DNA of 64,000 nt from an uncultured candidate division Zixibacteria bacterium (GCA_963735035.1 CAVTJJ010000004.1:1504001-1568000), one strand, 5' to 3'; numbered from the stretch's first letter, positions 1 to 64,000 are shown. Numbers and translations: made by a program. The notes: generated by a model from the letters alone, not told the origin.

Positions 1-175
1 ATGACGTTGACCGAACCGTCATCGCAGATGTACTATCAGACCGCCAGTCAGTAAATGCTTCCGCACACACCGGGAAAACCTTTCCTTACATGCATCTAAT
101 CGGGTAGCAAGTCCGATACCGCCAATCCATCCTAATGTGATATCACACAATCAGATGGCATTAGAGTCAGCCGTC

Positions 176-191
176 TTGGCATAGTCCTTGC
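176..191 (+). promoter_or_regulatory. sigma54 (-24/-12) promoter of the flgB operon
   Basis: TTGGCATAGTCCTTGC, with GG at 178-179 and GC at 190-191 in canonical spacing, about 35 nt before the flgB ATG. Confidence 0.8.
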
Positions 192-223
192 CTATACCTG
201 CGGTGACGAAATGTGACTGGGCT

Positions 224-643
224 ATGAGTATGGACAATAAACTTACCAATTTTCTGTTTCAATCCTCCGGTGTGCCGCGCTATGGCAGGTACCTGGACTT
301 GAGCAGTCTTCGCCACAAACTGGTATCCAGTAATGTGGCGAACGTCTCCACGCCCGGCTACAAAGCGGAAGATATCAACTTCGAAGACGAGCTGGCCAAA
401 TCATCGGGTAATACCCGGCGTCTGGCGGGAGTGGTCACACATGCCAACCATCTCCCGCTGGGCCAACATCCGGACAAGTTGCCGAAAGTGGAACGGACTA
501 AAGTCGAAGGTGAAGAATTGAACAGTGTCGATATCGACCGCGAAGTTCCCAAGATGGCTCAGAATGAAATCGAATATACCGTGGCGGCGAAGCTGTTGCA
601 GAAGAAGTTCGAAGGCCTGCACAAGGTGATTACGAGCAAGTAA
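224..643 (+). CDS. flgB: Flagellar basal-body rod protein FlgB
   Basis: SSNVANVSTPGYKAEDINF and NSVDIDRE motifs; start likely ATG 224 or 230 rather than TTG 188, which lies inside the promoter. Confidence 0.95.
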   Translation: MSMDNKLTNFLFQSSGVPRYGRYLDLSSLRHKLVSSNVANVSTPGYKAEDINFEDELAKSSGNTRRLAGVVTHANHLPLGQHPDKLPKVERTKVEGEELNSVDIDREVPKMAQNEIEYTVAAKLLQKKFEGLHKVITSK

Positions 644-653
644 GGATCTGACT

Positions 654-1148
654 ATGGGCGGACTAATTAACGCTATAGACATTTCAGCCCGCGGGCTGTC
701 GGCCCAGCGTGCCAAGATGAATATTGTCGCCGAAAACATGGCCAACGCCGAGACGGTGGAAACACCGGAAGGCGGCCCGTACAAGCGGCAGCGTGTGATA
801 ATCAGTTCCGAAGATACCAGAGTGCCTTTTTCTCGCGAGTTGTCGCGGGCTTCCACGCAACTGACCCGAACCAACTCGGAGCATATGCTCGGCCAAACAA
901 ATCTGAAGGTGGGTTCGGTCAACGTGTCGACCGTCGAACACAAGGAAATTGTCGATCCCAAATCCAACTTCCGGCTGGTGTACGATCCCACTCATCCCGA
1001 TGCCGACGCCGAGGGATTTGTGAAGATGCCCGATGTTGATATTGTTACTGAGATGGTAGATATGATGGCCGCGTCGCGCGCCTATGAAGCGAACACCAGT
1101 GTGATAGCGTCGGCCAAGAAGATGGCAATCGATGCGCTCGAAATATAG
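654..1148 (+). CDS. flgC: Flagellar basal-body rod protein FlgC
   Basis: AENMANAET..GGPYKRQ, YDPTHPDAD and EMVDMMAASRAYEAN motifs. Confidence 0.97.
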   Translation: MGGLINAIDISARGLSAQRAKMNIVAENMANAETVETPEGGPYKRQRVIISSEDTRVPFSRELSRASTQLTRTNSEHMLGQTNLKVGSVNVSTVEHKEIVDPKSNFRLVYDPTHPDADAEGFVKMPDVDIVTEMVDMMAASRAYEANTSVIASAKKMAIDALEI

Positions 1149-1157
1149 GAGAGAGCC

Positions 1158-1484
1158 ATGAAGGTTAACCCGTTAGGTATTCAAGCTTATCAGCAAGTCA
1201 ATCGGTCCGACCGGCCGACGTCCGACGCGGCTTCGCGTACCGGCCAGACCAACAACCAGAGTGTGGTAATCGAACCACAGTCCACAGTCAGCAAGTCAGC
1301 CCTGGCCGTCAAAGCGCCGTCAGGCAACTACGCCAAGTTTCTTTCCTCGGAAGAACGCCAGGCTCTCGATCTGCTGTTCGCGAAGTTCAGCGACTCCACC
1401 CGTTTCGGTTCGGCTTATGCGGCCGCGAGTGAAGAAGCATCCGGCGGTGAACAGCTCGGACGTCTGGTGGACGTAAAGGTATAA
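1158..1484 (+). CDS. Hypothetical flagellar-operon protein (108 aa)
   Basis: AGGAGAG RBS; tightly packed between flgC and fliE; no recognised family. Confidence 0.8.
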   Translation: MKVNPLGIQAYQQVNRSDRPTSDAASRTGQTNNQSVVIEPQSTVSKSALAVKAPSGNYAKFLSSEERQALDLLFAKFSDSTRFGSAYAAASEEASGGEQLGRLVDVKV

Positions 1485-1486
1485 TC

Positions 1487-1807
1487 GTGGCCACCGTAAT
1501 TCTCCCAGCCCAACGTCTGGTTCCCGGCCTGATCGAGAAGACCGGCACGGTTCCGCTCATTCCGCAGGAAGCGGTTGCGGCGGATCAGCCGAAGTTCTCG
1601 GAAATAGTCGGCAACATGCTGCAGTCGGTGAATCAGGTACAGCAGGCGTCGGCCGAAATCCAACAGGCCTTCCTGGCGGGGGAAGATGTCGAGTTGCACC
1701 AGATGATGATCAAGGCGGAAGAAGCGGGCGTATCAATGGACCTGCTCCTGGAAATCCGCAACCGTCTCGTGGACGGCTATAATGAGATTATGAAGATGCC
1801 ACTGTAG
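1487..1807 (+). CDS. fliE: Flagellar hook-basal body protein FliE
   Basis: ELHQMMIKAEEA..LLLEIRNRLVDGYNEIMKM C-terminus; position before fliF. Confidence 0.93.
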   Translation: MATVILPAQRLVPGLIEKTGTVPLIPQEAVAADQPKFSEIVGNMLQSVNQVQQASAEIQQAFLAGEDVELHQMMIKAEEAGVSMDLLLEIRNRLVDGYNEIMKMPL

Positions 1808-1868
1808 GATACGGTGACGTTACTATCCGGCCATGGATGGCTGGAAACAGGAAGATATAGGAAGTCGT

Positions 1869-3432
1869 ATGGAGTTCTTAAAAGACACCTTTAAGAACCT
1901 TGCTAAATTCGTCGGACGCATGACGACGAGCCAGGTGATGATGCTTTTCGGCATTCTGGCCGGCACCATCATTGGTATCGTCGTGGTCGTCGGATGGGTT
2001 TCGCAAGTCAGCTATTCTCGCCTCTACTCCGATGTCGATAACGCCGACGCGGGGGAGATCGTTAATTACCTCAACGACCAGCAGATTCCGTATCGTCTGA
2101 CCGACAACGGCCGCGCGATCGAGATTCCATCCGGCGATGTCTATAAGACCCGGATTTCTCTGGCCGCGGAAGGTATCCCCAAAGCAGGCAATATCGGCTA
2201 TTCCATTTTTGACCAGAACAATCTGGGCATGACCGATTTCCTTCAGAATCTCAATTTCAGACGCGCTCTCGAAGGCGAACTGACCAAGACCATTACCGAG
2301 CTGAGTGAAGTAGAAGCGGCTCGGGTGCATATTGTCATGCCGAAGGACCGTCTGTTCAAGGAAGACAAGAAAGAAGCAACCGCGTCGGTGGTTTTGAAAC
2401 TGGCCGGGAACTCCACTCTGACCAAACGTCAGATAACCGGCATCGCTCATCTGGTGGCCGCCTCGGTCGAAGGCCTCAAGCCGTCGAACATCGCGATCCT
2501 CGATTACGACGGCAATTTGCTGTCGTCGGGGCAGTCGGATGATCCGTTGGCCGGTCTGTCCAGTTCACAGATGGAAGTTCGCAAGAATGTCGAGCAGTAT
2601 CTTCAGGACAAAGCACAATCGCTTCTCGACGGCGTCCTCGGCGAAGGCAAGTCGGCTGTCCGCGTGACCGCCGAACTCGACTTCCAGCAATTGGAACGTA
2701 CCTCCGAACAGTACGATCCCAACTCCGCCACCGATACGGAGCGAGGAACGCACCAAGACCAACAACACTAACAGCGATAAAGCCGCCGAGACGAGCCAAT
2801 CTCAGGCGCAGGAAAACAACGAGACCACGGTTACGAACTACGAAATCAATAAGACAGTCGAACACTTGATCAACGCGGTTGGCGGTATCCAGCGGCTTTC
2901 GGTCGCCGTGATGGTAGATGGCACCTACAACCAGGTGCCGAATGCCGACGGTCAAACCGAGAGCATCTATCAACCGAGACCGCAGGAAGAACTCGACCGC
3001 CTGGCTTCGGTCGTCCGCACTACTCTTGGTCTGAATACCGAGCGCAACGATCAGATCGAAATCGTGAACATGCCTTTCGATCGGAACGATCTGGTGGCTG
3101 ACCGTCAGGCGCTGGATACGATGTACCAGCGCGACTTCTATGTCGACATCGCCAAGAAGGTGTTGCTCGTGATGCTCGGCATCCTGGTGCTGTTCTACCT
3201 AAAGCGCAAAGCAGGCAAGCTGTTCAGGTCCCTCGCGACGATAGCGCCGCCCCGCCACACGGTGCTACAGACAGCCAGAACAATGGCACAACAACAAATT
3301 GAAGAGCAGGAAGAAGTACAGCCGATTGTGGCTGAGAAACGTCGACCAACTCTCGTCGACCAGATGCAGAAAACGGCCAAGGAACAACCGGAAGAGATGG
3401 CGCGCGTCATTCGCACCATTATGTCCGAGTAG
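1869..3432 (+). CDS. fliF: Flagellar M-ring protein FliF; apparent +1 frameshift near 2733
   Basis: RALEGELTKTI..ARVHIVMP..LF motif in ORF 1833-2771; removing one base at about 2733 gives IRSEE..TTVTNYEINKT..RLSVAV, continuing into ORF 2866-3432. Confidence 0.93.
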
Positions 3433-3439
3433 GTGAGTT

Positions 3440-4450
3440 ATGAACTACGAAAGCATGACAGCCATTCAGAAAGCCGCGGTGGCCCTGGTCGCGTTCGGTC
3501 CGGAAGTTTCCGCCCACGTGCTCAAGGGCATGGGCGAAGCCGATCTGGAAGCCATCACGATTGAAATTGCCAATCTGCGCGATGTCCCGGCGGAAGTTGA
3601 AGCGAAGGTAGTCGACGAGTGCTATCAGATCTTCATGGCGCGCCAGTACATCTCCCAGGGCGGTATTGATTTCGCATCGGAGATTCTGGAGAAAGCTGTG
3701 GGTTCGACCAAGGCGCATGAAATCTTGAAGCGCCTCGAATCCACGTTCGTCAACAAAGGCTTTTCGCTGTTGAAAGACATCGATCCCAAGCAGCTCAGCG
3801 GCTTCTTTCAGAACGAGCATCCGCAGACCACCGCTCTGGTGCTGACACAGCTTAATCCGCAGCAGGCGGCGGCGGTGCTTTCGGAGTTGGCCCCGGAACT
3901 GCAATCTGAAGTCGCCCTTCGCATCGCTACCATGGAGAAGATATCTCCGGAAATTCTGAAAGAAGTCGAAGGCACTCTGGAACACCATTTTGGAGGCGAC
4001 TCCGGACGTGATCTGTCGGTTTCCGGCGGCGCCAAAGCTATTGCTGAAATTCTGAACCTGATCGATACGACCGCCGAAAAGAATATTCTACAGTCGCTCG
4101 AAGCGGAGAACGCCGATCTCGCGGCTGAAGTCAAGAACATGATGTTCGTGTTCGATGACTTGATCTTACTCGACGATCGTTCGATCCAGCGCCTTCTCAA
4201 AGAAGTGGAAACGAAAGACCTGTCAACCGCGCTCAAGGCGGCGAGCGAAGAGGTCAAGAACAAGATCTTCGCCAACGTCTCGGAGCGTGTGTCGATTATG
4301 ATCAAGGAAGAGATGGAGTTCATGGGCCCGACCCGTCTGTCCGATGTCGAGGCGGCCCAGGGTCGAATCGTCGAATCGGTCCGTCGACTCGAAGAAGAAG
4401 GCCAGATCATCATCTCCGGCCGCGGCGGTAAAGAGGATATCATTGTCTAA
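3440..4450 (+). CDS. fliG: Flagellar motor switch protein FliG
   Basis: EHPQT and MFVFDDL motifs; MGPTRLSDVEAAQ torque helix. Confidence 0.97.
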   Translation: MNYESMTAIQKAAVALVAFGPEVSAHVLKGMGEADLEAITIEIANLRDVPAEVEAKVVDECYQIFMARQYISQGGIDFASEILEKAVGSTKAHEILKRLESTFVNKGFSLLKDIDPKQLSGFFQNEHPQTTALVLTQLNPQQAAAVLSELAPELQSEVALRIATMEKISPEILKEVEGTLEHHFGGDSGRDLSVSGGAKAIAEILNLIDTTAEKNILQSLEAENADLAAEVKNMMFVFDDLILLDDRSIQRLLKEVETKDLSTALKAASEEVKNKIFANVSERVSIMIKEEMEFMGPTRLSDVEAAQGRIVESVRRLEEEGQIIISGRGGKEDIIV

Positions 4451-5144
4451 AGTCATTCGATACAACGCCGACGGTCCAACCGTGTTTATCGGCGAGAAGC
4501 AGCGCGATGCCCAGGCGGAGAGCCGGTCCGCGCAGCGACTCGGCCAGATGTTCCCCAAGGTGTCGCTTATTACAACTCCTGACGGCGCTCGTCTGATGCC
4601 CATTTCTGAAGTGGCAAAGCTCGATGAGCGCATGTCGGAAGAATGTGACAAGTCACGCAAACAGGGTTTCGATCAGGGATATCAGGTTGGCATGGAGAAG
4701 GGGCTGGACGAAGCCCGCAAAGTGCTGCGTCAGTTCGAAAAGGCCATCGAAGATGCTGTCAACCAGCGTATCGCGCTGCTCGAAGAAGCAAAGCAGAAGG
4801 TACTCGAACTGGTCATTCAGGTCAGTCGGAAGATCACTTTCGACGGTCTTCAGGTGGATCAGGAAGCCACTCTGACCATGATCGAGGGAGTAATCAATCA
4901 ACTGGTAGATCGATCCCGTCTGCGTATCAAAGTCCACCCGGATCACCTGCCTCTGATGGAACAGAACATGAATCGATTTCTGTCGAGCTCAACTTCCATC
5001 AAGGACCTTACTTTTCAAGCGGACCCACGGGTGCGGATCGGTGGTTGCTTTATCGAAACCCCGACCGGCGACATCGACGCCCGGCTTACCTCGCAATTTG
5101 ACGTTATCGAGACCACCCTGCGGGGCGGAGCGGAGGGCGCGTGA
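4443..5144 (+). CDS. fliH: Flagellar assembly protein FliH
   Basis: GxxxG repeats (GFDQGYQVGMEKG) and GGCFIETPTGDIDAR; likely TTG start at 4443 overlapping the fliG end. Confidence 0.9.
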   Translation: MSKVIRYNADGPTVFIGEKQRDAQAESRSAQRLGQMFPKVSLITTPDGARLMPISEVAKLDERMSEECDKSRKQGFDQGYQVGMEKGLDEARKVLRQFEKAIEDAVNQRIALLEEAKQKVLELVIQVSRKITFDGLQVDQEATLTMIEGVINQLVDRSRLRIKVHPDHLPLMEQNMNRFLSSSTSIKDLTFQADPRVRIGGCFIETPTGDIDARLTSQFDVIETTLRGGAEGA

Positions 5145-6490
5145 GTTATGTCCTCTACGACATGTACGTCGACCGCATCAAGCGCGCCAGCACGATCAAG
5201 CAATTTGGCAAGGTCACGCAGGTCGTTGGCCTGGTGATCGAATCCGCCGGACCGGCCATTTCAATCGGCCGGTTGTGTCATATTGAAAATCACGACGGCA
5301 GCACTATCCTCGCGGAGGTGGTAGGCTTTCGCGATGATCGGCTGCTGCTCATGCCATACGGGCCGATAAGCGGCATCAACCCCGGCGCCATTGTAACATC
5401 GACCTCGGATCAACTTCGCATCCCTGTCGGCCCCACGCTTATTGGCCGAGTCCTGGGCGGCCTGGGTCAGCCAATTGATAGCAAGGGACCGGTTGCCTCT
5501 GGGATTACCCGGCCCGTTTCGTCGAGCCCAATTCCGGTACTGAGTCGTCGACGAATAACCGAACCGATTCGCACTGGCATTAAGGCGATTGATGTGATGA
5601 CGACAGTCGGCAAGGGACAGCGGCTGGGCGTTTTCGCGGGATCAGGAGTTGGCAAATCAGTAATGCTGGGCATGATCGCCCGGAATTCATCGGCTGATAT
5701 AAACGTGATCGCTCTCATCGGCGAGCGCGGTCGTGAAGTGAAAGAGTTTATCGAGCGCGACCTGGGCGAAGAGGGTCTGAAGAGATCAATCGTTGTCGCG
5801 GTCAGCTCGGATCAGCCTGCACTGGTTCGAATTAAAGGTGCGATGGTGGCTACGGCTATCGCGGAGTACTTCCGCGAGCAGGGGAAAGACGTCCTGCTTC
5901 TCATGGACTCGGTCACGCGCGTGGCTATCGCCCAACGCGAAATCGGTCTGGCGGTAGGCGAACCACCCGCCACGAAGGGATATACACCATCTGTCTTCGC
6001 GCTTCTGCCGACACTTCTCGAACGAGCCGGTTGTGACCAACACGGGTCAATCACAGGTCTCTACGCCGTGCTGGTCGAAGCCGACGATTTCAATGAACCG
6101 ATCTCGGACGCTGTGCGTTCGATTCTCGACGGCCACGTGGCCTTGTCGCGCCGGCTCGCGTCGCTGAACCAGTATCCGGCGGTGGATGTGCTCGATTCGA
6201 TCTCACGATTGATGAAAGATGTTTCGACTGAAGAAGAGGTCCAACTGGCGGGCGAAGTCAGGGAGTTGTTCTCAGTTTATACTGAAGCTGAAGATTTGAT
6301 CAACATCGGCGCCTATGTCAAAGGCTCCAATCCTCGCATCGACCGGGCGATCGATAAATTCGATCCGCTGCGTCGACTTCTGAGGCAGGGCATCAACGAG
6401 CGTGTCGTTCACAACGACGTTATCGCTCAATTAAGAGAAATTCTCCACGGAGTAACCAGTGGCAGTCAAAAGGTTTCGATACCGGCTTGA
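5141..6490 (+). CDS. fliI: Flagellum-specific ATPase FliI
   Basis: Walker A AGSGVGKS, IGERGRE, DSVTR and GEPPATKGY motifs. Confidence 0.97.
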   Translation: MSYVLYDMYVDRIKRASTIKQFGKVTQVVGLVIESAGPAISIGRLCHIENHDGSTILAEVVGFRDDRLLLMPYGPISGINPGAIVTSTSDQLRIPVGPTLIGRVLGGLGQPIDSKGPVASGITRPVSSSPIPVLSRRRITEPIRTGIKAIDVMTTVGKGQRLGVFAGSGVGKSVMLGMIARNSSADINVIALIGERGREVKEFIERDLGEEGLKRSIVVAVSSDQPALVRIKGAMVATAIAEYFREQGKDVLLLMDSVTRVAIAQREIGLAVGEPPATKGYTPSVFALLPTLLERAGCDQHGSITGLYAVLVEADDFNEPISDAVRSILDGHVALSRRLASLNQYPAVDVLDSISRLMKDVSTEEEVQLAGEVRELFSVYTEAEDLINIGAYVKGSNPRIDRAIDKFDPLRRLLRQGINERVVHNDVIAQLREILHGVTSGSQKVSIPA

Positions 6491-6917
6491 ACCTCTTCTA
6501 AAGATCAGGCAACACCGCGAGAAAGAGCGGCAGAAGGAACATGCTGCGGCCATTCAGCAGGTACTCAAGCAGAAACTGGAATTGACCGCGATTGATCGCT
6601 GTCGTCTGGATACCCTCGATCATCAACGCCTGCAGCAAGTGGGAAAGTTCTCTATTGCCGATGCTCTCGTCTGTTCACGCTACCTGGTGAAACTCAAGCG
6701 TGAGCGGATGGCCGGTAACGGGCTCCTGCACGGTCTCGAAAAGGAGGCCGAGAAGAAACGCCGCAAGCTGGTCGATGCCGCCCGCGAACGAAAAATCTAC
6801 GAAATGCTCAAAGATAAGCAGCAGCTCCGGCATCGTCAGGCGATTGAAAAGCAGGAACAGAAAGAACTCGACGAGGTCGCTATAGTCGCTTTTCGTCGCA
6901 ACAAACAAAACGGGTGA
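6459..6917 (+). CDS. fliJ: Flagellar export protein FliJ
   Basis: FRYRLEPLL N-terminus, coiled coil, EQKELDE C-terminus; follows fliI. Confidence 0.9.
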   Translation: MAVKRFRYRLEPLLKIRQHREKERQKEHAAAIQQVLKQKLELTAIDRCRLDTLDHQRLQQVGKFSIADALVCSRYLVKLKRERMAGNGLLHGLEKEAEKKRRKLVDAARERKIYEMLKDKQQLRHRQAIEKQEQKELDEVAIVAFRRNKQNG

Positions 6918-6937
6918 CGGCGTTTAACCGTCACCCG
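6911..6937. terminator. Hairpin between the convergent fliJ and secreted-protein genes
   Basis: CGGGTGACGG-cgtttaa-CCGTCACCCG, a 10-bp stem preceded by an A-rich run (U-tract on the minus strand). Confidence 0.7.
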
Positions 6938-6976
6938 ACCCTCAAAATCAATTGGTGTCAGTCAGGGATGAGGGCA

Positions 6977-8279
6977 CTATTTCAGCAAGAGCATCTTCTT
7001 GGTGTCCTGGAAACCGGGGGCAGTAACCCGGTAGAAGTACACTCCGGTCGCAAGAGGGGCACCGGAATCGTCGTGGCTGTCAAATATCATGCGATGAACG
7101 CCCGCCTGAAGGTCTCGATTGACCAACATCCGAACGCGACGCCCTAACACGTTGAACACCTCAACTTCGACTCGCCCGGATCGGGGGAGACTCAATTCTA
7201 TTGTCGTAGTGGGGTTGAACGGGTTGGGATAGTTCTGTGCGAGATAGTAGTCGGACGGCAAGTTCAGTTCGCCCGGATTATCTACCACGTCAGTAATGGC
7301 TTTGACCGACACGCCGCCGGGACGGAAAATGGGCGTGATTACTTCGCTGCCGTCGGCAACTGTCAGGGTGAGGCGAGTCTGATATGAGATACCGATTGTA
7401 GTCGAATCTATTGTGATTATGCCGTTAGGGGCGGTCGGCGCGATCATAAAGTGCAGCGTGGCTATCGATCCCGTACCGGGGTCCAAGGGCAGGCCGTCAG
7501 CAAATTCGATCTTCGCGTACACTTGATGCACATCCGTCTGGGGTTGAATTGTCTTGCTGGGGGCTGTAAGGCAGCGAGTGCCCGTGAAAGTTACGGAATC
7601 TAGAGTCAAATCGGTGGAGCCATAGTCCAAAGCCAGCTCAATGGCCGCGACATTGCGTTCATTGTAGCCGAAAACGTCGACCGCTACCGGTGTGCCCGGC
7701 GCGGCTTCCACGTTGGCGATCCAGACCGAATCGAACGTGGTGGGAGTTTCCAGAATGCTCAACTGCCCGGGAATGAATTGTGGTTTGAAAGGCTGACTGC
7801 CTATGTAAGTACCAAAGTTATTAGAATGCTGTCTCAGGTCCACCATCCACGTGGTGCTGTCAATGCTTATTTGTTGGGGTGAGATGGTCTGAGAATAGGA
7901 GAGGTAGAGATGCCCCAGCAGGCCGCTGCCGACCGGGATCGGTGTGGTGCGCACAAAAGCGGTGATGGAGGCAATATTCGAATCGGCGTTGATCAAGACA
8001 TAACGGGTGTAGGCCGCCTGATCTAGGCGTCCGCCTGCAAACGAAAACGAGTCAATCTTGACCTGACTGGAATACTGGCGGAGTGTAATCTCCACGTAGC
8101 TGAGGTCCTCATCATTGACGAACCTGACTGGTACTACCCCGATGCCTGAGACAAAGGAAGTGACGGAATCGACCCTGACCGTATCCGGAGCACCCGGGTC
8201 GGGAGCCGCCAACAAGGGGGAGATTCCCCCAACAAAGAGCTAACGCTGTCAGAAAGAATAACTGTCTTGTTTTTCGCAT
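6977..8279 (-). CDS. Secreted protein with two cohesin-like beta domains and a T9SS type A-like C-terminal sorting domain; apparent +1 frameshift near 8216-8230
   Basis: C-terminus LAQNYPNPFNPTTTI..GVYFYRV..TKKMLLLK; repeated D(T/S)VxxxxV..V(P/D)V..N..DS(F/V)xFxG units; signal peptide MRKTRQLFFLTALALCWG starts at 8279 in a neighbouring frame. Confidence 0.85.
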
Positions 8280-8544
8280 ATTATGAGGTTCCAAAATCAT
8301 GGACCCTATCAAGCAAAAAGCATGCGCCTAGTCTCTTTAACCAAATAATCACTTTCCGGTTTCAACTTACTTCTGGGCCGTTGCTTGTATCTGATTGTGA
8401 GGCTGAAGGTTTTGCGCTTGGCTCGACAACAGGAAAAGTGCCCCGGCAGGATTCGGAAATTCTCTTTCAGGCGACCGTGCGCAACAGACTTCGCAATCGA
8501 GGCGAATCGGTGGCGGTAGCTCGCTGTGCATCTTATGAGCAGAC

Positions 8545-8571
8545 TCAGGATTTGGTGCCTGTCGCCGATAA
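8545..8571 (+). promoter_or_regulatory. sigma28 (FliA)-type promoter
   Basis: TCAG-N15-GCCGATAA, with a perfect -10 element. Confidence 0.65.
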
Positions 8572-8596
8572 TTCAGGTATGAAGGCATCGCTCGTA

Positions 8597-8848
8597 ATGA
8601 AGAACAACGTTCGTTGTGCATATCTGAAGGCCTGCTATCTGGGAGAGGCCCAGGAGTGCTTCGGCTTCAAGGTTGATTGTCCGCTCTACATGAAATCCAA
8701 CGGTGAGCCGTGCAACGAAGCACGATTTCACGCCGCTATGGACCGTCTGATCGTGCGCACCAAGACCCGCCACGATATGATAAATAACAACCAGACGGGC
8801 CAAATGCAGCCGGATCCAAAGTCCACCAAGACACCGGCTTCATCTTAG
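8597..8848 (+). CDS. Small cysteine-rich hypothetical protein (about 83 aa; alternative start 8579)
   Basis: C-x5-C-x7-C-x6-C-x10-C pattern; directly downstream of the sigma28-type promoter; 3' part of ORF 8267-8848. Confidence 0.65.
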   Translation: MKNNVRCAYLKACYLGEAQECFGFKVDCPLYMKSNGEPCNEARFHAAMDRLIVRTKTRHDMINNNQTGQMQPDPKSTKTPASS

Positions 8849-8970
8849 AAAATATTTCCTCTGCCGGCAGAAGTTACTTCCGGAAAAGTCGACTCCAAGA
8901 AGTCCGCTCGACCCGACGAATTTCGTCAAATGTGTTGTCGTACAACGCGTTGACAATCTGTCGCCGGGTT

Positions 8971-8987
8971 CTGGCATGCTCCCTGCA
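8971..8987 (+). promoter_or_regulatory. sigma54 promoter of the flgF operon
   Basis: CTGGCATGCTCCCTGCA, with GG at 8973-8974 and GC at 8985-8986. Confidence 0.75.
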
Positions 8988-9008
8988 TTACTCTGGACGG
9001 AGAAGACT

Positions 9009-9741
9009 ATGATTAAAGGTATTTACAAGTCCGCATCCGGCATGCTGCCGCACATCGACAAGCAGGACGCCATCGCGAATAACATCGCCAACGTCGGCAC
9101 CACCGGATTCAAGAAGAACGTCGTTTTCATCAAGGAACTGGCCCGCGCTGAAGATAAGCTCAAGCCGAAGAAGTCGGATTGGGAGAATACCGTCTCCGAC
9201 TACGTGAGAGTCGACCAGACTTCCGGCACTTTCGACAAGACTTCCAACCCGCTCGATCTGGCGATTGAAGGCGACGGCTTCTTTGCGCTTGCAGTCGACC
9301 GACGGAGCGACCGTCCTGACCCGCTCCGGTTCGTTCGTGATCGACAACGAAGGCTTTCTGGCTTTCGACGGCGGTTTCCGGGTGATGGGTGAGGGCGGGC
9401 CGATTCAAGTCGGTTCCGGCTCTATGGCAGTCGCGCAGAACGGCGAAGTCCAGGTTGATGGCACTTCAGCCGGTCGAATAGTAGCCCGCACAGTGCCCGA
9501 CGCTACCAAGCTTCAAAGACTCGGCGGATCGCTTTTCGCGGTTCCCCCCGGACAGACACTAACCGCCTCTCCGTACGCCACGATTCAACAGGGATATCTG
9601 GAGACATCGAACGTCGACGTGGTCACCGAGATGGTCGATATGATTGTCGCTTACCGCACCTATGAGGCCAACGCTCGCGCCCTGCAGACTCAGGACAGTA
9701 CGCTGGACAACCTCATGAAGAACGTGGCGACCAAAGGATAG
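9009..9741 (+). CDS. flgF: Flagellar basal-body rod protein FlgF; apparent +1 frameshift near 9288
   Basis: ANNIANVGTTGFKK and NPLDLAIEGDGFF in one frame; TRSGSF and GYLETSNVDVVTEMVDMI in the next frame. Confidence 0.9.
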
Positions 9742-9773
9742 CAAAGAAGAACTACTGAAATAGGAGTGCCAGG

Positions 9774-10562
9774 ATGATTAAGGCGATGAGAACCGCGGCA
9801 AGCGGCATGAGTGGTCAGCAGATGAATGTTGACAACATCGCTAACAACCTTGCCAACGTCAACACCACCGGCTTCAAGAAGAGCAAGCTGGAATTCCAGG
9901 ATGTGCTTTACCAAAACTACCGGGCGGCCGGCGTGGCGTCCGCGCTCGGCACCCAGGTGCCGGTCGGCCTTTCTATAGGCTACGGTACCAGGCCGGCGGC
10001 GACGGTACGCGAATTCTCCACCGGTGACCTCACGGTCACAAGCAACCCGTTGGATATTGCCATCGAAGGGGATGGCTTCTTCCAGGTCAGACTGCCCGAC
10101 GGCGGCACCGGGTACACCCGCGACGGCGCGCTGAAACTTTCGGCTGAAGGCCAGTTGGTGACGTCGGATGGGTATTTCGTTCTCCCCGAAGTTACGATTC
10201 CGCAAAACGCGACCGGGATTTCGGTGGGACAGGACGGCACCGTCCAGGTCCAGCAGTTCGGCCAGACTGAACCGATTCAGATCGGTCAGTTCGAACTGGC
10301 CCGGTTCGTCAACCCGGCCGGGTTGTCGGCAATTGGACGAAATATCCTCATCCAGACGAGCGCCTCTGGAGATCCTATCACCGATGTCGCAGGACAGAAC
10401 GGCTTGGGACGAATCAACCAGGGCTATCTGGAAATGTCCAACGTCCAGGTCGTCGACGAAATGGTCAATATGATAGTGGCCCAGCGCGCTTACGAGATGA
10501 ACTCGAAGGCGATCCAGACGGCCGACGATATGTCACAAATAGCCAACAACCTGAAGAGATAA
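9774..10562 (+). CDS. flgG: Flagellar distal rod protein FlgG
   Basis: ANNLANVNTTGFKK, FQDVLYQ and LEMSNV..EMVNMIVAQRAYE motifs; 262 aa. Confidence 0.97.
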   Translation: MIKAMRTAASGMSGQQMNVDNIANNLANVNTTGFKKSKLEFQDVLYQNYRAAGVASALGTQVPVGLSIGYGTRPAATVREFSTGDLTVTSNPLDIAIEGDGFFQVRLPDGGTGYTRDGALKLSAEGQLVTSDGYFVLPEVTIPQNATGISVGQDGTVQVQQFGQTEPIQIGQFELARFVNPAGLSAIGRNILIQTSASGDPITDVAGQNGLGRINQGYLEMSNVQVVDEMVNMIVAQRAYEMNSKAIQTADDMSQIANNLKR

Positions 10563-10565
10563 GCT

Positions 10566-11258
10566 ATGAAATCACGCCATGGATGGCTGACAGTAGTTCT
10601 CGGTCTGGTGATTGTCTTCAGTAAGCCGGCTTCGGCGGTTGAAACCAATCGAGCCGTGATCGACCTCGTTCGCGAAAAATATCATCTCGATTCGAGCACT
10701 TACGAAATCGACATAGTCGCGAATCAGCTCAAGACGCGGGTTGTCAATGCGGTCGATCTGTCCTTTAGGTCGCTGACACAAACCGAACCGTCAGGTCCTT
10801 TCACAGTGCTGGCGGAAATCACGCACGACGGAGTTCTGGTCGAACGGGGCCAGGTCCGTTTGAAGATCAGCAAGTTCGCCGACGTTTTGGTCGCATCCGA
10901 CCAGATCGGACGACACGAATTACTTTCCGAACAAAAATTCGAATTGAAACGAACCGATGTAACCTCCTTGCGAGAGCAGCCGGTCATATCCAACGCAGAT
11001 ATCAGAGGGATGAGGGCAAAGCGCAATCTGCGGGTGGGGAATGTTCTCACCATGGGGGCGATTGAACCTGTCCCTGACATTGATGTTGGGGGGGAGGTTA
11101 CCATCGTTTTCACCGATGTCTGGGGTTCCATCACTGCGCCGGGCGAGGTGCTGGAGTCAGGCGTAATTGGAAACCGAGTACGAGTCAAGAACCTCGCCTC
11201 GGGCAAGACCATTCTCGCCACCGTGACATCCGGGAAACTAGTCGAAGTGAATCCATGA
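10566..11258 (+). CDS. flgA: P-ring assembly chaperone FlgA
   Basis: Signal peptide, SAF-like region, GNRVRVKNLASGK C-terminus; synteny. Confidence 0.9.
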   Translation: MKSRHGWLTVVLGLVIVFSKPASAVETNRAVIDLVREKYHLDSSTYEIDIVANQLKTRVVNAVDLSFRSLTQTEPSGPFTVLAEITHDGVLVERGQVRLKISKFADVLVASDQIGRHELLSEQKFELKRTDVTSLREQPVISNADIRGMRAKRNLRVGNVLTMGAIEPVPDIDVGGEVTIVFTDVWGSITAPGEVLESGVIGNRVRVKNLASGKTILATVTSGKLVEVNP

Positions 11259-11283
11259 GCGAATAGGAATCGAGGAAACTAAC

Positions 11284-11871
11284 ATGAACTTTAAGAGATT
11301 GCTCATACTGCTGGCGGCGCTGCTACTGCTGCCGTTCTCATTGAAGGTACGCGGGCAGGATTTCGGCAAGAGCCAGTCGCTCTTTTCCGACATTAAGGCC
11401 CATCGCGTTGGTGATGTGCTCACCGTGCTCATTTCGGAGCAGAACCGCGCCTCCAATCAGGTCCAGACCAAGACCGAAAAGGCCACCAAAACCAGTACTT
11501 CGGGCGGCCCGGGGTTGGGCTCGCTGGATTTCATCCCCGTGTTCGGTGCGTCTGCTGACAACAGCAACACGTTCGATGGCAAGGGTGAAAACTTGCGCAG
11601 CGGGACGATCCGTGCGCGTATCACCGTCACGGTCGTAGGCGTCAAGGAAAACGGCGACCTTCTGATCGAAGGGCACCGCATTATCGGCATCAACGGCGAC
11701 CAGGAATCAATATACGTTTCCGGCACTGTGCGTAGCAAAGACATCACTCCGGAAAACACGATCGAGTCTCATCTGATCGGGGATGCCGAGATTTCCTACA
11801 ACGGCAAGGGCAACGCCACTACTGGCTCGCGCCCCGGTTTCTTCACACGCTTAATCAATTGGATCTTCTAG
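11284..11871 (+). CDS. flgH: Flagellar L-ring protein FlgH
   Basis: SLFSDIKAHRVGDVLTV, NGDLLIEG and GTVRSKDI motifs; no lipobox. Confidence 0.93.
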   Translation: MNFKRLLILLAALLLLPFSLKVRGQDFGKSQSLFSDIKAHRVGDVLTVLISEQNRASNQVQTKTEKATKTSTSGGPGLGSLDFIPVFGASADNSNTFDGKGENLRSGTIRARITVTVVGVKENGDLLIEGHRIIGINGDQESIYVSGTVRSKDITPENTIESHLIGDAEISYNGKGNATTGSRPGFFTRLINWIF

Positions 11872-11880
11872 GAGACAGAT

Positions 11881-13017
11881 ATGCTGGGTACCGTATACGC
11901 CGTTCTATGTCGTCCCACCGGGCTGGCCATCGTGCTGACCCTGTTGCTCTGGATGAATGATATCGCTCACGCCGAGAAAGTCCGCATCAAGGATATCTGC
12001 GGCTTCCAGGACCAGCAGGAAGTCGAACTGCTCGGTTATGGGTTGGTGATCGGGCTGGACGGTTCCGGCGATGGCAACGGCACACAATTCACGACTCGTG
12101 CCCTCGCCAATATGATGGAACGGATGGGGCTGACTATCGAAGTCGACAAGCTGAAGGTCAAGAACATCGCCGCTGTGCTGGTTACGGCAAAGATCGCGGG
12201 CGGCCGGACCTCGGGTTCGTTTTTCGATGTCACGGTATCGTCGGTCGGCGACGCCAGCTCGCTTCAGGGCGGGACGCTCCTGCTCACTCCGTTGTCTGAT
12301 CCCGACGGCGTCGTGCGCGCTACCGCGCAAGGGTCGGTGTCGATTGGCGGCTTCAATGTGCAGGTCGACGAGGGGAATAAGATCTTCAACAACTATACCC
12401 TCGTAGGGCGAATCCCCGGTGGCGGCAAGGTGACCAATCCGGTGGCGTCTACCGATGGCGCCGTAAGAGAATTCTACCTGTCACTCACCAATCCTGATTA
12501 CACGACTTCGAACCGGGTGGCTGAGAGGATCAATATCAAGTACGGCACCGTGGCCTATGCGGTCGACGCCGCCTCGGTGAAAGTAGTCATTCCCGACAGT
12601 GTTATGTATCCGACGCTTAGATCACAATTCATGTCCGATGTCGGCCAACTTATGGTCGTACCCGACAATGTGGCGCGGGTGGTGATCAACGAAAAGACCG
12701 GAACAATAGTGGCCGGTCAGCACGTTACTATTGAGCCGGTCGCGGTGGCGCACGGGACGATCACGGTGAATATCCAGTCACGCCCGGTGATCTCACAGCC
12801 GGAACCGTTTTCCGGCGGCGAAACGGTAGTCACTCAGGAACCCAGCATCGCTGTCGATCAGCAAACCGCCAGAGTTGTAAATCTGGAGGAATCAGTGACT
12901 CTCTCCGATGTGGCCGGGGCGCTTAATAAGATAGGCGCTACCCCACGCGACATAATTGCAATCTTCCAGGCTCTCAAGCAGGCCGGTGCCCTGAGAGCGG
13001 AGCTCGTGATACTCTGA
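11881..13017 (+). CDS. flgI: Flagellar P-ring protein FlgI
   Basis: RIKDI, GYGLVIGLDGSGD, GDASSLQGGTLL and ALKQAGALRAEL motifs. Confidence 0.97.
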   Translation: MLGTVYAVLCRPTGLAIVLTLLLWMNDIAHAEKVRIKDICGFQDQQEVELLGYGLVIGLDGSGDGNGTQFTTRALANMMERMGLTIEVDKLKVKNIAAVLVTAKIAGGRTSGSFFDVTVSSVGDASSLQGGTLLLTPLSDPDGVVRATAQGSVSIGGFNVQVDEGNKIFNNYTLVGRIPGGGKVTNPVASTDGAVREFYLSLTNPDYTTSNRVAERINIKYGTVAYAVDAASVKVVIPDSVMYPTLRSQFMSDVGQLMVVPDNVARVVINEKTGTIVAGQHVTIEPVAVAHGTITVNIQSRPVISQPEPFSGGETVVTQEPSIAVDQQTARVVNLEESVTLSDVAGALNKIGATPRDIIAIFQALKQAGALRAELVIL

Positions 13018-13970
13018 TGGTACTTCCGGTGAAATCCGCGGCTGCTGGGGTGGGGGAAGGTTCCGGACTGGAACGTCTCCGTCACGGAAAGACGCCGACC
13101 GTTGAATCGGAAAAGTTGCGTCTTCACAAAGCCACCAAGGAATTCGAATCCTACTTCATGTATCAAATGCTCAAGACTATGCGCCAGACTATTCCGGACG
13201 GCTCAAAGTCCGAATCCGGGGTGCTTTCTGACGGTCTCGGCAAGGAGACCTTCACTGACATCTTCGACATGGAGATCTCCCGCAAAGCGTCTTTCGGCGG
13301 GCACAATTCAATCTCCGAGATAATGTATCGGTCCATGGAGAAGCTGGTGGATGTCCAGTTCGAGCAGAAATCGGCCCAGACTACGATGAAGCCCTTGAAA
13401 CCAACCGTGATTTCGGTCCCGACAAAATTGAACACCGAGAAACTGATTCCTTTGACCAGGCCTTCTGAGAAGACTATCCCGCTTCAACCGGTCAACAATA
13501 CAAATAGACCGGTTGTCTCGGAGCCGATTTCCAGGCCGGAAGCCTCAAAACCGGAGGCCTACAAACCTGCGGCTGACTCGATACAGTCTCGTTTTGGGCA
13601 CTTGATTGATCGTGCAGCGCGCGAGACCAAACTCGATTCGGCCCTAATAAGTTCGGTGATCCAGGCAGAATCGAGCGGTAACCCGCACGCTGTTTCGCCG
13701 ACCGGTGCGAAGGGGCTTATGCAACTGGCCGACTCGACCGCACAGGAGCTCAAAGTGAGCGACCCATTTGACCCGGCCGAGAATATCCGCGCTGGGAGCC
13801 GGTATTTGCGCCGCATGCTGGATCGGTTCGGAGACCTGAAACTGGCCCTGGCGGCCTACAATGCGGGGCCGGGGAATGTGGCCAAGTACGACGGTGTGCC
13901 ACCGTTTGAAGAAACCCGAAACTACGTTCGCAAGATCACGGAGTCGCTGGACCCCAATTCCGGCAAATAG
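13017..13970 (+). CDS. flgJ: FlgJ-like rod-binding domain fused to an SLT-family lytic transglycosylase
   Basis: N-terminal KATKEFESYFMYQMLKTMR; C-terminal AESSGNPHAVS..GLMQL..AAYNAG. Confidence 0.88.
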   Translation: MVLPVKSAAAGVGEGSGLERLRHGKTPTVESEKLRLHKATKEFESYFMYQMLKTMRQTIPDGSKSESGVLSDGLGKETFTDIFDMEISRKASFGGHNSISEIMYRSMEKLVDVQFEQKSAQTTMKPLKPTVISVPTKLNTEKLIPLTRPSEKTIPLQPVNNTNRPVVSEPISRPEASKPEAYKPAADSIQSRFGHLIDRAARETKLDSALISSVIQAESSGNPHAVSPTGAKGLMQLADSTAQELKVSDPFDPAENIRAGSRYLRRMLDRFGDLKLALAAYNAGPGNVAKYDGVPPFEETRNYVRKITESLDPNSGK

Positions 13971-13984
13971 TTGGCGGATAACAC

Positions 13985-14012
13985 TAAAGACCGTCACACC
14001 CTAAGACGACAA
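13985..14012 (+). promoter_or_regulatory. sigma28-type promoter of the flgN-flgK operon
   Basis: TAAAG-N15-GACGACAA; same spacing as the flgM promoter. Confidence 0.5.
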
Positions 14013-14045
14013 TGAGAGTACAGGATGTTACCAGGTACATGGGAC

Positions 14046-14531
14046 ATGATCGACCAACTTATACAGATTATCAATGCTGAAGCGCTGCTGTTCGAGGAGT
14101 TTCTACGGCTTCTCGAAGAGCAAAAACTGGCCCTCGTCGCCAACGATACCGAGCGACTGGTTCAGGTAACACAGTTGCAGCAGCAGAAGCTTGTCGAGAG
14201 CGCCGCGCTCAATCGCAAGCGCAACGGTCTTATCGGCGCCCTTCAGGAAGCGAATAAGATCGAGGGCGATGTGACCATCACTCGTCTGCTCGGCTATGCG
14301 GACGAAGACCAGTCCCAGCGTCTCAGTCAACTGCGCGACGCCATCCTGGCCCTCAACGAGCGGATTACGTCCGCACGCAACACCAATGCGATGCTCTTAA
14401 ACCGATCGCGGGAGTTTATCGCTCGCACGATGAACATGCTCTCGCGGATGCATACCCCCGACCAGACATACGGACGTGTCGGAGACGCGCCACGCGGCAA
14501 TAACGCTGTCGCGGTGGACAGGAGGATCTAA
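14046..14531 (+). CDS. flgN: Flagellar export chaperone FlgN
   Basis: Helical protein with LI..E..LFEEFL..QK.AL and N..NAMLL patterns; directly upstream of flgK; start may be 14025. Confidence 0.85.
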   Translation: MIDQLIQIINAEALLFEEFLRLLEEQKLALVANDTERLVQVTQLQQQKLVESAALNRKRNGLIGALQEANKIEGDVTITRLLGYADEDQSQRLSQLRDAILALNERITSARNTNAMLLNRSREFIARTMNMLSRMHTPDQTYGRVGDAPRGNNAVAVDRRI

Positions 14532-15931
14532 TGCCGGGACTTTTCCAGGGATTGGAAATCGGTAAACGGGCCCTGATGGGGCACCAGGTAAGTCTTCAAA
14601 CCGTCGGTCACAACATCGCGAACGTCGATACCCCTGGCTATTCACGTCAGGTGGTCAGAATATCATCTTCCGCGCCGGAGATTACGGTCAATGGAGCGGT
14701 CGGAACCGGAGTCAGCGTAGACGACATTTACCAGGTTCGCGACTTGTTCCTTGGCCAGCAATTTCGCCAGGCCCAGAAGGACCTGGGTCAGTGGATGTAC
14801 AAAGACAAATCGCTCAAGCAGATTGAATCGATATTCTCGGAACCCGCGGACAACTCGCTCAACGCCACCCTGGATCAATTTTGGAACGACTGGTCGGCGC
14901 TGTCGAACGATTCGGAAAACAGTGGTTATCGCAGCAGCGTGCTGGCGTCCGCCACGCAGTTCATCAATTCGCTTAAACAGCTGGCCACGGGTCTGGAAGA
15001 CCAGCAGCGCTCAACCGATCGCGATTTGAGCGCGATGACATCCGACGTGAATCAGAAGACTACTGAAATCGCCAGTCTGAACCAGGATATCAAACGCATA
15101 GAGCTGGGCGGCTCAACCGCCAACGATCTCCGCGATATGCGGGATCGGATCATAGACGAGCTGTCGACGCTGGTTGATGTCAATGTAAATCAGAAGAGCG
15201 ACGGCACCGCCACGGTGTACATGGGCAGCATGCTTCTGGTGGACGGCAATTCTTCTTTTGATATCGGTGTCTCCGCCGAACGGGACGGGGAGAAGATCAC
15301 CCACCGGCTGGTCTGGCAGGGCTCCGAACATCAGCTTACCAACAAGAACGGTCAGATTTTCGGCCTGGTCCAGACCCGTGACGAGATCATTCCGCGTTAC
15401 CTGAGCGAGCTCAACACGCTGGCCCGGACGGTTGTCGAGCAGGTCAACGCCATTCACTCGGCCGGGTACGGTCTCGACGGAACCACCGGGGTGAACTTCT
15501 TCGATGCGGATTACACCGACGCTGCCGATCTCCGCATCAATAACGCAATTCTGTTGGATCACAATCGGATCGCAGCCTCAACCTCGTCCAATCCGGACGA
15601 CCGCGCCAACGGTGAAGCAGCGGCGCTGTTGTCGGCGCTCCGCGATGGTATGGTCATGTCCTCCAATACGTCCACCATCAACCAGTATTATCAGAGCCTG
15701 GTGGGCGGCCTGGGTGTGGAAGCCAAAGAGTCTTCGGCTTTCAGCGGCAACTTTGCCTTGATTTCGAATCAGGTGGATAACCAGCGTCAATCGGTGCAGG
15801 GCGTCTCGCTCGACGAGGAGATGGCCAACCTGGTCAAGAGTCAGCATGCTTTCGATGCGGCTTCGCGGGTAATCACCGTCATGGATGAGGCGCTGGATAC
15901 AGTTATAAGCAAGATGGGAATTATTGGCTAA
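14531..15931 (+). CDS. flgK: Hook-associated protein FlgK
   Basis: HNIANVDTPGYSRQ, NDLRDMRD and GVSLDEEMANL motifs. Confidence 0.97.
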   Translation: MPGLFQGLEIGKRALMGHQVSLQTVGHNIANVDTPGYSRQVVRISSSAPEITVNGAVGTGVSVDDIYQVRDLFLGQQFRQAQKDLGQWMYKDKSLKQIESIFSEPADNSLNATLDQFWNDWSALSNDSENSGYRSSVLASATQFINSLKQLATGLEDQQRSTDRDLSAMTSDVNQKTTEIASLNQDIKRIELGGSTANDLRDMRDRIIDELSTLVDVNVNQKSDGTATVYMGSMLLVDGNSSFDIGVSAERDGEKITHRLVWQGSEHQLTNKNGQIFGLVQTRDEIIPRYLSELNTLARTVVEQVNAIHSAGYGLDGTTGVNFFDADYTDAADLRINNAILLDHNRIAASTSSNPDDRANGEAAALLSALRDGMVMSSNTSTINQYYQSLVGGLGVEAKESSAFSGNFALISNQVDNQRQSVQGVSLDEEMANLVKSQHAFDAASRVITVMDEALDTVISKMGIIG

Positions 15932-15962
15932 TAATGTGACGCTCCACGAATAGGAGCGCCCG

Positions 15963-15978
15963 ACACCACGGAGGGTGT
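15963..15978 (+). promoter_or_regulatory. CsrA-binding hairpin overlapping the csrA Shine-Dalgarno
   Basis: ACACC-ACGGAG-GGTGT: a 5-bp stem with an ANGGAN hexaloop immediately before the TTG start. Confidence 0.65.
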
Positions 15979-15979
15979 T

Positions 15980-16297
15980 TTGTTAATTCTAACAAGGAAG
16001 TTAGGCGAATCGATCACGATCGGCGACAGCATTCGGGTGTCGGTATTGGGCATCCGTGGCCGTCAAGTTCGCCTAGGCATCGACGCTCCCAGCGATGTGG
16101 TCGTGCACCGCGAGGAGATTTACGTCAAGATCCAACAAGAGAACCGCAAAGCGGTCGGAAACGTCAAGTCGGATCTTATGGGTATGGTCAAGATGATCAA
16201 AGGCAAGATCGCCGGTGACGCGGACAAGAAGAAGGGTTCGGTGGTTGACTTCAAGGATCAGCACCCCGACCCGACCGACCTGCCCCGAGGTGGATGA
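15980..16297 (+). CDS. csrA: Carbon storage regulator CsrA with C-terminal extension
   Basis: [31 protein letters not shown], followed by an EN-containing extension typical of FliW-partnered CsrA. Confidence 0.97.
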
Positions 16298-16347
16298 CCG
16301 AGCGGAACCGTGTAACCGTCGAGTGAAAGAACCGAGGATAGGAAGCC

Positions 16348-18282
16348 ATGCGGGTCACTAACAGCATGATCACCAGCCAGGTGGTCTACAATGTGCAGAA
16401 CGCTCTGGATCGCTATTTGTCATTGCAGACCCAGATGTCGTCGGGACGCCGGATCAACAATCCGTCCGATGACCCGGTCGGAACTCTGCGCGACCTGAGC
16501 TATCGGACCGAACTGTCCAAGATCGGCCAGTACCAGGAAAATGTCAGGCAGGGTCAGAATTGGCTGGGCAGTTACGACGGTATTTTCGATGACCTGAATT
16601 CAATGCTGTCGAACGCCAAAGACGTCGCTCTGGCTATGTCGAACGATACTTATGATACCGAGCAGCGCAAAGCGGCCGCCAACGAAATCGATTCGGTGAT
16701 TAGCCGCATCGTTCAGCTCAGCAACAGCCAGATTGGCGGCAGACAGATGTTTTCCGGCCACCGCACCAAGCTGGAACCGTTCCGAGTCGGCGGTGAAGGC
16801 CTCACTTACATGGGCGACACCGGTCAGATTCAGTTCGAAATATCCGCCGGAACCCGGCAACCTGTAAATATCAACGCTTCAGACGTGTTCATCAAAGCCA
16901 CGTCGATTCTGGGCAGTGACGCCGATCTGAATGCGGCGGTGACCCGTAACACGCTCTTGGCCGACTTGAACGACGGCGCCGGAGTTGACCTCACTGCCGG
17001 CACGATCACAATTACCGATGAGAACCTTGTTGGCGTGTCAGCCGTCATCGATATGGCAGCGGCGCCGCCTCTCGTCACGGTGGGTGACGCCATTGATCGC
17101 ATTAACGCCGCGCTGACTACGGCCGGTATGAATACAACCATGTCGGTCGGCTTAAGTATTGACGGCAACTCACTAAGCATAACCACTACCCCCAGCGGAC
17201 AGATTTCGACCGCAACCAAGTTGAGTCAGATCCGCGAGGGACAGGGCATCGATCTGAGCCGGGGGACAATCCATCTGACCAGCGGTACCGGCCTTGATTT
17301 CACGGCCAACTTCACCGGCGCCACGACAGTCGGCGACATCATCACGCAGTTCAATGCCGCGATGGTTACCGAAGGTTGTCCAGGTGTTACTATGGGCATC
17401 AATGCCGCAGGTGACGGATTTGTAATTAACGATGCCACCCTGCCACCCGTAGGATTGACTATCGCCGACAATTCGGCGTCCGATCAGACCGCCAGTTTAT
17501 TGCGGATCGCCGGCTTTGTCGGCGCCCAACTGGTAGGAGCAGATTTGAATGTCGCGGCCTCCTTCACAGTTGGCGATACCTCGGGAACGGTCGGGTCCGG
17601 ACTTGGCATAGTGGGATCGTACACCCACAATGCCGCCGGAAGAGACCTCGACCCGCGCCTGACTTTGGCTACGAATCTGGCCGACCTGCGAAATGGTATG
17701 GGGTTTGACGGCGATCGGTTCATCCTCTGGCAAGGCGAAGACAGCCACACGGTCAATCTCGCCGATGCCACTATAGTAACCGTTCAGGACCTGTTGGACG
17801 ACATCAACAGTTCCGGGCTGGCCGTGACTGCAGAAATAAACGATTCCGGGCGGGGGATTCAGATCGCAAGCAATGACCCTACACGCTCGTTTACAATCAA
17901 AGACATGAGCGGCGGTCTCGTAGCCAAACAGATGGATGTTTACGGATCGAGCGACATGATGGGCTCCCTGTTGGTGCTGGCCGATGCCTTGCGCAACGAC
18001 GACCAGGAAGGCATCAATCGGATGGTTGCCAATATGGATGATGCCATGAATCTGACGGTCCAGACTCGGGCGGCGGTTGGTAACAACTCCCTGCGCCTCG
18101 AAAATACGGCCAGTCAGTTGACCGATCTCGATCTCGGTTTCACCGACCTGCTGACGCAGGAAGAGGACGCCGATTTGACCAAAGTAATAACGGAACTAGC
18201 CACGCGTGAAAATAACTATCAAGCAGCGCTTTCGGCGGCCGCCAGAATAATTCAGCCGAGTCTGCTCGATTTCCTGAGATGA
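16348..18282 (+). CDS. flgL: Hook-associated protein FlgL, enlarged (644 aa)
   Basis: MRVTNSMI, SSGRRINNPSDDP and C-terminal YQAAL..ARIIQPSLLDFLR. Confidence 0.93.
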   Translation: MRVTNSMITSQVVYNVQNALDRYLSLQTQMSSGRRINNPSDDPVGTLRDLSYRTELSKIGQYQENVRQGQNWLGSYDGIFDDLNSMLSNAKDVALAMSNDTYDTEQRKAAANEIDSVISRIVQLSNSQIGGRQMFSGHRTKLEPFRVGGEGLTYMGDTGQIQFEISAGTRQPVNINASDVFIKATSILGSDADLNAAVTRNTLLADLNDGAGVDLTAGTITITDENLVGVSAVIDMAAAPPLVTVGDAIDRINAALTTAGMNTTMSVGLSIDGNSLSITTTPSGQISTATKLSQIREGQGIDLSRGTIHLTSGTGLDFTANFTGATTVGDIITQFNAAMVTEGCPGVTMGINAAGDGFVINDATLPPVGLTIADNSASDQTASLLRIAGFVGAQLVGADLNVAASFTVGDTSGTVGSGLGIVGSYTHNAAGRDLDPRLTLATNLADLRNGMGFDGDRFILWQGEDSHTVNLADATIVTVQDLLDDINSSGLAVTAEINDSGRGIQIASNDPTRSFTIKDMSGGLVAKQMDVYGSSDMMGSLLVLADALRNDDQEGINRMVANMDDAMNLTVQTRAAVGNNSLRLENTASQLTDLDLGFTDLLTQEEDADLTKVITELATRENNYQAALSAAARIIQPSLLDFLR

Positions 18283-18305
18283 CACTTCTATAAGGGTTAC
18301 CCGGT

Positions 18306-18788
18306 ATGAAAATAACCAGCACTCGTTTCGGTTCTCTCGAAATCCCTGAGAACAAAATCATCACCATGGAGCGGCCTATTCTGGGCTTCGAACGCCTGCG
18401 TTTCTTCTGTCTGGTGGAAGTGGACGAGTTGAGTCCGTTCATGCTTATGCATTCAACCGAAGACCCCGAAGTCGGATTCCTGGTTATGAATCCGCTGCTG
18501 TTCTTCCTGGATTACAAGGTCGAGATCAATTCTCAGGAAATCGCCGAACTTGAAGTCACTAATCCGGCGACGGTTGAGACCTATGTCATCCTTACGGTGG
18601 TCAAGAAGACCCGTGATATCACGGCCAACCTACAGGGACCGATTCTCATCAACACCGAGAACAACCGCGCCAAACAACTGGTGCTGGTGAACTCCCGTTA
18701 CCAGGTGCAGCATTCTGTCGTGCAAGCGGCCGAGGAAATCTCGGGAGACCTGGTCACAGTTGAGCGCGAAGACCTGGTCCCGGTTTGA
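18306..18788 (+). CDS. fliW: Flagellar assembly factor FliW
   Basis: STRFG, ILGFE and TANLQGPILIN motifs. Confidence 0.95.
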   Translation: MKITSTRFGSLEIPENKIITMERPILGFERLRFFCLVEVDELSPFMLMHSTEDPEVGFLVMNPLLFFLDYKVEINSQEIAELEVTNPATVETYVILTVVKKTRDITANLQGPILINTENNRAKQLVLVNSRYQVQHSVVQAAEEISGDLVTVEREDLVPV

Positions 18789-18860
18789 TGTAGTGGCCGG
18801 TGGTCCCCGGTTGAGTTTCCGCCCTGTCGTTGACGACAGGCTCGTACAGAAGGGAATAGG

Positions 18861-21329
18861 ATGTCCACAGATAGACGGCAGAGTAGGAAGAAATCTCTCT
18901 CGGATGCAATTTCAGTTCTTCCCAAAGAACTTCAAATTCGCCTTGCTTCAATGAAGCATGATTTTGCGGCCGCTTCAGACGCGGCTCTGTATTTTGCTCA
19001 CAATGGCTATCAGTCGGTCATCGCAGATCTACTTGAGCCCCATAGATCGACCGCCTCGCAGTTGAACGCCGAGGATAACCGCAAACTTCAACTCCTTCTG
19101 GCCTGGGGCTTGATATCGTCCCGTCGCTTTACCGACGTAGAAAATATCCTCGATCAGTACATGGGCTCTAATCCGAATGATCCGGATTGCCGGTTACTCG
19201 AAATTGGAAAGAAATACGCCCTGCGTGAATACGAAGCCGTCGTTGACCTTGCCGCCTCATATCTGAAAAAGCTCGGCGACCGACGCGAGAATGCGCGTCC
19301 TGACCGGCTCTTCGCCGCGCCGGCCTTTCGAGCGCAAATATTGGAATGGTACGGCGAGGCGCTGGCTCAGTGTGAGCAGGATGAAAACGCCCTCCTGGCG
19401 TTTCTTCAGGCGGTCGATTGCGCTCCTGATAACCAGAACGCCTATATCGGACTAGTGCGGACGCTCGTGCGTCTGAATAGACGCGACGAAGCATCGCAGT
19501 GGATCGCGTCGGGAATCGAGCGGTGTGCCGATCATCAGGAATTGACTATGCTCCGCGAATATCTGCTCGAACGACCGCGAATATCGGCCTGCATGATTGT
19601 CAAGAACGAGGAACGGTTGCTGCCGGAATGTTTAGAGTCAATTCGTGATTGGGTAGATGAAATCATTGTCGTCGATACCGGTTCCACCGATAAGACTCAA
19701 GCGATTGCCGAGGAATTCGGCGCGAAGGTCTTTGAACAGGCCTGGGCGGGTGATTTCTCGAGACATCGCAACTATTCAATCGAGCAGGCCACCGGTGACT
19801 GGATATTTATAATCGATGCCGATGAGCGCTTTGTTGTCGACGATGTTCCGGCTGTAATCGACGTCATGCGGGAAGGCCGGGTGGCGGCTCTGTCCGTGGG
19901 GGTCTATAATGTTTACGGCCACGACGCCGAACGAGTGACCTTCGCCAATTCGATCCGCTTCTTCAAGAGAGAACTAAATCTCCGATATGCCGGCATAGTC
20001 CACAACGCTCTTGCTTTGCCGTCAGGGCTGGCTATAGGTCGTACGCGGGCGCGGATAGAGCATCTCGGGTATGATCTTCCGCCGGAGCAAATGGCCGCAA
20101 AATTTCAGCGAACCAGGGCACTCCTTCAGAAGCAGTTGACCGAGAACCCCGATGACACTTTCGCGCTTTTCAATTATGCCGAATTGCTGAGAGGTGTCGA
20201 GCCGATTCTTAGCGACGAAAACGCCGGGGAGATTATTCAGGCCGCCGAAAACGTGGTCAGGCTGATTCCTGAAGAAAATATCGAGCAGCGTCATCTGAGG
20301 CTCATGGCGCTGAACCAACTGGCCGTTGCGTACCTGGCTCGCAAAGACTTTTCGAACGCCGTTGAATATTGCCGTCGGGCGCTGTCGCTACGCTCGAATT
20401 ACCTCGATGCGTTGTTCAATTCGGGACTCGCCTTGTACGGCCTGCGGAATTACCGCGCGGCGATAGTTCAGTTTGAAGCTTATCTGAAATTCCAGTCTAC
20501 ATTTGATATTGCAGCAGAGGAAATGCCGCTGATTCTGAGTTTCCCCGACGCCTCCGATCTTGCTCACAATAGCCTCGGGGCTCTCTATGAATTGGTCGGT
20601 GAGCCGGATAACGCCATAAGTCATTACCTGAGAGTCATGCAAAAGAACCCGCGCTTTCGGGAGACAGCCGTCCGCCTGGCACAGCTCTACGCCGTTAGAC
20701 AGGACTTCAAATCGGCGGAGCGCTGGTTTGGTCATCAATTGTCGTTTCGTCCAACCCGTGATGCCTTTCTGGGAATGGCATCGGTTCTCTTTGAAACAGG
20801 TCGCTTCGACCAGGCGGAGTCGCATTACCGTCAGGCTATCGCCCAGTTCGGCGCCTGCTGGTCGGCCGAAAACGACCTTGGCAACAGCCTCTACAAGCAA
20901 GGGCGCTTTGGGGACGCCGAGCAACACTATCTTAGGGCGGCTGAACTGAGCCCCAACGAACCCAAGACTTTTCAGAATCTTGCCTTGGCTCAGATTGCCC
21001 AGGGACGTCGCCGGGAGGCGATTGCGACCCTGGAACATTATATTGAGGTCTGTCCGACTGATCCGGTCGGGTGGCAACTTATGGCCGAACAGCTACTTGC
21101 TTCGGGAAACTGGCCTGAAGCTCAGGCCTGTTTTGAAAATACTCTTCGCCTTAGTTCCAGGAATGTGACGGCCCTGGCAGGCCTCGCCGATTGTTATCTC
21201 AATATGGGACAAGCTGATGCGGCCGCGTTTGGATATCGGAAGCTGCTCGAAATAGATCCGAACAATACTCGGGCTCAAGAGCGCCTGGCGGCGATTGAAG
21301 AGGTTGCTGATCGTTTTCAGGGGCGATAG
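18861..21329 (+). CDS. TPR-GT2-TPR glycosyltransferase, probable flagellin glycosyltransferase
   Basis: ISACMIVKNEE..VDEIIVVDTGSTD, IDADE and HLGY motifs, flanked by TPR repeats; adjacent to fliC. Confidence 0.88.
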   Translation: MSTDRRQSRKKSLSDAISVLPKELQIRLASMKHDFAAASDAALYFAHNGYQSVIADLLEPHRSTASQLNAEDNRKLQLLLAWGLISSRRFTDVENILDQYMGSNPNDPDCRLLEIGKKYALREYEAVVDLAASYLKKLGDRRENARPDRLFAAPAFRAQILEWYGEALAQCEQDENALLAFLQAVDCAPDNQNAYIGLVRTLVRLNRRDEASQWIASGIERCADHQELTMLREYLLERPRISACMIVKNEERLLPECLESIRDWVDEIIVVDTGSTDKTQAIAEEFGAKVFEQAWAGDFSRHRNYSIEQATGDWIFIIDADERFVVDDVPAVIDVMREGRVAALSVGVYNVYGHDAERVTFANSIRFFKRELNLRYAGIVHNALALPSGLAIGRTRARIEHLGYDLPPEQMAAKFQRTRALLQKQLTENPDDTFALFNYAELLRGVEPILSDENAGEIIQAAENVVRLIPEENIEQRHLRLMALNQLAVAYLARKDFSNAVEYCRRALSLRSNYLDALFNSGLALYGLRNYRAAIVQFEAYLKFQSTFDIAAEEMPLILSFPDASDLAHNSLGALYELVGEPDNAISHYLRVMQKNPRFRETAVRLAQLYAVRQDFKSAERWFGHQLSFRPTRDAFLGMASVLFETGRFDQAESHYRQAIAQFGACWSAENDLGNSLYKQGRFGDAEQHYLRAAELSPNEPKTFQNLALAQIAQGRRREAIATLEHYIEVCPTDPVGWQLMAEQLLASGNWPEAQACFENTLRLSSRNVTALAGLADCYLNMGQADAAAFGYRKLLEIDPNNTRAQERLAAIEEVADRFQGR

Positions 21330-21362
21330 ACCCAAACTGCAAGAAAAGCCGGGGTGGGGGTA

Positions 21363-21389
21363 TTAAGTTCGCCAAATATGTGTCGATTA
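21363..21389 (+). promoter_or_regulatory. sigma28-type flagellin promoter
   Basis: TTAAG-N14-GTCGATTA, about 215 nt upstream of fliC. Confidence 0.65.
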
Positions 21390-21429
21390 TGAACATAAGA
21401 AAATGTATGAGGTCTAGACAGGCGACTAA

Positions 21430-21601
21430 ATTGGAAATACTGGTCTCTCAGAGGAGGAAACCCCACGCATTGCAGATCTCAAGGTGTTCATGGGATACTG
21501 ATCACCGGAACGAGACCGTAAACATAGGAAGTGCAGGTCATCCTGATGTGGAAACAAAGAGGGTAAGGAAACCTTAATAAACAGTCACGGAGGAGTTGAC
21601 T
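21430..21601 (+). promoter_or_regulatory. GGA-rich flagellin 5' leader with multiple putative CsrA sites
   Basis: 10 GGA trinucleotides in about 170 nt; the SD lies in the loop of AGTCA-cggaggagt-TGACT. Confidence 0.65.
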
Positions 21602-21602
21602 C

Positions 21603-23798
21603 ATGGCACTTCGCATTAACCACAACATCGCGTCGTTGAACGCCAACCGGAACCTCGGTTTGACAACCGGCAGCATGGAAAAGTCCATGCAGAAGCTGTC
21701 ATCCGGCTTCCGTATCAACGTCGCTTCTGACGATCCCGCCGGTCTGGTGATTTCGGAACAGTTCCGGGCCCAGATTGCCGGTCTGAACCGCGCTATCCAG
21801 AACTCGGAAGGATCGATCAGCATGATTCAGACGGCTGAAGGCGCTCTCACTGAAATCAACAACCTGTTGATCTCCATGAGAGAACTGGCCATTCACGCCG
21901 CCAACGAAGGCTTCAACGACAGCGATCAGTTGGCTGCCGACCAGGCCGAAATTGAACAAGCGGTCAAGACGATCGACCGTATCGCTGCCAACACTCAGTT
22001 TGGCACGAAGAAGCTGCTCGACGGTTCCAAGGAAAACGTCGCCAGCATCACGTCGAACAACAACACCGATCTGACGATCAAGTCGTCCGGGTTGACGTCC
22101 GGCACGCACTATGTGACAACCACCAAGGTTGCCGATTCAACCTCAACTCTGAACGTTCAGAACTATGGGTTGACGCTGTCGAATACCGACGGTGATCCGT
22201 ACAATCTAACCGGTGGCGTGCACAACATCGACGTCGTGCAGTCTTCCGCCGGTGCCGAGAAGGTTTCGGGCGTAGTTACCAACGTTGGTGACGATGCGTT
22301 CGGTAATGCCTTCCAGATCGACGCCACCCCGCAGGCTGCTTCCATCGTGGGCGGCGCTGCCATTGGCGCGGTGATCGCCGCTGGAGTAGGCACCTATACC
22401 TACTACGTGAACTATCAGGAAAACGGCGGCTCCCCGACCGGCGTGCAGTCATTGGCGATTGACGTCGAGCTCGGTGACGTGACCGCTGACTTTGCTACCA
22501 AGCTCAGTGCTGCCATTGCGGCTAACTCTGAGCTGGCCGGCAAAGTTACGGCTACCGACGGCGGTGTCGGTGTTGGTCTCAAGCTGGAAGCTGTCAACGA
22601 GGGCGCCCAGTACTCGCTTCAGACACTGGCCACTACGTCGACCGCTGCTACGGCCGTCGCCAACTCCGACCTCGGTGCAGCCGACTCCCGCGGCTATTCC
22701 AACAGCATTCTGAACTTTGATTGGAATACTTCCGCCGGCGCCAACGTCGCTACCGACCTGACGCTTACGGATGGCACTTACGCCACGCTGCAGGATCTAG
22801 TCGACGAGATCAATGTCCAGATAGCAGCTACCGCCTCTCTGGCTACTGGCTCGGCCACCGACTACGAAATAAACGCCGAAGTGTACGACACCAACAAGAT
22901 CCGGTTCACCACTCGCGACCAGGGTTCACTCTACACCCTGAAGATGAATGCCGGAACCGGTACTGAAGGCGCCGACAACCTTCGCTCTGCTTTGAGTCTC
23001 ACGACCGACGCGGCTGCCAACGAAGGCACCAATGCGGTCATTTCGTTTGACGGTTACACCAACACGATCGACCGGGTTGACTGGGCTCAGTCCACAACCA
23101 CTGCCACTCTGGTCAACGCTGACCTGACCGATGCCGATCGCGGCACCGTGACCATGGCGGTTGGCACTGGTTTGAACGGTGGCGTTCAGGCCGGCAGCAT
23201 GCTGCTGTCAGTTACCGCGGCTCAGTTTGACGTCCGTTTGGACGGCGGTTCCGCTACCCGGTTCTCCGGTGGCGATTTCGGTACCGTCTACAATTCGGAT
23301 CGTAGCGGCTCGATGCGGCTGCAAGTCGGATTGACTTCCAGCGGCGGCACTGAGACCGTCAACAACACCGACCAGTCGCTGGTCTTCCAGATTGGCGCCA
23401 ACGTCGGTCAGACCGAAGCCATTTCGCTGCGTAACATGGCTTCCACGTCGCTCGGCCGGAATCTGCTCGGCAACCTGTATACGTCGCTGTCACAGATTGA
23501 CGTGACGTCCGTCCAGGGCGCCCAGGATTCCCAGGCGATCATTGATGCCGCCATCAACGAGGTCACCACGACTCGTGGTACGCTCGGTAGCTTCCAGAAG
23601 AATACTCTGGAATCGAACTTGAGAAACCTCGAAATCGCTTCTCAGAACCTGTCGGCTTCTGAGTCCGCGATTCGCGATACCGATATGGCTATGGAAATGT
23701 CGAAGTTCACCAAGGATCAGATCCTGATGCAGGCTGGCGTGGCCATGCTGTCTCAGGCCAACCAGGTCCCGCAGGTGGTACTGTCGCTGTTCCGTTAA
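21603..23798 (+). CDS. fliC: Flagellin (731 aa)
   Basis: MALRINHN, KLSSGFRIN..SDDPAGL, FQIGAN and SAIRDTDMA motifs. Confidence 0.98.
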   Translation: MALRINHNIASLNANRNLGLTTGSMEKSMQKLSSGFRINVASDDPAGLVISEQFRAQIAGLNRAIQNSEGSISMIQTAEGALTEINNLLISMRELAIHAANEGFNDSDQLAADQAEIEQAVKTIDRIAANTQFGTKKLLDGSKENVASITSNNNTDLTIKSSGLTSGTHYVTTTKVADSTSTLNVQNYGLTLSNTDGDPYNLTGGVHNIDVVQSSAGAEKVSGVVTNVGDDAFGNAFQIDATPQAASIVGGAAIGAVIAAGVGTYTYYVNYQENGGSPTGVQSLAIDVELGDVTADFATKLSAAIAANSELAGKVTATDGGVGVGLKLEAVNEGAQYSLQTLATTSTAATAVANSDLGAADSRGYSNSILNFDWNTSAGANVATDLTLTDGTYATLQDLVDEINVQIAATASLATGSATDYEINAEVYDTNKIRFTTRDQGSLYTLKMNAGTGTEGADNLRSALSLTTDAAANEGTNAVISFDGYTNTIDRVDWAQSTTTATLVNADLTDADRGTVTMAVGTGLNGGVQAGSMLLSVTAAQFDVRLDGGSATRFSGGDFGTVYNSDRSGSMRLQVGLTSSGGTETVNNTDQSLVFQIGANVGQTEAISLRNMASTSLGRNLLGNLYTSLSQIDVTSVQGAQDSQAIIDAAINEVTTTRGTLGSFQKNTLESNLRNLEIASQNLSASESAIRDTDMAMEMSKFTKDQILMQAGVAMLSQANQVPQVVLSLFR

Positions 23799-23820
23799 TC
23801 TGGCCATGTCGCTGGATAAG

Positions 23821-23850
23821 AGCCGGGGGGAGATTAAAGCCCCCCCGGCT
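23821..23850 (+). terminator. Strong hairpin after fliC (terminator or mRNA stabiliser; no U-tract)
   Basis: AGCCGGGGGG-N10-CCCCCCGGCT. Confidence 0.6.
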
Positions 23851-23905
23851 CACCTTAAACAACGCTTCAGGCCGACAGTGAAGTCACAGAGTTGATAGGA
23901 AAAAC

Positions 23906-26251
23906 ATGCCAGCTTCAGGTACGATCGAAGGAATCTTCTCGGGGTTAAACACCACCGATATAATAAATTCGATCATCAAGGTGGAGCGCGCTCCGGCTTA
24001 CTTGATGGAAGCCGAGCAATCGCTCAACACCAACATAATCACCACCCTCAAGTCGCTTCAGGCCAAGATTTACGCGGTTCAGTCGCGAGCCCAGCAGCTC
24101 GCCTACAAAGCGGCCTTCCAAAAGACAAATGTCACGGTCTCTGACGATCAGTATCTCACCGCTTCGGCCAGCGGACAGGTAGCGACCGGCTCCTTTGATT
24201 TCCGTGTGTTGTCGGTGGCACGCAACCACCAGATCGCGTCACAGGGTTTCTCGGCTGACGATATCAACGCCCTCGGCACCGGCACGATCCAGATCGGAGT
24301 TGGCTCCGCATCCATGCAGACTCTGACTATCGACGCCAGCAACAATACGCTGACCGGAATCAAAGATGCCATCAACAATGCCAATTTGGGTGTGACCGCC
24401 GCAATTCTGAACGACGGTTCTTCGGGTAACCAATACCGACTGGTGATTACCGCGGATAAGACGGGACTGAGCAACGACATTAACATAGTCTCCGACCTTG
24501 CCGGCGGTCCCGATTTCAACTTCGATACCGCATCGTTCGATGCTCCGGAGTCGCTTTATATGGATTCCGGATCGACTTCCCAGATATCGCTCGGCGCTTC
24601 GGCGGCATACTCTGGAAGCTCCAATAAGAATTACACTTTCACCGTGCAGGGCACCGGCCCACAGACGGTCGGCACCGACAACATCACACTTGACTGGACC
24701 GACGGCACCAACTCCGGTTCTATCGTAGTCACCCAGGCTGACTTCGAGACCGAACTGGTCGGGGCTGGCGCCGAGGGTCTCAAGTTGTCTTTCTCCACGG
24801 GTGAATTGAACGGTGGGGATACCTTCCAGGTTCAGACGTTCGCTCCGCTTCTGCAGGAAGCCTCAAATGCGGCGATTGCGTACGGCGCTTCCGGTGGCGG
24901 CGGGTCGCCCATCACGGTAGTCAGCCAGAACAACAAATTTCAGAATGTCGTAGCCGGGTTGACCCTTGAAGTCAAGCAGGAGACCCCCGCCGGCGAGCAT
25001 GTAACGGTTACGACCGACCCGGATATCGAATCTATAAGGGGCAGTATCCAGGGTCTTCTCGACGCTTACAACGATGCCAATAAGTTTATCGACGACCAGA
25101 ACAAATATGACGCCGAAAAGAAACAGGGCGGCATCCTGCTCGGTGATTCGATCATACAGCAGATGCAATACTCGTTGCGCGGGATGATGAGTTCGACCGT
25201 AAATTCCGACTCCGATAGATATCGCCAGCTCTCGTCGATCGGAATTCGCACCGGCATCGATGGGCAACTGAGCGTCAAGGACTCCTCGCGGCTCGACGAA
25301 GCTCTCAGGGAAGACCTCGACGAAGTCGTATCGTTCTTTACCGACTCCGGCTATACGTCCGGGGGCGGTCTGGAGTTTGTGTCATCGAGTTCGACCACGA
25401 AAGAGGGCGACAACTACAACGTCAACGTGACTCAGGCAGCTACGCAGGGAACTTATGTAGGCGCGACCATAACGGATCCAGGTAGCACTCCGCTGGTGCT
25501 CGACAGCACAAATAATCGTGTACGCCTGCGAGTGAACGGTAAGCTATCGAATGACATCGTCCTGGCCGCCAAGACGTATGACTCGGTCTCGGAACTGGTC
25601 AACGAACTGCAGCAGCGCATCGACGGTGACAGCCGGATCGGCAGTCTCGGCATCGAAGTCACCTGGGTCGATATGGGGTCCGGGCAGGGTCGCCTTGAGC
25701 TTACCAGTTCCACGTACGGCGCGAAATCGGCCGTGCTCATAGATACAACCGTGAGCAACAGTGGGACTGCCTTGATCGGTTTGGATCACGGGGTTGCTAC
25801 GACGGGTGTGGACGTCAAGGGAACCATCGACGGCGAAGAAGCAGTGGGTGCCGGTCAGTATCTTACGGGCAAGAGCGATTCCAAAACCGTCGCCGGTCTC
25901 AAAGTCAAAGTTACTTTGACCGCCGATCAGCTGGGTTCGGATCCGGAGGGTTCGGTCACGCTCTCGAAAGGCATGGCCTCCAAGCTGAGTTCTCTTCTGG
26001 ACGGTCTTACCGCCACCGGCAATGGACTTCTTGATACTCGCATCAAGTCATACACGAATCAGAATACGAATCTGGCAGAAAGAATCACGGAATTTGACGC
26101 TCGCTTAGCGTCGCGCCGCGAGCGACTTACGAAACAGTACCAGGCAATGGAAGACGCCTTGGCGAAGCTCAATTCCACCGGGGACTATATTACCTCGTGG
26201 GCGTCTACCCTAGCCTCCAATTGGGGCAGTAGTTCAAGCAGTTCTAGCTAA
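23906..26251 (+). CDS. fliD: Flagellar filament cap FliD (781 aa)
   Basis: GIFSGLNTTDII, GILLGDS, LSSIGI and C-terminal KQYQAME..L motifs. Confidence 0.95.
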   Translation: MPASGTIEGIFSGLNTTDIINSIIKVERAPAYLMEAEQSLNTNIITTLKSLQAKIYAVQSRAQQLAYKAAFQKTNVTVSDDQYLTASASGQVATGSFDFRVLSVARNHQIASQGFSADDINALGTGTIQIGVGSASMQTLTIDASNNTLTGIKDAINNANLGVTAAILNDGSSGNQYRLVITADKTGLSNDINIVSDLAGGPDFNFDTASFDAPESLYMDSGSTSQISLGASAAYSGSSNKNYTFTVQGTGPQTVGTDNITLDWTDGTNSGSIVVTQADFETELVGAGAEGLKLSFSTGELNGGDTFQVQTFAPLLQEASNAAIAYGASGGGGSPITVVSQNNKFQNVVAGLTLEVKQETPAGEHVTVTTDPDIESIRGSIQGLLDAYNDANKFIDDQNKYDAEKKQGGILLGDSIIQQMQYSLRGMMSSTVNSDSDRYRQLSSIGIRTGIDGQLSVKDSSRLDEALREDLDEVVSFFTDSGYTSGGGLEFVSSSSTTKEGDNYNVNVTQAATQGTYVGATITDPGSTPLVLDSTNNRVRLRVNGKLSNDIVLAAKTYDSVSELVNELQQRIDGDSRIGSLGIEVTWVDMGSGQGRLELTSSTYGAKSAVLIDTTVSNSGTALIGLDHGVATTGVDVKGTIDGEEAVGAGQYLTGKSDSKTVAGLKVKVTLTADQLGSDPEGSVTLSKGMASKLSSLLDGLTATGNGLLDTRIKSYTNQNTNLAERITEFDARLASRRERLTKQYQAMEDALAKLNSTGDYITSWASTLASNWGSSSSSSS

Positions 26252-26269
26252 TAGGAGTATCGTAACTTC

Positions 26270-26707
26270 ATGAAGAAGCAAATGGAAGCCTACCGACACG
26301 CCGACACGATGGGGAAGTCACCCCTCGAACTGGTCTTGATGGTCTATGACGGCGCCATCAAAGCGATGCGGGCGGCCGCCGAGCATTACGCCGTGAATAA
26401 AAACCAGGCTGGCTACGAAGAAATCCAAACCGCCAAGCGGATGGTAACTCATCTGTACACTACGCTCGACCGCGAAAAGGGTGGCGAAGTGACCGAGCAT
26501 CTCGGCAAGATGTACACCTGGGTAATAAGCCAGCTCTACATTCTCGAAGCGACCAAGAATGTCGATCAACTCGATAAAACCATCCAGGTGATGGTCAACC
26601 TGCGCTCTGGATGGGAGACCCTCAGGACTCAGGCGCCGCGAGGCAATGATAAGGCAGAGAAGGCGGCCACCGAAGAGACTCCGGATCATGTTATGGTGAC
26701 GGCCTGA
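26270..26707 (+). CDS. fliS: Flagellin chaperone FliS
   Basis: SPLELVLMVYDGAI, TLDREKGGEV and LRSGW motifs. Confidence 0.95.
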   Translation: MKKQMEAYRHADTMGKSPLELVLMVYDGAIKAMRAAAEHYAVNKNQAGYEEIQTAKRMVTHLYTTLDREKGGEVTEHLGKMYTWVISQLYILEATKNVDQLDKTIQVMVNLRSGWETLRTQAPRGNDKAEKAATEETPDHVMVTA

Positions 26708-26710
26708 GCT

Positions 26711-27169
26711 ATGGATAACACCAGCAATCCCATCACCCAGCTTGAGCAGACCCTTCTTCGGATTCTCAAAGAAGAATACACCTTCTATCAGTCGCTCTAT
26801 ATACTCCTGGACAAACAGAAGGACCTGATCAAGTTCGACCGTGACGAGAACTTGCTCGATCTGTACGCCGAGATCGAACGATGTCAGAGACGGATTCGGG
26901 AATCCGAAGAAAAAGTGACCGCTATCCGCGAACAGAACACGCGACTTTTCAAGCTGGCCTCGGTCTATCCGGAAATCCGTAAGACCGTCAACTCGATTGT
27001 CACTCTGATTAAGAAGAATCTTACGTTAGTTGAAGATAACAAGGAATACGTTGCCAGTCGTCATAAACGCATCAAGACCGAACTTGACGAACTGAGAAGC
27101 AGTCGGAAGATATTGCAGTACATGGCCGACGTCGATCCCTTACCGCATTTCATCGACGGCCAGAAGTAG
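26711..27169 (+). CDS. FlgN/FliT-like helical export chaperone
   Basis: All-helical protein with L..E...YQ.L..L...Q pattern and FID C-terminus; occupies the fliT position. Confidence 0.6.
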   Translation: MDNTSNPITQLEQTLLRILKEEYTFYQSLYILLDKQKDLIKFDRDENLLDLYAEIERCQRRIRESEEKVTAIREQNTRLFKLASVYPEIRKTVNSIVTLIKKNLTLVEDNKEYVASRHKRIKTELDELRSSRKILQYMADVDPLPHFIDGQK

Positions 27170-27196
27170 AATTGGCCGCCGGGGACGCGATCCGGG

Positions 27197-27224
27197 TAAA
27201 GAGTCGGCAGATCACCTCCGATAG
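27197..27224 (+). promoter_or_regulatory. sigma28-type promoter of flgM
   Basis: TAAAG-N15-TCCGATAG. Confidence 0.7.
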
Positions 27225-27243
27225 GATAGGTATAGGTGATGTT

Positions 27244-27576
27244 ATGGAGATAGGACCTTTGTCAAATCGGACACCAGGACCGAAACCCGGTGGGGCGGAA
27301 AACCGCCGTAAGGGACAACCCGGAGAAACTCCGGATCAATCCCGACCTTCCCCCGACCGGATTGAAATTTCGTTCGAAGCCCGTGCCCGGCTGGCCGAAC
27401 TGGCCGATCAGGAACTGGCCAAAGAAGAAACCGAACCGAAATCGGTCGGGTCCGTGGACGTGCCGAAACAGCAGCGGCTGGAACAGATCAGGGAGCGAAT
27501 TGCCTCGGGTTACTACAATGAACCGGAGGTCAAAGCCAAAATCGTCGATCGCCTGATTGACGGTCTGGATGGCTGA
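27244..27576 (+). CDS. flgM: Anti-sigma28 factor FlgM-like protein
   Basis: Disordered N-terminus, DRIEIS..AR and RLEQIRERIASGYY..KIVDRL motifs; AGGTG RBS before ATG 27244. Confidence 0.75.
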   Translation: MEIGPLSNRTPGPKPGGAENRRKGQPGETPDQSRPSPDRIEISFEARARLAELADQELAKEETEPKSVGSVDVPKQQRLEQIRERIASGYYNEPEVKAKIVDRLIDGLDG

Positions 27577-27596
27577 AGTATTCTCAAGGACGGACT

Positions 27597-28481
27597 ATGG
27601 CCACGGCTACAATTGACAACAAGGTAAAGCAGGTAGTTTCCAATATCAGGAACCTGCCCACGCCGCCGATCGTTTTCCATCAGATTCAAAAAGTCATTCA
27701 CGATCCCAAAGTATCGGCCGGGCAGATTGCCAAGATCCTCCAGGAAGATCCGGCCATGTCGGTCAAGGTGCTGAAGCTGACCAACTCAGCCTTCTACGGA
27801 TTACAGCGCGAAATCGAATCGGTCAAGCAGGCTGTCATCATCGTGGGACTGGAAGCTATCAAGAATCTGGTGCTGTCAGCCTCGGTGCTCGACATGTTCA
27901 AGGGCAAAGATATCGACCAGGAATTTCAGGAGAAGTTCTGGCGCCACTCGCTGGCAGTCGGTTTTTGTGCCCGTCTGCTGGCTAAGATGGGACGCGTGCG
28001 TGGCATGCTGGATCCCGATTCAGCCTTCTCCGGCGGCCTTCTGCACGATATAGGCAAAGTCATCATGTGCTGCTTCCTGCAGGCGGAGCACGCGCAGGTT
28101 AAGAAAGAGCGAACTACCGATCAGACTTCGGCCACCTATCTAATCGAAGAACGGGTCCTCGGATACAACCATTGCCAGATCGGCGCCATTCTGGCCGAGC
28201 AGTGGAAACTTCCGCGTCGCCTAACCGATGCCGTCGCGTTCCACCACCATCCTCAGTTGGCCGAAGGCGGAGAGATGACTCCGTACGTCACGCACGTGGC
28301 CAACTACGTCGCCAAGAAGACTTTCTTCGACAGCTATGAGCAGCATCTTATTGGGTCTCTCGAAGCCGGCGTGCTCGACTTTATGCAGCTTACCGAAGCG
28401 GACCTGGACCAACTCGCCGAAAACCTGCGACAGGAATACCTCAAGGCCGAGACCTTCATGCAGATGGTCGGACTCAACTGA
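27597..28481 (+). CDS. Stand-alone HDOD-domain protein
   Basis: LPTPP, DPAMSVKVLKLTNSAFY, FWRHS, GLLHDIGK and WKLP motifs. Confidence 0.93.
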   Translation: MATATIDNKVKQVVSNIRNLPTPPIVFHQIQKVIHDPKVSAGQIAKILQEDPAMSVKVLKLTNSAFYGLQREIESVKQAVIIVGLEAIKNLVLSASVLDMFKGKDIDQEFQEKFWRHSLAVGFCARLLAKMGRVRGMLDPDSAFSGGLLHDIGKVIMCCFLQAEHAQVKKERTTDQTSATYLIEERVLGYNHCQIGAILAEQWKLPRRLTDAVAFHHHPQLAEGGEMTPYVTHVANYVAKKTFFDSYEQHLIGSLEAGVLDFMQLTEADLDQLAENLRQEYLKAETFMQMVGLN

Positions 28482-28505
28482 TTTGGGTAAACGACGAATG
28501 ATGGA

Positions 28506-28543
28506 AGCGGCCCCGGAAGACACTTTCCGAGGCCGCTCTTCTT
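28506..28543 (+). terminator. Probable intrinsic terminator at the end of the flagellar cluster
   Basis: AGCGGCCCCGGAA...TTCCGAGGCCGCT hairpin followed by a pyrimidine run. Confidence 0.55.
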
Positions 28544-28670
28544 GTGTCATTTTGGCCACTTCGGCCAATTTATCGGTCGAAAATGAAGCGGAAGATGCTA
28601 TTTTCGCCAGGGTCTCTGGCTAACGTCTTTCCCGACATGGGGTTTTGATGCAGGCCGGGGAAGAATTCTG

Positions 28671-28699
28671 TTGACAAATTTGTCGCTTAGGTATAAACT
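28671..28699 (+). promoter_or_regulatory. sigma70 promoter for the tRNA-Val/thrS operon
   Basis: TTGACA-N17-TAAACT. Confidence 0.75.
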
Positions 28700-28746
28700 T
28701 ATGGTCCCCTCGGAGTCCGTATGGGCCTGAGCACAGATTGTGGTAT

Positions 28747-28823
28747 GGGCGATTAGCTCAGATGGTTAGAGTGCTTGCTTGACATGCAAGAGGTCACTGG
28801 TTCGATTCCAGTATCGCCCACCA
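28747..28823 (+). tRNA. tRNA-Val (GAC)
   Basis: GGGCGAT/ATCGCCC acceptor stem, anticodon arm CTTGC-TTGACAT-GCAAG, GGTTCGATTCC T-arm, encoded CCA. Confidence 0.98.
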
Positions 28824-28902
28824 TTTGAAACCAGCCGCGGGATGTGTGGAACAGCATTCCAGACAACCCGCTTTAGGTATTGGAACGTTAGGTACTAAGA
28901 CG

Positions 28903-30835
28903 ATGGCGAAAGTTCAGATCACATTTCCCGATGGTTCGGTCAAACCGTTCGAATCGGGAACTACCGGCTTGGATATCGCCAAATCTATTTCGCCGCGATT
29001 GGCCAAAGAAGCCATAGCCGTCAAGATCAATGGTGTTGTGCGCGATGTCAGTTTCCCCGTGCCCGAAGATGCCCCGGTGAAGATTCTTACTTTCGATGAT
29101 CCCGAGGGCCGCCAGGTATTCTGGCATTCCAGTTCGCATATCATGGCGCAGGCCGTGCAGGAACTTTTCCCCGGTGTGAAGCTGGCGATCGGCCCGGCTA
29201 TCGACGAAGGCTGGTATTACGATTTTGACGTAGCCCAGCCATTCTCACCAGATGACCTCGCGCGAATTGAAAAGCGGATGGCGGAAATTGTCGAAGAAGA
29301 TGCTCCGTTCCGTTGCACGTCAGGTAACGCGTCAGGAAGCCATCAAGCACTATCGCGAAAAAGGCGAGCCGTACAAAGTCGAGATGCTTGAGGAATTCCC
29401 AGACGACCACGTGACGATGTACTATCAGTCTCGGTTCGAGGACCTCTGTCGCGGGCCGCACATTCCCAGCACCGGAGTGGTCAAGGCGTTCAAGCTGATC
29501 GCGTCGTCCGGCGCTTACTGGCGCGGCGACGAAAAGAAACCGATGCTGCAGCGCATTTACGGCGTGGCCTATCCGAAGAAGCCGATGCTTGAAGAGTATC
29601 TGCTTCGGCTCGAAGAAGCCAAGAAGCGTGACCATCGCCTGATCGGCAAACAACTCGAGTTGTTCCATGTCGCCGACGAAGTCGGCGCCGGGTTGATCCT
29701 CTGGATGCCCAAGGGCGCGCGGATGCGCTATATTATAGAAGAGTTCTGGCGGACCGAACATCTCGCCAACGGCTACGAATTGGTCTTTTCACCGCACATT
29801 GCCAAGCGCGAACTCTGGGATACGAGCGGTCACACCGGTTTCTATGCCGAAAATATGTACGGACCGATGACCATCGACGAGCGGCTGTTCCAGCTCAAGC
29901 CGATGAACTGCCCGTTCCACATTATGATGTACAAGTCGCGGCTCTGGTCGTATCGGGATCTCCCGTTGCGCTGGGCCGAGCTGGGTACTGTCTATCGCTA
30001 CGAACGTCCGGGCGTGCTGCACGGCCTGATGCGCGTGCGCGGCTTCACTCAGGACGACGCCCACCATTTTGTGGCGCGCGATCTAATAGAGGATGAACTC
30101 CACTGGACCCTGACTTTCTGTATTCACATTCTGAATTCGTTCGGGTTTAGTCAGTTCGATATTTACCTCTCCACCCGCCCCGAGGCGGCCATCGGCGACG
30201 ATGCTGATTGGGCGCGCGCCGAGGGTGCTTTGAAGACCGCCTTGGAACGGTCCGGGTTACCTTACAAAGTCGATCCGGGTGAAGGCGTCTTTTATGGGCC
30301 GAAGATCGACATCAAGATCAAAGACTCGATTGGACGATCCTGGCAGTGTTCGACGATTCAGTTCGATTTCAACCTGCCGGAACGTTTCGATCTGGTGTAC
30401 ACCGACCGCGACGGCGAGCGCAAGCGACCGTTCATGGTTCACCGGGCATTGCTCGGTTCCATCGAGCGGTTCTTTGGCGTGATGGTCGAGCACTACGCGG
30501 GGAATTTTCCGCTCTGGCTCGCGCCGGTGCAGGTGGCGGTGTTGCCGATTTCCGATGAAGTGAATGACTACTGCCGTAATATTCTTGATAGACTGAAAGA
30601 ACATGACATTCGGGCACAACTTGATGACCGTGCTGAAAAGATCGGCGCCAAGATCAGGGCTGCCGAAGTCATGAAGATACCGTATATGTTCGTCGTCGGC
30701 GCCAGAGAAGCCGGGGCAGATTCGGTCGCGGTGCGCAAGCACGGGACCGGTGATTTGGGTGTCAAAGTCGTGGAAGACGCCGTAGCCCTGCTGGTAGCCG
30801 AGATAAAAAGCAAAGGCCTTAAGGCGCAGGGCTAA
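28903..30835 (+). CDS. thrS: Threonyl-tRNA synthetase; apparent +1 frameshift near 29311
   Basis: TGS domain and HSSSH in the first frame; DLCRGPH, RDHR, KPMNCP and HRA in the second. Confidence 0.96.
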
Positions 30836-30856
30836 GGCTCTGCCGAGGAGGATGGC

Positions 30857-31522
30857 ATAACCACCAAGAATATCAGGGTCAACGACCGCATCAGAATTTC
30901 GCCGGTTAGGCTTATCGGCGACGACGGCTCGCAGGTCGGTATCGTGCCGATCAAGGAAGCGCTGGACCGGGCCCGGGCTCTGTCTTTGGATCTGGTCGAA
31001 GTCTCGCCGGACAGCCGCCCGCCGGTATGTCGCATCATGGACTACGGCAAGTACAAATACGAGCTGGCGAAAAAGGACAAGATGGCTAAGAAGAAGTCCC
31101 ATTCGTTCCAGCTTAAGGAAATGCGGTTCCGACCCAAAATCGACGAGCATGATTATAACTTCAAGATGAAGCATGTGCGCGAGTTTCTTCTGCAGGGCGC
31201 CAAGGTAAGAGCCTTCGTGCTGTTCCGGGGTCGTGAAATGACCCGACTGGAGTACGGCCAGAAAGTTCTGGAGCGTCTGGGGCAGGACCTCGCCGACATC
31301 GCTATCGTGGATGTCCCCGCCAAGCTTGAAGGCCGGTCGATGGGTATGGTGGTTTCGCCCAGATCCGAAGTTGTTAAGCAGGCCCAGGCGGCTCGCGCTC
31401 AGCGCGCGAAAGAGAGAGGGGTCGATGAAGAAGTGATTATCGCTGAGGAACTTGACGCCGTTGATATCGACACCGATGACATTGACACCGAGCCGGAAGA
31501 AATAGAAGAATCGAATACTTGA
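30857..31522 (+). CDS. infC: Translation initiation factor IF-3, ATA start codon
   Basis: GAGGAGG SD then in-frame ATA ACC ACC AAG AAT ATC AGG GTC AAC, restoring the conserved RVNDRI..VRLI N-terminus; PPVCRIMDYGKYKY motif. Confidence 0.95.
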   Translation: MTTKNIRVNDRIRISPVRLIGDDGSQVGIVPIKEALDRARALSLDLVEVSPDSRPPVCRIMDYGKYKYELAKKDKMAKKKSHSFQLKEMRFRPKIDEHDYNFKMKHVREFLLQGAKVRAFVLFRGREMTRLEYGQKVLERLGQDLADIAIVDVPAKLEGRSMGMVVSPRSEVVKQAQAARAQRAKERGVDEEVIIAEELDAVDIDTDDIDTEPEEIEESNT

Positions 31523-31539
31523 AATAGACGAGGAACCAG

Positions 31540-31743
31540 ATGCCGAAGATGAAAACCAAGCGTGGCGCGGCCAAGCGGTTCAAGCGGACCGCATCGGGCA
31601 AAGTAATGCGCCACCACAACTATAAGGATCACATCCTTACCAAGAAGAGCACGAAACGTAAACGTAAACTACGCAAGGCCAGTGTGGTTGATCACGCCGA
31701 CCGGAAGAGAATGAACCGTTCGCTTCCGTACAAGTCGAAGTAA
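31540..31743 (+). CDS. rpmI: 50S ribosomal protein L35
   Basis: [23 protein letters not shown]. Confidence 0.98.
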
Positions 31744-31769
31744 CCGCTGGTTGATAGGAGATATTTGCA

Positions 31770-32120
31770 ATGCCACGCGCAAAAAATAATGTCGCGGCCA
31801 AGCGCCGACACAAGAAGGTACTCAGTCGCGCCCGCGGCAATTTCAACGGTCGGGGCAAGCTGTACAGAACCGCTCTCGAAACCGTCCACAAGGGTCTGAA
31901 ATACGCCTACCGCGATCGTCGCGTCAACAAGCGGAACTTTCGTACTCTCTGGATCACCCGAATTTCGGCGGCCGCCAAGATGTGCGGCACTAATTACTCG
32001 GTCCTGATTGCCGGGCTGAAAACCGCCGGAGTCAATCTCAATCGGAAAGCTCTGGCCGATATCGCTGCCCGCGACATGGCCACGTTCGAGAACATCGCCA
32101 AGATGGCGGTCGGCAAGTAG
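31770..32120 (+). CDS. rplT: 50S ribosomal protein L20
   Basis: YAYRDRR..KRNFRTLWITRI and LNRKALA motifs. Confidence 0.98.
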   Translation: MPRAKNNVAAKRRHKKVLSRARGNFNGRGKLYRTALETVHKGLKYAYRDRRVNKRNFRTLWITRISAAAKMCGTNYSVLIAGLKTAGVNLNRKALADIAARDMATFENIAKMAVGK

Positions 32121-32134
32121 ACCGGTCGCGGACT

Positions 32135-33148
32135 ATGTCACTTCTCGACGAAGTCGACCGACTTGAATCCGAAGCGCTCGAGCGAATCGGCCAGGCTGAT
32201 TCGCTCGATGCCGTTAAGGAGCTTCATATCCGTTACCTGGGACGTAAAGGTCCCCTGGTGGCGGTGTTACGTCAGTTGGGCAGTCTGTCCGATGACGAAA
32301 AGAAGCTGGTCGGCGGTCGCGCCAATCAAGTCCGTACATTACTAGAAGCCAAACTTGAAGAGGCGGTCGGCCGCTTTTCCGAAGGGGAGAAGCGCGGCGC
32401 TTTCGATCCCACTCTGCCCGGCACCGTTCAGCATGTCGGCACCGTGCACGTGGTCAATCAGGTGATGCAGGAAATCTGCGACACCTTTTACGGCATGGGT
32501 TTTCAGATTGCCCATGGACCGCATGTCGAAACCGACCATTTCAATTTCGAAGCCCTCAACTTTCCGCCCGACCATCCAGCCCGCGACATGCAGGACACTT
32601 TCTTTGTCGAAGGCGGACGTTTGTTGCGCACTCACACGACTCCGGTTCAGGCTCGCGTCCTGGCGTCATCAGGCCCGCCGATAAAGATTGTCACGCCCGG
32701 CCGAACCTTCCGCAATGAAGCTATCTCCACTCGGTCGCACGTGTCGTTTCATCAGGTGGACGGCTTCCTGGTCGATGAAAATGTCACCATGTCCGACCTC
32801 AAGGGTGTGTTGGTGGCGTTCTGCCACGCTTTCTTCGGCGAGGACCTGAAGCTGAAATTCCGGCCGTCGTTCTTCCCGTTCACGGAGCCGTCGGCCGAAG
32901 TGGACATCTCCTGCTTCTTGTGCAAAGGTAAGGGATGCCAGCTCTGCAAGTATTCCGGCTGGCTCGAGATTCTCGGCTGTGGGATGATTCATCCGGCCGT
33001 CCTCGAAGCCGCGCAGATAGATTCCGAGAAATATACCGGCTATGCGTTCGGCATCGGCGTCGAGCGCGTGGCAATGCAACGGTACAAGATAAACGACATC
33101 AGACTTTTCTTTAACGACAACGTCCGTTTCCTCAGGCAATTCTGCTAG
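32135..33148 (+). CDS. pheS: Phenylalanyl-tRNA synthetase alpha subunit
   Basis: HPARDMQDTF, LLRTHT and FPFTEPS motifs. Confidence 0.98.
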   Translation: MSLLDEVDRLESEALERIGQADSLDAVKELHIRYLGRKGPLVAVLRQLGSLSDDEKKLVGGRANQVRTLLEAKLEEAVGRFSEGEKRGAFDPTLPGTVQHVGTVHVVNQVMQEICDTFYGMGFQIAHGPHVETDHFNFEALNFPPDHPARDMQDTFFVEGGRLLRTHTTPVQARVLASSGPPIKIVTPGRTFRNEAISTRSHVSFHQVDGFLVDENVTMSDLKGVLVAFCHAFFGEDLKLKFRPSFFPFTEPSAEVDISCFLCKGKGCQLCKYSGWLEILGCGMIHPAVLEAAQIDSEKYTGYAFGIGVERVAMQRYKINDIRLFFNDNVRFLRQFC

Positions 33149-33150
33149 AC

Positions 33151-35535
33151 ATGAGAGTTTCGTACAAATGGCTCAGAGAACTGACCGGCGTCGATTGGCC
33201 GGTTGAAGAAGTAGCGAAGCGCCTCACGCTCTGTGGTATCGCATGCGAATCAATCGAGCCGACCGACCGTCATTTCGACAAAGTAGTCATCGGCGAAGTC
33301 ACCGATCTGAAAGCTATCAAGGGCGCCGACAAGATTCGTCAGGCGACCGTCAATGTCGGCCGTGAGACGTTCGACCTGGTGTGCGGCGCCCCCAATGTCG
33401 CGGTCGGCCAGAAAGTCCCGGTCGCTCTCTTGGGAGCGCGTCTGGCCGGGGATATTGAGATTAAGAAAGCCAAGATCAGGGGCGTCGAATCGTGCGGCAT
33501 GATCTGCTCCCAGCGCGAGTTGGGGTTATCCGACGATCATTCCGGTATCTGGGTGCTCGGCGCCGAGGCCGTTCCCGGAACGCCGCTGGTCGAGTATCTC
33601 GACTATCATGATTACATTCTCGATTTTGAATTGACCCCGAACCGTGGCGACGCCATGTCGGCAATTGGTGTGGCGCGCGATCTCGCGGTTTTGGCGAAAG
33701 TGCCGTTGAAGTATCCGGTAAGTCAGCTCCGCCCGACCAAAGAAAAAGTCACCGATCTGATTAGCGCCACTTCCGATGATCCTAAAGCTTGTCCGCGGTT
33801 TACCGCCCGCATTATTCGCAACGTCAAGGTGGGACCCTCGCCCTGGTGGGTGCAGAAGCGATTGTTGGCGGCCGGCATGCGGCCGATTTCGAATATTGTC
33901 GACGTCACAAACCTGGTCATGCTTGAGACCGGCAATCCGATTCACGCCTTCGACCTCGACCGGTTTGGCTCTAACAAGATCGTCGTCCGGCGGGCGCGCG
34001 ATGGCGAAAAGCTGACGACTCTCGATGGCAAAGAGCACACGCTTACAAGTGAAGTGCTGCTCATTGACAATGGTCATGTGGCCAAGTCGACCGCCGGTGT
34101 CATGGGTGGATCGGACTCCGAAGTCACCGATCAGACAAAGAACATTCTATTAGAAGTTGCCTATTTCAATCCGGTCGTGATTCGTCGTAGTCGCAAGCAA
34201 CTCGGAATTGTCTCTGAGGCGTCCAGTCGTTTCGAAAAAGGTGTCGACCCCAACGGCGTTCCGGCCGCCTCGGCCCGCGCCGCTTATCTGTTTCAGGAAT
34301 TGTGCGGCGGGGAAGTCCTTGACGGGAAGGTTGACTACTATCCAAAACCGATTCAACCCAAAGTTGTCACCCTGCGTCCCGAACGCTGCAACGCCATCCT
34401 TGGGACGACGATATCGGCGTCCCGGATGTCTGAAATACTCCGGCTGCTCGAATTCGAGGTGACTGACGGTAAATCGATCAGCGCGCGAATACCGACCTTC
34501 CGTCATGATATCAGCCGCGAAATTGACCTGGTCGAAGAAATAGCCCGGATCGAGGGGTACGATTCGATCCCGGATGCGATCGAGAACAAGGGCCCGCTTT
34601 TCGCTCCAAAGAATCGTCTTGAGGAATTCGAAAACGAACTTCGCACGGTACTAACGGGTGCAGGGTTCGATGAGATACTTGGTCACGGCCTGGCCGACAG
34701 CAATCAGGCGAACGCCTTGAATCCGCATCTACCGCAATTACGGATATTGAACCCGGTCTCCGCCGATCTAAACATCATGCGGAACGACCTCGCTATTTCG
34801 GCGATGACCGCTATCGCCCACAACCTGGCGCATCGCAATATGGACCTGAAGTTGTTCGAGATCGGCAAAGCCTACTGGCCTCCGAACGCGTCGGGCGAAT
34901 GGATCGAAGAAGAGCGACTGCTCATGGCGGTCACCGGCAATACCTCGGGCAACTGGCGTGACAAACCGCGACCGGCCGATTTCTATGATCTCACCGGCGG
35001 GCTCGACCGACTGACAGCTCATTTCCATTGGCCGAAGCTTATCTTCGGGGCGTGTGATCAACCCTATTTGGAGCCGGATCAATCATTCACTCTGAAGCTC
35101 AATGGTACGGTTGCGGGATCGATTGGACTGGTAAAATCCGACGTTGCCCGTCGCTTCGAAGTGAAACAAGCGGTTTATCTGCTACAGCTTATCACGAAGC
35201 CGCTGTTTGATTTAAGCCACGGGCTTGCGCAATTCACTCCGCTTCCGGTTTTCCCGGCGGCTACGCGCGACCTGGCCATGGTAGTGAGCGAATCGACTCG
35301 GGCAGAAGAATTGGTAGAGACTATTAAGGGTGAGGCCGGCGGCCTCGCTGAGTCGGTCGACGTGTTCGATTTATATGCCGGCAAGCAGATAGGGCAGGGC
35401 CGCAAGTCGATTGCCGTGGCCATCGTTTTGAGGGCTTCGGATCGAAGCCTGTCGAGCAGCGAGGTGGATCAACTTCAAGAGAAGATTGTCGCTCGGCTTA
35501 AGCAGAACTTTGGGGCTGAAATCAGGGATAAGTAG
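33151..35535 (+). CDS. pheT: Phenylalanyl-tRNA synthetase beta subunit
   Basis: VCGAPNV, TPNRGD, RFEKGVD and DLVEEIARIEGY motifs. Confidence 0.98.
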   Translation: MRVSYKWLRELTGVDWPVEEVAKRLTLCGIACESIEPTDRHFDKVVIGEVTDLKAIKGADKIRQATVNVGRETFDLVCGAPNVAVGQKVPVALLGARLAGDIEIKKAKIRGVESCGMICSQRELGLSDDHSGIWVLGAEAVPGTPLVEYLDYHDYILDFELTPNRGDAMSAIGVARDLAVLAKVPLKYPVSQLRPTKEKVTDLISATSDDPKACPRFTARIIRNVKVGPSPWWVQKRLLAAGMRPISNIVDVTNLVMLETGNPIHAFDLDRFGSNKIVVRRARDGEKLTTLDGKEHTLTSEVLLIDNGHVAKSTAGVMGGSDSEVTDQTKNILLEVAYFNPVVIRRSRKQLGIVSEASSRFEKGVDPNGVPAASARAAYLFQELCGGEVLDGKVDYYPKPIQPKVVTLRPERCNAILGTTISASRMSEILRLLEFEVTDGKSISARIPTFRHDISREIDLVEEIARIEGYDSIPDAIENKGPLFAPKNRLEEFENELRTVLTGAGFDEILGHGLADSNQANALNPHLPQLRILNPVSADLNIMRNDLAISAMTAIAHNLAHRNMDLKLFEIGKAYWPPNASGEWIEEERLLMAVTGNTSGNWRDKPRPADFYDLTGGLDRLTAHFHWPKLIFGACDQPYLEPDQSFTLKLNGTVAGSIGLVKSDVARRFEVKQAVYLLQLITKPLFDLSHGLAQFTPLPVFPAATRDLAMVVSESTRAEELVETIKGEAGGLAESVDVFDLYAGKQIGQGRKSIAVAIVLRASDRSLSSSEVDQLQEKIVARLKQNFGAEIRDK

Positions 35536-35538
35536 CTT

Positions 35539-35781
35539 ATGTCTGACCAGATTAAGATGTTGGAAGAGAAGATCAGCCAGGTACTTCAAAAACTGGCGGT
35601 AATCCAATCCGAAAACAGCGGTGTGCGACAGGAAAACACCGCCCTCAAGGAGCAAATGACCCGTCTGCGGCAAGAGTTCGACCGGTTCCGGGTCGAGCAC
35701 AACGACCAGGCCGATGCTGTCCGGACCCGACTGACCACCCTTTTGTCGCGGATCGAAGAGCTCGAGCAATTAGGACTATAG
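35539..35781 (+). CDS. ZapB-like coiled-coil cell division protein
   Basis: 80-aa coiled coil (LEEKI..LL.RI) between pheT and zapA. Confidence 0.7.
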   Translation: MSDQIKMLEEKISQVLQKLAVIQSENSGVRQENTALKEQMTRLRQEFDRFRVEHNDQADAVRTRLTTLLSRIEELEQLGL

Positions 35782-35790
35782 AAGTTTTTA

Positions 35791-35820
35791 TTGACACCTC
35801 ACCCTCTGAAGTGTTAAGAT
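35791..35820 (+). promoter_or_regulatory. sigma70 promoter for zapA-rny
   Basis: TTGACA-N18-TAAGAT with an extended TG element. Confidence 0.6.
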
Positions 35821-35873
35821 ATTATAGTATAGAGGGATAGGATGTCCAGACCGTTGTCTGACGGATTGAAAGA

Positions 35874-36176
35874 GTGTTGGTTTTGTCAGCCGAAAACAAA
35901 GTAGTCGTTACGATATTAGGAGAAGAGTACCCCATCATCGGAGCCGATGATCCTGTCTACATCTCCCGTGTGGCTAGTCTTGTCGATTCGCGCATGCAGG
36001 AAGTGGCACGACAGAGTTGCTCCAAAGCGCGCGATAAAATCGCCATACTGACTGCTTTGTCTTTAGCTTCCGAATTACTCGAGCATACCGACAAGCTCGA
36101 GCAGACCACGAACAGCCATTCCAGTTCGCTGGATGGTCTTCTTGCTCAATTGGACCGGGCGTTGGAACCTCGCTGA
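35874..36176 (+). CDS. zapA: Cell division protein ZapA
   Basis: VTILGEEY..VASLVDSRM..IAILTALSLA; start uncertain (35874 or 35883). Confidence 0.9.
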   Translation: MLVLSAENKVVVTILGEEYPIIGADDPVYISRVASLVDSRMQEVARQSCSKARDKIAILTALSLASELLEHTDKLEQTTNSHSSSLDGLLAQLDRALEPR

Positions 36177-36291
36177 CGAGTTCCGGTTCAATCTTGGCAC
36201 TCCGTCATTTCGACCTGTCTTACATCCTTCCCAAGGCTGCAACTTTATATAGATGTCTTCACCCGGCGGCTCGGTCGGGTGGGAGGTGACC

Positions 36292-37854
36292 ATGAACTAC
36301 CTTGTTACGATCCTGATCGCGGTCGTCTCGCTGGGATTCGGATTCGGTCTGGCGTGGCTGTTGTCGCGTCGTTTCGGCGCCAAGAGTCTCGCCAAAGTTG
36401 AGATTCAGGCCAAGCGCATTATCAGCGAAGCCGAAAAAGACGCGGATATGCGCCGCAAAGAAGCGGCTCTGGAAATCCGCGAGAAGACCCTCAAAGAAAG
36501 AGCTGAACTCGAAAGAGAAATGGGCAGTCGGCGGCGTGAACTGGACGCCGCTGAGAAACTGCTCGACGAACAAAAGACGTCCCTGTCGAAAAAAATTGAC
36601 GTCATCGAGAGCAAAGATAAAGAGCTCGAAAGCCGCGCCAAGGCCTTCCAGACCCGCGAAAAAGGTATCGAGCTGGCTGAAGAAGACCTGCTGAAGATTC
36701 TGAAGAAGCAGAACGAACAACTTCAGAGAATCGCCCAGATGACTCCGGAAGAAGCCAAGCAGCAGCTTGTTGACAATATGACTGCCGATGCCAAACGTGA
36801 AGCGGCCCAATTTGTCAAAGATGCCAAAGAAAAAGCCGAGAGGGACGCCGACAAAGAGGCCAAAGAAATTATTCTTCGCTCCATCTATCGTTGCGCCGCC
36901 GACCACACAGTTGAAACCACCGTGTCGGTCGTATCGCTGCCTAGCGACGAAATGAAGGGACGTATCATCGGCCGCGAGGGGCGCAACATTCGCGCTTTCG
37001 AAACCGCCACCGGGATTGACGTTATCGTAGATGATACTCCCGAGGCGGTAATCTTGTCCGGCTACGATCCGGTCCGGCGCGAAATCGCCCGCATGGCGCT
37101 CGAGAAATTGGTTACCGACGGTCGTATCCATCCGACCCGAATCGAAGAAGTCGTGGAGAAATCTCAAGCTGAGATGGAAGTGATCGTCCGTGAAGCGGGC
37201 GAACAGGCCTGTTTCGAGTTGGGCATCCACGGCGCCCATGTCGATCTGATCAAGATGCTGGGCAAGCTCAATTTCCGTACGTCGTATGGGCAAAACGTCC
37301 TGGCGCACTCAAAGGAAGTTGCCATGCTCTGCGGCCTGATGGCGGCCGAGCTGGGTCTCGACGCTACGCTGGCCAAACGATGCGGCCTGATGCACGATGT
37401 CGGCAAGGCGATCGATCGCGTAACCGAAGGTACACACACCGAAATCGGCGCCGACTTCCTGTCTCGCTACAAAGAGCCTGAGTTCGTGGTCAATGCGGCC
37501 GCGGCCCACCATGGCGACATAGCCATGACCAGTCCCTATCCGATCCTGGTTCAGACGGCCGATGCTATTTCTGGGGCGCGTCCCGGAGCTCGACGCGAGC
37601 CACTCGAAGCTTATATCAAGCGTCTGTCGCAGCTCGAAGAACTGGCCGACAGCTTCAAGGGAGTCTCCAAGGCGTATGCAATTCAGGCCGGACGGGAGAT
37701 CCGGGTCATTGTCGAGCACGACAAGCTTGACGACCTGGCCTCGACCATCCTGGCCAGCGATATCGCCCACAAGATAGAGAGTGAAATGCAGTACCCCGGC
37801 CAGATCAAGGTGACGGTGATTCGCGAAATGCGGACCACGGAGTATGCCCGCTAG
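36292..37854 (+). CDS. rny: Ribonuclease Y
   Basis: N-terminal TM, coiled coil, KH ([14 protein letters not shown]) and HD (HDVGK) domains; GGAGGTG RBS before ATG 36292. Confidence 0.98.
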
Positions 37855-37894
37855 CTTTTCGATTGATTATCTCTGTGGGGTATATTAACCTGCC

Positions 37895-37962
37895 CTCGGC
37901 GGCGCCGGACGGCGTCGCCGAGAAGTCAGGCGGAGACTTCAGCCTACCGTATTGATCCGCCT
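37895..37962 (+). promoter_or_regulatory. Structured 5' leader (two hairpins and a possible pseudoknot)
   Basis: 12-bp GC hairpin 37895-37922; GAAGTC-AGGCGGA-GACTTC hairpin whose loop is complementary to TCCGCCT at 37956-37962. Confidence 0.4.
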
Positions 37963-37976
37963 TAGAAAGTTTTTGA

Positions 37977-38819
37977 ATGTCGTCTTTTACAATTCTGTTT
38001 GTTGCGGATATCTGCGGACGTCCGGGACGACAGGTCGCCGCCCACCTTGTTAAGCCTCTCAAAGAAGAGTTCGCCGCCGACTATGTCGTGACCAATATCG
38101 AAAACGCTGCCGGGGGGTTCGGTATCACCCCCGAGATGTCGCGCAAGATGTTCACGTACGGCATCGATGTCCAGACCTCCGGTAATCATATCTGGGATCG
38201 CGTGCAGGTGTTGGAGTATCTCGACGAGAACCCGAAGCTCCTTCGCCCGGCCAATTATCCCGGCCCCGCGCCGGGGCGCGGATCGTTTGTGGGTGCGGTC
38301 GGCCTATATCATGTTGGCGTACTGAATCTGATGGGTCGTGTGTTCATGGCCAATATCGATTGCCCCTTTCGGACCGCCGATCGCGAGATCGAGAAGATGC
38401 GCGAGAAGACCCAGATTATCATAGTGGATTTCCACGCCGAAGCTACGTCGGAGAAACAGGCGCTTTGGAATTATCTGGACGGTCGCGTGTCGGCTGTTAT
38501 CGGTACGCATACCCACGTTCAAACGGCCGACGAAAGAATCAGTCCGCGTGGCACTGCTTACATCACCGATGCCGGCATGACCGGGCCGCACGATTCCATT
38601 ATAGGTATGGAGAAGGGGCCGTCGCTGGGACGCTTCCTGACCGGCATGCCGAAACGATTCACGACTGCGATCGACGATGTCAAATTGCAGGGTGTGCTTA
38701 TAAGAATCGACACTGAGACCGGGATGGCGCAGAGCATCCAGCGGGTGAGTCGCGATTTCGATCTGGCCGGATATCAGAATAAGGGACCGAATTTCGTAGA
38801 CGAACAGGATGATGTGTAG
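37977..38819 (+). CDS. YmdB/TIGR00282-family metallophosphoesterase
   Basis: ENAAGG, TSGNHIWD, DFHAEATSEK and GTHTHVQTAD motifs. Confidence 0.95.
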   Translation: MSSFTILFVADICGRPGRQVAAHLVKPLKEEFAADYVVTNIENAAGGFGITPEMSRKMFTYGIDVQTSGNHIWDRVQVLEYLDENPKLLRPANYPGPAPGRGSFVGAVGLYHVGVLNLMGRVFMANIDCPFRTADREIEKMREKTQIIIVDFHAEATSEKQALWNYLDGRVSAVIGTHTHVQTADERISPRGTAYITDAGMTGPHDSIIGMEKGPSLGRFLTGMPKRFTTAIDDVKLQGVLIRIDTETGMAQSIQRVSRDFDLAGYQNKGPNFVDEQDDV

Positions 38820-38820
38820 T

Positions 38821-39702
38821 ATGACCGCCACGATAATCGATGGGAAAGTAGTCGCCGAACACGTCCACCAGGACAGTCTCAGGCGGGCCGAGGCGTTGAA
38901 ACAGCGCGGGGTAGTGCCCGGATTGGCGGCGGTCCTAGTCGGCGACGACCCGGCGTCGAAGATCTACGTCAATTCCAAGGCGAAGACCTGCAAGAAAATG
39001 GGGCTATACTCCGAAGTAATCACTCGCCCCGCCGCCACCACCCAGGCGGAACTTCTTGAGATCGTGAAATCGCTCAATTCCAACGACAAGATTCACGGCA
39101 TCTTAGTGCAGTCACCGGTTCCGAAACATATCGATGAACTGACCGTTACTCTCGCGATCCGACCGGATAAAGATGTCGATGGTTTCCATCCGCACAATGT
39201 CGGGTTGCTCTTGCTGGGGCGACCGCAACTGATCTCATGTACCCCGTATGGTATCATCAAGCTTCTGGAATACTACAACATCAATCCGGCAGGTAAAGAA
39301 GTAGTAATTGTCGGAAGGTCCAACATCGTCGGCAAACCGCTCGCCGCATTGTTGATGCAGAAGGCCAAGTGGGCCGACGCCACCGTTACGGTCGCACACT
39401 CGCGGACAGCCAATCTGAGTGAAGTCACTCGCCGGGCCGACATCTTGATTGCCGCGATGGGCCGGCCGGAGTTTGTCACAGCCGATATGGTAAAACCGGG
39501 GGCGTCGATTATCGACGTTGGCGTGAACCGGGTGGAAGACGCCTCGCAAGAAAAAGGTTACCGTTTGGTGGGCGATGTCAAGTTCGACGAAGTCGCGGCG
39601 AAGGCATCATATATCTCACCGGTGCCGGGCGGGGTCGGATTGATGACCATCGCGATGCTAATCTCCAACACTATCACGGCTGCTGAGCATCAAACCCGAT
39701 AA
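38821..39702 (+). CDS. folD: Methylenetetrahydrofolate dehydrogenase/cyclohydrolase
   Basis: KDVDGFHP, GRSNIVGKP and PVPGGVG motifs. Confidence 0.98.
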   Translation: MTATIIDGKVVAEHVHQDSLRRAEALKQRGVVPGLAAVLVGDDPASKIYVNSKAKTCKKMGLYSEVITRPAATTQAELLEIVKSLNSNDKIHGILVQSPVPKHIDELTVTLAIRPDKDVDGFHPHNVGLLLLGRPQLISCTPYGIIKLLEYYNINPAGKEVVIVGRSNIVGKPLAALLMQKAKWADATVTVAHSRTANLSEVTRRADILIAAMGRPEFVTADMVKPGASIIDVGVNRVEDASQEKGYRLVGDVKFDEVAAKASYISPVPGGVGLMTIAMLISNTITAAEHQTR

Positions 39703-39730
39703 TCCGGCACGAATTTTCGGTGCCGTCTCA

Positions 39731-39751
39731 ATTGCGCAAAGTTTGCACAAT
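39731..39751. promoter_or_regulatory. Near-perfect palindrome, candidate enhancer for a sigma54 activator
   Basis: ATTGCGCAAA-G-TTTGCACAAT, about 200 bp upstream of a -24/-12 element. Confidence 0.5.
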
Positions 39752-39938
39752 CCTGCATAGCGCACGAAGCTGCAACGGTTTAGAAGATAATTCAATATTA
39801 GAAAGAGACCGGTAACAGAGTACCTCCGGTCTATCTTAGTGGCACTAACCTGTTTGGGTGAGGCGGCTTAGGTGGCCTTGTGCGGCTTTGTGTTCGGGGA
39901 AGTTTTTTCCTATACCGATATGCGCGACAACAAGTTGG

Positions 39939-39954
39939 GGGCACGCCGTTTGCT
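39939..39954 (+). promoter_or_regulatory. sigma54-type promoter of the 40-47 kb operon
   Basis: GGGCACGCCGTTTGCT, with GG at 39940-39941 and GC at 39952-39953. Confidence 0.7.
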
Positions 39955-40016
39955 TTGTTGCGGGTTAGCTATAAGAACGGGCTGAAGACCGCCGGAGCGA
40001 GAATTTCTACGAGGCA

Positions 40017-42983
40017 ATGCATCGATTTCTAAAGACATTTTGCTGGTTACTTCTGCCTCTCTTATTGGCTGACTTTTCGGGACGTGCACAAGGTCAGTCT
40101 CCAGAAGAAGTTGCTCCCGGAGCTCTCGCCGCTATCGTTATTAATATTCCCCCGCACCAAATTGTAGGACATGCCTTGGTCGGACAGGCCAGTCTGCTGC
40201 TGCTGGACGAAACCGGAACGCTTCTGACGACTTACGATCTGGCCTCGAATCCCATCACTCTTTCTTGTTCCGTAGGCCAACTGACCCCAAATCTTATAAA
40301 CGATCCGAGTCTGTTTGCCGGAGGGGTGGTCAATCTGGCCGGCCTTCAGGTCTCATATCGTGGTCCTTCCGGAGCAACGGCGATAACGGCATCATCCACC
40401 GGAGTGAGTTCTACCGCCGTGCTGGTTTCGTTCAGCGGCTATGACATTCTCGACGTGCCGGGACTAAGCGCCGATACCGTCTCCCACCTGTACAGCAATA
40501 TTGCCACCGATATCTCGGTAACGGTTGTAAACGGGGGAGACCTGGTGGCCATTCAAGATCCCACCGTCAAAGCCTTCTTCCATTCAGGCGGCGGATCGAC
40601 CTCGGTATTCTTCGATGCTCAATCAAACGGGCGTCAGACCACCGTTCGGGTTGAGCTCCCGACCTCTGGTCTGTCGCTTGGCTCAGACACTCTGTTGCTG
40701 GTTCTGGAAAGCGTTTACCAGCCTAACGGTCAGGCAGTGAATGCCGGCGATACTCTGAGGATTCCCATAGTCGTTCTCGGGGGCGAGGGACTGCACATTG
40801 CAGCCGGAACCCTTGAGCCCAATTCCGCCTATGCCGGAATACCGTTTAACGTTTCATTTCTCGTAAGCACCGGCGGCATACAACAACCGTGGGACAGTGC
40901 CTCGTTCAGATTGGCGATGGTCTCGGCCACCGATTCGGTGCTTTCGACCGTTTACTCCGGACCGGTAGTCTACACCGATATCCGGCAGGACACTTTGGTT
41001 TACGGCGGAGTGACGGTACAAGTGCCGCCGGTGTTTCCGCCGGGAGCTTATCGGACTCTGTCAGATTATGCCTTGATGGCCGGTGGGCTCAGATTCCGAT
41101 CACATTTGCCCTATCGAGATACTTTGAACGTCCTTCCGGCACCGTCATTGACTTATCAAACCGGAACCCTGGCCCCGACAACGGTCATCGCCGGGCAAGA
41201 ATGGTCTTTTCACTTCGAAGTGTTGTTGGATGGCGATGCTCCGGTGTCGGTCGCCTCGGCGGATTCCTATTTCGAATTGAAGCTGGGCGATTTTTCCGCT
41301 GCCGTAGGTTTCCAGTTGACGGGTAATACGTTGTATCCGGGTTTGAATACGATCAGTACCCGGCGCCTGTTTATTCCTCCGGACCTGGTCGGTCAGTTGC
41401 CGGAGGCCGCCGCGGTGCTCTCGTACTTTCATCCCGGTTCGGCCAATCGCTTGTCATTCTCCACAGACTTCCAGGGACGGACAATTTTCGTTGAAGCCGC
41501 ACCGGAGATTCAAATAATCAACGCCACTGTTATTGCGCCCAACGCTCCGTCAGTAAATACGGGCCAATCTTTCAGGGTACACTGTCAGGTGGCCGACATG
41601 TCGGCGACTGCGATCGGGGCGTTCGATCTAAAGCTAACTACTGACGGTCAATCGCATTTTGATTCGCTTGCCACGGTGCCCGGGATCTCTGGCCACGACA
41701 CGTCCGACGTATATTTCGATGTGATCGCGGCGTCAAATCCGAATCCGGCGGAGATCCTAAGCGTGGATATAGCCACGCCCAACATCATTAGATTGAATCC
41801 GGTCAACAATATCGCCAAAGTGACCATACAGAGTCCGGCCGAACTGTCAACTTCCTTGATTCTCCGGGGAGCTGACAGCGGCTTTGTCGAGGTGGGTGGC
41901 GGGTTCGATCTGTTGCTCACGCTTGTGAACGCGGGTGAATCGAAGGCCACTCCCGGGGTATTTCATATCAGCACCAATGGCATGGACCTCGGTTTGCCGG
42001 GGGGTGTCACGGAGCTCGATCAGTCGGTAGCGGTCGGCGACGTGCATGCGATCTCATTCACGGCGCCGTCGTATGACACGGTCATAGTCCTCGACATCGT
42101 GCTTTCCCAGAAGCCAATTGACGAAAACACCGCCCTCCCGGCCATTGTTGGCGATACGGCCTTCCATATCGAGATTGCGGTAACAACTCCCGAAATCAAT
42201 CTGCACGTAGTCACATCGGATGTGCCCTCCAACGTGTTGCTGCCCGATGCTCTGTGCGATCTGGTCGTGTTCCGTGTGTCTAACCCGTCATTGTCGTCAG
42301 TATCCGACATCAAGATGCTCTCTATGAGCTTGACCCTGTTGGACCGCGATGCGCGTCCATTAACGGTTAGCGACGTGCTCAAAGTCGATTCGACCACGCT
42401 CCAGGTCGAGGGCAGAGTAGTGGCCCGTGCCTCTTCAACCGCTAATCGCTTGATACTGACTTTCAACGATTTTGTCGTTCCATCGCGTGATACACTGGAC
42501 CTGGTTCTCAATACGACCACGGCAGGTGCGACGGCTCCCGAGTTCACTCTAAGTCTAGAGACATCCGGTATCGTAGCCGCCTATGCGTCTGGACCTCGAC
42601 AGGGTACGGCCGTGGCCGTGACAAGTGACAGCTCCACCGGACTCGTGGTTGATGAAGTATTCACGATGGTCGACAGAACTCTGGCCGGCTCGTTTGTCGT
42701 GCGCACCAATCCGTTCGATCCGCTCACCGAACCCGCCGAATTTCGGTATTTTCTGGCCAAGGCTGAGGACGTGACGTTTGTCGTGCTCACTTTGACCGGA
42801 GAGACGGTCTACAGTCGCACTTTGTCGGCCGGCGAAACGGGCGCAGAGGCCGGCGAAAATGTGCTGTTCTGGGATGGACGCAACGACGACGAGGATGTGG
42901 TAGTCAATGGAGTATACCTCGCCATAATAAGCCTCGCCGATGATCGGGATCGCGCTACTATCAAACTGGCGGTGATCAAATGA
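40017..42983 (+). CDS. Large secreted multi-Ig-like protein with a FlgD-Ig/T9SS-like C-terminal domain
   Basis: Signal peptide; beta-rich repeats; C-terminal NPFDP..WDGRN..NGVY..IKLAVIK. Confidence 0.85.
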   Translation: MHRFLKTFCWLLLPLLLADFSGRAQGQSPEEVAPGALAAIVINIPPHQIVGHALVGQASLLLLDETGTLLTTYDLASNPITLSCSVGQLTPNLINDPSLFAGGVVNLAGLQVSYRGPSGATAITASSTGVSSTAVLVSFSGYDILDVPGLSADTVSHLYSNIATDISVTVVNGGDLVAIQDPTVKAFFHSGGGSTSVFFDAQSNGRQTTVRVELPTSGLSLGSDTLLLVLESVYQPNGQAVNAGDTLRIPIVVLGGEGLHIAAGTLEPNSAYAGIPFNVSFLVSTGGIQQPWDSASFRLAMVSATDSVLSTVYSGPVVYTDIRQDTLVYGGVTVQVPPVFPPGAYRTLSDYALMAGGLRFRSHLPYRDTLNVLPAPSLTYQTGTLAPTTVIAGQEWSFHFEVLLDGDAPVSVASADSYFELKLGDFSAAVGFQLTGNTLYPGLNTISTRRLFIPPDLVGQLPEAAAVLSYFHPGSANRLSFSTDFQGRTIFVEAAPEIQIINATVIAPNAPSVNTGQSFRVHCQVADMSATAIGAFDLKLTTDGQSHFDSLATVPGISGHDTSDVYFDVIAASNPNPAEILSVDIATPNIIRLNPVNNIAKVTIQSPAELSTSLILRGADSGFVEVGGGFDLLLTLVNAGESKATPGVFHISTNGMDLGLPGGVTELDQSVAVGDVHAISFTAPSYDTVIVLDIVLSQKPIDENTALPAIVGDTAFHIEIAVTTPEINLHVVTSDVPSNVLLPDALCDLVVFRVSNPSLSSVSDIKMLSMSLTLLDRDARPLTVSDVLKVDSTTLQVEGRVVARASSTANRLILTFNDFVVPSRDTLDLVLNTTTAGATAPEFTLSLETSGIVAAYASGPRQGTAVAVTSDSSTGLVVDEVFTMVDRTLAGSFVVRTNPFDPLTEPAEFRYFLAKAEDVTFVVLTLTGETVYSRTLSAGETGAEAGENVLFWDGRNDDEDVVVNGVYLAIISLADDRDRATIKLAVIK

Positions 42984-44809
42984 GACGAAGCATTCTCATC
43001 ATCGCTGTTGCGGTAGGGGCGGTTCTCATGACCTCACTTCCGGCTCGAGCCGGTGACGCCGGACAAGAGACTCCTTTCGTTTCTCTCGGAGCCGGGGCAC
43101 GATCGCTCGGTATGGGAGGAGCCTATTCGTGTCTGGTCGACGATGCCACGTCGATTCACTACAACCCCGCCGGACTGACTTCGCTGGACTATCAGGAATT
43201 CGCCTTCATGCACTCGGCGTTGATGGAAGGCAGTATCTACGATTTCGCCGCGTGGGCTTACCCCATAAATGAGAATCACGGCATCGGCGCGGGACTGATG
43301 AGAATCGGCACCGACAATATTATCCGGCGCGTCGATTTTGCCGACCGAGGGCGTTTCAGCTATTCCTACACGCAGGTGCTGCTGTCTTATGGACGCAAGA
43401 TCATCAAACCGGTATCAGCCGGCATGACGCTGCAGATATTTCAACAGTCACTTGACAGCCGTTCTGATTTCGGCATGGGCCTGGATGTCGGACTTCGGAT
43501 CCGATTGTGGAAGAGTCTCAATGCCAGTCTGGTAGCACACGATCTGCTTCAACATGATCTAGTACTGCTGGAGCGTCCCGAGAAGACCAACATGGTAGTT
43601 GTAGCCGGGCTCGGATTACAGAAGCTCACTCTGAGCAAAGACCTTCGCCTGGCACTCGATTTTGATGCCGAGAAGCAGGCCGATCGCGAATACAAAGCCC
43701 GCGCCGGGGGAGAAGTCACCATATATGACGTCTTGTCACTTCGTGGCGGATACGACCGTGATAACCTGAGCCTGGGGGTTGGATTCAAGTCCAAACGCAT
43801 TAGAATCGATTACGCTTACAAGTTCGTGGACTATACCGACGGCATGCATCACATCTCGCTGTCCTTCTTGTTGGGGATGTCGACGTCCGAGAGAATCCGT
43901 CAGCGTGAATTGGCCAAACTGCCGCCGGAACCGACGGCGGAAGAAAAGCAATTCGCCGCTCTGATGGAAAATGCCAATCGATTCTTCCGTCGCTTCCAAC
44001 TCGACTCCGCCAGCTACTATTTCTCACAGGCGTTGAAGATGCAGCCGGGTAATGAGGAAATCATCGGGACGCTGGCCGCGATCGAAGAGTCGCGGCGAGT
44101 GCAGGCGGCCCAGGAAGAAGCTCTGCGGGCGGCCCGCGAAGATGTACAGCAGACACTCCACAGTTTTGTCGCGCAGGCGGAGCAGATGCTCGACCGTAAG
44201 ATGTACCGGGCGGCGCTCGACCTCCTCAGTCTGATATTCGACATCGACCCGGGGAACGCTGAAGCGAATGCTCTCCGTGACCGAATCAATCAGGCACGGG
44301 GCGAAGAATTGGCCGTCAATCTGGCGAACGCCCAGAGCGCTGCGGCGGCTTCCAAATGGTCCGAGGCGGTGGAGGCATATAACCGGATTCTGGAAATCGA
44401 TCCCGAAAACGCCGATGCTTTGCAGGCTAAACGTCAGATTCTGACGGCTATGGATCTGCCGGAGAAAATCCGCATGGGCATCACGCTCTTCGAGAAGGGC
44501 GAACTAATCGAGGCGCGTTCCCGGTTCGAAGGCATCCTGTCGGTCAATCCGAATGATCCCACCGCACTGGACTATCTGAAACGAATCCGCGACAAAATGG
44601 CTACGCGGCCGCCGGCCACTCTCGAGGACTTGCAGAAGGATCGTGTCTACTGGGAGCTCTACCTCGAAGGACTTCGCCACATGCGTAACAAAGAGTATCA
44701 GCGGGCGATCGAAGTTTGGGAGAAGGTGCTCGAGGCTTACCCGAACAACGCCAACACGCTTAACAATATCGAACAGGCCCGGCTCCGTCTCGGCACCCAG
44801 GCCCAATAG
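42980..44809 (+). CDS. PorV/PorQ-like outer-membrane beta-barrel fused to C-terminal TPR repeats
   Basis: GARSLGMGGAY..DDATSIHYNPAGL, LRGGY and IDYAY motifs, then about 300 aa of TPR-like helices; overlaps the upstream stop (ATGA). Confidence 0.85.
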   Translation: MRRSILIIAVAVGAVLMTSLPARAGDAGQETPFVSLGAGARSLGMGGAYSCLVDDATSIHYNPAGLTSLDYQEFAFMHSALMEGSIYDFAAWAYPINENHGIGAGLMRIGTDNIIRRVDFADRGRFSYSYTQVLLSYGRKIIKPVSAGMTLQIFQQSLDSRSDFGMGLDVGLRIRLWKSLNASLVAHDLLQHDLVLLERPEKTNMVVVAGLGLQKLTLSKDLRLALDFDAEKQADREYKARAGGEVTIYDVLSLRGGYDRDNLSLGVGFKSKRIRIDYAYKFVDYTDGMHHISLSFLLGMSTSERIRQRELAKLPPEPTAEEKQFAALMENANRFFRRFQLDSASYYFSQALKMQPGNEEIIGTLAAIEESRRVQAAQEEALRAAREDVQQTLHSFVAQAEQMLDRKMYRAALDLLSLIFDIDPGNAEANALRDRINQARGEELAVNLANAQSAAAASKWSEAVEAYNRILEIDPENADALQAKRQILTAMDLPEKIRMGITLFEKGELIEARSRFEGILSVNPNDPTALDYLKRIRDKMATRPPATLEDLQKDRVYWELYLEGLRHMRNKEYQRAIEVWEKVLEAYPNNANTLNNIEQARLRLGTQAQ

Positions 44810-44868
44810 TGCCGGATTTTCCCCTTTTTACTGGCTTTTTGGTCCCACTTCAGGGATTTTGATGATCG

Positions 44869-46917
44869 ATGTTCTACAGACCGACGAAGGAAATCAACGC
44901 CGAATTCCCGGCTGAGGAAAAGTATCTAGATAGCATCCAGCGGGTCGTCAGGGAATCGTGTGCCTCCGCCGGTATGCAGCGCAAAGATACGTCCGCCGTC
45001 CTCCTCGCGATCGAAGAGGCCGCTACCAATATTATTCGTCACGCCTATCTCTACGAAAAGGGTACGATCCGGCTCCGCGTGACTATCTTCAGTCGCCAGG
45101 TTACTTTTTCGCTGATCGACTATGGCCGGTCGTTCCGTCCCGAAGGACAGGGGAAGCTTGATCTCGACCGCCTGATCGAGTCCGGACGACGGGGCGGGCT
45201 CGGTTTCTACATGATTCAAAAGATCATGGATTCGGTCGAATACGTATCCTGGGCGGGCCAGAACGAATTACGCATGACGCGTCGGCTGAAACGCGACGAT
45301 TCCAGCACTACCCCGCCGCTTTTCAGACGAATCCTGACTCTGCGCGTGAAGTTCTCGCTCTGGACTTTTCTCATTCTGTCGCTGATCATTGCCGGAGCTT
45401 TTTCCTTTGTCCAGCGTCGCACCACCGACGAGATCTACCGCCACATCGACGGCATAGCCGGGGCGCTCGGGAAGACCATTGCGGAGCAAGCAGCCCTGTA
45501 CGTCATCAATCGCAGAAGTGACGTCGAGTTCGACGAGTTGGTGGTGAGCTATGTCAGCTCCAACGACTTCATCAAGCGCCTGGTATTGACCGATACGACC
45601 GGCATCATCTTGGCCCACTCCGATGATATCCATAACATCAGGAAGCGATACGATCCGCCGCCGTGGTTCCGTCCTCAGGAAGCGGGCCAGCCCCAGCGCA
45701 CCCTGGCTATCGTTGGCGAGATTAACCTGCTGTCGTTGCCTATCAAGTCAGGGAATCAGTCGCTCGGGACGGTCTACCTGACCTATTCTTCTGAGCCGAT
45801 AGACGAGCGCCTCGCTGAATCGCGACGCTCCATCATCCTCGTTACCGCCGGACTCATGCTGGTGGGAATCATAGGCGTTTACCTGCTCTCCAATTACTTT
45901 GTACAGCCGATTGTCAACATCACTCGTCGTATCAGGCGTTTTACCCAGGGGGACCTCGAAACCGAGTTGCCCCTCGAAGGAGCCGCCGAATTCTTCGAAA
46001 TCTCGAGCGCTCTGAACGATATGATGACCCGTCTGAAGCACGATCGGGAAAGCGTGGTCGAACGGGAGCGCCTGGCCAAGGAAATCGAAGTCGCCTCACA
46101 GATTCAGAAAACGCTGCTGCCCCGGCAATTGCCCGAACTGCCCGATCTGGAAATCGATGCCTTCTATCGCGCGGCGTCGATGATCGGCGGCGATTTGTAC
46201 GATGTCTTCCGGATTGCGCCCGATCGGTGCTGCTTCATTGTGGCTGACGTATCGGGGAAGGGAGTGCCGGCATCACTGGTGATGTCAATGCTCCGGACCG
46301 TCATCAAGGTCCACGCGGCGGAATCGAGAACCGCCAAGGAAATTCTCGTTCTGGTGAACGAATACATAACGGACAACATCCCCAAGGGTATGTTCATCAC
46401 GGTGCTCATGGCCATCTATCATTCCGGTTCCCGGACCATGGAGTTGGTGTCGGCCGGCCACAATCCGCTTCTGCTTTATCGTGGGGCTTCGCGTCGCACT
46501 TCGAGATTCAACCCGTCCGGCATGCCTTTGGGCGTTCCGACGATGACGGGAAGCGACTTCGGGTCGTCCGTGGTTGAGATGAAACTGCAACTCGAAGATG
46601 GCGACGCGTTCATTCTGTACACCGACGGAATCACTGAAGCGGTCAACCGCGACGGGGAGCAGTATGGCCTGGATCGGCTCGAAAACTACCTCAATGGGCG
46701 GTGGAGCGGCGAGCCGGGGGAGAGTGTGAAAACCTTGTCGGAGGAGCTCATTCGAGAGCTTGACGCCTTCTCCGGGTTTACGCAGCAACGCGACGACATC
46801 ACCTTTATAATGGGGCGAACCCGATACTCAGCCGCACCCGAATCAACCTCCAAAGCGGTATCCGACGCGTCTATCAAACAGCAGTCTATCGGCGGTTCAA
46901 GCCCGGCTGAATCCTGA
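44869..46917 (+). CDS. Membrane protein: RsbW-type HATPase kinase + TM-sensor-TM + HAMP + SpoIIE/RsbU PP2C phosphatase
   Basis: EAATNIIRHAY, DYG and GGLG kinase boxes; two TM helices; GGDLYD, ADVSGKG, AGH, YTDG and DDIT phosphatase motifs. Confidence 0.92.
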   Translation: MFYRPTKEINAEFPAEEKYLDSIQRVVRESCASAGMQRKDTSAVLLAIEEAATNIIRHAYLYEKGTIRLRVTIFSRQVTFSLIDYGRSFRPEGQGKLDLDRLIESGRRGGLGFYMIQKIMDSVEYVSWAGQNELRMTRRLKRDDSSTTPPLFRRILTLRVKFSLWTFLILSLIIAGAFSFVQRRTTDEIYRHIDGIAGALGKTIAEQAALYVINRRSDVEFDELVVSYVSSNDFIKRLVLTDTTGIILAHSDDIHNIRKRYDPPPWFRPQEAGQPQRTLAIVGEINLLSLPIKSGNQSLGTVYLTYSSEPIDERLAESRRSIILVTAGLMLVGIIGVYLLSNYFVQPIVNITRRIRRFTQGDLETELPLEGAAEFFEISSALNDMMTRLKHDRESVVERERLAKEIEVASQIQKTLLPRQLPELPDLEIDAFYRAASMIGGDLYDVFRIAPDRCCFIVADVSGKGVPASLVMSMLRTVIKVHAAESRTAKEILVLVNEYITDNIPKGMFITVLMAIYHSGSRTMELVSAGHNPLLLYRGASRRTSRFNPSGMPLGVPTMTGSDFGSSVVEMKLQLEDGDAFILYTDGITEAVNRDGEQYGLDRLENYLNGRWSGEPGESVKTLSEELIRELDAFSGFTQQRDDITFIMGRTRYSAAPESTSKAVSDASIKQQSIGGSSPAES

Positions 46918-46995
46918 TTCCCCCAAGTTTTTTGTTGATGCCGCGATCTCAGTGCGGCGTAATTACATTTGTGATAAGATCGAATTGGCAAGTCT

Positions 46996-47667
46996 ATGGA
47001 TAATATAAAGATTTCGCTCTCTGAGGGTGGGCATGACCGTGAAGTCTCCGAGATCAGAGTTGATGGGGTAATCGACACTCTGACCGCGTCGGAATTGGAG
47101 CAGGTTTTCGATTCATTGTTGCGCCGTGGCCGCTATCGCATAGTCGTCGACTTGGCCGGTGTGGACTATATTTCTTCGGCCGGGTGGGGTATTTTCATCT
47201 CACACATTAAGGATGTGCGCGACAACGCTGGAGATGTTAAGCTGGCTAACATGGTGCCGGACGTTCGAGAGATTTTCGAATTGCTGGAGTTTGATAAGGT
47301 GCTTCAGGCTCTCAATTCGGTCGAGGACGCCGTCGCCAAGTTTGGCGGGACTTCGGGCGAGCCCCCAAAAAAAAAAGGGTCCGCGACAAGGGTTGAAGTA
47401 GTCGATGGGCTGGCGGGCGCATCCGGCTCGCGTGGTCGCACGGGTGAAGCCTTTACGACCGGCTCCACCTCCGAGCCCGACTTGGAGATGTTTGCCCTTC
47501 GCATGCTGAAAAGCGACCCGTTCGTTACCATTGCCGAAATTCAAAGAGACTATTCGCAGCAGGTGGAGGGGGGGAGTGTGGGCTGGTGGCGGGTCTTCTT
47601 TGTCCTCCGTCGACATGGATTGGTCCTCAAACGGTCGCGCTTTCGGTATGCCTGGGGTCGCGCCTGA
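46996..47667 (+). CDS. STAS (anti-anti-sigma) protein with a C-terminal HTH-like extension
   Basis: GVIDTLT..VDLAGVDYISSAGWG STAS motif; Gly/Ser linker; about 60-aa helical basic domain. Confidence 0.88.
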   Translation: MDNIKISLSEGGHDREVSEIRVDGVIDTLTASELEQVFDSLLRRGRYRIVVDLAGVDYISSAGWGIFISHIKDVRDNAGDVKLANMVPDVREIFELLEFDKVLQALNSVEDAVAKFGGTSGEPPKKKGSATRVEVVDGLAGASGSRGRTGEAFTTGSTSEPDLEMFALRMLKSDPFVTIAEIQRDYSQQVEGGSVGWWRVFFVLRRHGLVLKRSRFRYAWGRA

Positions 47668-47677
47668 ACGGTAGCCC

Positions 47678-47705
47678 TTGACGCCGGTGGCTATTTAGTT
47701 ATAAT
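47678..47705 (+). promoter_or_regulatory. sigma70 promoter of the diguanylate cyclase gene
   Basis: TTGACG-N16-TATAAT. Confidence 0.75.
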
Positions 47706-47739
47706 ACAATAGAATACGGCGCTTGGAGTCGGTTCGGTC

Positions 47740-49362
47740 ATGATGCAGACCGTGCTTCTTATCACACTCGCAGGACTTGTAGTCCTACTAACCACCCTTC
47801 TATTAGTACGGATAAGCCGCGAGCGGCGGATTTTCAAACCGCTTGGTCAATCGGAACTGGATCGATTTACTCAACTAATTCAGACGTCCATAGTCGAGGG
47901 AGATATTCAGACAGCCGCCACGCACGTCACCAATATGCTTCGCGAAAAATGCGGCGTTGAAAAAATCATCTTCCTGCGACGACGTGGCAGCTTGTTCGAG
48001 CTCAGCTACTATTCCGGCCTGGGGGATTTCAATCGACGAGTGCTGCAGGCCCGATATACGCAAGGGCTGATCGAAGTTCTCCGGTCGCATCTGGTCCCGG
48101 ATTCCATTGAACATCTACACGACCATTTGCCCAGGAAACTGGTAGAATGCCTTAATTCTTGGGGTTGTAACCTCTTCTTCCCGATATTTTGGCGCGACCA
48201 TCTCTACGGTATTTATTTCATCTCCGGGAACGAGCAGACTCGCACGCCGGCATTCCGTCTGGTTATTTCTTCAATGGCCCAGACGCTTTCGGCGGCCTAT
48301 CATGTCAAGTGGCATGAGCACAGACTGGGGCGTCTGCAGGAGCAGCTCACGTCTCTGGAAGCGTCACACAAGACACCGGCTGCCGAGACTCCAGCAGCGT
48401 CGACCAGGCTCATAAAGCTGGTGCGTCATCGCGATTCGGAAACGCTGGTAGGGCAGATCGTTGATGAAGTCCGCAAAGATTTGAAATTGGAGCGGTGCGC
48501 GTTTCTCTATTCGAAGAAAGATGATGAATCGCCCGTGCGGCTTCATTCCGACGGATCCCGCCTTCCGATTATTCCCCCATCGAGAGAATCTTTCGACCGC
48601 CTGCTGTCCCAGCTTGATCCGGCCGCCCCGTGTGAGATTGAGTGTTTGGGGCAGGTCGATGCCGCTCTTGCACCGCTCCAGAAAGGGCTGAGCGACGCGG
48701 GATTGAGTCATCTGGTGTCCTTCCAGTTGACTCCCAAACGGTCGGGAATTCTGGTCTGGTCCGATCGGCGGCCGACCGTTCAACTGGCGGCCGAAATTGG
48801 ACGCCATCGATTGACGGCGTCCGAACTGATGGCCAACGCCGAATCGTTCGAGGAGGTCGAGAGCCTCTCCTATACCGACAGTCTTACCGGTCTGGCCAAT
48901 TTGCGGTATCTCATGCGCCGTCTGGAGGAAGAAATTGATCGAGCCCGGCGTTACAGCCGCTCGCTGGCTCTGATAATGTTCGATCTCGACGACCTTAAGG
49001 GGATCAATGACCACTATGGCCATCAGGCCGGCGACCAGGTGCTGAGGCAACTGGGCGATTTGCTCCGAAAATCTCTGCGGTCCATCGATGTGGTGGCTCG
49101 GTATGGCGGCGATGAATTCTGTGTCATCATGCCGGAGTCAGATAGGGCAACCTGCGAGCAGTTTGTCAACCGGCTGCAGCAAAAGATCGCCGAAACGCGG
49201 TTTCATCTGGAGCAATCGGGAGGCGATGTCAAGTGTACCGCTTCGCTCGGTGGGGCTATTTTTCCGCAGAGCGCCGACGACCCGGAAAAGCTGATTTATG
49301 CCGCCGATATGGCCTTGCTCAAGGCCAAAGAGCTGGGTCGAAATCGGGCCATGGTGTCGTAG
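47740..49362 (+). CDS. Membrane-anchored diguanylate cyclase (GAF-like regions + GGDEF)
   Basis: N-terminal TM; DSLTGL; RSID I-site; intact RYGGDEF. Confidence 0.93.
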   Translation: MMQTVLLITLAGLVVLLTTLLLVRISRERRIFKPLGQSELDRFTQLIQTSIVEGDIQTAATHVTNMLREKCGVEKIIFLRRRGSLFELSYYSGLGDFNRRVLQARYTQGLIEVLRSHLVPDSIEHLHDHLPRKLVECLNSWGCNLFFPIFWRDHLYGIYFISGNEQTRTPAFRLVISSMAQTLSAAYHVKWHEHRLGRLQEQLTSLEASHKTPAAETPAASTRLIKLVRHRDSETLVGQIVDEVRKDLKLERCAFLYSKKDDESPVRLHSDGSRLPIIPPSRESFDRLLSQLDPAAPCEIECLGQVDAALAPLQKGLSDAGLSHLVSFQLTPKRSGILVWSDRRPTVQLAAEIGRHRLTASELMANAESFEEVESLSYTDSLTGLANLRYLMRRLEEEIDRARRYSRSLALIMFDLDDLKGINDHYGHQAGDQVLRQLGDLLRKSLRSIDVVARYGGDEFCVIMPESDRATCEQFVNRLQQKIAETRFHLEQSGGDVKCTASLGGAIFPQSADDPEKLIYAADMALLKAKELGRNRAMVS

Positions 49363-49521
49363 CCGGCATAGCCCCGGGTACCAGCCCGCTTTGGGCGTAT
49401 CTGTTTGAGCTTTACAGAGTTTCGGTCGGTTCGTATACTCCCTGTTTAAGTGTAGTCACAAGGCTGCCGACTTCTGTATTATACGGCGGCATAGAGGCCT
49501 GCAAGGATGGAGACCCAGAGA

Positions 49522-50475
49522 ATGGCTCGCAAGATTTTCGGACTCGTTCTCGTTTTACTATCACTCGGAACCACGGCCTTCGGCCAGGACTATGTTATCG
49601 GCGAAGGGGACATGCTCGATATCAGTTTCTGGCAGGAGCCGACTTACAACACCCAGGTCAGAGTGGGGCAGGACGGGAAAATTTCACTGGATATTATTGG
49701 GCAGATTGAGGCCGCCGGGAAGACGGCGGAACAACTTCAAAACGAAATTGTCCGCGAAATCTCCCGTTTGAACCGGACCATTTCCCAGGCCACGGTCAGA
49801 GTGACCGAGTACAACTTCAACTTCGTCTTTGTAATTGGCCAGGTCAACCAGCCGGGGAAGAAGAGTTTCGAGAAGATTCCCGATCTCTGGACAGTCATCA
49901 ACGAGTCTGGAGGCGTCAACCAGACCGGCGATCTCAGCCGGGTTACGATCATCAGAGGCGGGGACCAGGCCGGCAAGATCGAGACGGTTAACCTGGCGCA
50001 GGCCATAGCCACCGGTCAACTGGATAAACTACCCAAGCTCCGCCGTCAGGACACCATTGAAATCGGCCGGGCCCCCGGCCAGGGTGCCGCGGGCGATCTG
50101 GGCGGCCAAACCGAAAAGAAGAATCTGATCTACGTCATTGGCGCCGTCCGCACTCCCGGCTCGGTGACGTTTCAGGAGAATGTCGATGTTCTGGAAGCGG
50201 TAGCGCTGGCCGGCGGTCCAACCGACGCCGCCGATCTGAAGCATGCTCACCTGGTTCTCAAGGACGGCAACTACGCCGAGACCGTGAAGTTTGACCTGGA
50301 CAAATATGTATCCGAGGGTCGTCCCGCCCGATATATCATGCAGAAGGAAGACCTCGTGATAGTCCCGGCCGTACGTCCCGGCTTTCTCGACACGAGGCTG
50401 GGTCAGATCGCCACTCTCATGACGGCTCTGTCGACCGCCTATCTGCTTTATGATCGGATTCAGACCCGCAACTGA
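49522..50475 (+). CDS. Polysaccharide export protein (Wza/OPX family, SLBB domains)
   Basis: YVIGEGDMLDI..VGQDGKISL poly-export motif; VIGQVNQPG and VIGAVRTPG SLBB starts; start may be 49507. Confidence 0.9.
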   Translation: MARKIFGLVLVLLSLGTTAFGQDYVIGEGDMLDISFWQEPTYNTQVRVGQDGKISLDIIGQIEAAGKTAEQLQNEIVREISRLNRTISQATVRVTEYNFNFVFVIGQVNQPGKKSFEKIPDLWTVINESGGVNQTGDLSRVTIIRGGDQAGKIETVNLAQAIATGQLDKLPKLRRQDTIEIGRAPGQGAAGDLGGQTEKKNLIYVIGAVRTPGSVTFQENVDVLEAVALAGGPTDAADLKHAHLVLKDGNYAETVKFDLDKYVSEGRPARYIMQKEDLVIVPAVRPGFLDTRLGQIATLMTALSTAYLLYDRIQTRN

Positions 50476-50535
50476 TGGGTGGCACTTCCGGGGCTATGGC
50501 GTGTTTAAGGCCTGTGACTTTCCGGCCCGCGCCAG

Positions 50536-51669
50536 ATGACGATTATGGAAAACTACCGACTCAGCAGCAAGTTGCGCGAGAAAGATCGCGAATACCTGGT
50601 TCAGACGACTAATGACGTCGAGCACGGGTCTGTCTGTACGACCGTATTTGTTGACGGCATCAAGGCGGACACCTATAAGCAGCCGCACCCGGAGCCGCTG
50701 TCCGGCGAGGCGCTGCTGGATCTGGTCAAAACTACCCACGGTGAGCGGCGGTATGAGTTGGAAGCGATTCTTCAGGCCTATCAGGAAGTCTCACTTCAGG
50801 GTGACGCTCAGTCAATGTATCGATTGGCCACCGCGTTCTATTATCGCCGGTTCTACCACGAGGCGGCCGACCTGCTCGTGGGGGTGATTCGAACCGATCC
50901 GAGCTATCATCAGGCGCACTTTCTTCGGGGACTCACCTATCAGGCTCTGGGACAGAATGTCGAAGCGGTCAATTCCGCCGCCGAGGCCGTCAAGTATCGC
51001 CCGGGGTATGCAGACTACCGCAATAATCTGGGTGAGGCGCTGCTCTCGGCCGGAGCCATTTCCGAGGCTATCGCCGAGTTTGAAACCGCCATTTCGATCA
51101 ACATGTATTACGGTGAGGCTTATTTCAATCTTGGCCTGGCCCGGCTGTTGGAAGCTTCCCGGAGCAGTGATCCGGAGCATCGGCGCGACCTCGTGGGCCG
51201 CATCTCCGACCATTTCCGCAAAGCCGCCCTGATTTATCCCGACCTGGAGAATCATACCTGGTTCCGGGACGGCCTCACGTCGCTTGCTTCTTATGATTAC
51301 ACCGGCGCTCTGAGTGCCTTCAAGCGGGTGCGCGAAGCCCGCCGTGAAGTCCGTCGCCTCGAATTCATAGCGAATAACCAACGGATGATGACGCCGCGCG
51401 ATGCCTGGACGACTGAGGTGTTGGTCGAGCAGATTCGAACGCTGCAAATGCAAATTGCACAACATCCCGACTACCTGGATTTGCACATCGAGCTGGCCCG
51501 GTGCTATATGGAACAGGCGCGCTGGCAGTGGGCGCAGGCAATCGACGAGTGCCGCCGGATCATCGAGACGTACCCCGATGCGTCCTTTGTTGCCGACGCT
51601 CTGGAATCAGCCGGAACGACCGGTGAAGCCATCGAACGCACCTTCGCAATTCTGGACAAGAAAGGTTAG
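50536..51669 (+). CDS. TPR protein with a small N-terminal alpha/beta domain
   Basis: TPR motifs (YADYRNNLG, YGEAYFNLG, PDYLDLH); no signal peptide. Confidence 0.85.
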   Translation: MTIMENYRLSSKLREKDREYLVQTTNDVEHGSVCTTVFVDGIKADTYKQPHPEPLSGEALLDLVKTTHGERRYELEAILQAYQEVSLQGDAQSMYRLATAFYYRRFYHEAADLLVGVIRTDPSYHQAHFLRGLTYQALGQNVEAVNSAAEAVKYRPGYADYRNNLGEALLSAGAISEAIAEFETAISINMYYGEAYFNLGLARLLEASRSSDPEHRRDLVGRISDHFRKAALIYPDLENHTWFRDGLTSLASYDYTGALSAFKRVREARREVRRLEFIANNQRMMTPRDAWTTEVLVEQIRTLQMQIAQHPDYLDLHIELARCYMEQARWQWAQAIDECRRIIETYPDASFVADALESAGTTGEAIERTFAILDKKG

Positions 51670-51676
51670 ACTTAGC

Positions 51677-52477
51677 ATGGCCCGTCCCAGTGCTCCAATT
51701 ACCGATTACTTCACTCTCGAGTCACCTCTGGCGACCGAATACCGTCGTCTGCTTCAGAACCTGAAGCGGATGGAAGCCAAGGGCGAGCTTAAGGCCATTT
51801 TGATCACCTCGTCGGTGACGGGTGAAGGGAAATCGACCATTTCATCGCTTTTGTCCATCACGGCTGCGCGTAAAGGCCAGCGGACTATATTGATCGATTG
51901 CGATGTCCGGCGCCCCGCTATTCACCGGATGTTTCAGACGGAGCGTCACCCCGGACTGGTGGATGTGATCGGTGATGGCGTTTCGTACAAAGACGTCATC
52001 AGGAAGACCTCGATTGAGAATCTGGATTTGATTACGGCGGGCAAGGCGACGCCGCAACCGAGCGAGCTGTTCAATACCGGGGCGCTCGATGCTCTGTTTC
52101 GTGAATTGAAATTCTATTACGATCTGGTAGTGATCGACTCGCCGCCGGTCATCCCGGTGTCGGATCCGATGCTTCTGGCGCATTTTGTGGATGGCGTCAT
52201 ACTGGTCGTCAAGGCCGGTGAGACGGCGCGCGAGGTGGCGCTCCGGGCGGTCGAGATCATGACCAGCAACCGGGCGAATATCCTGGGGGTGGTGCTTAAC
52301 AACTCGAGGAACAGCCTTCCGTATTACTATGATTACACTCACTACCATTACAACTATAGCCAAAATCCTCAAGACGGCGAATCGCGCGGTCCCGGGCGTC
52401 ATCGCGACGGAACGCATTCTTCGGAAAATAATCGTCTCCCCGGTGAGTCGCAGGAAAAGAAGCGGTCACTCAACTAG
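51677..52477 (+). CDS. CpsD/CapB-family bacterial tyrosine kinase (cytoplasmic)
   Basis: EYRRL, TSSVTGEGKST, IDCDVRRP and IDSPP motifs; Tyr cluster YYYDYTHYHYNY; likely start ATG 51677. Confidence 0.93.
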   Translation: MARPSAPITDYFTLESPLATEYRRLLQNLKRMEAKGELKAILITSSVTGEGKSTISSLLSITAARKGQRTILIDCDVRRPAIHRMFQTERHPGLVDVIGDGVSYKDVIRKTSIENLDLITAGKATPQPSELFNTGALDALFRELKFYYDLVVIDSPPVIPVSDPMLLAHFVDGVILVVKAGETAREVALRAVEIMTSNRANILGVVLNNSRNSLPYYYDYTHYHYNYSQNPQDGESRGPGRHRDGTHSSENNRLPGESQEKKRSLN

Positions 52478-52497
52478 ATCGATACGGGAATCTATTC

Positions 52498-53361
52498 ATG
52501 CAGCCCAATCTGCTGACAGTCGATCTTGAGGAATGGTTTGTTGTCGAGGCTTTGGCCAATCGGTTCTCGCCCGATGACTGGCCCTCCCTGCAATCGACAC
52601 TTCAGCGCAACTGTACGAGGTTGCTCCGCCTGTTTGCCCACCACGACGTCAGGGCGACCTGGTTCGTTCTCGGATGGTGTGCCGAGCGATTCCCGGCTCT
52701 GATCGCACGCATCGCTGAGCAGGGTCACGAAATCGCCTGCCACAGCTACGCGCATCGGATGGTTGACAAGATGACTCCGGATGAGTTCCGTCTGGATACC
52801 CGCCGCGCCGTCAATGCTATTATTGAATCATCAGGTGCGCGACCGGTCGGATATCGAGCCCCGAGCTGGTCATTGTCCGAGAAGGTGCCGTGGGCGTTCG
52901 AGATTCTATCGGACCTTGGATTCGAGTACGACAGCTCGATCTTCCCGATAAAGCACGATCTGTACGGCATGCCTGAGGGACCGCGCAAGCTCTTCCGGAT
53001 GGCTTTCTCCGGCGACCGTTTCCTCTACGAAGCGCCCGCCTCGACCGTGCGCCTCTGGCGCCAGAACTTTCCCATCGGCGGCGGCGGTTACTTGCGCCAT
53101 TCGCCCTACTGGTACAGCCGTATGATGATCCGCAAGGTGAACAAGACGGGTATGCCGGTTATGGTCTACGTTCACCCGTGGGAAGTCGATCCTGACCCGC
53201 CGCCCGTGTCAGGTCTTTCGCCGGTGCAACGACTGAGAACTTACGGCTCTACGGCGACTCTGGAAGCGAAATTAGATCGGCTTCTGTCAGATTTCTCGTT
53301 CATGCCGGTCAGTGACTACATTCGCAGCACTACGAAACAGCGGATCGGTTTCGAGCGCTGA
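52498..53361 (+). CDS. Polysaccharide deacetylase of the PEP-CTERM/EPS-locus type
   Basis: TVDLEEWF, HEIACHSYAH, GYRAPSWS, GGGYLR and HPWEVD motifs. Confidence 0.93.
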   Translation: MQPNLLTVDLEEWFVVEALANRFSPDDWPSLQSTLQRNCTRLLRLFAHHDVRATWFVLGWCAERFPALIARIAEQGHEIACHSYAHRMVDKMTPDEFRLDTRRAVNAIIESSGARPVGYRAPSWSLSEKVPWAFEILSDLGFEYDSSIFPIKHDLYGMPEGPRKLFRMAFSGDRFLYEAPASTVRLWRQNFPIGGGGYLRHSPYWYSRMMIRKVNKTGMPVMVYVHPWEVDPDPPPVSGLSPVQRLRTYGSTATLEAKLDRLLSDFSFMPVSDYIRSTTKQRIGFER

Positions 53362-53565
53362 TCGGGCCGGCCCCATAACGCGATAAACTTCATGGGCTTA
53401 TAGGCGAAAAGACCCGTCGGTCCCGGTGCCTGGCCGGACTGATATGTCAAACGTCTGCGGGATTGTCTCCGAACCCACATCAGAGGGAATAAATCCTTGA
53501 CTAATATGTGTATAAGAGCTTACAGTTAGTCTGATGAGACGATTTTACTTACACGGGGTCTATTT

Positions 53566-54234
53566 ATGAAGAGAATGCTCATTTGCGGCCTCTTATTGCT
53601 TATGGCCGCACCGATGGTTGAGGCTCGCCGGAAGGAAAAGAAGGTCGGCGAAATTGCCGGCGATTTGTTCAAGGACAGCGAATACGGATTAGAAATCAAG
53701 CTCCACCAGAACTGGAAGCCAAAGATTGGCAAAGAGGGTGCGAAGGTCAGGCTCACTCTCTTACAGCGTAATTACAGTGTCCCGTCTGACTACACCAACG
53801 CTCCGGACTACACTCAGATTCCACTGGTGATCTTGTACGTAGACACGACCACGCTTGGTCCGCACGCTTTCATTGATTCGCTGGCCTCGCAGACTTTCAA
53901 ATCGGGCCAGAAGAATGCCATCTATAAGGAATTCGAAATCCTCGCCGAGCCGGATCTGATTCCGTTGCAGCGTACTCGAATGGATATCGCCGGCCAGTCA
54001 GCGCTGATGTGGAAAGTCCGGGCCAACTACAAGAAGGACATCGAGACGTCGACCGGTTCCTCTACCTATAAGAAGGTGAGCCGCAGCTTTGGAGGCGCTA
54101 TCGCCGCGGTCAAAGTCGGCCAGAACATAGTGCTGTTCTACGTCCGGACCGAATGGGAGTTCTTTGATCCCGTCCTGAGCGAGGTCATGCCCATGATCGA
54201 GAGCCTGAAGATCCAGCAGCAGGAGGAAGGCTAG
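53566..54234 (+). CDS. Exported hypothetical protein
   Basis: Signal peptide; candidate promoter TTGACT at 53497; FxDxxYG..W start faintly resembles PsbP/DcrB-like folds. Confidence 0.75.
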   Translation: MKRMLICGLLLLMAAPMVEARRKEKKVGEIAGDLFKDSEYGLEIKLHQNWKPKIGKEGAKVRLTLLQRNYSVPSDYTNAPDYTQIPLVILYVDTTTLGPHAFIDSLASQTFKSGQKNAIYKEFEILAEPDLIPLQRTRMDIAGQSALMWKVRANYKKDIETSTGSSTYKKVSRSFGGAIAAVKVGQNIVLFYVRTEWEFFDPVLSEVMPMIESLKIQQQEEG

Positions 54235-54311
54235 GCCGGATTCGAATCTGAATCCGGAGCCCCGGCGCACGGACGGTTCCGGGTAAAGTCCAGCGGTTGC
54301 CAGGAGGTCAT

Positions 54312-54680
54312 ATGTGGATTATTAGGACAATTCTGATACTGCTGCTTCTTTTGTTGGTGGTGGCGTTTGCTTTCAACAACACCGGAGCCGACCAAAAGGT
54401 GGCCGTACATCTGCAACCGCTTCTTCCCAATTATGTCGATGTCCCTCTGATCACCATAGTGTTTTGGTCGTTTGTCGCGGGTGCCATGATGTGCCTGGTG
54501 CTGTTTGTCTCGATCTTCATAAAATCATCCATCGAGACCCACGCCGCCCGAAAGCGGATCAAGGCGCTTGAGGCGGAGGTTGCTATTTTGCGAAATCGAC
54601 CCATCGATGAATCAGCGGATCTGCTCAAGGGCGTCGACCGTCTTAGAGATGAACGGGAGTCTCCGTTCGCGGAGAAATAG
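54312..54680 (+). CDS. LapA-like membrane protein
   Basis: TM ending FAFNN, second TM, then coiled coil; AGGAGG RBS; precedes a LapB-like gene. Confidence 0.8.
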   Translation: MWIIRTILILLLLLLVVAFAFNNTGADQKVAVHLQPLLPNYVDVPLITIVFWSFVAGAMMCLVLFVSIFIKSSIETHAARKRIKALEAEVAILRNRPIDESADLLKGVDRLRDERESPFAEK

Positions 54681-54682
54681 CC

Positions 54683-55780
54683 ATGATGGTTGAGTACATG
54701 TTCGAGTTTCTGCTGCTGCTCTTGATCGTGCTGGCAGTATATCTGGTGTATGAGCGGTTTGCCGGTCGGAGCAAAGTGCCGGAGCCGACCCTTTATCAGG
54801 ACGCCTTGCGCGACCTGCTGGATGAACGCCAGGAGGCCGCTTTCAGCAAGCTCCGTCAGGTGGTAGCCGAGGACGGCAGCAACCTGGACGCTTATCTTCG
54901 ATTGGGTCGGATTCTCCGCGAAAACAACCAACCTCAGCGGGCTTTCCAGGTTCACAAAGACCTGACCCTGCGTCCGGGGTTGGGCAAGCCGGAACGATCG
55001 GCGATCCTAAAAGAGATCGCCGCCGACTGTCTGGCTCTGAATGATCTCACCACCGCTGAAACCGCGTTGAAAGAGCAGATCGAAATCAACTCCGAGGATC
55101 ATTGGGCCCACACGCGATTGCTATCTCTTCAGGAGAAAGCCCAGCAGTGGGAGACCGCCTACGATACGGCTGCGACGATAGTCAAACTCGAAGGTACCAA
55201 GTCGAAAAAACCGCTCGCCCGTTACAAGTTCCAGCACGGTGAACAGTTGTTTCGTCAACGTGAATATCACAAGGCCAGGATCGCCTACAAGGAAGCGCTT
55301 GGCCTTGACCCGGCGCATGTCGGCGCTTATCTGGCTATCGGCGATTCCTATTGTGAGGAAAAACGTTTCGAAGACGCCGTTACTTTCTGGAACAAGCTCA
55401 TAACGGCCGTGCCAGATCAGGGGCATCTGGTGATCGATCGGCTCAAACGGACGCTGTTCGAACTGGGTCGTTTCGGTGAACTTCCATCGCTGTGTGAGCA
55501 AATCCTGGAGCACTCTCCCAAGAATTTCGAGGCGCGTCGGGCTCTGGCCGAATTCTACGAGAACAAAGGCGATCTCGAATTGGCCGTCGAAATGTGGGAG
55601 AAGATTCTCGACGACAACGCCGACGACAGCGGCGCTCTGCTTGATCTGATCCGGGTCAGTCTGGAACGTCGCGACTACGGCAAGATCGGCAACTTGATCA
55701 AGAACTTGGAAAGACGGCGCGAACAACTGGCTCGCCGACCCGCCTCCGGCCCTTCGGAATCGGTTGTCCATGGGGTTTGA
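54683..55780 (+). CDS. LapB-like TPR membrane protein lacking the C-terminal rubredoxin domain
   Basis: N-terminal TM, LGRILRE..RAFQVHKDL motif, TPR repeats; no CxxC pairs at the C-terminus. Confidence 0.75.
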   Translation: MMVEYMFEFLLLLLIVLAVYLVYERFAGRSKVPEPTLYQDALRDLLDERQEAAFSKLRQVVAEDGSNLDAYLRLGRILRENNQPQRAFQVHKDLTLRPGLGKPERSAILKEIAADCLALNDLTTAETALKEQIEINSEDHWAHTRLLSLQEKAQQWETAYDTAATIVKLEGTKSKKPLARYKFQHGEQLFRQREYHKARIAYKEALGLDPAHVGAYLAIGDSYCEEKRFEDAVTFWNKLITAVPDQGHLVIDRLKRTLFELGRFGELPSLCEQILEHSPKNFEARRALAEFYENKGDLELAVEMWEKILDDNADDSGALLDLIRVSLERRDYGKIGNLIKNLERRREQLARRPASGPSESVVHGV

Positions 55781-55809
55781 GCCGAGCCGCCAGAACTAAT
55801 CGATAGGTC

Positions 55810-56808
55810 ATGTGGCGAAGGATTGTCTTAGCGACATTTTTGGCAGTGACTCTGGGCAGTCTCGCCAGGTCTGAGAGCGTCTATTCTCTTATTCAACGGG
55901 GGCGACTGGACGAGGCCCGCGATTCACTTTCCCAACATACCAGCGCCGGGGTGCGCGACGGAAACGTTCTCTTTTTTCAAGGGTTGCTTGAGACCAACGG
56001 CGACGAGGCAGCTCGACTGATGGAAGCCGCTCGTACCGCGCCGGTCAAATCGATCTACCTCGAAGATATCACCTATCGTCTGGCCCAGTATTACTTCGTT
56101 TGCGGCAATTACACCCGGCTGGGTGAATTGGCAAATGGTTATCTCTCGACCTGGGCGAAGGGGACGTATCGATCCCAGATGATTCGTCTGTCAGTGCTAT
56201 CCGCGGAGAAGACGAAGGCTTACGACGCTGCTTTGAAACAATGCGACCGGTACTTGTCGGACAACAGCGGTTTGGATGCCCAGCAGTGGGGCTTGATCGA
56301 CAAAGCGCGCATTCTCGAAGGCAATGGGAAACAGATTGGCGCCGCCGAGACCGTCCGGCAACTCTCCCGTTCACGTAAAGGTCCGGGCGTCCCGCAGGCG
56401 TTGTACCTGCTCGGGATGCAGGCGGTGTCGAAGGCTCACGCCGACGATGCGATTTTCTACTACAACATGCTTCGAGAAGCGTATCCGTCGGCGGTCGGGT
56501 TGGATCAACTTACGGCGGGGCTCGGCAATATACCGGATCGTCCCAGTGTCGACAGCCGGGCCGACCGTGTGACCAACACCTACTACTCGGTCAAAGTAGG
56601 CGTCTTCTCGGAAATGGAAAACGCCCGACGTCAGGCGGACAAATTCAAGAGTCTCGAACAAAAGGTCGACATCGAATCGAAGCGCATCTCAGGCAAAGAC
56701 TATCGGGTCGTCTATGTGGGGCATTTCCGGAACTATAACGACGCCGTGGCTTTCAAGGTAAAGTTGGAAGCTTCGCAGCACGAAACGTTTCAGGTTGTGG
56801 CGCGATGA
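55810..56808 (+). CDS. Exported TPR + SPOR domain protein
   Basis: Signal peptide; C-terminal YSVKVGVFSEMENA..YRVVYVGHF SPOR motif. Confidence 0.88.
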   Translation: MWRRIVLATFLAVTLGSLARSESVYSLIQRGRLDEARDSLSQHTSAGVRDGNVLFFQGLLETNGDEAARLMEAARTAPVKSIYLEDITYRLAQYYFVCGNYTRLGELANGYLSTWAKGTYRSQMIRLSVLSAEKTKAYDAALKQCDRYLSDNSGLDAQQWGLIDKARILEGNGKQIGAAETVRQLSRSRKGPGVPQALYLLGMQAVSKAHADDAIFYYNMLREAYPSAVGLDQLTAGLGNIPDRPSVDSRADRVTNTYYSVKVGVFSEMENARRQADKFKSLEQKVDIESKRISGKDYRVVYVGHFRNYNDAVAFKVKLEASQHETFQVVAR

Positions 56809-59414
56809 GTCACCCGCCGGATGCTCAGGACGGCTTCTCGCCGTTGATGCGACAATACCACGCTATCAAAGAGCAACATCCCGACAAGATCCTGTTCTTC
56901 CGCATGGGGGATTTCTATGAGATGTTCGGCGATGATGCTGTCATGGCGGCGCCGATTCTCGGTATCGCCCTGACTTCGCGTTCCCACGGGAAGGGGGAAC
57001 GCACCCCTCTCGCCGGTGTGCCGTATCACGCGGCTGACCGGTATCTCGCCCGATTGCTGGCCAAAGGACACAAGGTTGTGGTGGTCGAGCAGGTGGAAGA
57101 TCCCAAGATGGCGCGCGGGATTGTGAAGCGGGAAGTGGTCGAGGTTCTTACGCCCGGCACGGCTACGATAGATTCCCCCGACGCCGTCGCTTACGAGACC
57201 AGTCTGGCCGCGGTTTGTGCCGACTCCAGTCGTCAGGTTGGTATGGCGCTGCTCGACATGAACACCGGATCGTTCCTGGTCGACGAAGGCCCCGTCACAC
57301 CGCTGCTCGAAAAGCTTCGCGTTATGGAACCGACCGAAGTCATCTATCCTACCGGTTCACCCGAAGCATTGATCGATTTATTGCACGGGTTCGCACGGAG
57401 TGAGCGGCGATTGTCGGAATACGAAGAATGGAATTTCGATTACAAGACTGCCTGCCGCGAATTGAATGCTCATTTTGGGACCAGCACACTCGACGGTTTC
57501 GGTGTCGGGGAGAGCCGTCTGGCAGTGATTGCGGCTGGAGCGGTGTTCCGCTACCTACGGGAGAATCACCGCGACCGTCTGTCGCACATTACCCGCCTAA
57601 CCCGGATCGCCGACTCGGATCACATGCTTCTGGATTACGCGTCAGTGCGCAATCTGGAACTGGTGCGGAGTGTCGCCGGCGCATCCGAAGAGAATACGCT
57701 GTTCTCAGTCGTCAACCGCTGTCAAACGGCCGCCGGCACACGCCGTCTTCGCGCCGCCCTGATACGACCTTTCAAAGACAAGGCCCGGATCGATCTTCGC
57801 CTTAGCGGTGTCGATGAACTCGTCCGCAACCGCGATCTTTGCGCCCGAATCCGCGAGACGCTCAAAGCGGCGCCGGATCTCGAGAAACTGGCCGGGCGGG
57901 TTGGCATAGGCAAGCTCCAGCCCAGACAGGCCGCCTCACTGGGGCAGGCGCTGCAAGTGGCGCGGGAACTTTGCAAAATGCTGGAAGGTGCTAAGAGTGA
58001 TCTGCTTGCGCGCCTGAAGAACGTCTTCCCGGACAATTCCGTGCTGATCGATCTGCTCGATCGGGCCCTGGTCGAAGAACCTCCGTTAGTAACGAACAAG
58101 GGTGGCATATTCAAGCGTGGTCACTCCTCGCGCCTCGACGAATTGAACGATTCGATTCGCGCTGCACGCGAATATATCGGCTCTCTGCAGCAGGCCGAGC
58201 GAAGCCGCACCGGAATCACTAGTCTGAAAGTCGGATTCAACAAGGTCTTTGGCTATTACCTCGAGATAACCAACGCCAATCGGGAACAGGTGCCTCAGCA
58301 TTACATCCGCAAGCAAACGCTTGTCAATGCCGAGCGATACATCACCCCGGAACTGAAAGAGAAAGAAGAACTGATCCTCGCCGCCGAAGAGAAGATATTC
58401 AAGCTCGAAGCTGAATTGTTCGAGGAATTAATCGCTCGCTTGAATCAAAATATCGGTGACTTGCAGTCGACCGCCGATTTGACCGCCGAAGTAGACCTGA
58501 CCGCGTCATTGGCCGAGCTTGCGGCCGCCCAGGGTTTCTGTCGTCCGACGATATTCGAAGACACTCGACTGAACATAGTTAATGGCCGTCATCCGGTGGT
58601 GGAGTCGGTGCTGCCGTCCGGTTCGTTTGTAGCCAACGACCTCAGCCTCTCGACTGAAGGCTGTCAGATCATCGTCCTGACCGGTCCCAACATGTCGGGC
58701 AAATCAACCTATCTTCGGCAAATGGGGTTGATTGTAATTCTCGCCCAGATCGGTTCCTATGTTCCAGCCGATTCGGCCGAGATCGGATTGGTCGACCGCG
58801 TGTTTACGCGCGTCGGTGCGCTCGATAACCTGGCAGGCGGTCAGTCCACCTTCCTGGTCGAAATGGTAGAGACAGCCAACATTCTGAACAATGCCACTGA
58901 ACGGTCGCTGGTGCTCCTGGACGAAGTTGGTCGGGGAACGTCTACATTCGACGGCCTCTCGGTCGCCTGGTCAGTCGTCGAGCGACTCAACGATGAATGC
59001 CACTGCCGCACCGTGTTCGCCACTCATTATCATGAACTCACTGGGATGGCCTCTCTGTACGAGCGGGTACACAATTTTCAGGTGGCGGTCAAGCGCCGCG
59101 AAGATACGGTCGTATTTCTGCATAAGATCGTTCCCGGTGGCTGCGATGATTCCTACGGCATTGAAGTGGCCCGTCTTGCCGGTCTGCCGCGTGCGACAAT
59201 CAGCCGCGCCAAACAGATTCTGAGATTGCTCGAATCGGGCAAGTTCACCCAGAGCGAGTTGGGCAAAGGGCTCTACAAAGAAAAAGTACAGACGACTTTG
59301 TTCGAGGCACCTACGTCGAAAATCGAAGAACAAATTCGGCAAATTGATCTGGAACACCTGAGTCCGCTCGACGCCTTTGAACTGCTGCGCCGACTGAAGG
59401 ATGAACTATCGTGA
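56805..59414 (+). CDS. mutS: DNA mismatch repair protein MutS
   Basis: FRMGDFYEMF, GPNMSGKST, DEVGRGT and SYGIEVA motifs. Confidence 0.98.
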   Translation: MSHPPDAQDGFSPLMRQYHAIKEQHPDKILFFRMGDFYEMFGDDAVMAAPILGIALTSRSHGKGERTPLAGVPYHAADRYLARLLAKGHKVVVVEQVEDPKMARGIVKREVVEVLTPGTATIDSPDAVAYETSLAAVCADSSRQVGMALLDMNTGSFLVDEGPVTPLLEKLRVMEPTEVIYPTGSPEALIDLLHGFARSERRLSEYEEWNFDYKTACRELNAHFGTSTLDGFGVGESRLAVIAAGAVFRYLRENHRDRLSHITRLTRIADSDHMLLDYASVRNLELVRSVAGASEENTLFSVVNRCQTAAGTRRLRAALIRPFKDKARIDLRLSGVDELVRNRDLCARIRETLKAAPDLEKLAGRVGIGKLQPRQAASLGQALQVARELCKMLEGAKSDLLARLKNVFPDNSVLIDLLDRALVEEPPLVTNKGGIFKRGHSSRLDELNDSIRAAREYIGSLQQAERSRTGITSLKVGFNKVFGYYLEITNANREQVPQHYIRKQTLVNAERYITPELKEKEELILAAEEKIFKLEAELFEELIARLNQNIGDLQSTADLTAEVDLTASLAELAAAQGFCRPTIFEDTRLNIVNGRHPVVESVLPSGSFVANDLSLSTEGCQIIVLTGPNMSGKSTYLRQMGLIVILAQIGSYVPADSAEIGLVDRVFTRVGALDNLAGGQSTFLVEMVETANILNNATERSLVLLDEVGRGTSTFDGLSVAWSVVERLNDECHCRTVFATHYHELTGMASLYERVHNFQVAVKRREDTVVFLHKIVPGGCDDSYGIEVARLAGLPRATISRAKQILRLLESGKFTQSELGKGLYKEKVQTTLFEAPTSKIEEQIRQIDLEHLSPLDAFELLRRLKDELS

Positions 59415-61249
59415 GCCCGACCCGCGATAACCGTCCCTGGATTCGCCCCCTCCCGGAGCGGCTGATCAACAAGATCGCTGCCGGTGAAGTAGTCGAGCGG
59501 CCGGCTTCGGTAGTCAAAGAACTGGTTGAGAATGCTCTCGACGCCGGTTCCACCCGGATCGAAATCATCATAGAAAAATCTGGCACCCGTCTGATTAAGA
59601 TTGTCGATAACGGCTGCGGTATCGACGAGGAACAGGTCGAGATCGCTTTCTCGCGTCATGCGACTTCGAAAATATCCGAGTTCAATGATCTCGACCGAAT
59701 CGAGTCGTACGGTTTTCGCGGCGAGGCTTTGCCGTCGATAGCCTCAGTTTCACGCATGCGCATGGTGTCGCGACCGCGCGAAAAGGACTCGGGAACCGAG
59801 ATCATTTTCGAAGGCGGCGTGCTTCAAAGCAAGAAGCCGTCGGCCACCCAGGTCGGGACCGTGGTCGAAGTCGAGAATCTATTCTTCAACACCCCGGCTC
59901 GTCGCAAATTTCTTAAAGCAGAAACGACCGAGGCACGCCATGTCACCCGTATCGCGATGGCGCTCGCTATGGGACGCTATCAGGTCGGTTTCACCTATAA
60001 CCTGAATGGAAGGCAGATATTCGCGCTCCCGTCGGGACTCGGTCTGAAAGAACGGGTACCCGCGCTTCTGGCGCCGGGGAAGGAATTCGTTGAAATCAGC
60101 GGCGAAGTTGGCCCGGTCAAAATCATCGGCTATGTCGGCGCCCCCGGACTCGCTCAGTCCAACAGAAACGGTCAGTTTATATTCATCAACGGGCGATACA
60201 TCCAGTCCCCGTCACTCGCCCACGCCTTTGCTGCAGGATATGGGGAACTGCTTCCCAAGGGCAATTTCCCGATTGGGGCTTTGTTACTTGAAGTTGATCC
60301 GACCGAAGTTGACGTTAACGTTCACCCGGCCAAGACGGAAGTGCGCCTGTCCCGCGAACGCGAAGTCTATGACGCGGTTTACCGTCTGGTGAAAGGGGCG
60401 CTTCGCCAGGAAGGCGTGATTCCGCATCTGCAGGTTCCCGATGAACATCAAACGCGACCATCGCAATCAAATTGGGCGGTGCCTCCTGAACTACAAAGCC
60501 GTGGTACAATTCCCGGTATTACATCGGGCGATTCAGGGCGAACGCATTTCCTTGGCGAACTCTATCGCACGACTCCGCCCGTTTCGACGCCGGTGACGTC
60601 ATCTGTAGTGCGCGTCGACGTTTCCACTGGAGAAATCGTTTCTGAGGAGGCATCAGTCCCAGAAACTTCACGCGAGGCCACTGATATCCGTTTCATTGGA
60701 CGATTCGACGACCTGTATCTGCTTTTTCAGGTAGGACACGAACTGTACATCCTTGATCAGCACACTGCCCATGAACGGGTTTTGTTTGAAGAAACAATGC
60801 GCCTCATGGATGCTCAAGGTTCGGTCGGACAGCAGTTGTTGCTTCCGGTCCAAATTGAACTGGGTGCCGAGCAGATGGGTTTGTTCGATGAAGCTCACGA
60901 GGTTCTGGCGAAAGCTGGATTTACGGTCGAGCTTTTTGGTGGCAATACGGTTCGCATCGAAGCGGTCCCCGCGATTCTGTCGCGGCGATCACCAGAGAAA
61001 GCCTTTCGGGCCGTAATGGACGATATCGCCTCGCTGAAGAAATCGGGCTACGATCTTAAGAAGGCCGTGGCTCAGTCGGTGGCGTGTCGCTCTGCCGTCA
61101 TGTCCGGCGACCGATTAACCGATCGGGAAGTTGTTGGTTTGGTGGAGCGGCTACTCAAGTGCGAAAACCGGTATTCCTGTCCGCATGGGCGGCCGACTTT
61201 CATCAGGCTGTCCCGCGAATACCTCGACAAGCAGTTTGGCCGTGGCTGA
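59411..61249 (+). CDS. mutL: DNA mismatch repair endonuclease MutL
   Basis: IAAGEVVERPASVVKEL, GFRGEAL, DQHTAHER, ACR and CPHGRP motifs. Confidence 0.98.
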   Translation: MSPTRDNRPWIRPLPERLINKIAAGEVVERPASVVKELVENALDAGSTRIEIIIEKSGTRLIKIVDNGCGIDEEQVEIAFSRHATSKISEFNDLDRIESYGFRGEALPSIASVSRMRMVSRPREKDSGTEIIFEGGVLQSKKPSATQVGTVVEVENLFFNTPARRKFLKAETTEARHVTRIAMALAMGRYQVGFTYNLNGRQIFALPSGLGLKERVPALLAPGKEFVEISGEVGPVKIIGYVGAPGLAQSNRNGQFIFINGRYIQSPSLAHAFAAGYGELLPKGNFPIGALLLEVDPTEVDVNVHPAKTEVRLSREREVYDAVYRLVKGALRQEGVIPHLQVPDEHQTRPSQSNWAVPPELQSRGTIPGITSGDSGRTHFLGELYRTTPPVSTPVTSSVVRVDVSTGEIVSEEASVPETSREATDIRFIGRFDDLYLLFQVGHELYILDQHTAHERVLFEETMRLMDAQGSVGQQLLLPVQIELGAEQMGLFDEAHEVLAKAGFTVELFGGNTVRIEAVPAILSRRSPEKAFRAVMDDIASLKKSGYDLKKAVAQSVACRSAVMSGDRLTDREVVGLVERLLKCENRYSCPHGRPTFIRLSREYLDKQFGRG

Positions 61250-62183
61250 TACGCTGTGCATCCCCGTTATTTGCGGACCGACCGGCTCCGGTAAGACCGC
61301 AGCCGCGCTGGCGCTGGCGAGGACATTCCCGATTGAAATAGTCTCGGCCGACTCGCGCCAGATCATCAAGTATCTAAATATCGGGACGGCCAAGCCGACC
61401 GCGGAAGAACAGGCACAGGTTCGTTTTCATCTGATTGATTTGATCGAGCCGGGGGAGAGGTACTCGGCCTTTCGCTTTCTCGAAGACGCTGATCGCACAA
61501 TCACTCAGATAATCAAATCCGGTCACCTCCCCCTGATTGTTGGGGGTACCGGATTGTATCTGAAGGCACTGACTGAAGGGGTCGTCGAGATCGAGCGAGA
61601 CGCTTCGGAAATCCGTGAAGAATTGGAAAGACAACTGATCGAGCTTGGGCCGGAAGAAATGTATCGGCGGATGAGCGAGATCGATCCGGAAGAAGCGGCT
61701 CGTACTCATCCGCACAACCGGGTGCGGGTCATTCGAGCGCTGGAGATATTCCGTCTGACCGGTCAGCCCAAATCGAAACTTCTCGCTTCCGGGGCGTACA
61801 AGAAGAGTGAGTACGATTACGCGTTCTATTGTCTTATGCCGGATCGGGAAGCTCTCTATGAAGCGATCAACGGTCGGGTAGGTCGAATGTTGGAGCAGGG
61901 TCTTCTGGAAGAAATCGACGGTCTTCTCGCTCGCGGTCTTGGCGCTGCTTTGCGCCGGGCCAACGTGATCGGGTACGAGGAATTTCTCGATTACCGTGAA
62001 GGCAAATGTACTCTCGAAGAAGCAGTTGACATGCTGAAGCAGAATAGCCGTCGCTACGCCAAACGCCAGATGACCTGGTTTCGTCATCAGATTGACGGGC
62101 AGGTCTACTTCAATTTGGAGCTTCTGGTCGCCGCCCTGGAGAAAGACCTCTCTGAAGGTCAAAAAAAGGGGGTTAGGACTTGA
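61242..62183 (+). CDS. miaA: tRNA dimethylallyltransferase
   Basis: GPTGSGKT, SADSRQ, GGTGLY and YAKRQMTWF motifs; GTG start overlapping the mutL end. Confidence 0.97.
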   Translation: MADTLCIPVICGPTGSGKTAAALALARTFPIEIVSADSRQIIKYLNIGTAKPTAEEQAQVRFHLIDLIEPGERYSAFRFLEDADRTITQIIKSGHLPLIVGGTGLYLKALTEGVVEIERDASEIREELERQLIELGPEEMYRRMSEIDPEEAARTHPHNRVRVIRALEIFRLTGQPKSKLLASGAYKKSEYDYAFYCLMPDREALYEAINGRVGRMLEQGLLEEIDGLLARGLGAALRRANVIGYEEFLDYREGKCTLEEAVDMLKQNSRRYAKRQMTWFRHQIDGQVYFNLELLVAALEKDLSEGQKKGVRT

Positions 62184-62208
62184 CAGTAGGATTTGCTGTT
62201 TGTTATAT
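62180..62208 (+). promoter_or_regulatory. sigma70 promoter for the mltD-like gene
   Basis: TTGACA-N17-TTATAT. Confidence 0.55.
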
Positions 62209-62304
62209 GCCAAGCACTTAGCCGGTTTGCCCCTAAAGCGGACGGCCGGACGGACGATATTAAGGAAGAAGAGCCCCCGGAAACATTTGTCCGGAAAGGA
62301 ACGG

Positions 62305-64000
62305 ATGCCGTTGTTTACTCGTTTTTTGTCTCCTCGTTTTTGCCTGGTAGGGATCTCATTACTGGCGCTTACAGTCGTCTCTTGCGGCGGCTCCAAGACG
62401 CTCCGGGCCCCCGAGTTGGAGTGGTCGGTCGCTTCCGACGATCAGACCTCTTCTGACACCCTGGCTGCCCCTGACACGGACGATACGGTTCGGGTGACGG
62501 AGCAGCCCCTGGTTGACAGCCTCGTGCCGGTCATATTAGACAGCGCCAGAACTCCCCGGGGCGAGTCACCCGACGTGCTATCTCCCAGAATGGCCGGACC
62601 CGGCGAGGACGAGAGTACTCTCGGCCGCTTTAGCTGGCTCTTCGGTACTACAGACCAAAGTCAATCTTCGCAGCCGATATTCTACGCCGGAGTGGACAAT
62701 GAAGACTCCGCGTCGGCTGTTGACGACGCCGCCTGGCGTATGCTCGGTTTGGCCGAGGAGTATCACTCGATGGGTGTATTGGCCAATCGTGAGGCCAACT
62801 GGGAAGAGGCCCAATACTATTTCGAGAAATCGATCAAGATCATGGCCGGCTTGGATATTGAGTCCGATACGGTGTTAACTCCCGAAGCCGCCAAGTACAA
62901 TACCCTGCTCGACAATATCATCTCAGACTATCGTTTGACTCTTCGCTCGCTGGGTCAGCTCGAAGGCGATGAGACCCCGTCGGTGCTGGTGGAACGATTT
63001 GCCGACCTGGAAGACCGTCTTCAGAAAGACACTCTGTTTGTCTCCGGCAAACAGGAGATGAACATTACGTACGATCTTCCGATCAAAATGAACGACCGGG
63101 TCAAGAGCTCGATCGTCTACTTCCAGACCGTGGCCCGCGACGCTTTCTACCGCTACCTCGGGCGGAAACACAAATACGAATCGCTTTTCAGAGAGACCCT
63201 GGCCCGACATGGCCTGCCGCAGGATTTGATATACCTTTGTCTTGTGGAATCCGGGTTCAACCCGAAGGCGTATTCCTGGGCGCGTGCCTCGGGTCTCTGG
63301 CAGTTTATTGCGTCCACCGGACGGCTCTACGGTCTCGACCGCGATTGGTGGATTGACGAGCGTCGTGACCCGATCAAGGCCACCGATGCCGCCGCTCGTT
63401 TTCTAAAGGACTTGTATAAGCAGTTCGGCGATTGGGAACTGGCTATGGCGGCCTACAACGGTGGACCCGGAAGAGTGAAGGGCACCATCAAGAAGCAGGG
63501 GACAGACGATTTCTGGAAGATGCGTCTGCGCCGTCAGACGATGGACTACGTTCCGTTGATCTATGCGGCGGCCATCATTGCCAAGGACCCTGAACGCTAC
63601 GGCTTCACAGAAGTTGTTTACGAGCCGGAGATGAAATGGGATGAAGTCACGATCGATCATTGTGTCAGCCTGAAGGATGCGGCTGCGGCCGTGGGATGCT
63701 CGGTCGATGAGCTCAAAGAATACAATCCGGAACTACTCCGCGACTATACCCCTCCGGGAGATAAAGGGTATCGCCTGAAACTGCCGCACGGCAGCAAAGA
63801 GTCATTTGCGGCGGCCTATGAATCAATGCCGACACCGCAAGAGACAAGTTGGGTGACCCATACTATTCGCAAGGGCGAGACTATCGGTACGATCGCTTCA
63901 AAGTATGGCGTATCGCAGTACGCTATTTTGGAATCAAACCACCTGAGTTCCAGAGCGACAATCATCGCCGGGAAAACCCTGATTGTTCCGGTACCCCTTG
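62305..64000 (+). CDS. mltD: MltD-like LysM lytic transglycosylase lipoprotein (runs off the window end; absent from the ORF track)
   Basis: ATG 62305 after AAGGA; lipobox VVSC; LVESGFNP, GLWQF and AAYNGG SLT motifs; LysM HTIRKGETIGTIASKYGVS. Confidence 0.9.
   Translation, partial: MPLFTRFLSPRFCLVGISLLALTVVSCGGSKTLRAPELEWSVASDDQTSSDTLAAPDTDDTVRVTEQPLVDSLVPVILDSARTPRGESPDVLSPRMAGPGEDESTLGRFSWLFGTTDQSQSSQPIFYAGVDNEDSASAVDDAAWRMLGLAEEYHSMGVLANREANWEEAQYYFEKSIKIMAGLDIESDTVLTPEAAKYNTLLDNIISDYRLTLRSLGQLEGDETPSVLVERFADLEDRLQKDTLFVSGKQEMNITYDLPIKMNDRVKSSIVYFQTVARDAFYRYLGRKHKYESLFRETLARHGLPQDLIYLCLVESGFNPKAYSWARASGLWQFIASTGRLYGLDRDWWIDERRDPIKATDAAARFLKDLYKQFGDWELAMAAYNGGPGRVKGTIKKQGTDDFWKMRLRRQTMDYVPLIYAAAIIAKDPERYGFTEVVYEPEMKWDEVTIDHCVSLKDAAAAVGCSVDELKEYNPELLRDYTPPGDKGYRLKLPHGSKESFAAAYESMPTPQETSWVTHTIRKGETIGTIASKYGVSQYAILESNHLSSRATIIAGKTLIVPVPL

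Follow-up and report, generated by a model that had tools for sequence, protein, structure and literature searches.

What could a partner switch control when it has no sigma factor of its own, and what could it sense when its nearest neighbours encode a surface protein and an outer-membrane barrel? These questions are raised by a gene block at 39731..53361 of a 64,000-nt window, the whole stretch of DNA that was analysed (G000:C4:1504001-1568000), which comes from the 3.6-Mb, 97% complete genome of a Zixibacterium. Nine ORFs were confirmed at this span, all on the + strand, as are all of the features of the block located below, and a review of the ORFs and domains of the locus found no sigma factor gene; an earlier sequence-only reading had been right on both counts. 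The nine gene products are named here A to I; their catalytic motifs, where they have them, are intact, and those of the kinase, the PP2C phosphatase, the STAS serine, the GGDEF domain with its I-site and the deacetylase are kept across orthologues. A riboswitch search of the window returned none, its single RNA match being a tRNA. As a whole, the best explanation reached, that of a modular trans-envelope partner switch, seems evenly poised between right and wrong.

The block had initially been read as nine genes behind one sigma54-type promoter. The site itself is real: the -24/-12 element at 39939-39954 matches 11/12 of the consensus, of 53 related upstream regions, 46 reach a score of at least 9 of 12 compared to 1.9 in shuffles, and rpoN was found in the source genome. 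Upstream of it, TGCA-repeat palindromes at 39732-39759 constitute a putative enhancer that may bind an activator, and an alignment of 42 related regions identified a TGCAA..tT.CATA motif that recurs upstream. However, both E and F are preceded by conserved promoters of the sigma70 type, for which reason the nine genes probably do not form a single sigma54 operon. The promoter of E, at 47678-47705 (11/12), has equivalents scoring at least 10 in 36/84 related regions (0.6 when shuffled), and that of wza (gene F) and the genes downstream of it, at 49411-49439 (10/12), has equivalents scoring 10 in 30/83 (4.1 when shuffled); both are kept mostly in families f1 and f4. Judging from these promoter sequences, the block probably comprises three transcription units, A-D, E and F-I.

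Conservation was counted over 107 related loci, 56 of them from a close set with an assumed family label, and each count given here covers the loci with enough flank. Around C, the barrel is kept in 86/96 loci, the cargo protein with its C-terminal domain (CTD) in 82/96 and the STAS gene in 79/95; the cyclase is kept in 74/89 and Wza in 73/87. Within the taxonomic order, the whole region is equally syntenic, and this synteny was rejected as proof because the housekeeping flanks share it. The gene order A-B-C-(ParA-like)-D-E-F-Wzz-G-H(-I) was also observed without the rny-ymdB-folD flank in families f5, f9, f10, f16 and f17 and in one f18 locus. The gene-order test that had been proposed for the locus was thus passed, with the order kept even in distant families that have different flanks. 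A number of loci depart from this order. Cargo gene A is absent from 14/96. In four close loci, it has been lost and the barrel is divergent. With f19/f20, neither barrel nor cargo is found at C, and D and E are located elsewhere. In f3, D lies far from both C and E (STAS in 0/5 loci at the locus) while the cyclase stays, and in f7/f8 the gene after D encodes a TPR protein, the f7 loci being without a nearby cyclase or Wza. A second, paralogous module was recognized in 10 loci that comprises a 2000-2900 aa cargo, a PorV-TPR protein, a Cache-HAMP-PP2C protein, a STAS-kinase fusion, a STAS protein and a GAF-PAS histidine kinase. It has no EPS genes, and its cargo, PorV-TPR, Cache-HAMP-PP2C and STAS genes are present in 10/10; it was not seen in the source genome (one match in the search). 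Cache-HAMP matches in f13-f15 were found to belong to TonB receptor-YfiR-histidine kinase loci, a different system, and were discarded. It follows from the locus exceptions that the core consists of the TPR protein and the sensor, that the input is usually formed by cargo and barrel, and that the output varies. The cluster is deeply conserved and modular, and it represents a form of partner switching in which the input is unusual.

At the head of the block, gene A (40017-42983) encodes a 988-aa probable surface cargo composed of approximately eight Ig-like all-beta domains and a FlgD_ig/T9SS-type CTD. Its AlphaFold model is all-beta with about eight domains in a chain (pLDDT 89), and its length in relatives ranges from 870 to 1990 aa. 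The FlgD_ig domain scored 24.9 bits (Pfam cut-off 27), and 27.7 bits in the genome-wide search; no match was listed for A with the TIGR04183/04131 sorting-domain models. A Foldseek search with A returned generic Ig-chain matches of low TM-score, and the assignment of a function from them was dropped. Gene B (42980-44809) encodes an outer-membrane barrel (residues ~24-300) followed by a C-terminal TPR arm (~320-609). The protein matches NF033709 at 98.6 bits (cut-off 90) together with TPR models of Pfam, and was assigned to the PorV/PorQ family, but not as PorV, PorQ or PorV2 proper; the most conserved repeat of its TPR arm is the last one. An even-stranded barrel topology places a C-terminal arm in the periplasm and, because the barrel of B is presumably even-stranded, its TPR arm should be periplasmic. 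SprA was found over cut-off in the source genome, and in 40/41 of the genomes searched, so that the two marks of a type IX cargo, a CTD (here at cut-off level) and an SprA translocon in the genome, are both present. The source genome also has 38 FlgD_ig matches and about ten PorV-family genes, several of which lie right after CTD genes. Searches of this genome for GldM and GldN gave no match, and control queries likewise matched nowhere. By analogy with these known families, an SprA-type translocon would export cargo A, and barrel B would hold it on the surface.

Gene C (44869-46917) encodes a predicted bifunctional sensor with the architecture RsbW-like Ser kinase-TM-Cache-like-TM-HAMP-PP2C. 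The kinase (HATPase_c_2; PF13581, E 4e-26) and the phosphatase (SpoIIE; PF07228, E 2e-43) enclose TM 163-181, a weak match to sCache_3_2, TM 322-340 and the HAMP domain, and their motifs are kept in orthologous stretches, those of the kinase in 92-98 of 98 and those of the phosphatase in 85-92 of 93. A TPR gene directly precedes C in 100 of 101 loci, and this also where barrel and cargo are absent; in the f19/f20 loci (9/9), the position is occupied by a signal-peptide TPR protein with no barrel that matches the B arm and its conserved last repeat. Complex prediction, a check that had been proposed with the sequence-only reading, was run for the TPR-sensor pair and gave 0.60 for the B TPR with the periplasmic domain of C (~182-321), compared to 0.00 for the best of three controls; the runs agreed 100%, with a partner pLDDT of at least 80. 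The mark used is reached by 116/157 solved pairs and 2/215 mismatched pairs, and at scores of 0.60 or below by only 18 of the solved pairs plus both mismatches. This prediction amounts to weak support that adds a little to the gene-context prior. A profile search with the B TPR was swamped by generic TPR proteins and abandoned. Coupling of a periplasmic TPR to sensor C is the firmest link of the scheme and is considered likely; the TPR arm of B would bind the Cache domain and set the balance of kinase and phosphatase, a step favoured strongly by context and weakly by the model. The original proposal had a signal passing through the TPR proteins to the inner-membrane sensor, and for B this is a likely route. 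The second TPR protein, encoded by G (50536-51669), has no signal peptide or TM and is probably cytoplasmic, and hence only the B TPR can be the periplasmic relay.

It is more tentative that the surface protein provides the signal, as had been proposed from the outset. Cargo, barrel-TPR and sensor occur together in 82/96 loci and in all 10 paralogous modules, consistent with the notion that the cargo matters. Conversely, it is dispensable, being gone from 4/45 close loci and from 9/9 of f19/f20, and cargo A as the true input of the switch appears somewhat more doubtful than credible. These same exceptions are accommodated by an alternative, in which the sensor's true partner is the TPR, which would report the state of the envelope or of secretion; barrel and cargo would be a later passenger or a structural anchor, and the surface protein would carry no signal. 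The barrel-less TPR of f19/f20, the loss of cargo together with a divergent barrel in the four close loci, and the CTD and PorV gene pairs that are common in the source genome without any sensor each argue for it, as does the structural parallel of the PorE-PorP-cargo complex in the available portion of its description (PMC9143113). Given the constancy of the three-gene association, this alternative is regarded as rather unlikely. From C onward, it coincides with the best explanation.

Gene D (46996-47667), 223 aa in frame 0, encodes a STAS domain with the phospho-acceptor motif DYISSAG and a helix-turn-helix (HTH) tail. The STAS domain matches TIGR00377 over cut-off, and S60 and S61 are invariant in 49 sequences. 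Thus, the locus encodes each of the components by which a partner switch is recognized: an RsbW-like kinase, a PP2C phosphatase with metal-binding aspartates and a STAS protein with a phospho-acceptor serine. From their families and adjacency, C would both phosphorylate and dephosphorylate D, and that C acts on D is held with high confidence. A homologue search with D, set aside for this reason, retrieved close relatives only among its best 120 matches.

The tail of D folds as an HTH with pLDDT above 90 in its helices, 24/57 of the D tails match HTH_Tnp_Tc3_2, and in structural comparison it is most similar to HTH domains (Z values of 6.8 and lower); Foldseek returned no match at E 0.001 or better, and an atlas search gave no usable match. 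The tail was found in 228/285 genomes of the phylum, single-copy in nearly all, and it is kept when D relocates. It probably binds nucleic acid. With f5, f9, f10, f16 and f17, the C-terminus of C also bears a bipartite, transposase-like HTH (HTH_28/29/32), and the next gene is ParA-like (21 loci); the HTHs of the C and D tails are weakly similar (probability 36%, E 4e-4). This HTH/ParA layer leaves an output linked to DNA that may operate beside or instead of cyclase control. Were this the main output, the STAS-HTH protein, together with the distant sensor HTH and the ParA-like ATPase, would regulate transcription or position the complex on the nucleoid; a short STAS product of D would titrate the kinase, with slippage setting the ratio of the two forms. 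The HTH fold and its matches, the resemblance of the two HTHs, the ParA-like gene and the persistence of the tail as a single copy are in keeping with such a function. However, structural Z values under 8 are generic, the hydrophobic WW/F face of the putative recognition helix might serve to contact a protein or the membrane, and no shared operator-like motif besides the promoter boxes was found before D, E and F in the aligned related regions. A main output through DNA is rated as fairly improbable.

The preferred explanation has the short and long products of D arise from a run of ten A's (A10; 47367-47376) at the STAS/tail junction, which is a probable site of programmed transcriptional slippage. 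An A9-11 run precedes the HTH tail in 55/57 close loci, these being the loci with both STAS and tail (one duplicate among them). In the 55 run-bearing loci, the tail is in frame with the STAS domain in 14, at -1 in 37 and at +1 in 4. Both loci that lack a run are of f2, and in these the tail is in frame. Metagenome contigs, which likely overlap this first set, contain A9-10 in 51/55 D loci (33, 17 and 1), and the tail is in frame and of the ParA type in the four that lack it. With 40 further loci, the run was found in the three from f4 and in none of the 37 from other families, of which 36 are in frame. Such runs are rare in the 3.6-Mb source genome, where only 8 A/T runs of at least 9 were counted and where KKK is spelled as nine A's in 0/87 cases in other long ORFs; the 14 in-frame loci keep A10 although the commoner Lys codon is AAG. 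When mapped on a tree built from C by a quick method (83 rows, with f3, split-C and partial loci omitted), the frame takes four states that need 12 changes, at least 6 of which are forced by the starred branches for the in-frame state. The states cluster by clade (0/200 shuffles), and random assembly error is thus an unlikely cause. The out-of-frame tails are open to full length, and their pN/pS is 0.28 (13 sister pairs) vs 0.24 in frame (5 pairs), these values from sister pairs of the tree being partly saturated; they replaced an earlier out-of-frame dN/dS of 0.47 (11 pairs), for which the pairs had been chosen by low pS. No start codon was found ahead of the HTH in 23/41 out-of-frame cases.

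A tail that lies in any of three frames and yet is under purifying selection points to programmed transcriptional slippage, and the features that characterize such sites, a conserved A/T run of at least 8, a conserved downstream frame and both shift directions, were all observed. The run might otherwise serve phase variation or ribosomal -1 frameshifting, or have arisen as an artefact of assembly. A_AAA_AAA/G also serves as a ribosomal shift motif, according to the available part of PMC3711429, 37 of the 41 out-of-frame cases need -1, and other genes of this assembly are split at A/T runs. On the other hand, the run is constant at 9-11 while indels outside it change the frame, four loci need +1, the in-frame loci keep A10 with a codon choice not repeated elsewhere in the genome, and the frames follow the clades. 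Moreover, in 38 loci no strong stem was found 3' of the run (mean z -0.5), and 10 of these 38 have SD-like words. Transcriptional slippage is favoured because both shift directions occur and the ribosomal stimulators are weak; the other origins of the run are considered improbable. Accepting slippage, the D gene is probably recoded in f1 and f4, as its sequences suggest, into a short STAS protein (~130 aa) and a STAS-HTH protein (~222 aa), and recoding that yields two forms of D is rated as very likely. RNA polymerase would slip on A9-11 such that each cell makes both, and in the source genome the slipped messages would probably encode STAS-only products of 132-135 aa.

Gene E (47740-49362) encodes a predicted membrane-anchored diguanylate cyclase with TM 5-23, a tandem GAF-like region and a GGDEF domain with an RxxD I-site. 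GG[DE]EF and RxxD were found in 84/87 orthologues; the two f2 loci, where D is retained, have a non-canonical GGDEF motif. A resemblance of the GAF region of E to one kinase of the second module (probability 17%) was not accepted as homology. D is located directly before the cyclase in 79/90 loci, including f18-f20 where C is elsewhere, and from this adjacency D would act on a non-sigma target, most likely E. Control of E by D falls just short of an even chance. In turn, and again by adjacency, E would govern through c-di-GMP an XrtA-type exopolysaccharide whose export genes lie downstream. These begin with F (49507-50475), a Wza/OPX polysaccharide export protein for which the nearest model is of the XrtA-system type. 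Beyond G, H (51677-52477, with the start at 51677 probable) is a BY-type tyrosine autokinase with a C-terminal Tyr cluster (TIGR01007 167, cut-off 108); of 72 stretches, two BY-kinase patterns matched no more than 22 and 31, and they were set aside as evidence. I (52498-53361) is an XrtA-system polysaccharide deacetylase (TIGR03006 313, cut-off 276). Of the parts of Wzx/Wzy-type export, Wza and the BY-kinase are present in the locus and a Wzz co-polymerase, polymerase and flippase are absent; a Wzz gene is present in 46/87 related loci, and a 32% Wzz-like paralogue was located elsewhere in the source genome (G000:C4:293955). That C or D instead controls a sigma/anti-sigma pair elsewhere (FliA/FlgM) and thereby coordinates adhesion and motility, with the cyclase and the EPS genes as co-regulated neighbours, is judged very improbable: FliA, a full flagellar cluster and many ECF sigma factors are encoded in the source genome, D and E are separable (f3), E has its own promoter and there is precedent in Pseudomonas HsbR-HsbA, as given in the accessible part of PMC8256260, but none of 18 region-2 matches is of the SigB/SigF type, judged by size and context, and D keeps its place before the cyclase when parted from C.

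In its fullest form, the preferred explanation describes a cargo-barrel-TPR-Cache switch with two slippage-made STAS isoforms that drives c-di-GMP and, via a transposase-derived HTH, DNA. It would then represent a new class of surface signalling, an extension that is considered rather unlikely. If the switch works as proposed, PorV-family barrels would gain a signalling role beyond the shuttling of cargo, and type IX-like secretion biology would extend to the Zixibacteria. Cargo, barrel-TPR, Cache-PP2C and STAS would then make up a reusable input module, one copy of which feeds a cyclase and another a histidine kinase. In D, the slippage site would be a rare natural case in which, within two families, the frame of a signalling protein has switched repeatedly although the run remained fixed.

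Routes across the envelope to c-di-GMP exist, as exemplified by YfiBNR, and Wza/Wzc-like genes under sigma54 are also encoded by the syp locus. Control of diguanylate cyclases by STAS proteins is known from the Sia, Bgr and Hsb systems (PMC8457831, in its available part), and the logic from switch to cyclase is thus already established by these and by Syp. As far as the available text of the same source goes, SiaABCD of Pseudomonas aeruginosa, BgrRSTUWV of Sinorhizobium meliloti and HsbR-HsbA-HsbD resemble the present locus in having a phosphatase, a Ser/Thr kinase and a STAS-like protein beside a cyclase, with no sigma factor (PMC8457831). They differ in that, here, a single protein has kinase and phosphatase on either side of a membrane Cache sensor, the genes upstream encode a PorV-TPR protein and a CTD cargo, D ends in an HTH tail and contains a probable slippage site, and E has a TM and tandem GAF-like domains. 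The proteins are not orthologues of SiaA and SiaD (NF038263 61 vs cut-off 700; NF038266 156 vs 290), and D is a STAS protein with no DUF1987 match. Nor is the locus a canonical sigmaB/sigmaF switch, which is defined by a cognate sigma factor in the locus. Sigma-less control of polysaccharide by STAS proteins has been described, in the portions of the reports available, for SypE-SypA (PMC4517449; PMC8256260) and in Anabaena (10.64898/2026.04.08.717354). SypE-SypA of Vibrio fischeri shares with C and D a dual kinase/phosphatase that acts on a STAS protein within a polysaccharide locus (PMC4517449; PMC8256260). In these same accounts, as far as available, a phosphorelay provides the input of SypE, a response regulator, and SypA has a single domain, whereas C is a membrane sensor with TM-Cache-TM-HAMP in place of the SypE-type receiver between kinase and phosphatase.

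The input and the recoding of D are another matter, and neither the T9SS-type input nor a recoded STAS-HTH was found in print. Literature searches found no paper covering four of PorV, TPR, SpoIIE, STAS and T9SS, no report of the combination, of the fused TPR input or of a recoded STAS-HTH and, among the papers listed, none that names the Zixibacteria. They likewise found no slippage in a STAS or partner-switch gene, within a coverage that stopped at the supplements of PMC3711429 and a bioRxiv preprint. The nearest parallels to the site in D are those of Thermus dnaX and Citrobacter tssM1 which, in the parts of the papers available, also have a run of 9-11 A's, short and long products that share an N-terminus, and a long form that is in or out of frame depending on lineage (PMC5009743; PMC3711429; PMC4256274). 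The EPS genes are most like those of XrtA/PEP-CTERM loci: the deacetylase is over cut-off, Wza, the kinase and the distant Wzz-like gene are nearest to those models, and an exosortase was found in the source genome. Unlike those loci, only deacetylase I passes an XrtA cut-off, and the biosynthesis genes are elsewhere.

With respect to the surface components, cargo proteins with a cognate barrel are known, and in the available parts of two reports, Type B CTD cargo with its PorP/SprF shuttle and PorE-PorP-PG1035 resemble A and B in that a cargo gene is tied to its own 14-strand-type barrel and a TPR partner is periplasmic (PMC12618676; PMC9143113). In contrast to the PorP/SprF systems as these sources present them, the barrel here scores with the PorV/PorQ family, its TPR is fused to it and paired with a sensor gene, and the organism lies outside the Bacteroidota. 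PorA-PorXY of Porphyromonas gingivalis likewise links a T9SS cargo to an inner-membrane sensor; there, according to the available part of the account, the CTD of PorA binds a histidine kinase directly (PMC12152298), whereas in the present locus the connection would be made by a TPR fused to the barrel, together with a partner switch of the Ser/Thr type.

Beyond the main cluster, the genome that carries the window (G000, with contigs C3, C4 and C6) encodes further partner-switch components. Two more phosphatase-kinase-STAS triads were found, at C6:177629-180749 and C4:1486377-1488436, one of which adjoins chemotaxis genes, together with a lone STAS at C4:220226; cross-talk of the main cluster with these proteins is possible. 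In related genomes, a paralogous module of the cluster was observed at loci L102-L108 and L203-L205 (e.g. L104:2-13943), where it comprises genes for a giant CTD protein, a PorV-TPR protein, a Cache-HAMP-PP2C protein, a STAS-kinase fusion, a STAS protein and a GAF-PAS histidine kinase, with no EPS genes in the module. The sensor itself varies among families. With f5, f9, f10, f16 and f17 (e.g. L150:8320-11951), its C-terminus carries an acidic tail as well as a transposase-like bipartite HTH, and a gene for a ParA/BcsQ-like ATPase comes after the sensor gene. With f19 and f20 (L188-L189, L192-L198), the sensor is immediately preceded by a barrel-less TPR protein with a signal peptide, and at L195 hrcA-grpE-dnaK lie downstream. 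In f7 and f8 (L167-L170), gene G, which encodes the probably cytoplasmic TPR protein, is present twice, with the second copy immediately after the STAS gene. Loci of another kind, L199 and L200 (f13 and f15), encode a TonB receptor, a YfiR/HmsC-like protein and a CHASE8-HAMP histidine kinase; the gene runs at L201 and L206 are comparable to them in size.

A candidate biosynthesis locus for the polysaccharide exported by the main cluster is the region G000:C4:283486-295478 (L111), taken with an exosortase at C4:321440. Within this region, a Wzz-like gene adjoins genes that were labeled by eye as encoding an epimerase, a UDP-glucose dehydrogenase, an AsnB-like protein, an acyl-CoA ligase and a carrier protein.

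Runs of ten A residues, as in the STAS gene of the cluster, also occur elsewhere in the genome (neighboring genes labeled by eye): within an apparent zinc anti-sigma gene (C3:550132), close to the end of an accC-like gene (C3:304857), and between yidC-like and mnmE-like genes (C4:114435). Two genes, one folC-like and one coaBC-like, are broken at or near A9-10 runs (C3:25012 and C6:309904), and a primary-type sigma gene is split at C6:63810-64668 (all labels by eye). These three splits are probably assembly errors, and possibly slippage.

Elsewhere in the window, a 222-aa protein encoded at 53566-54234, upstream of lapA-lapB, is conserved and secreted-looking, and it had no match in Pfam or NCBIfam; the distant families place its gene outside the main cluster. 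A large flagellar cluster (188-27576) includes a flagellin of 731 aa and a TPR glycosyltransferase-like gene, and within it lies an inverted CTD-bearing gene (6977-8215).

A full-length homolog of SprA, the type IX translocon, is encoded at G000:C6:283230-289334 (L115), accompanied by a partial paralog of 377 aa at C4:975748, and SprA matches were obtained in 40 of the 41 genomes searched. The same could not be said of GldM and GldN, for which the search, its controls being uninformative, returned no match. This combination may represent a motor-less or divergent form of the type IX system.
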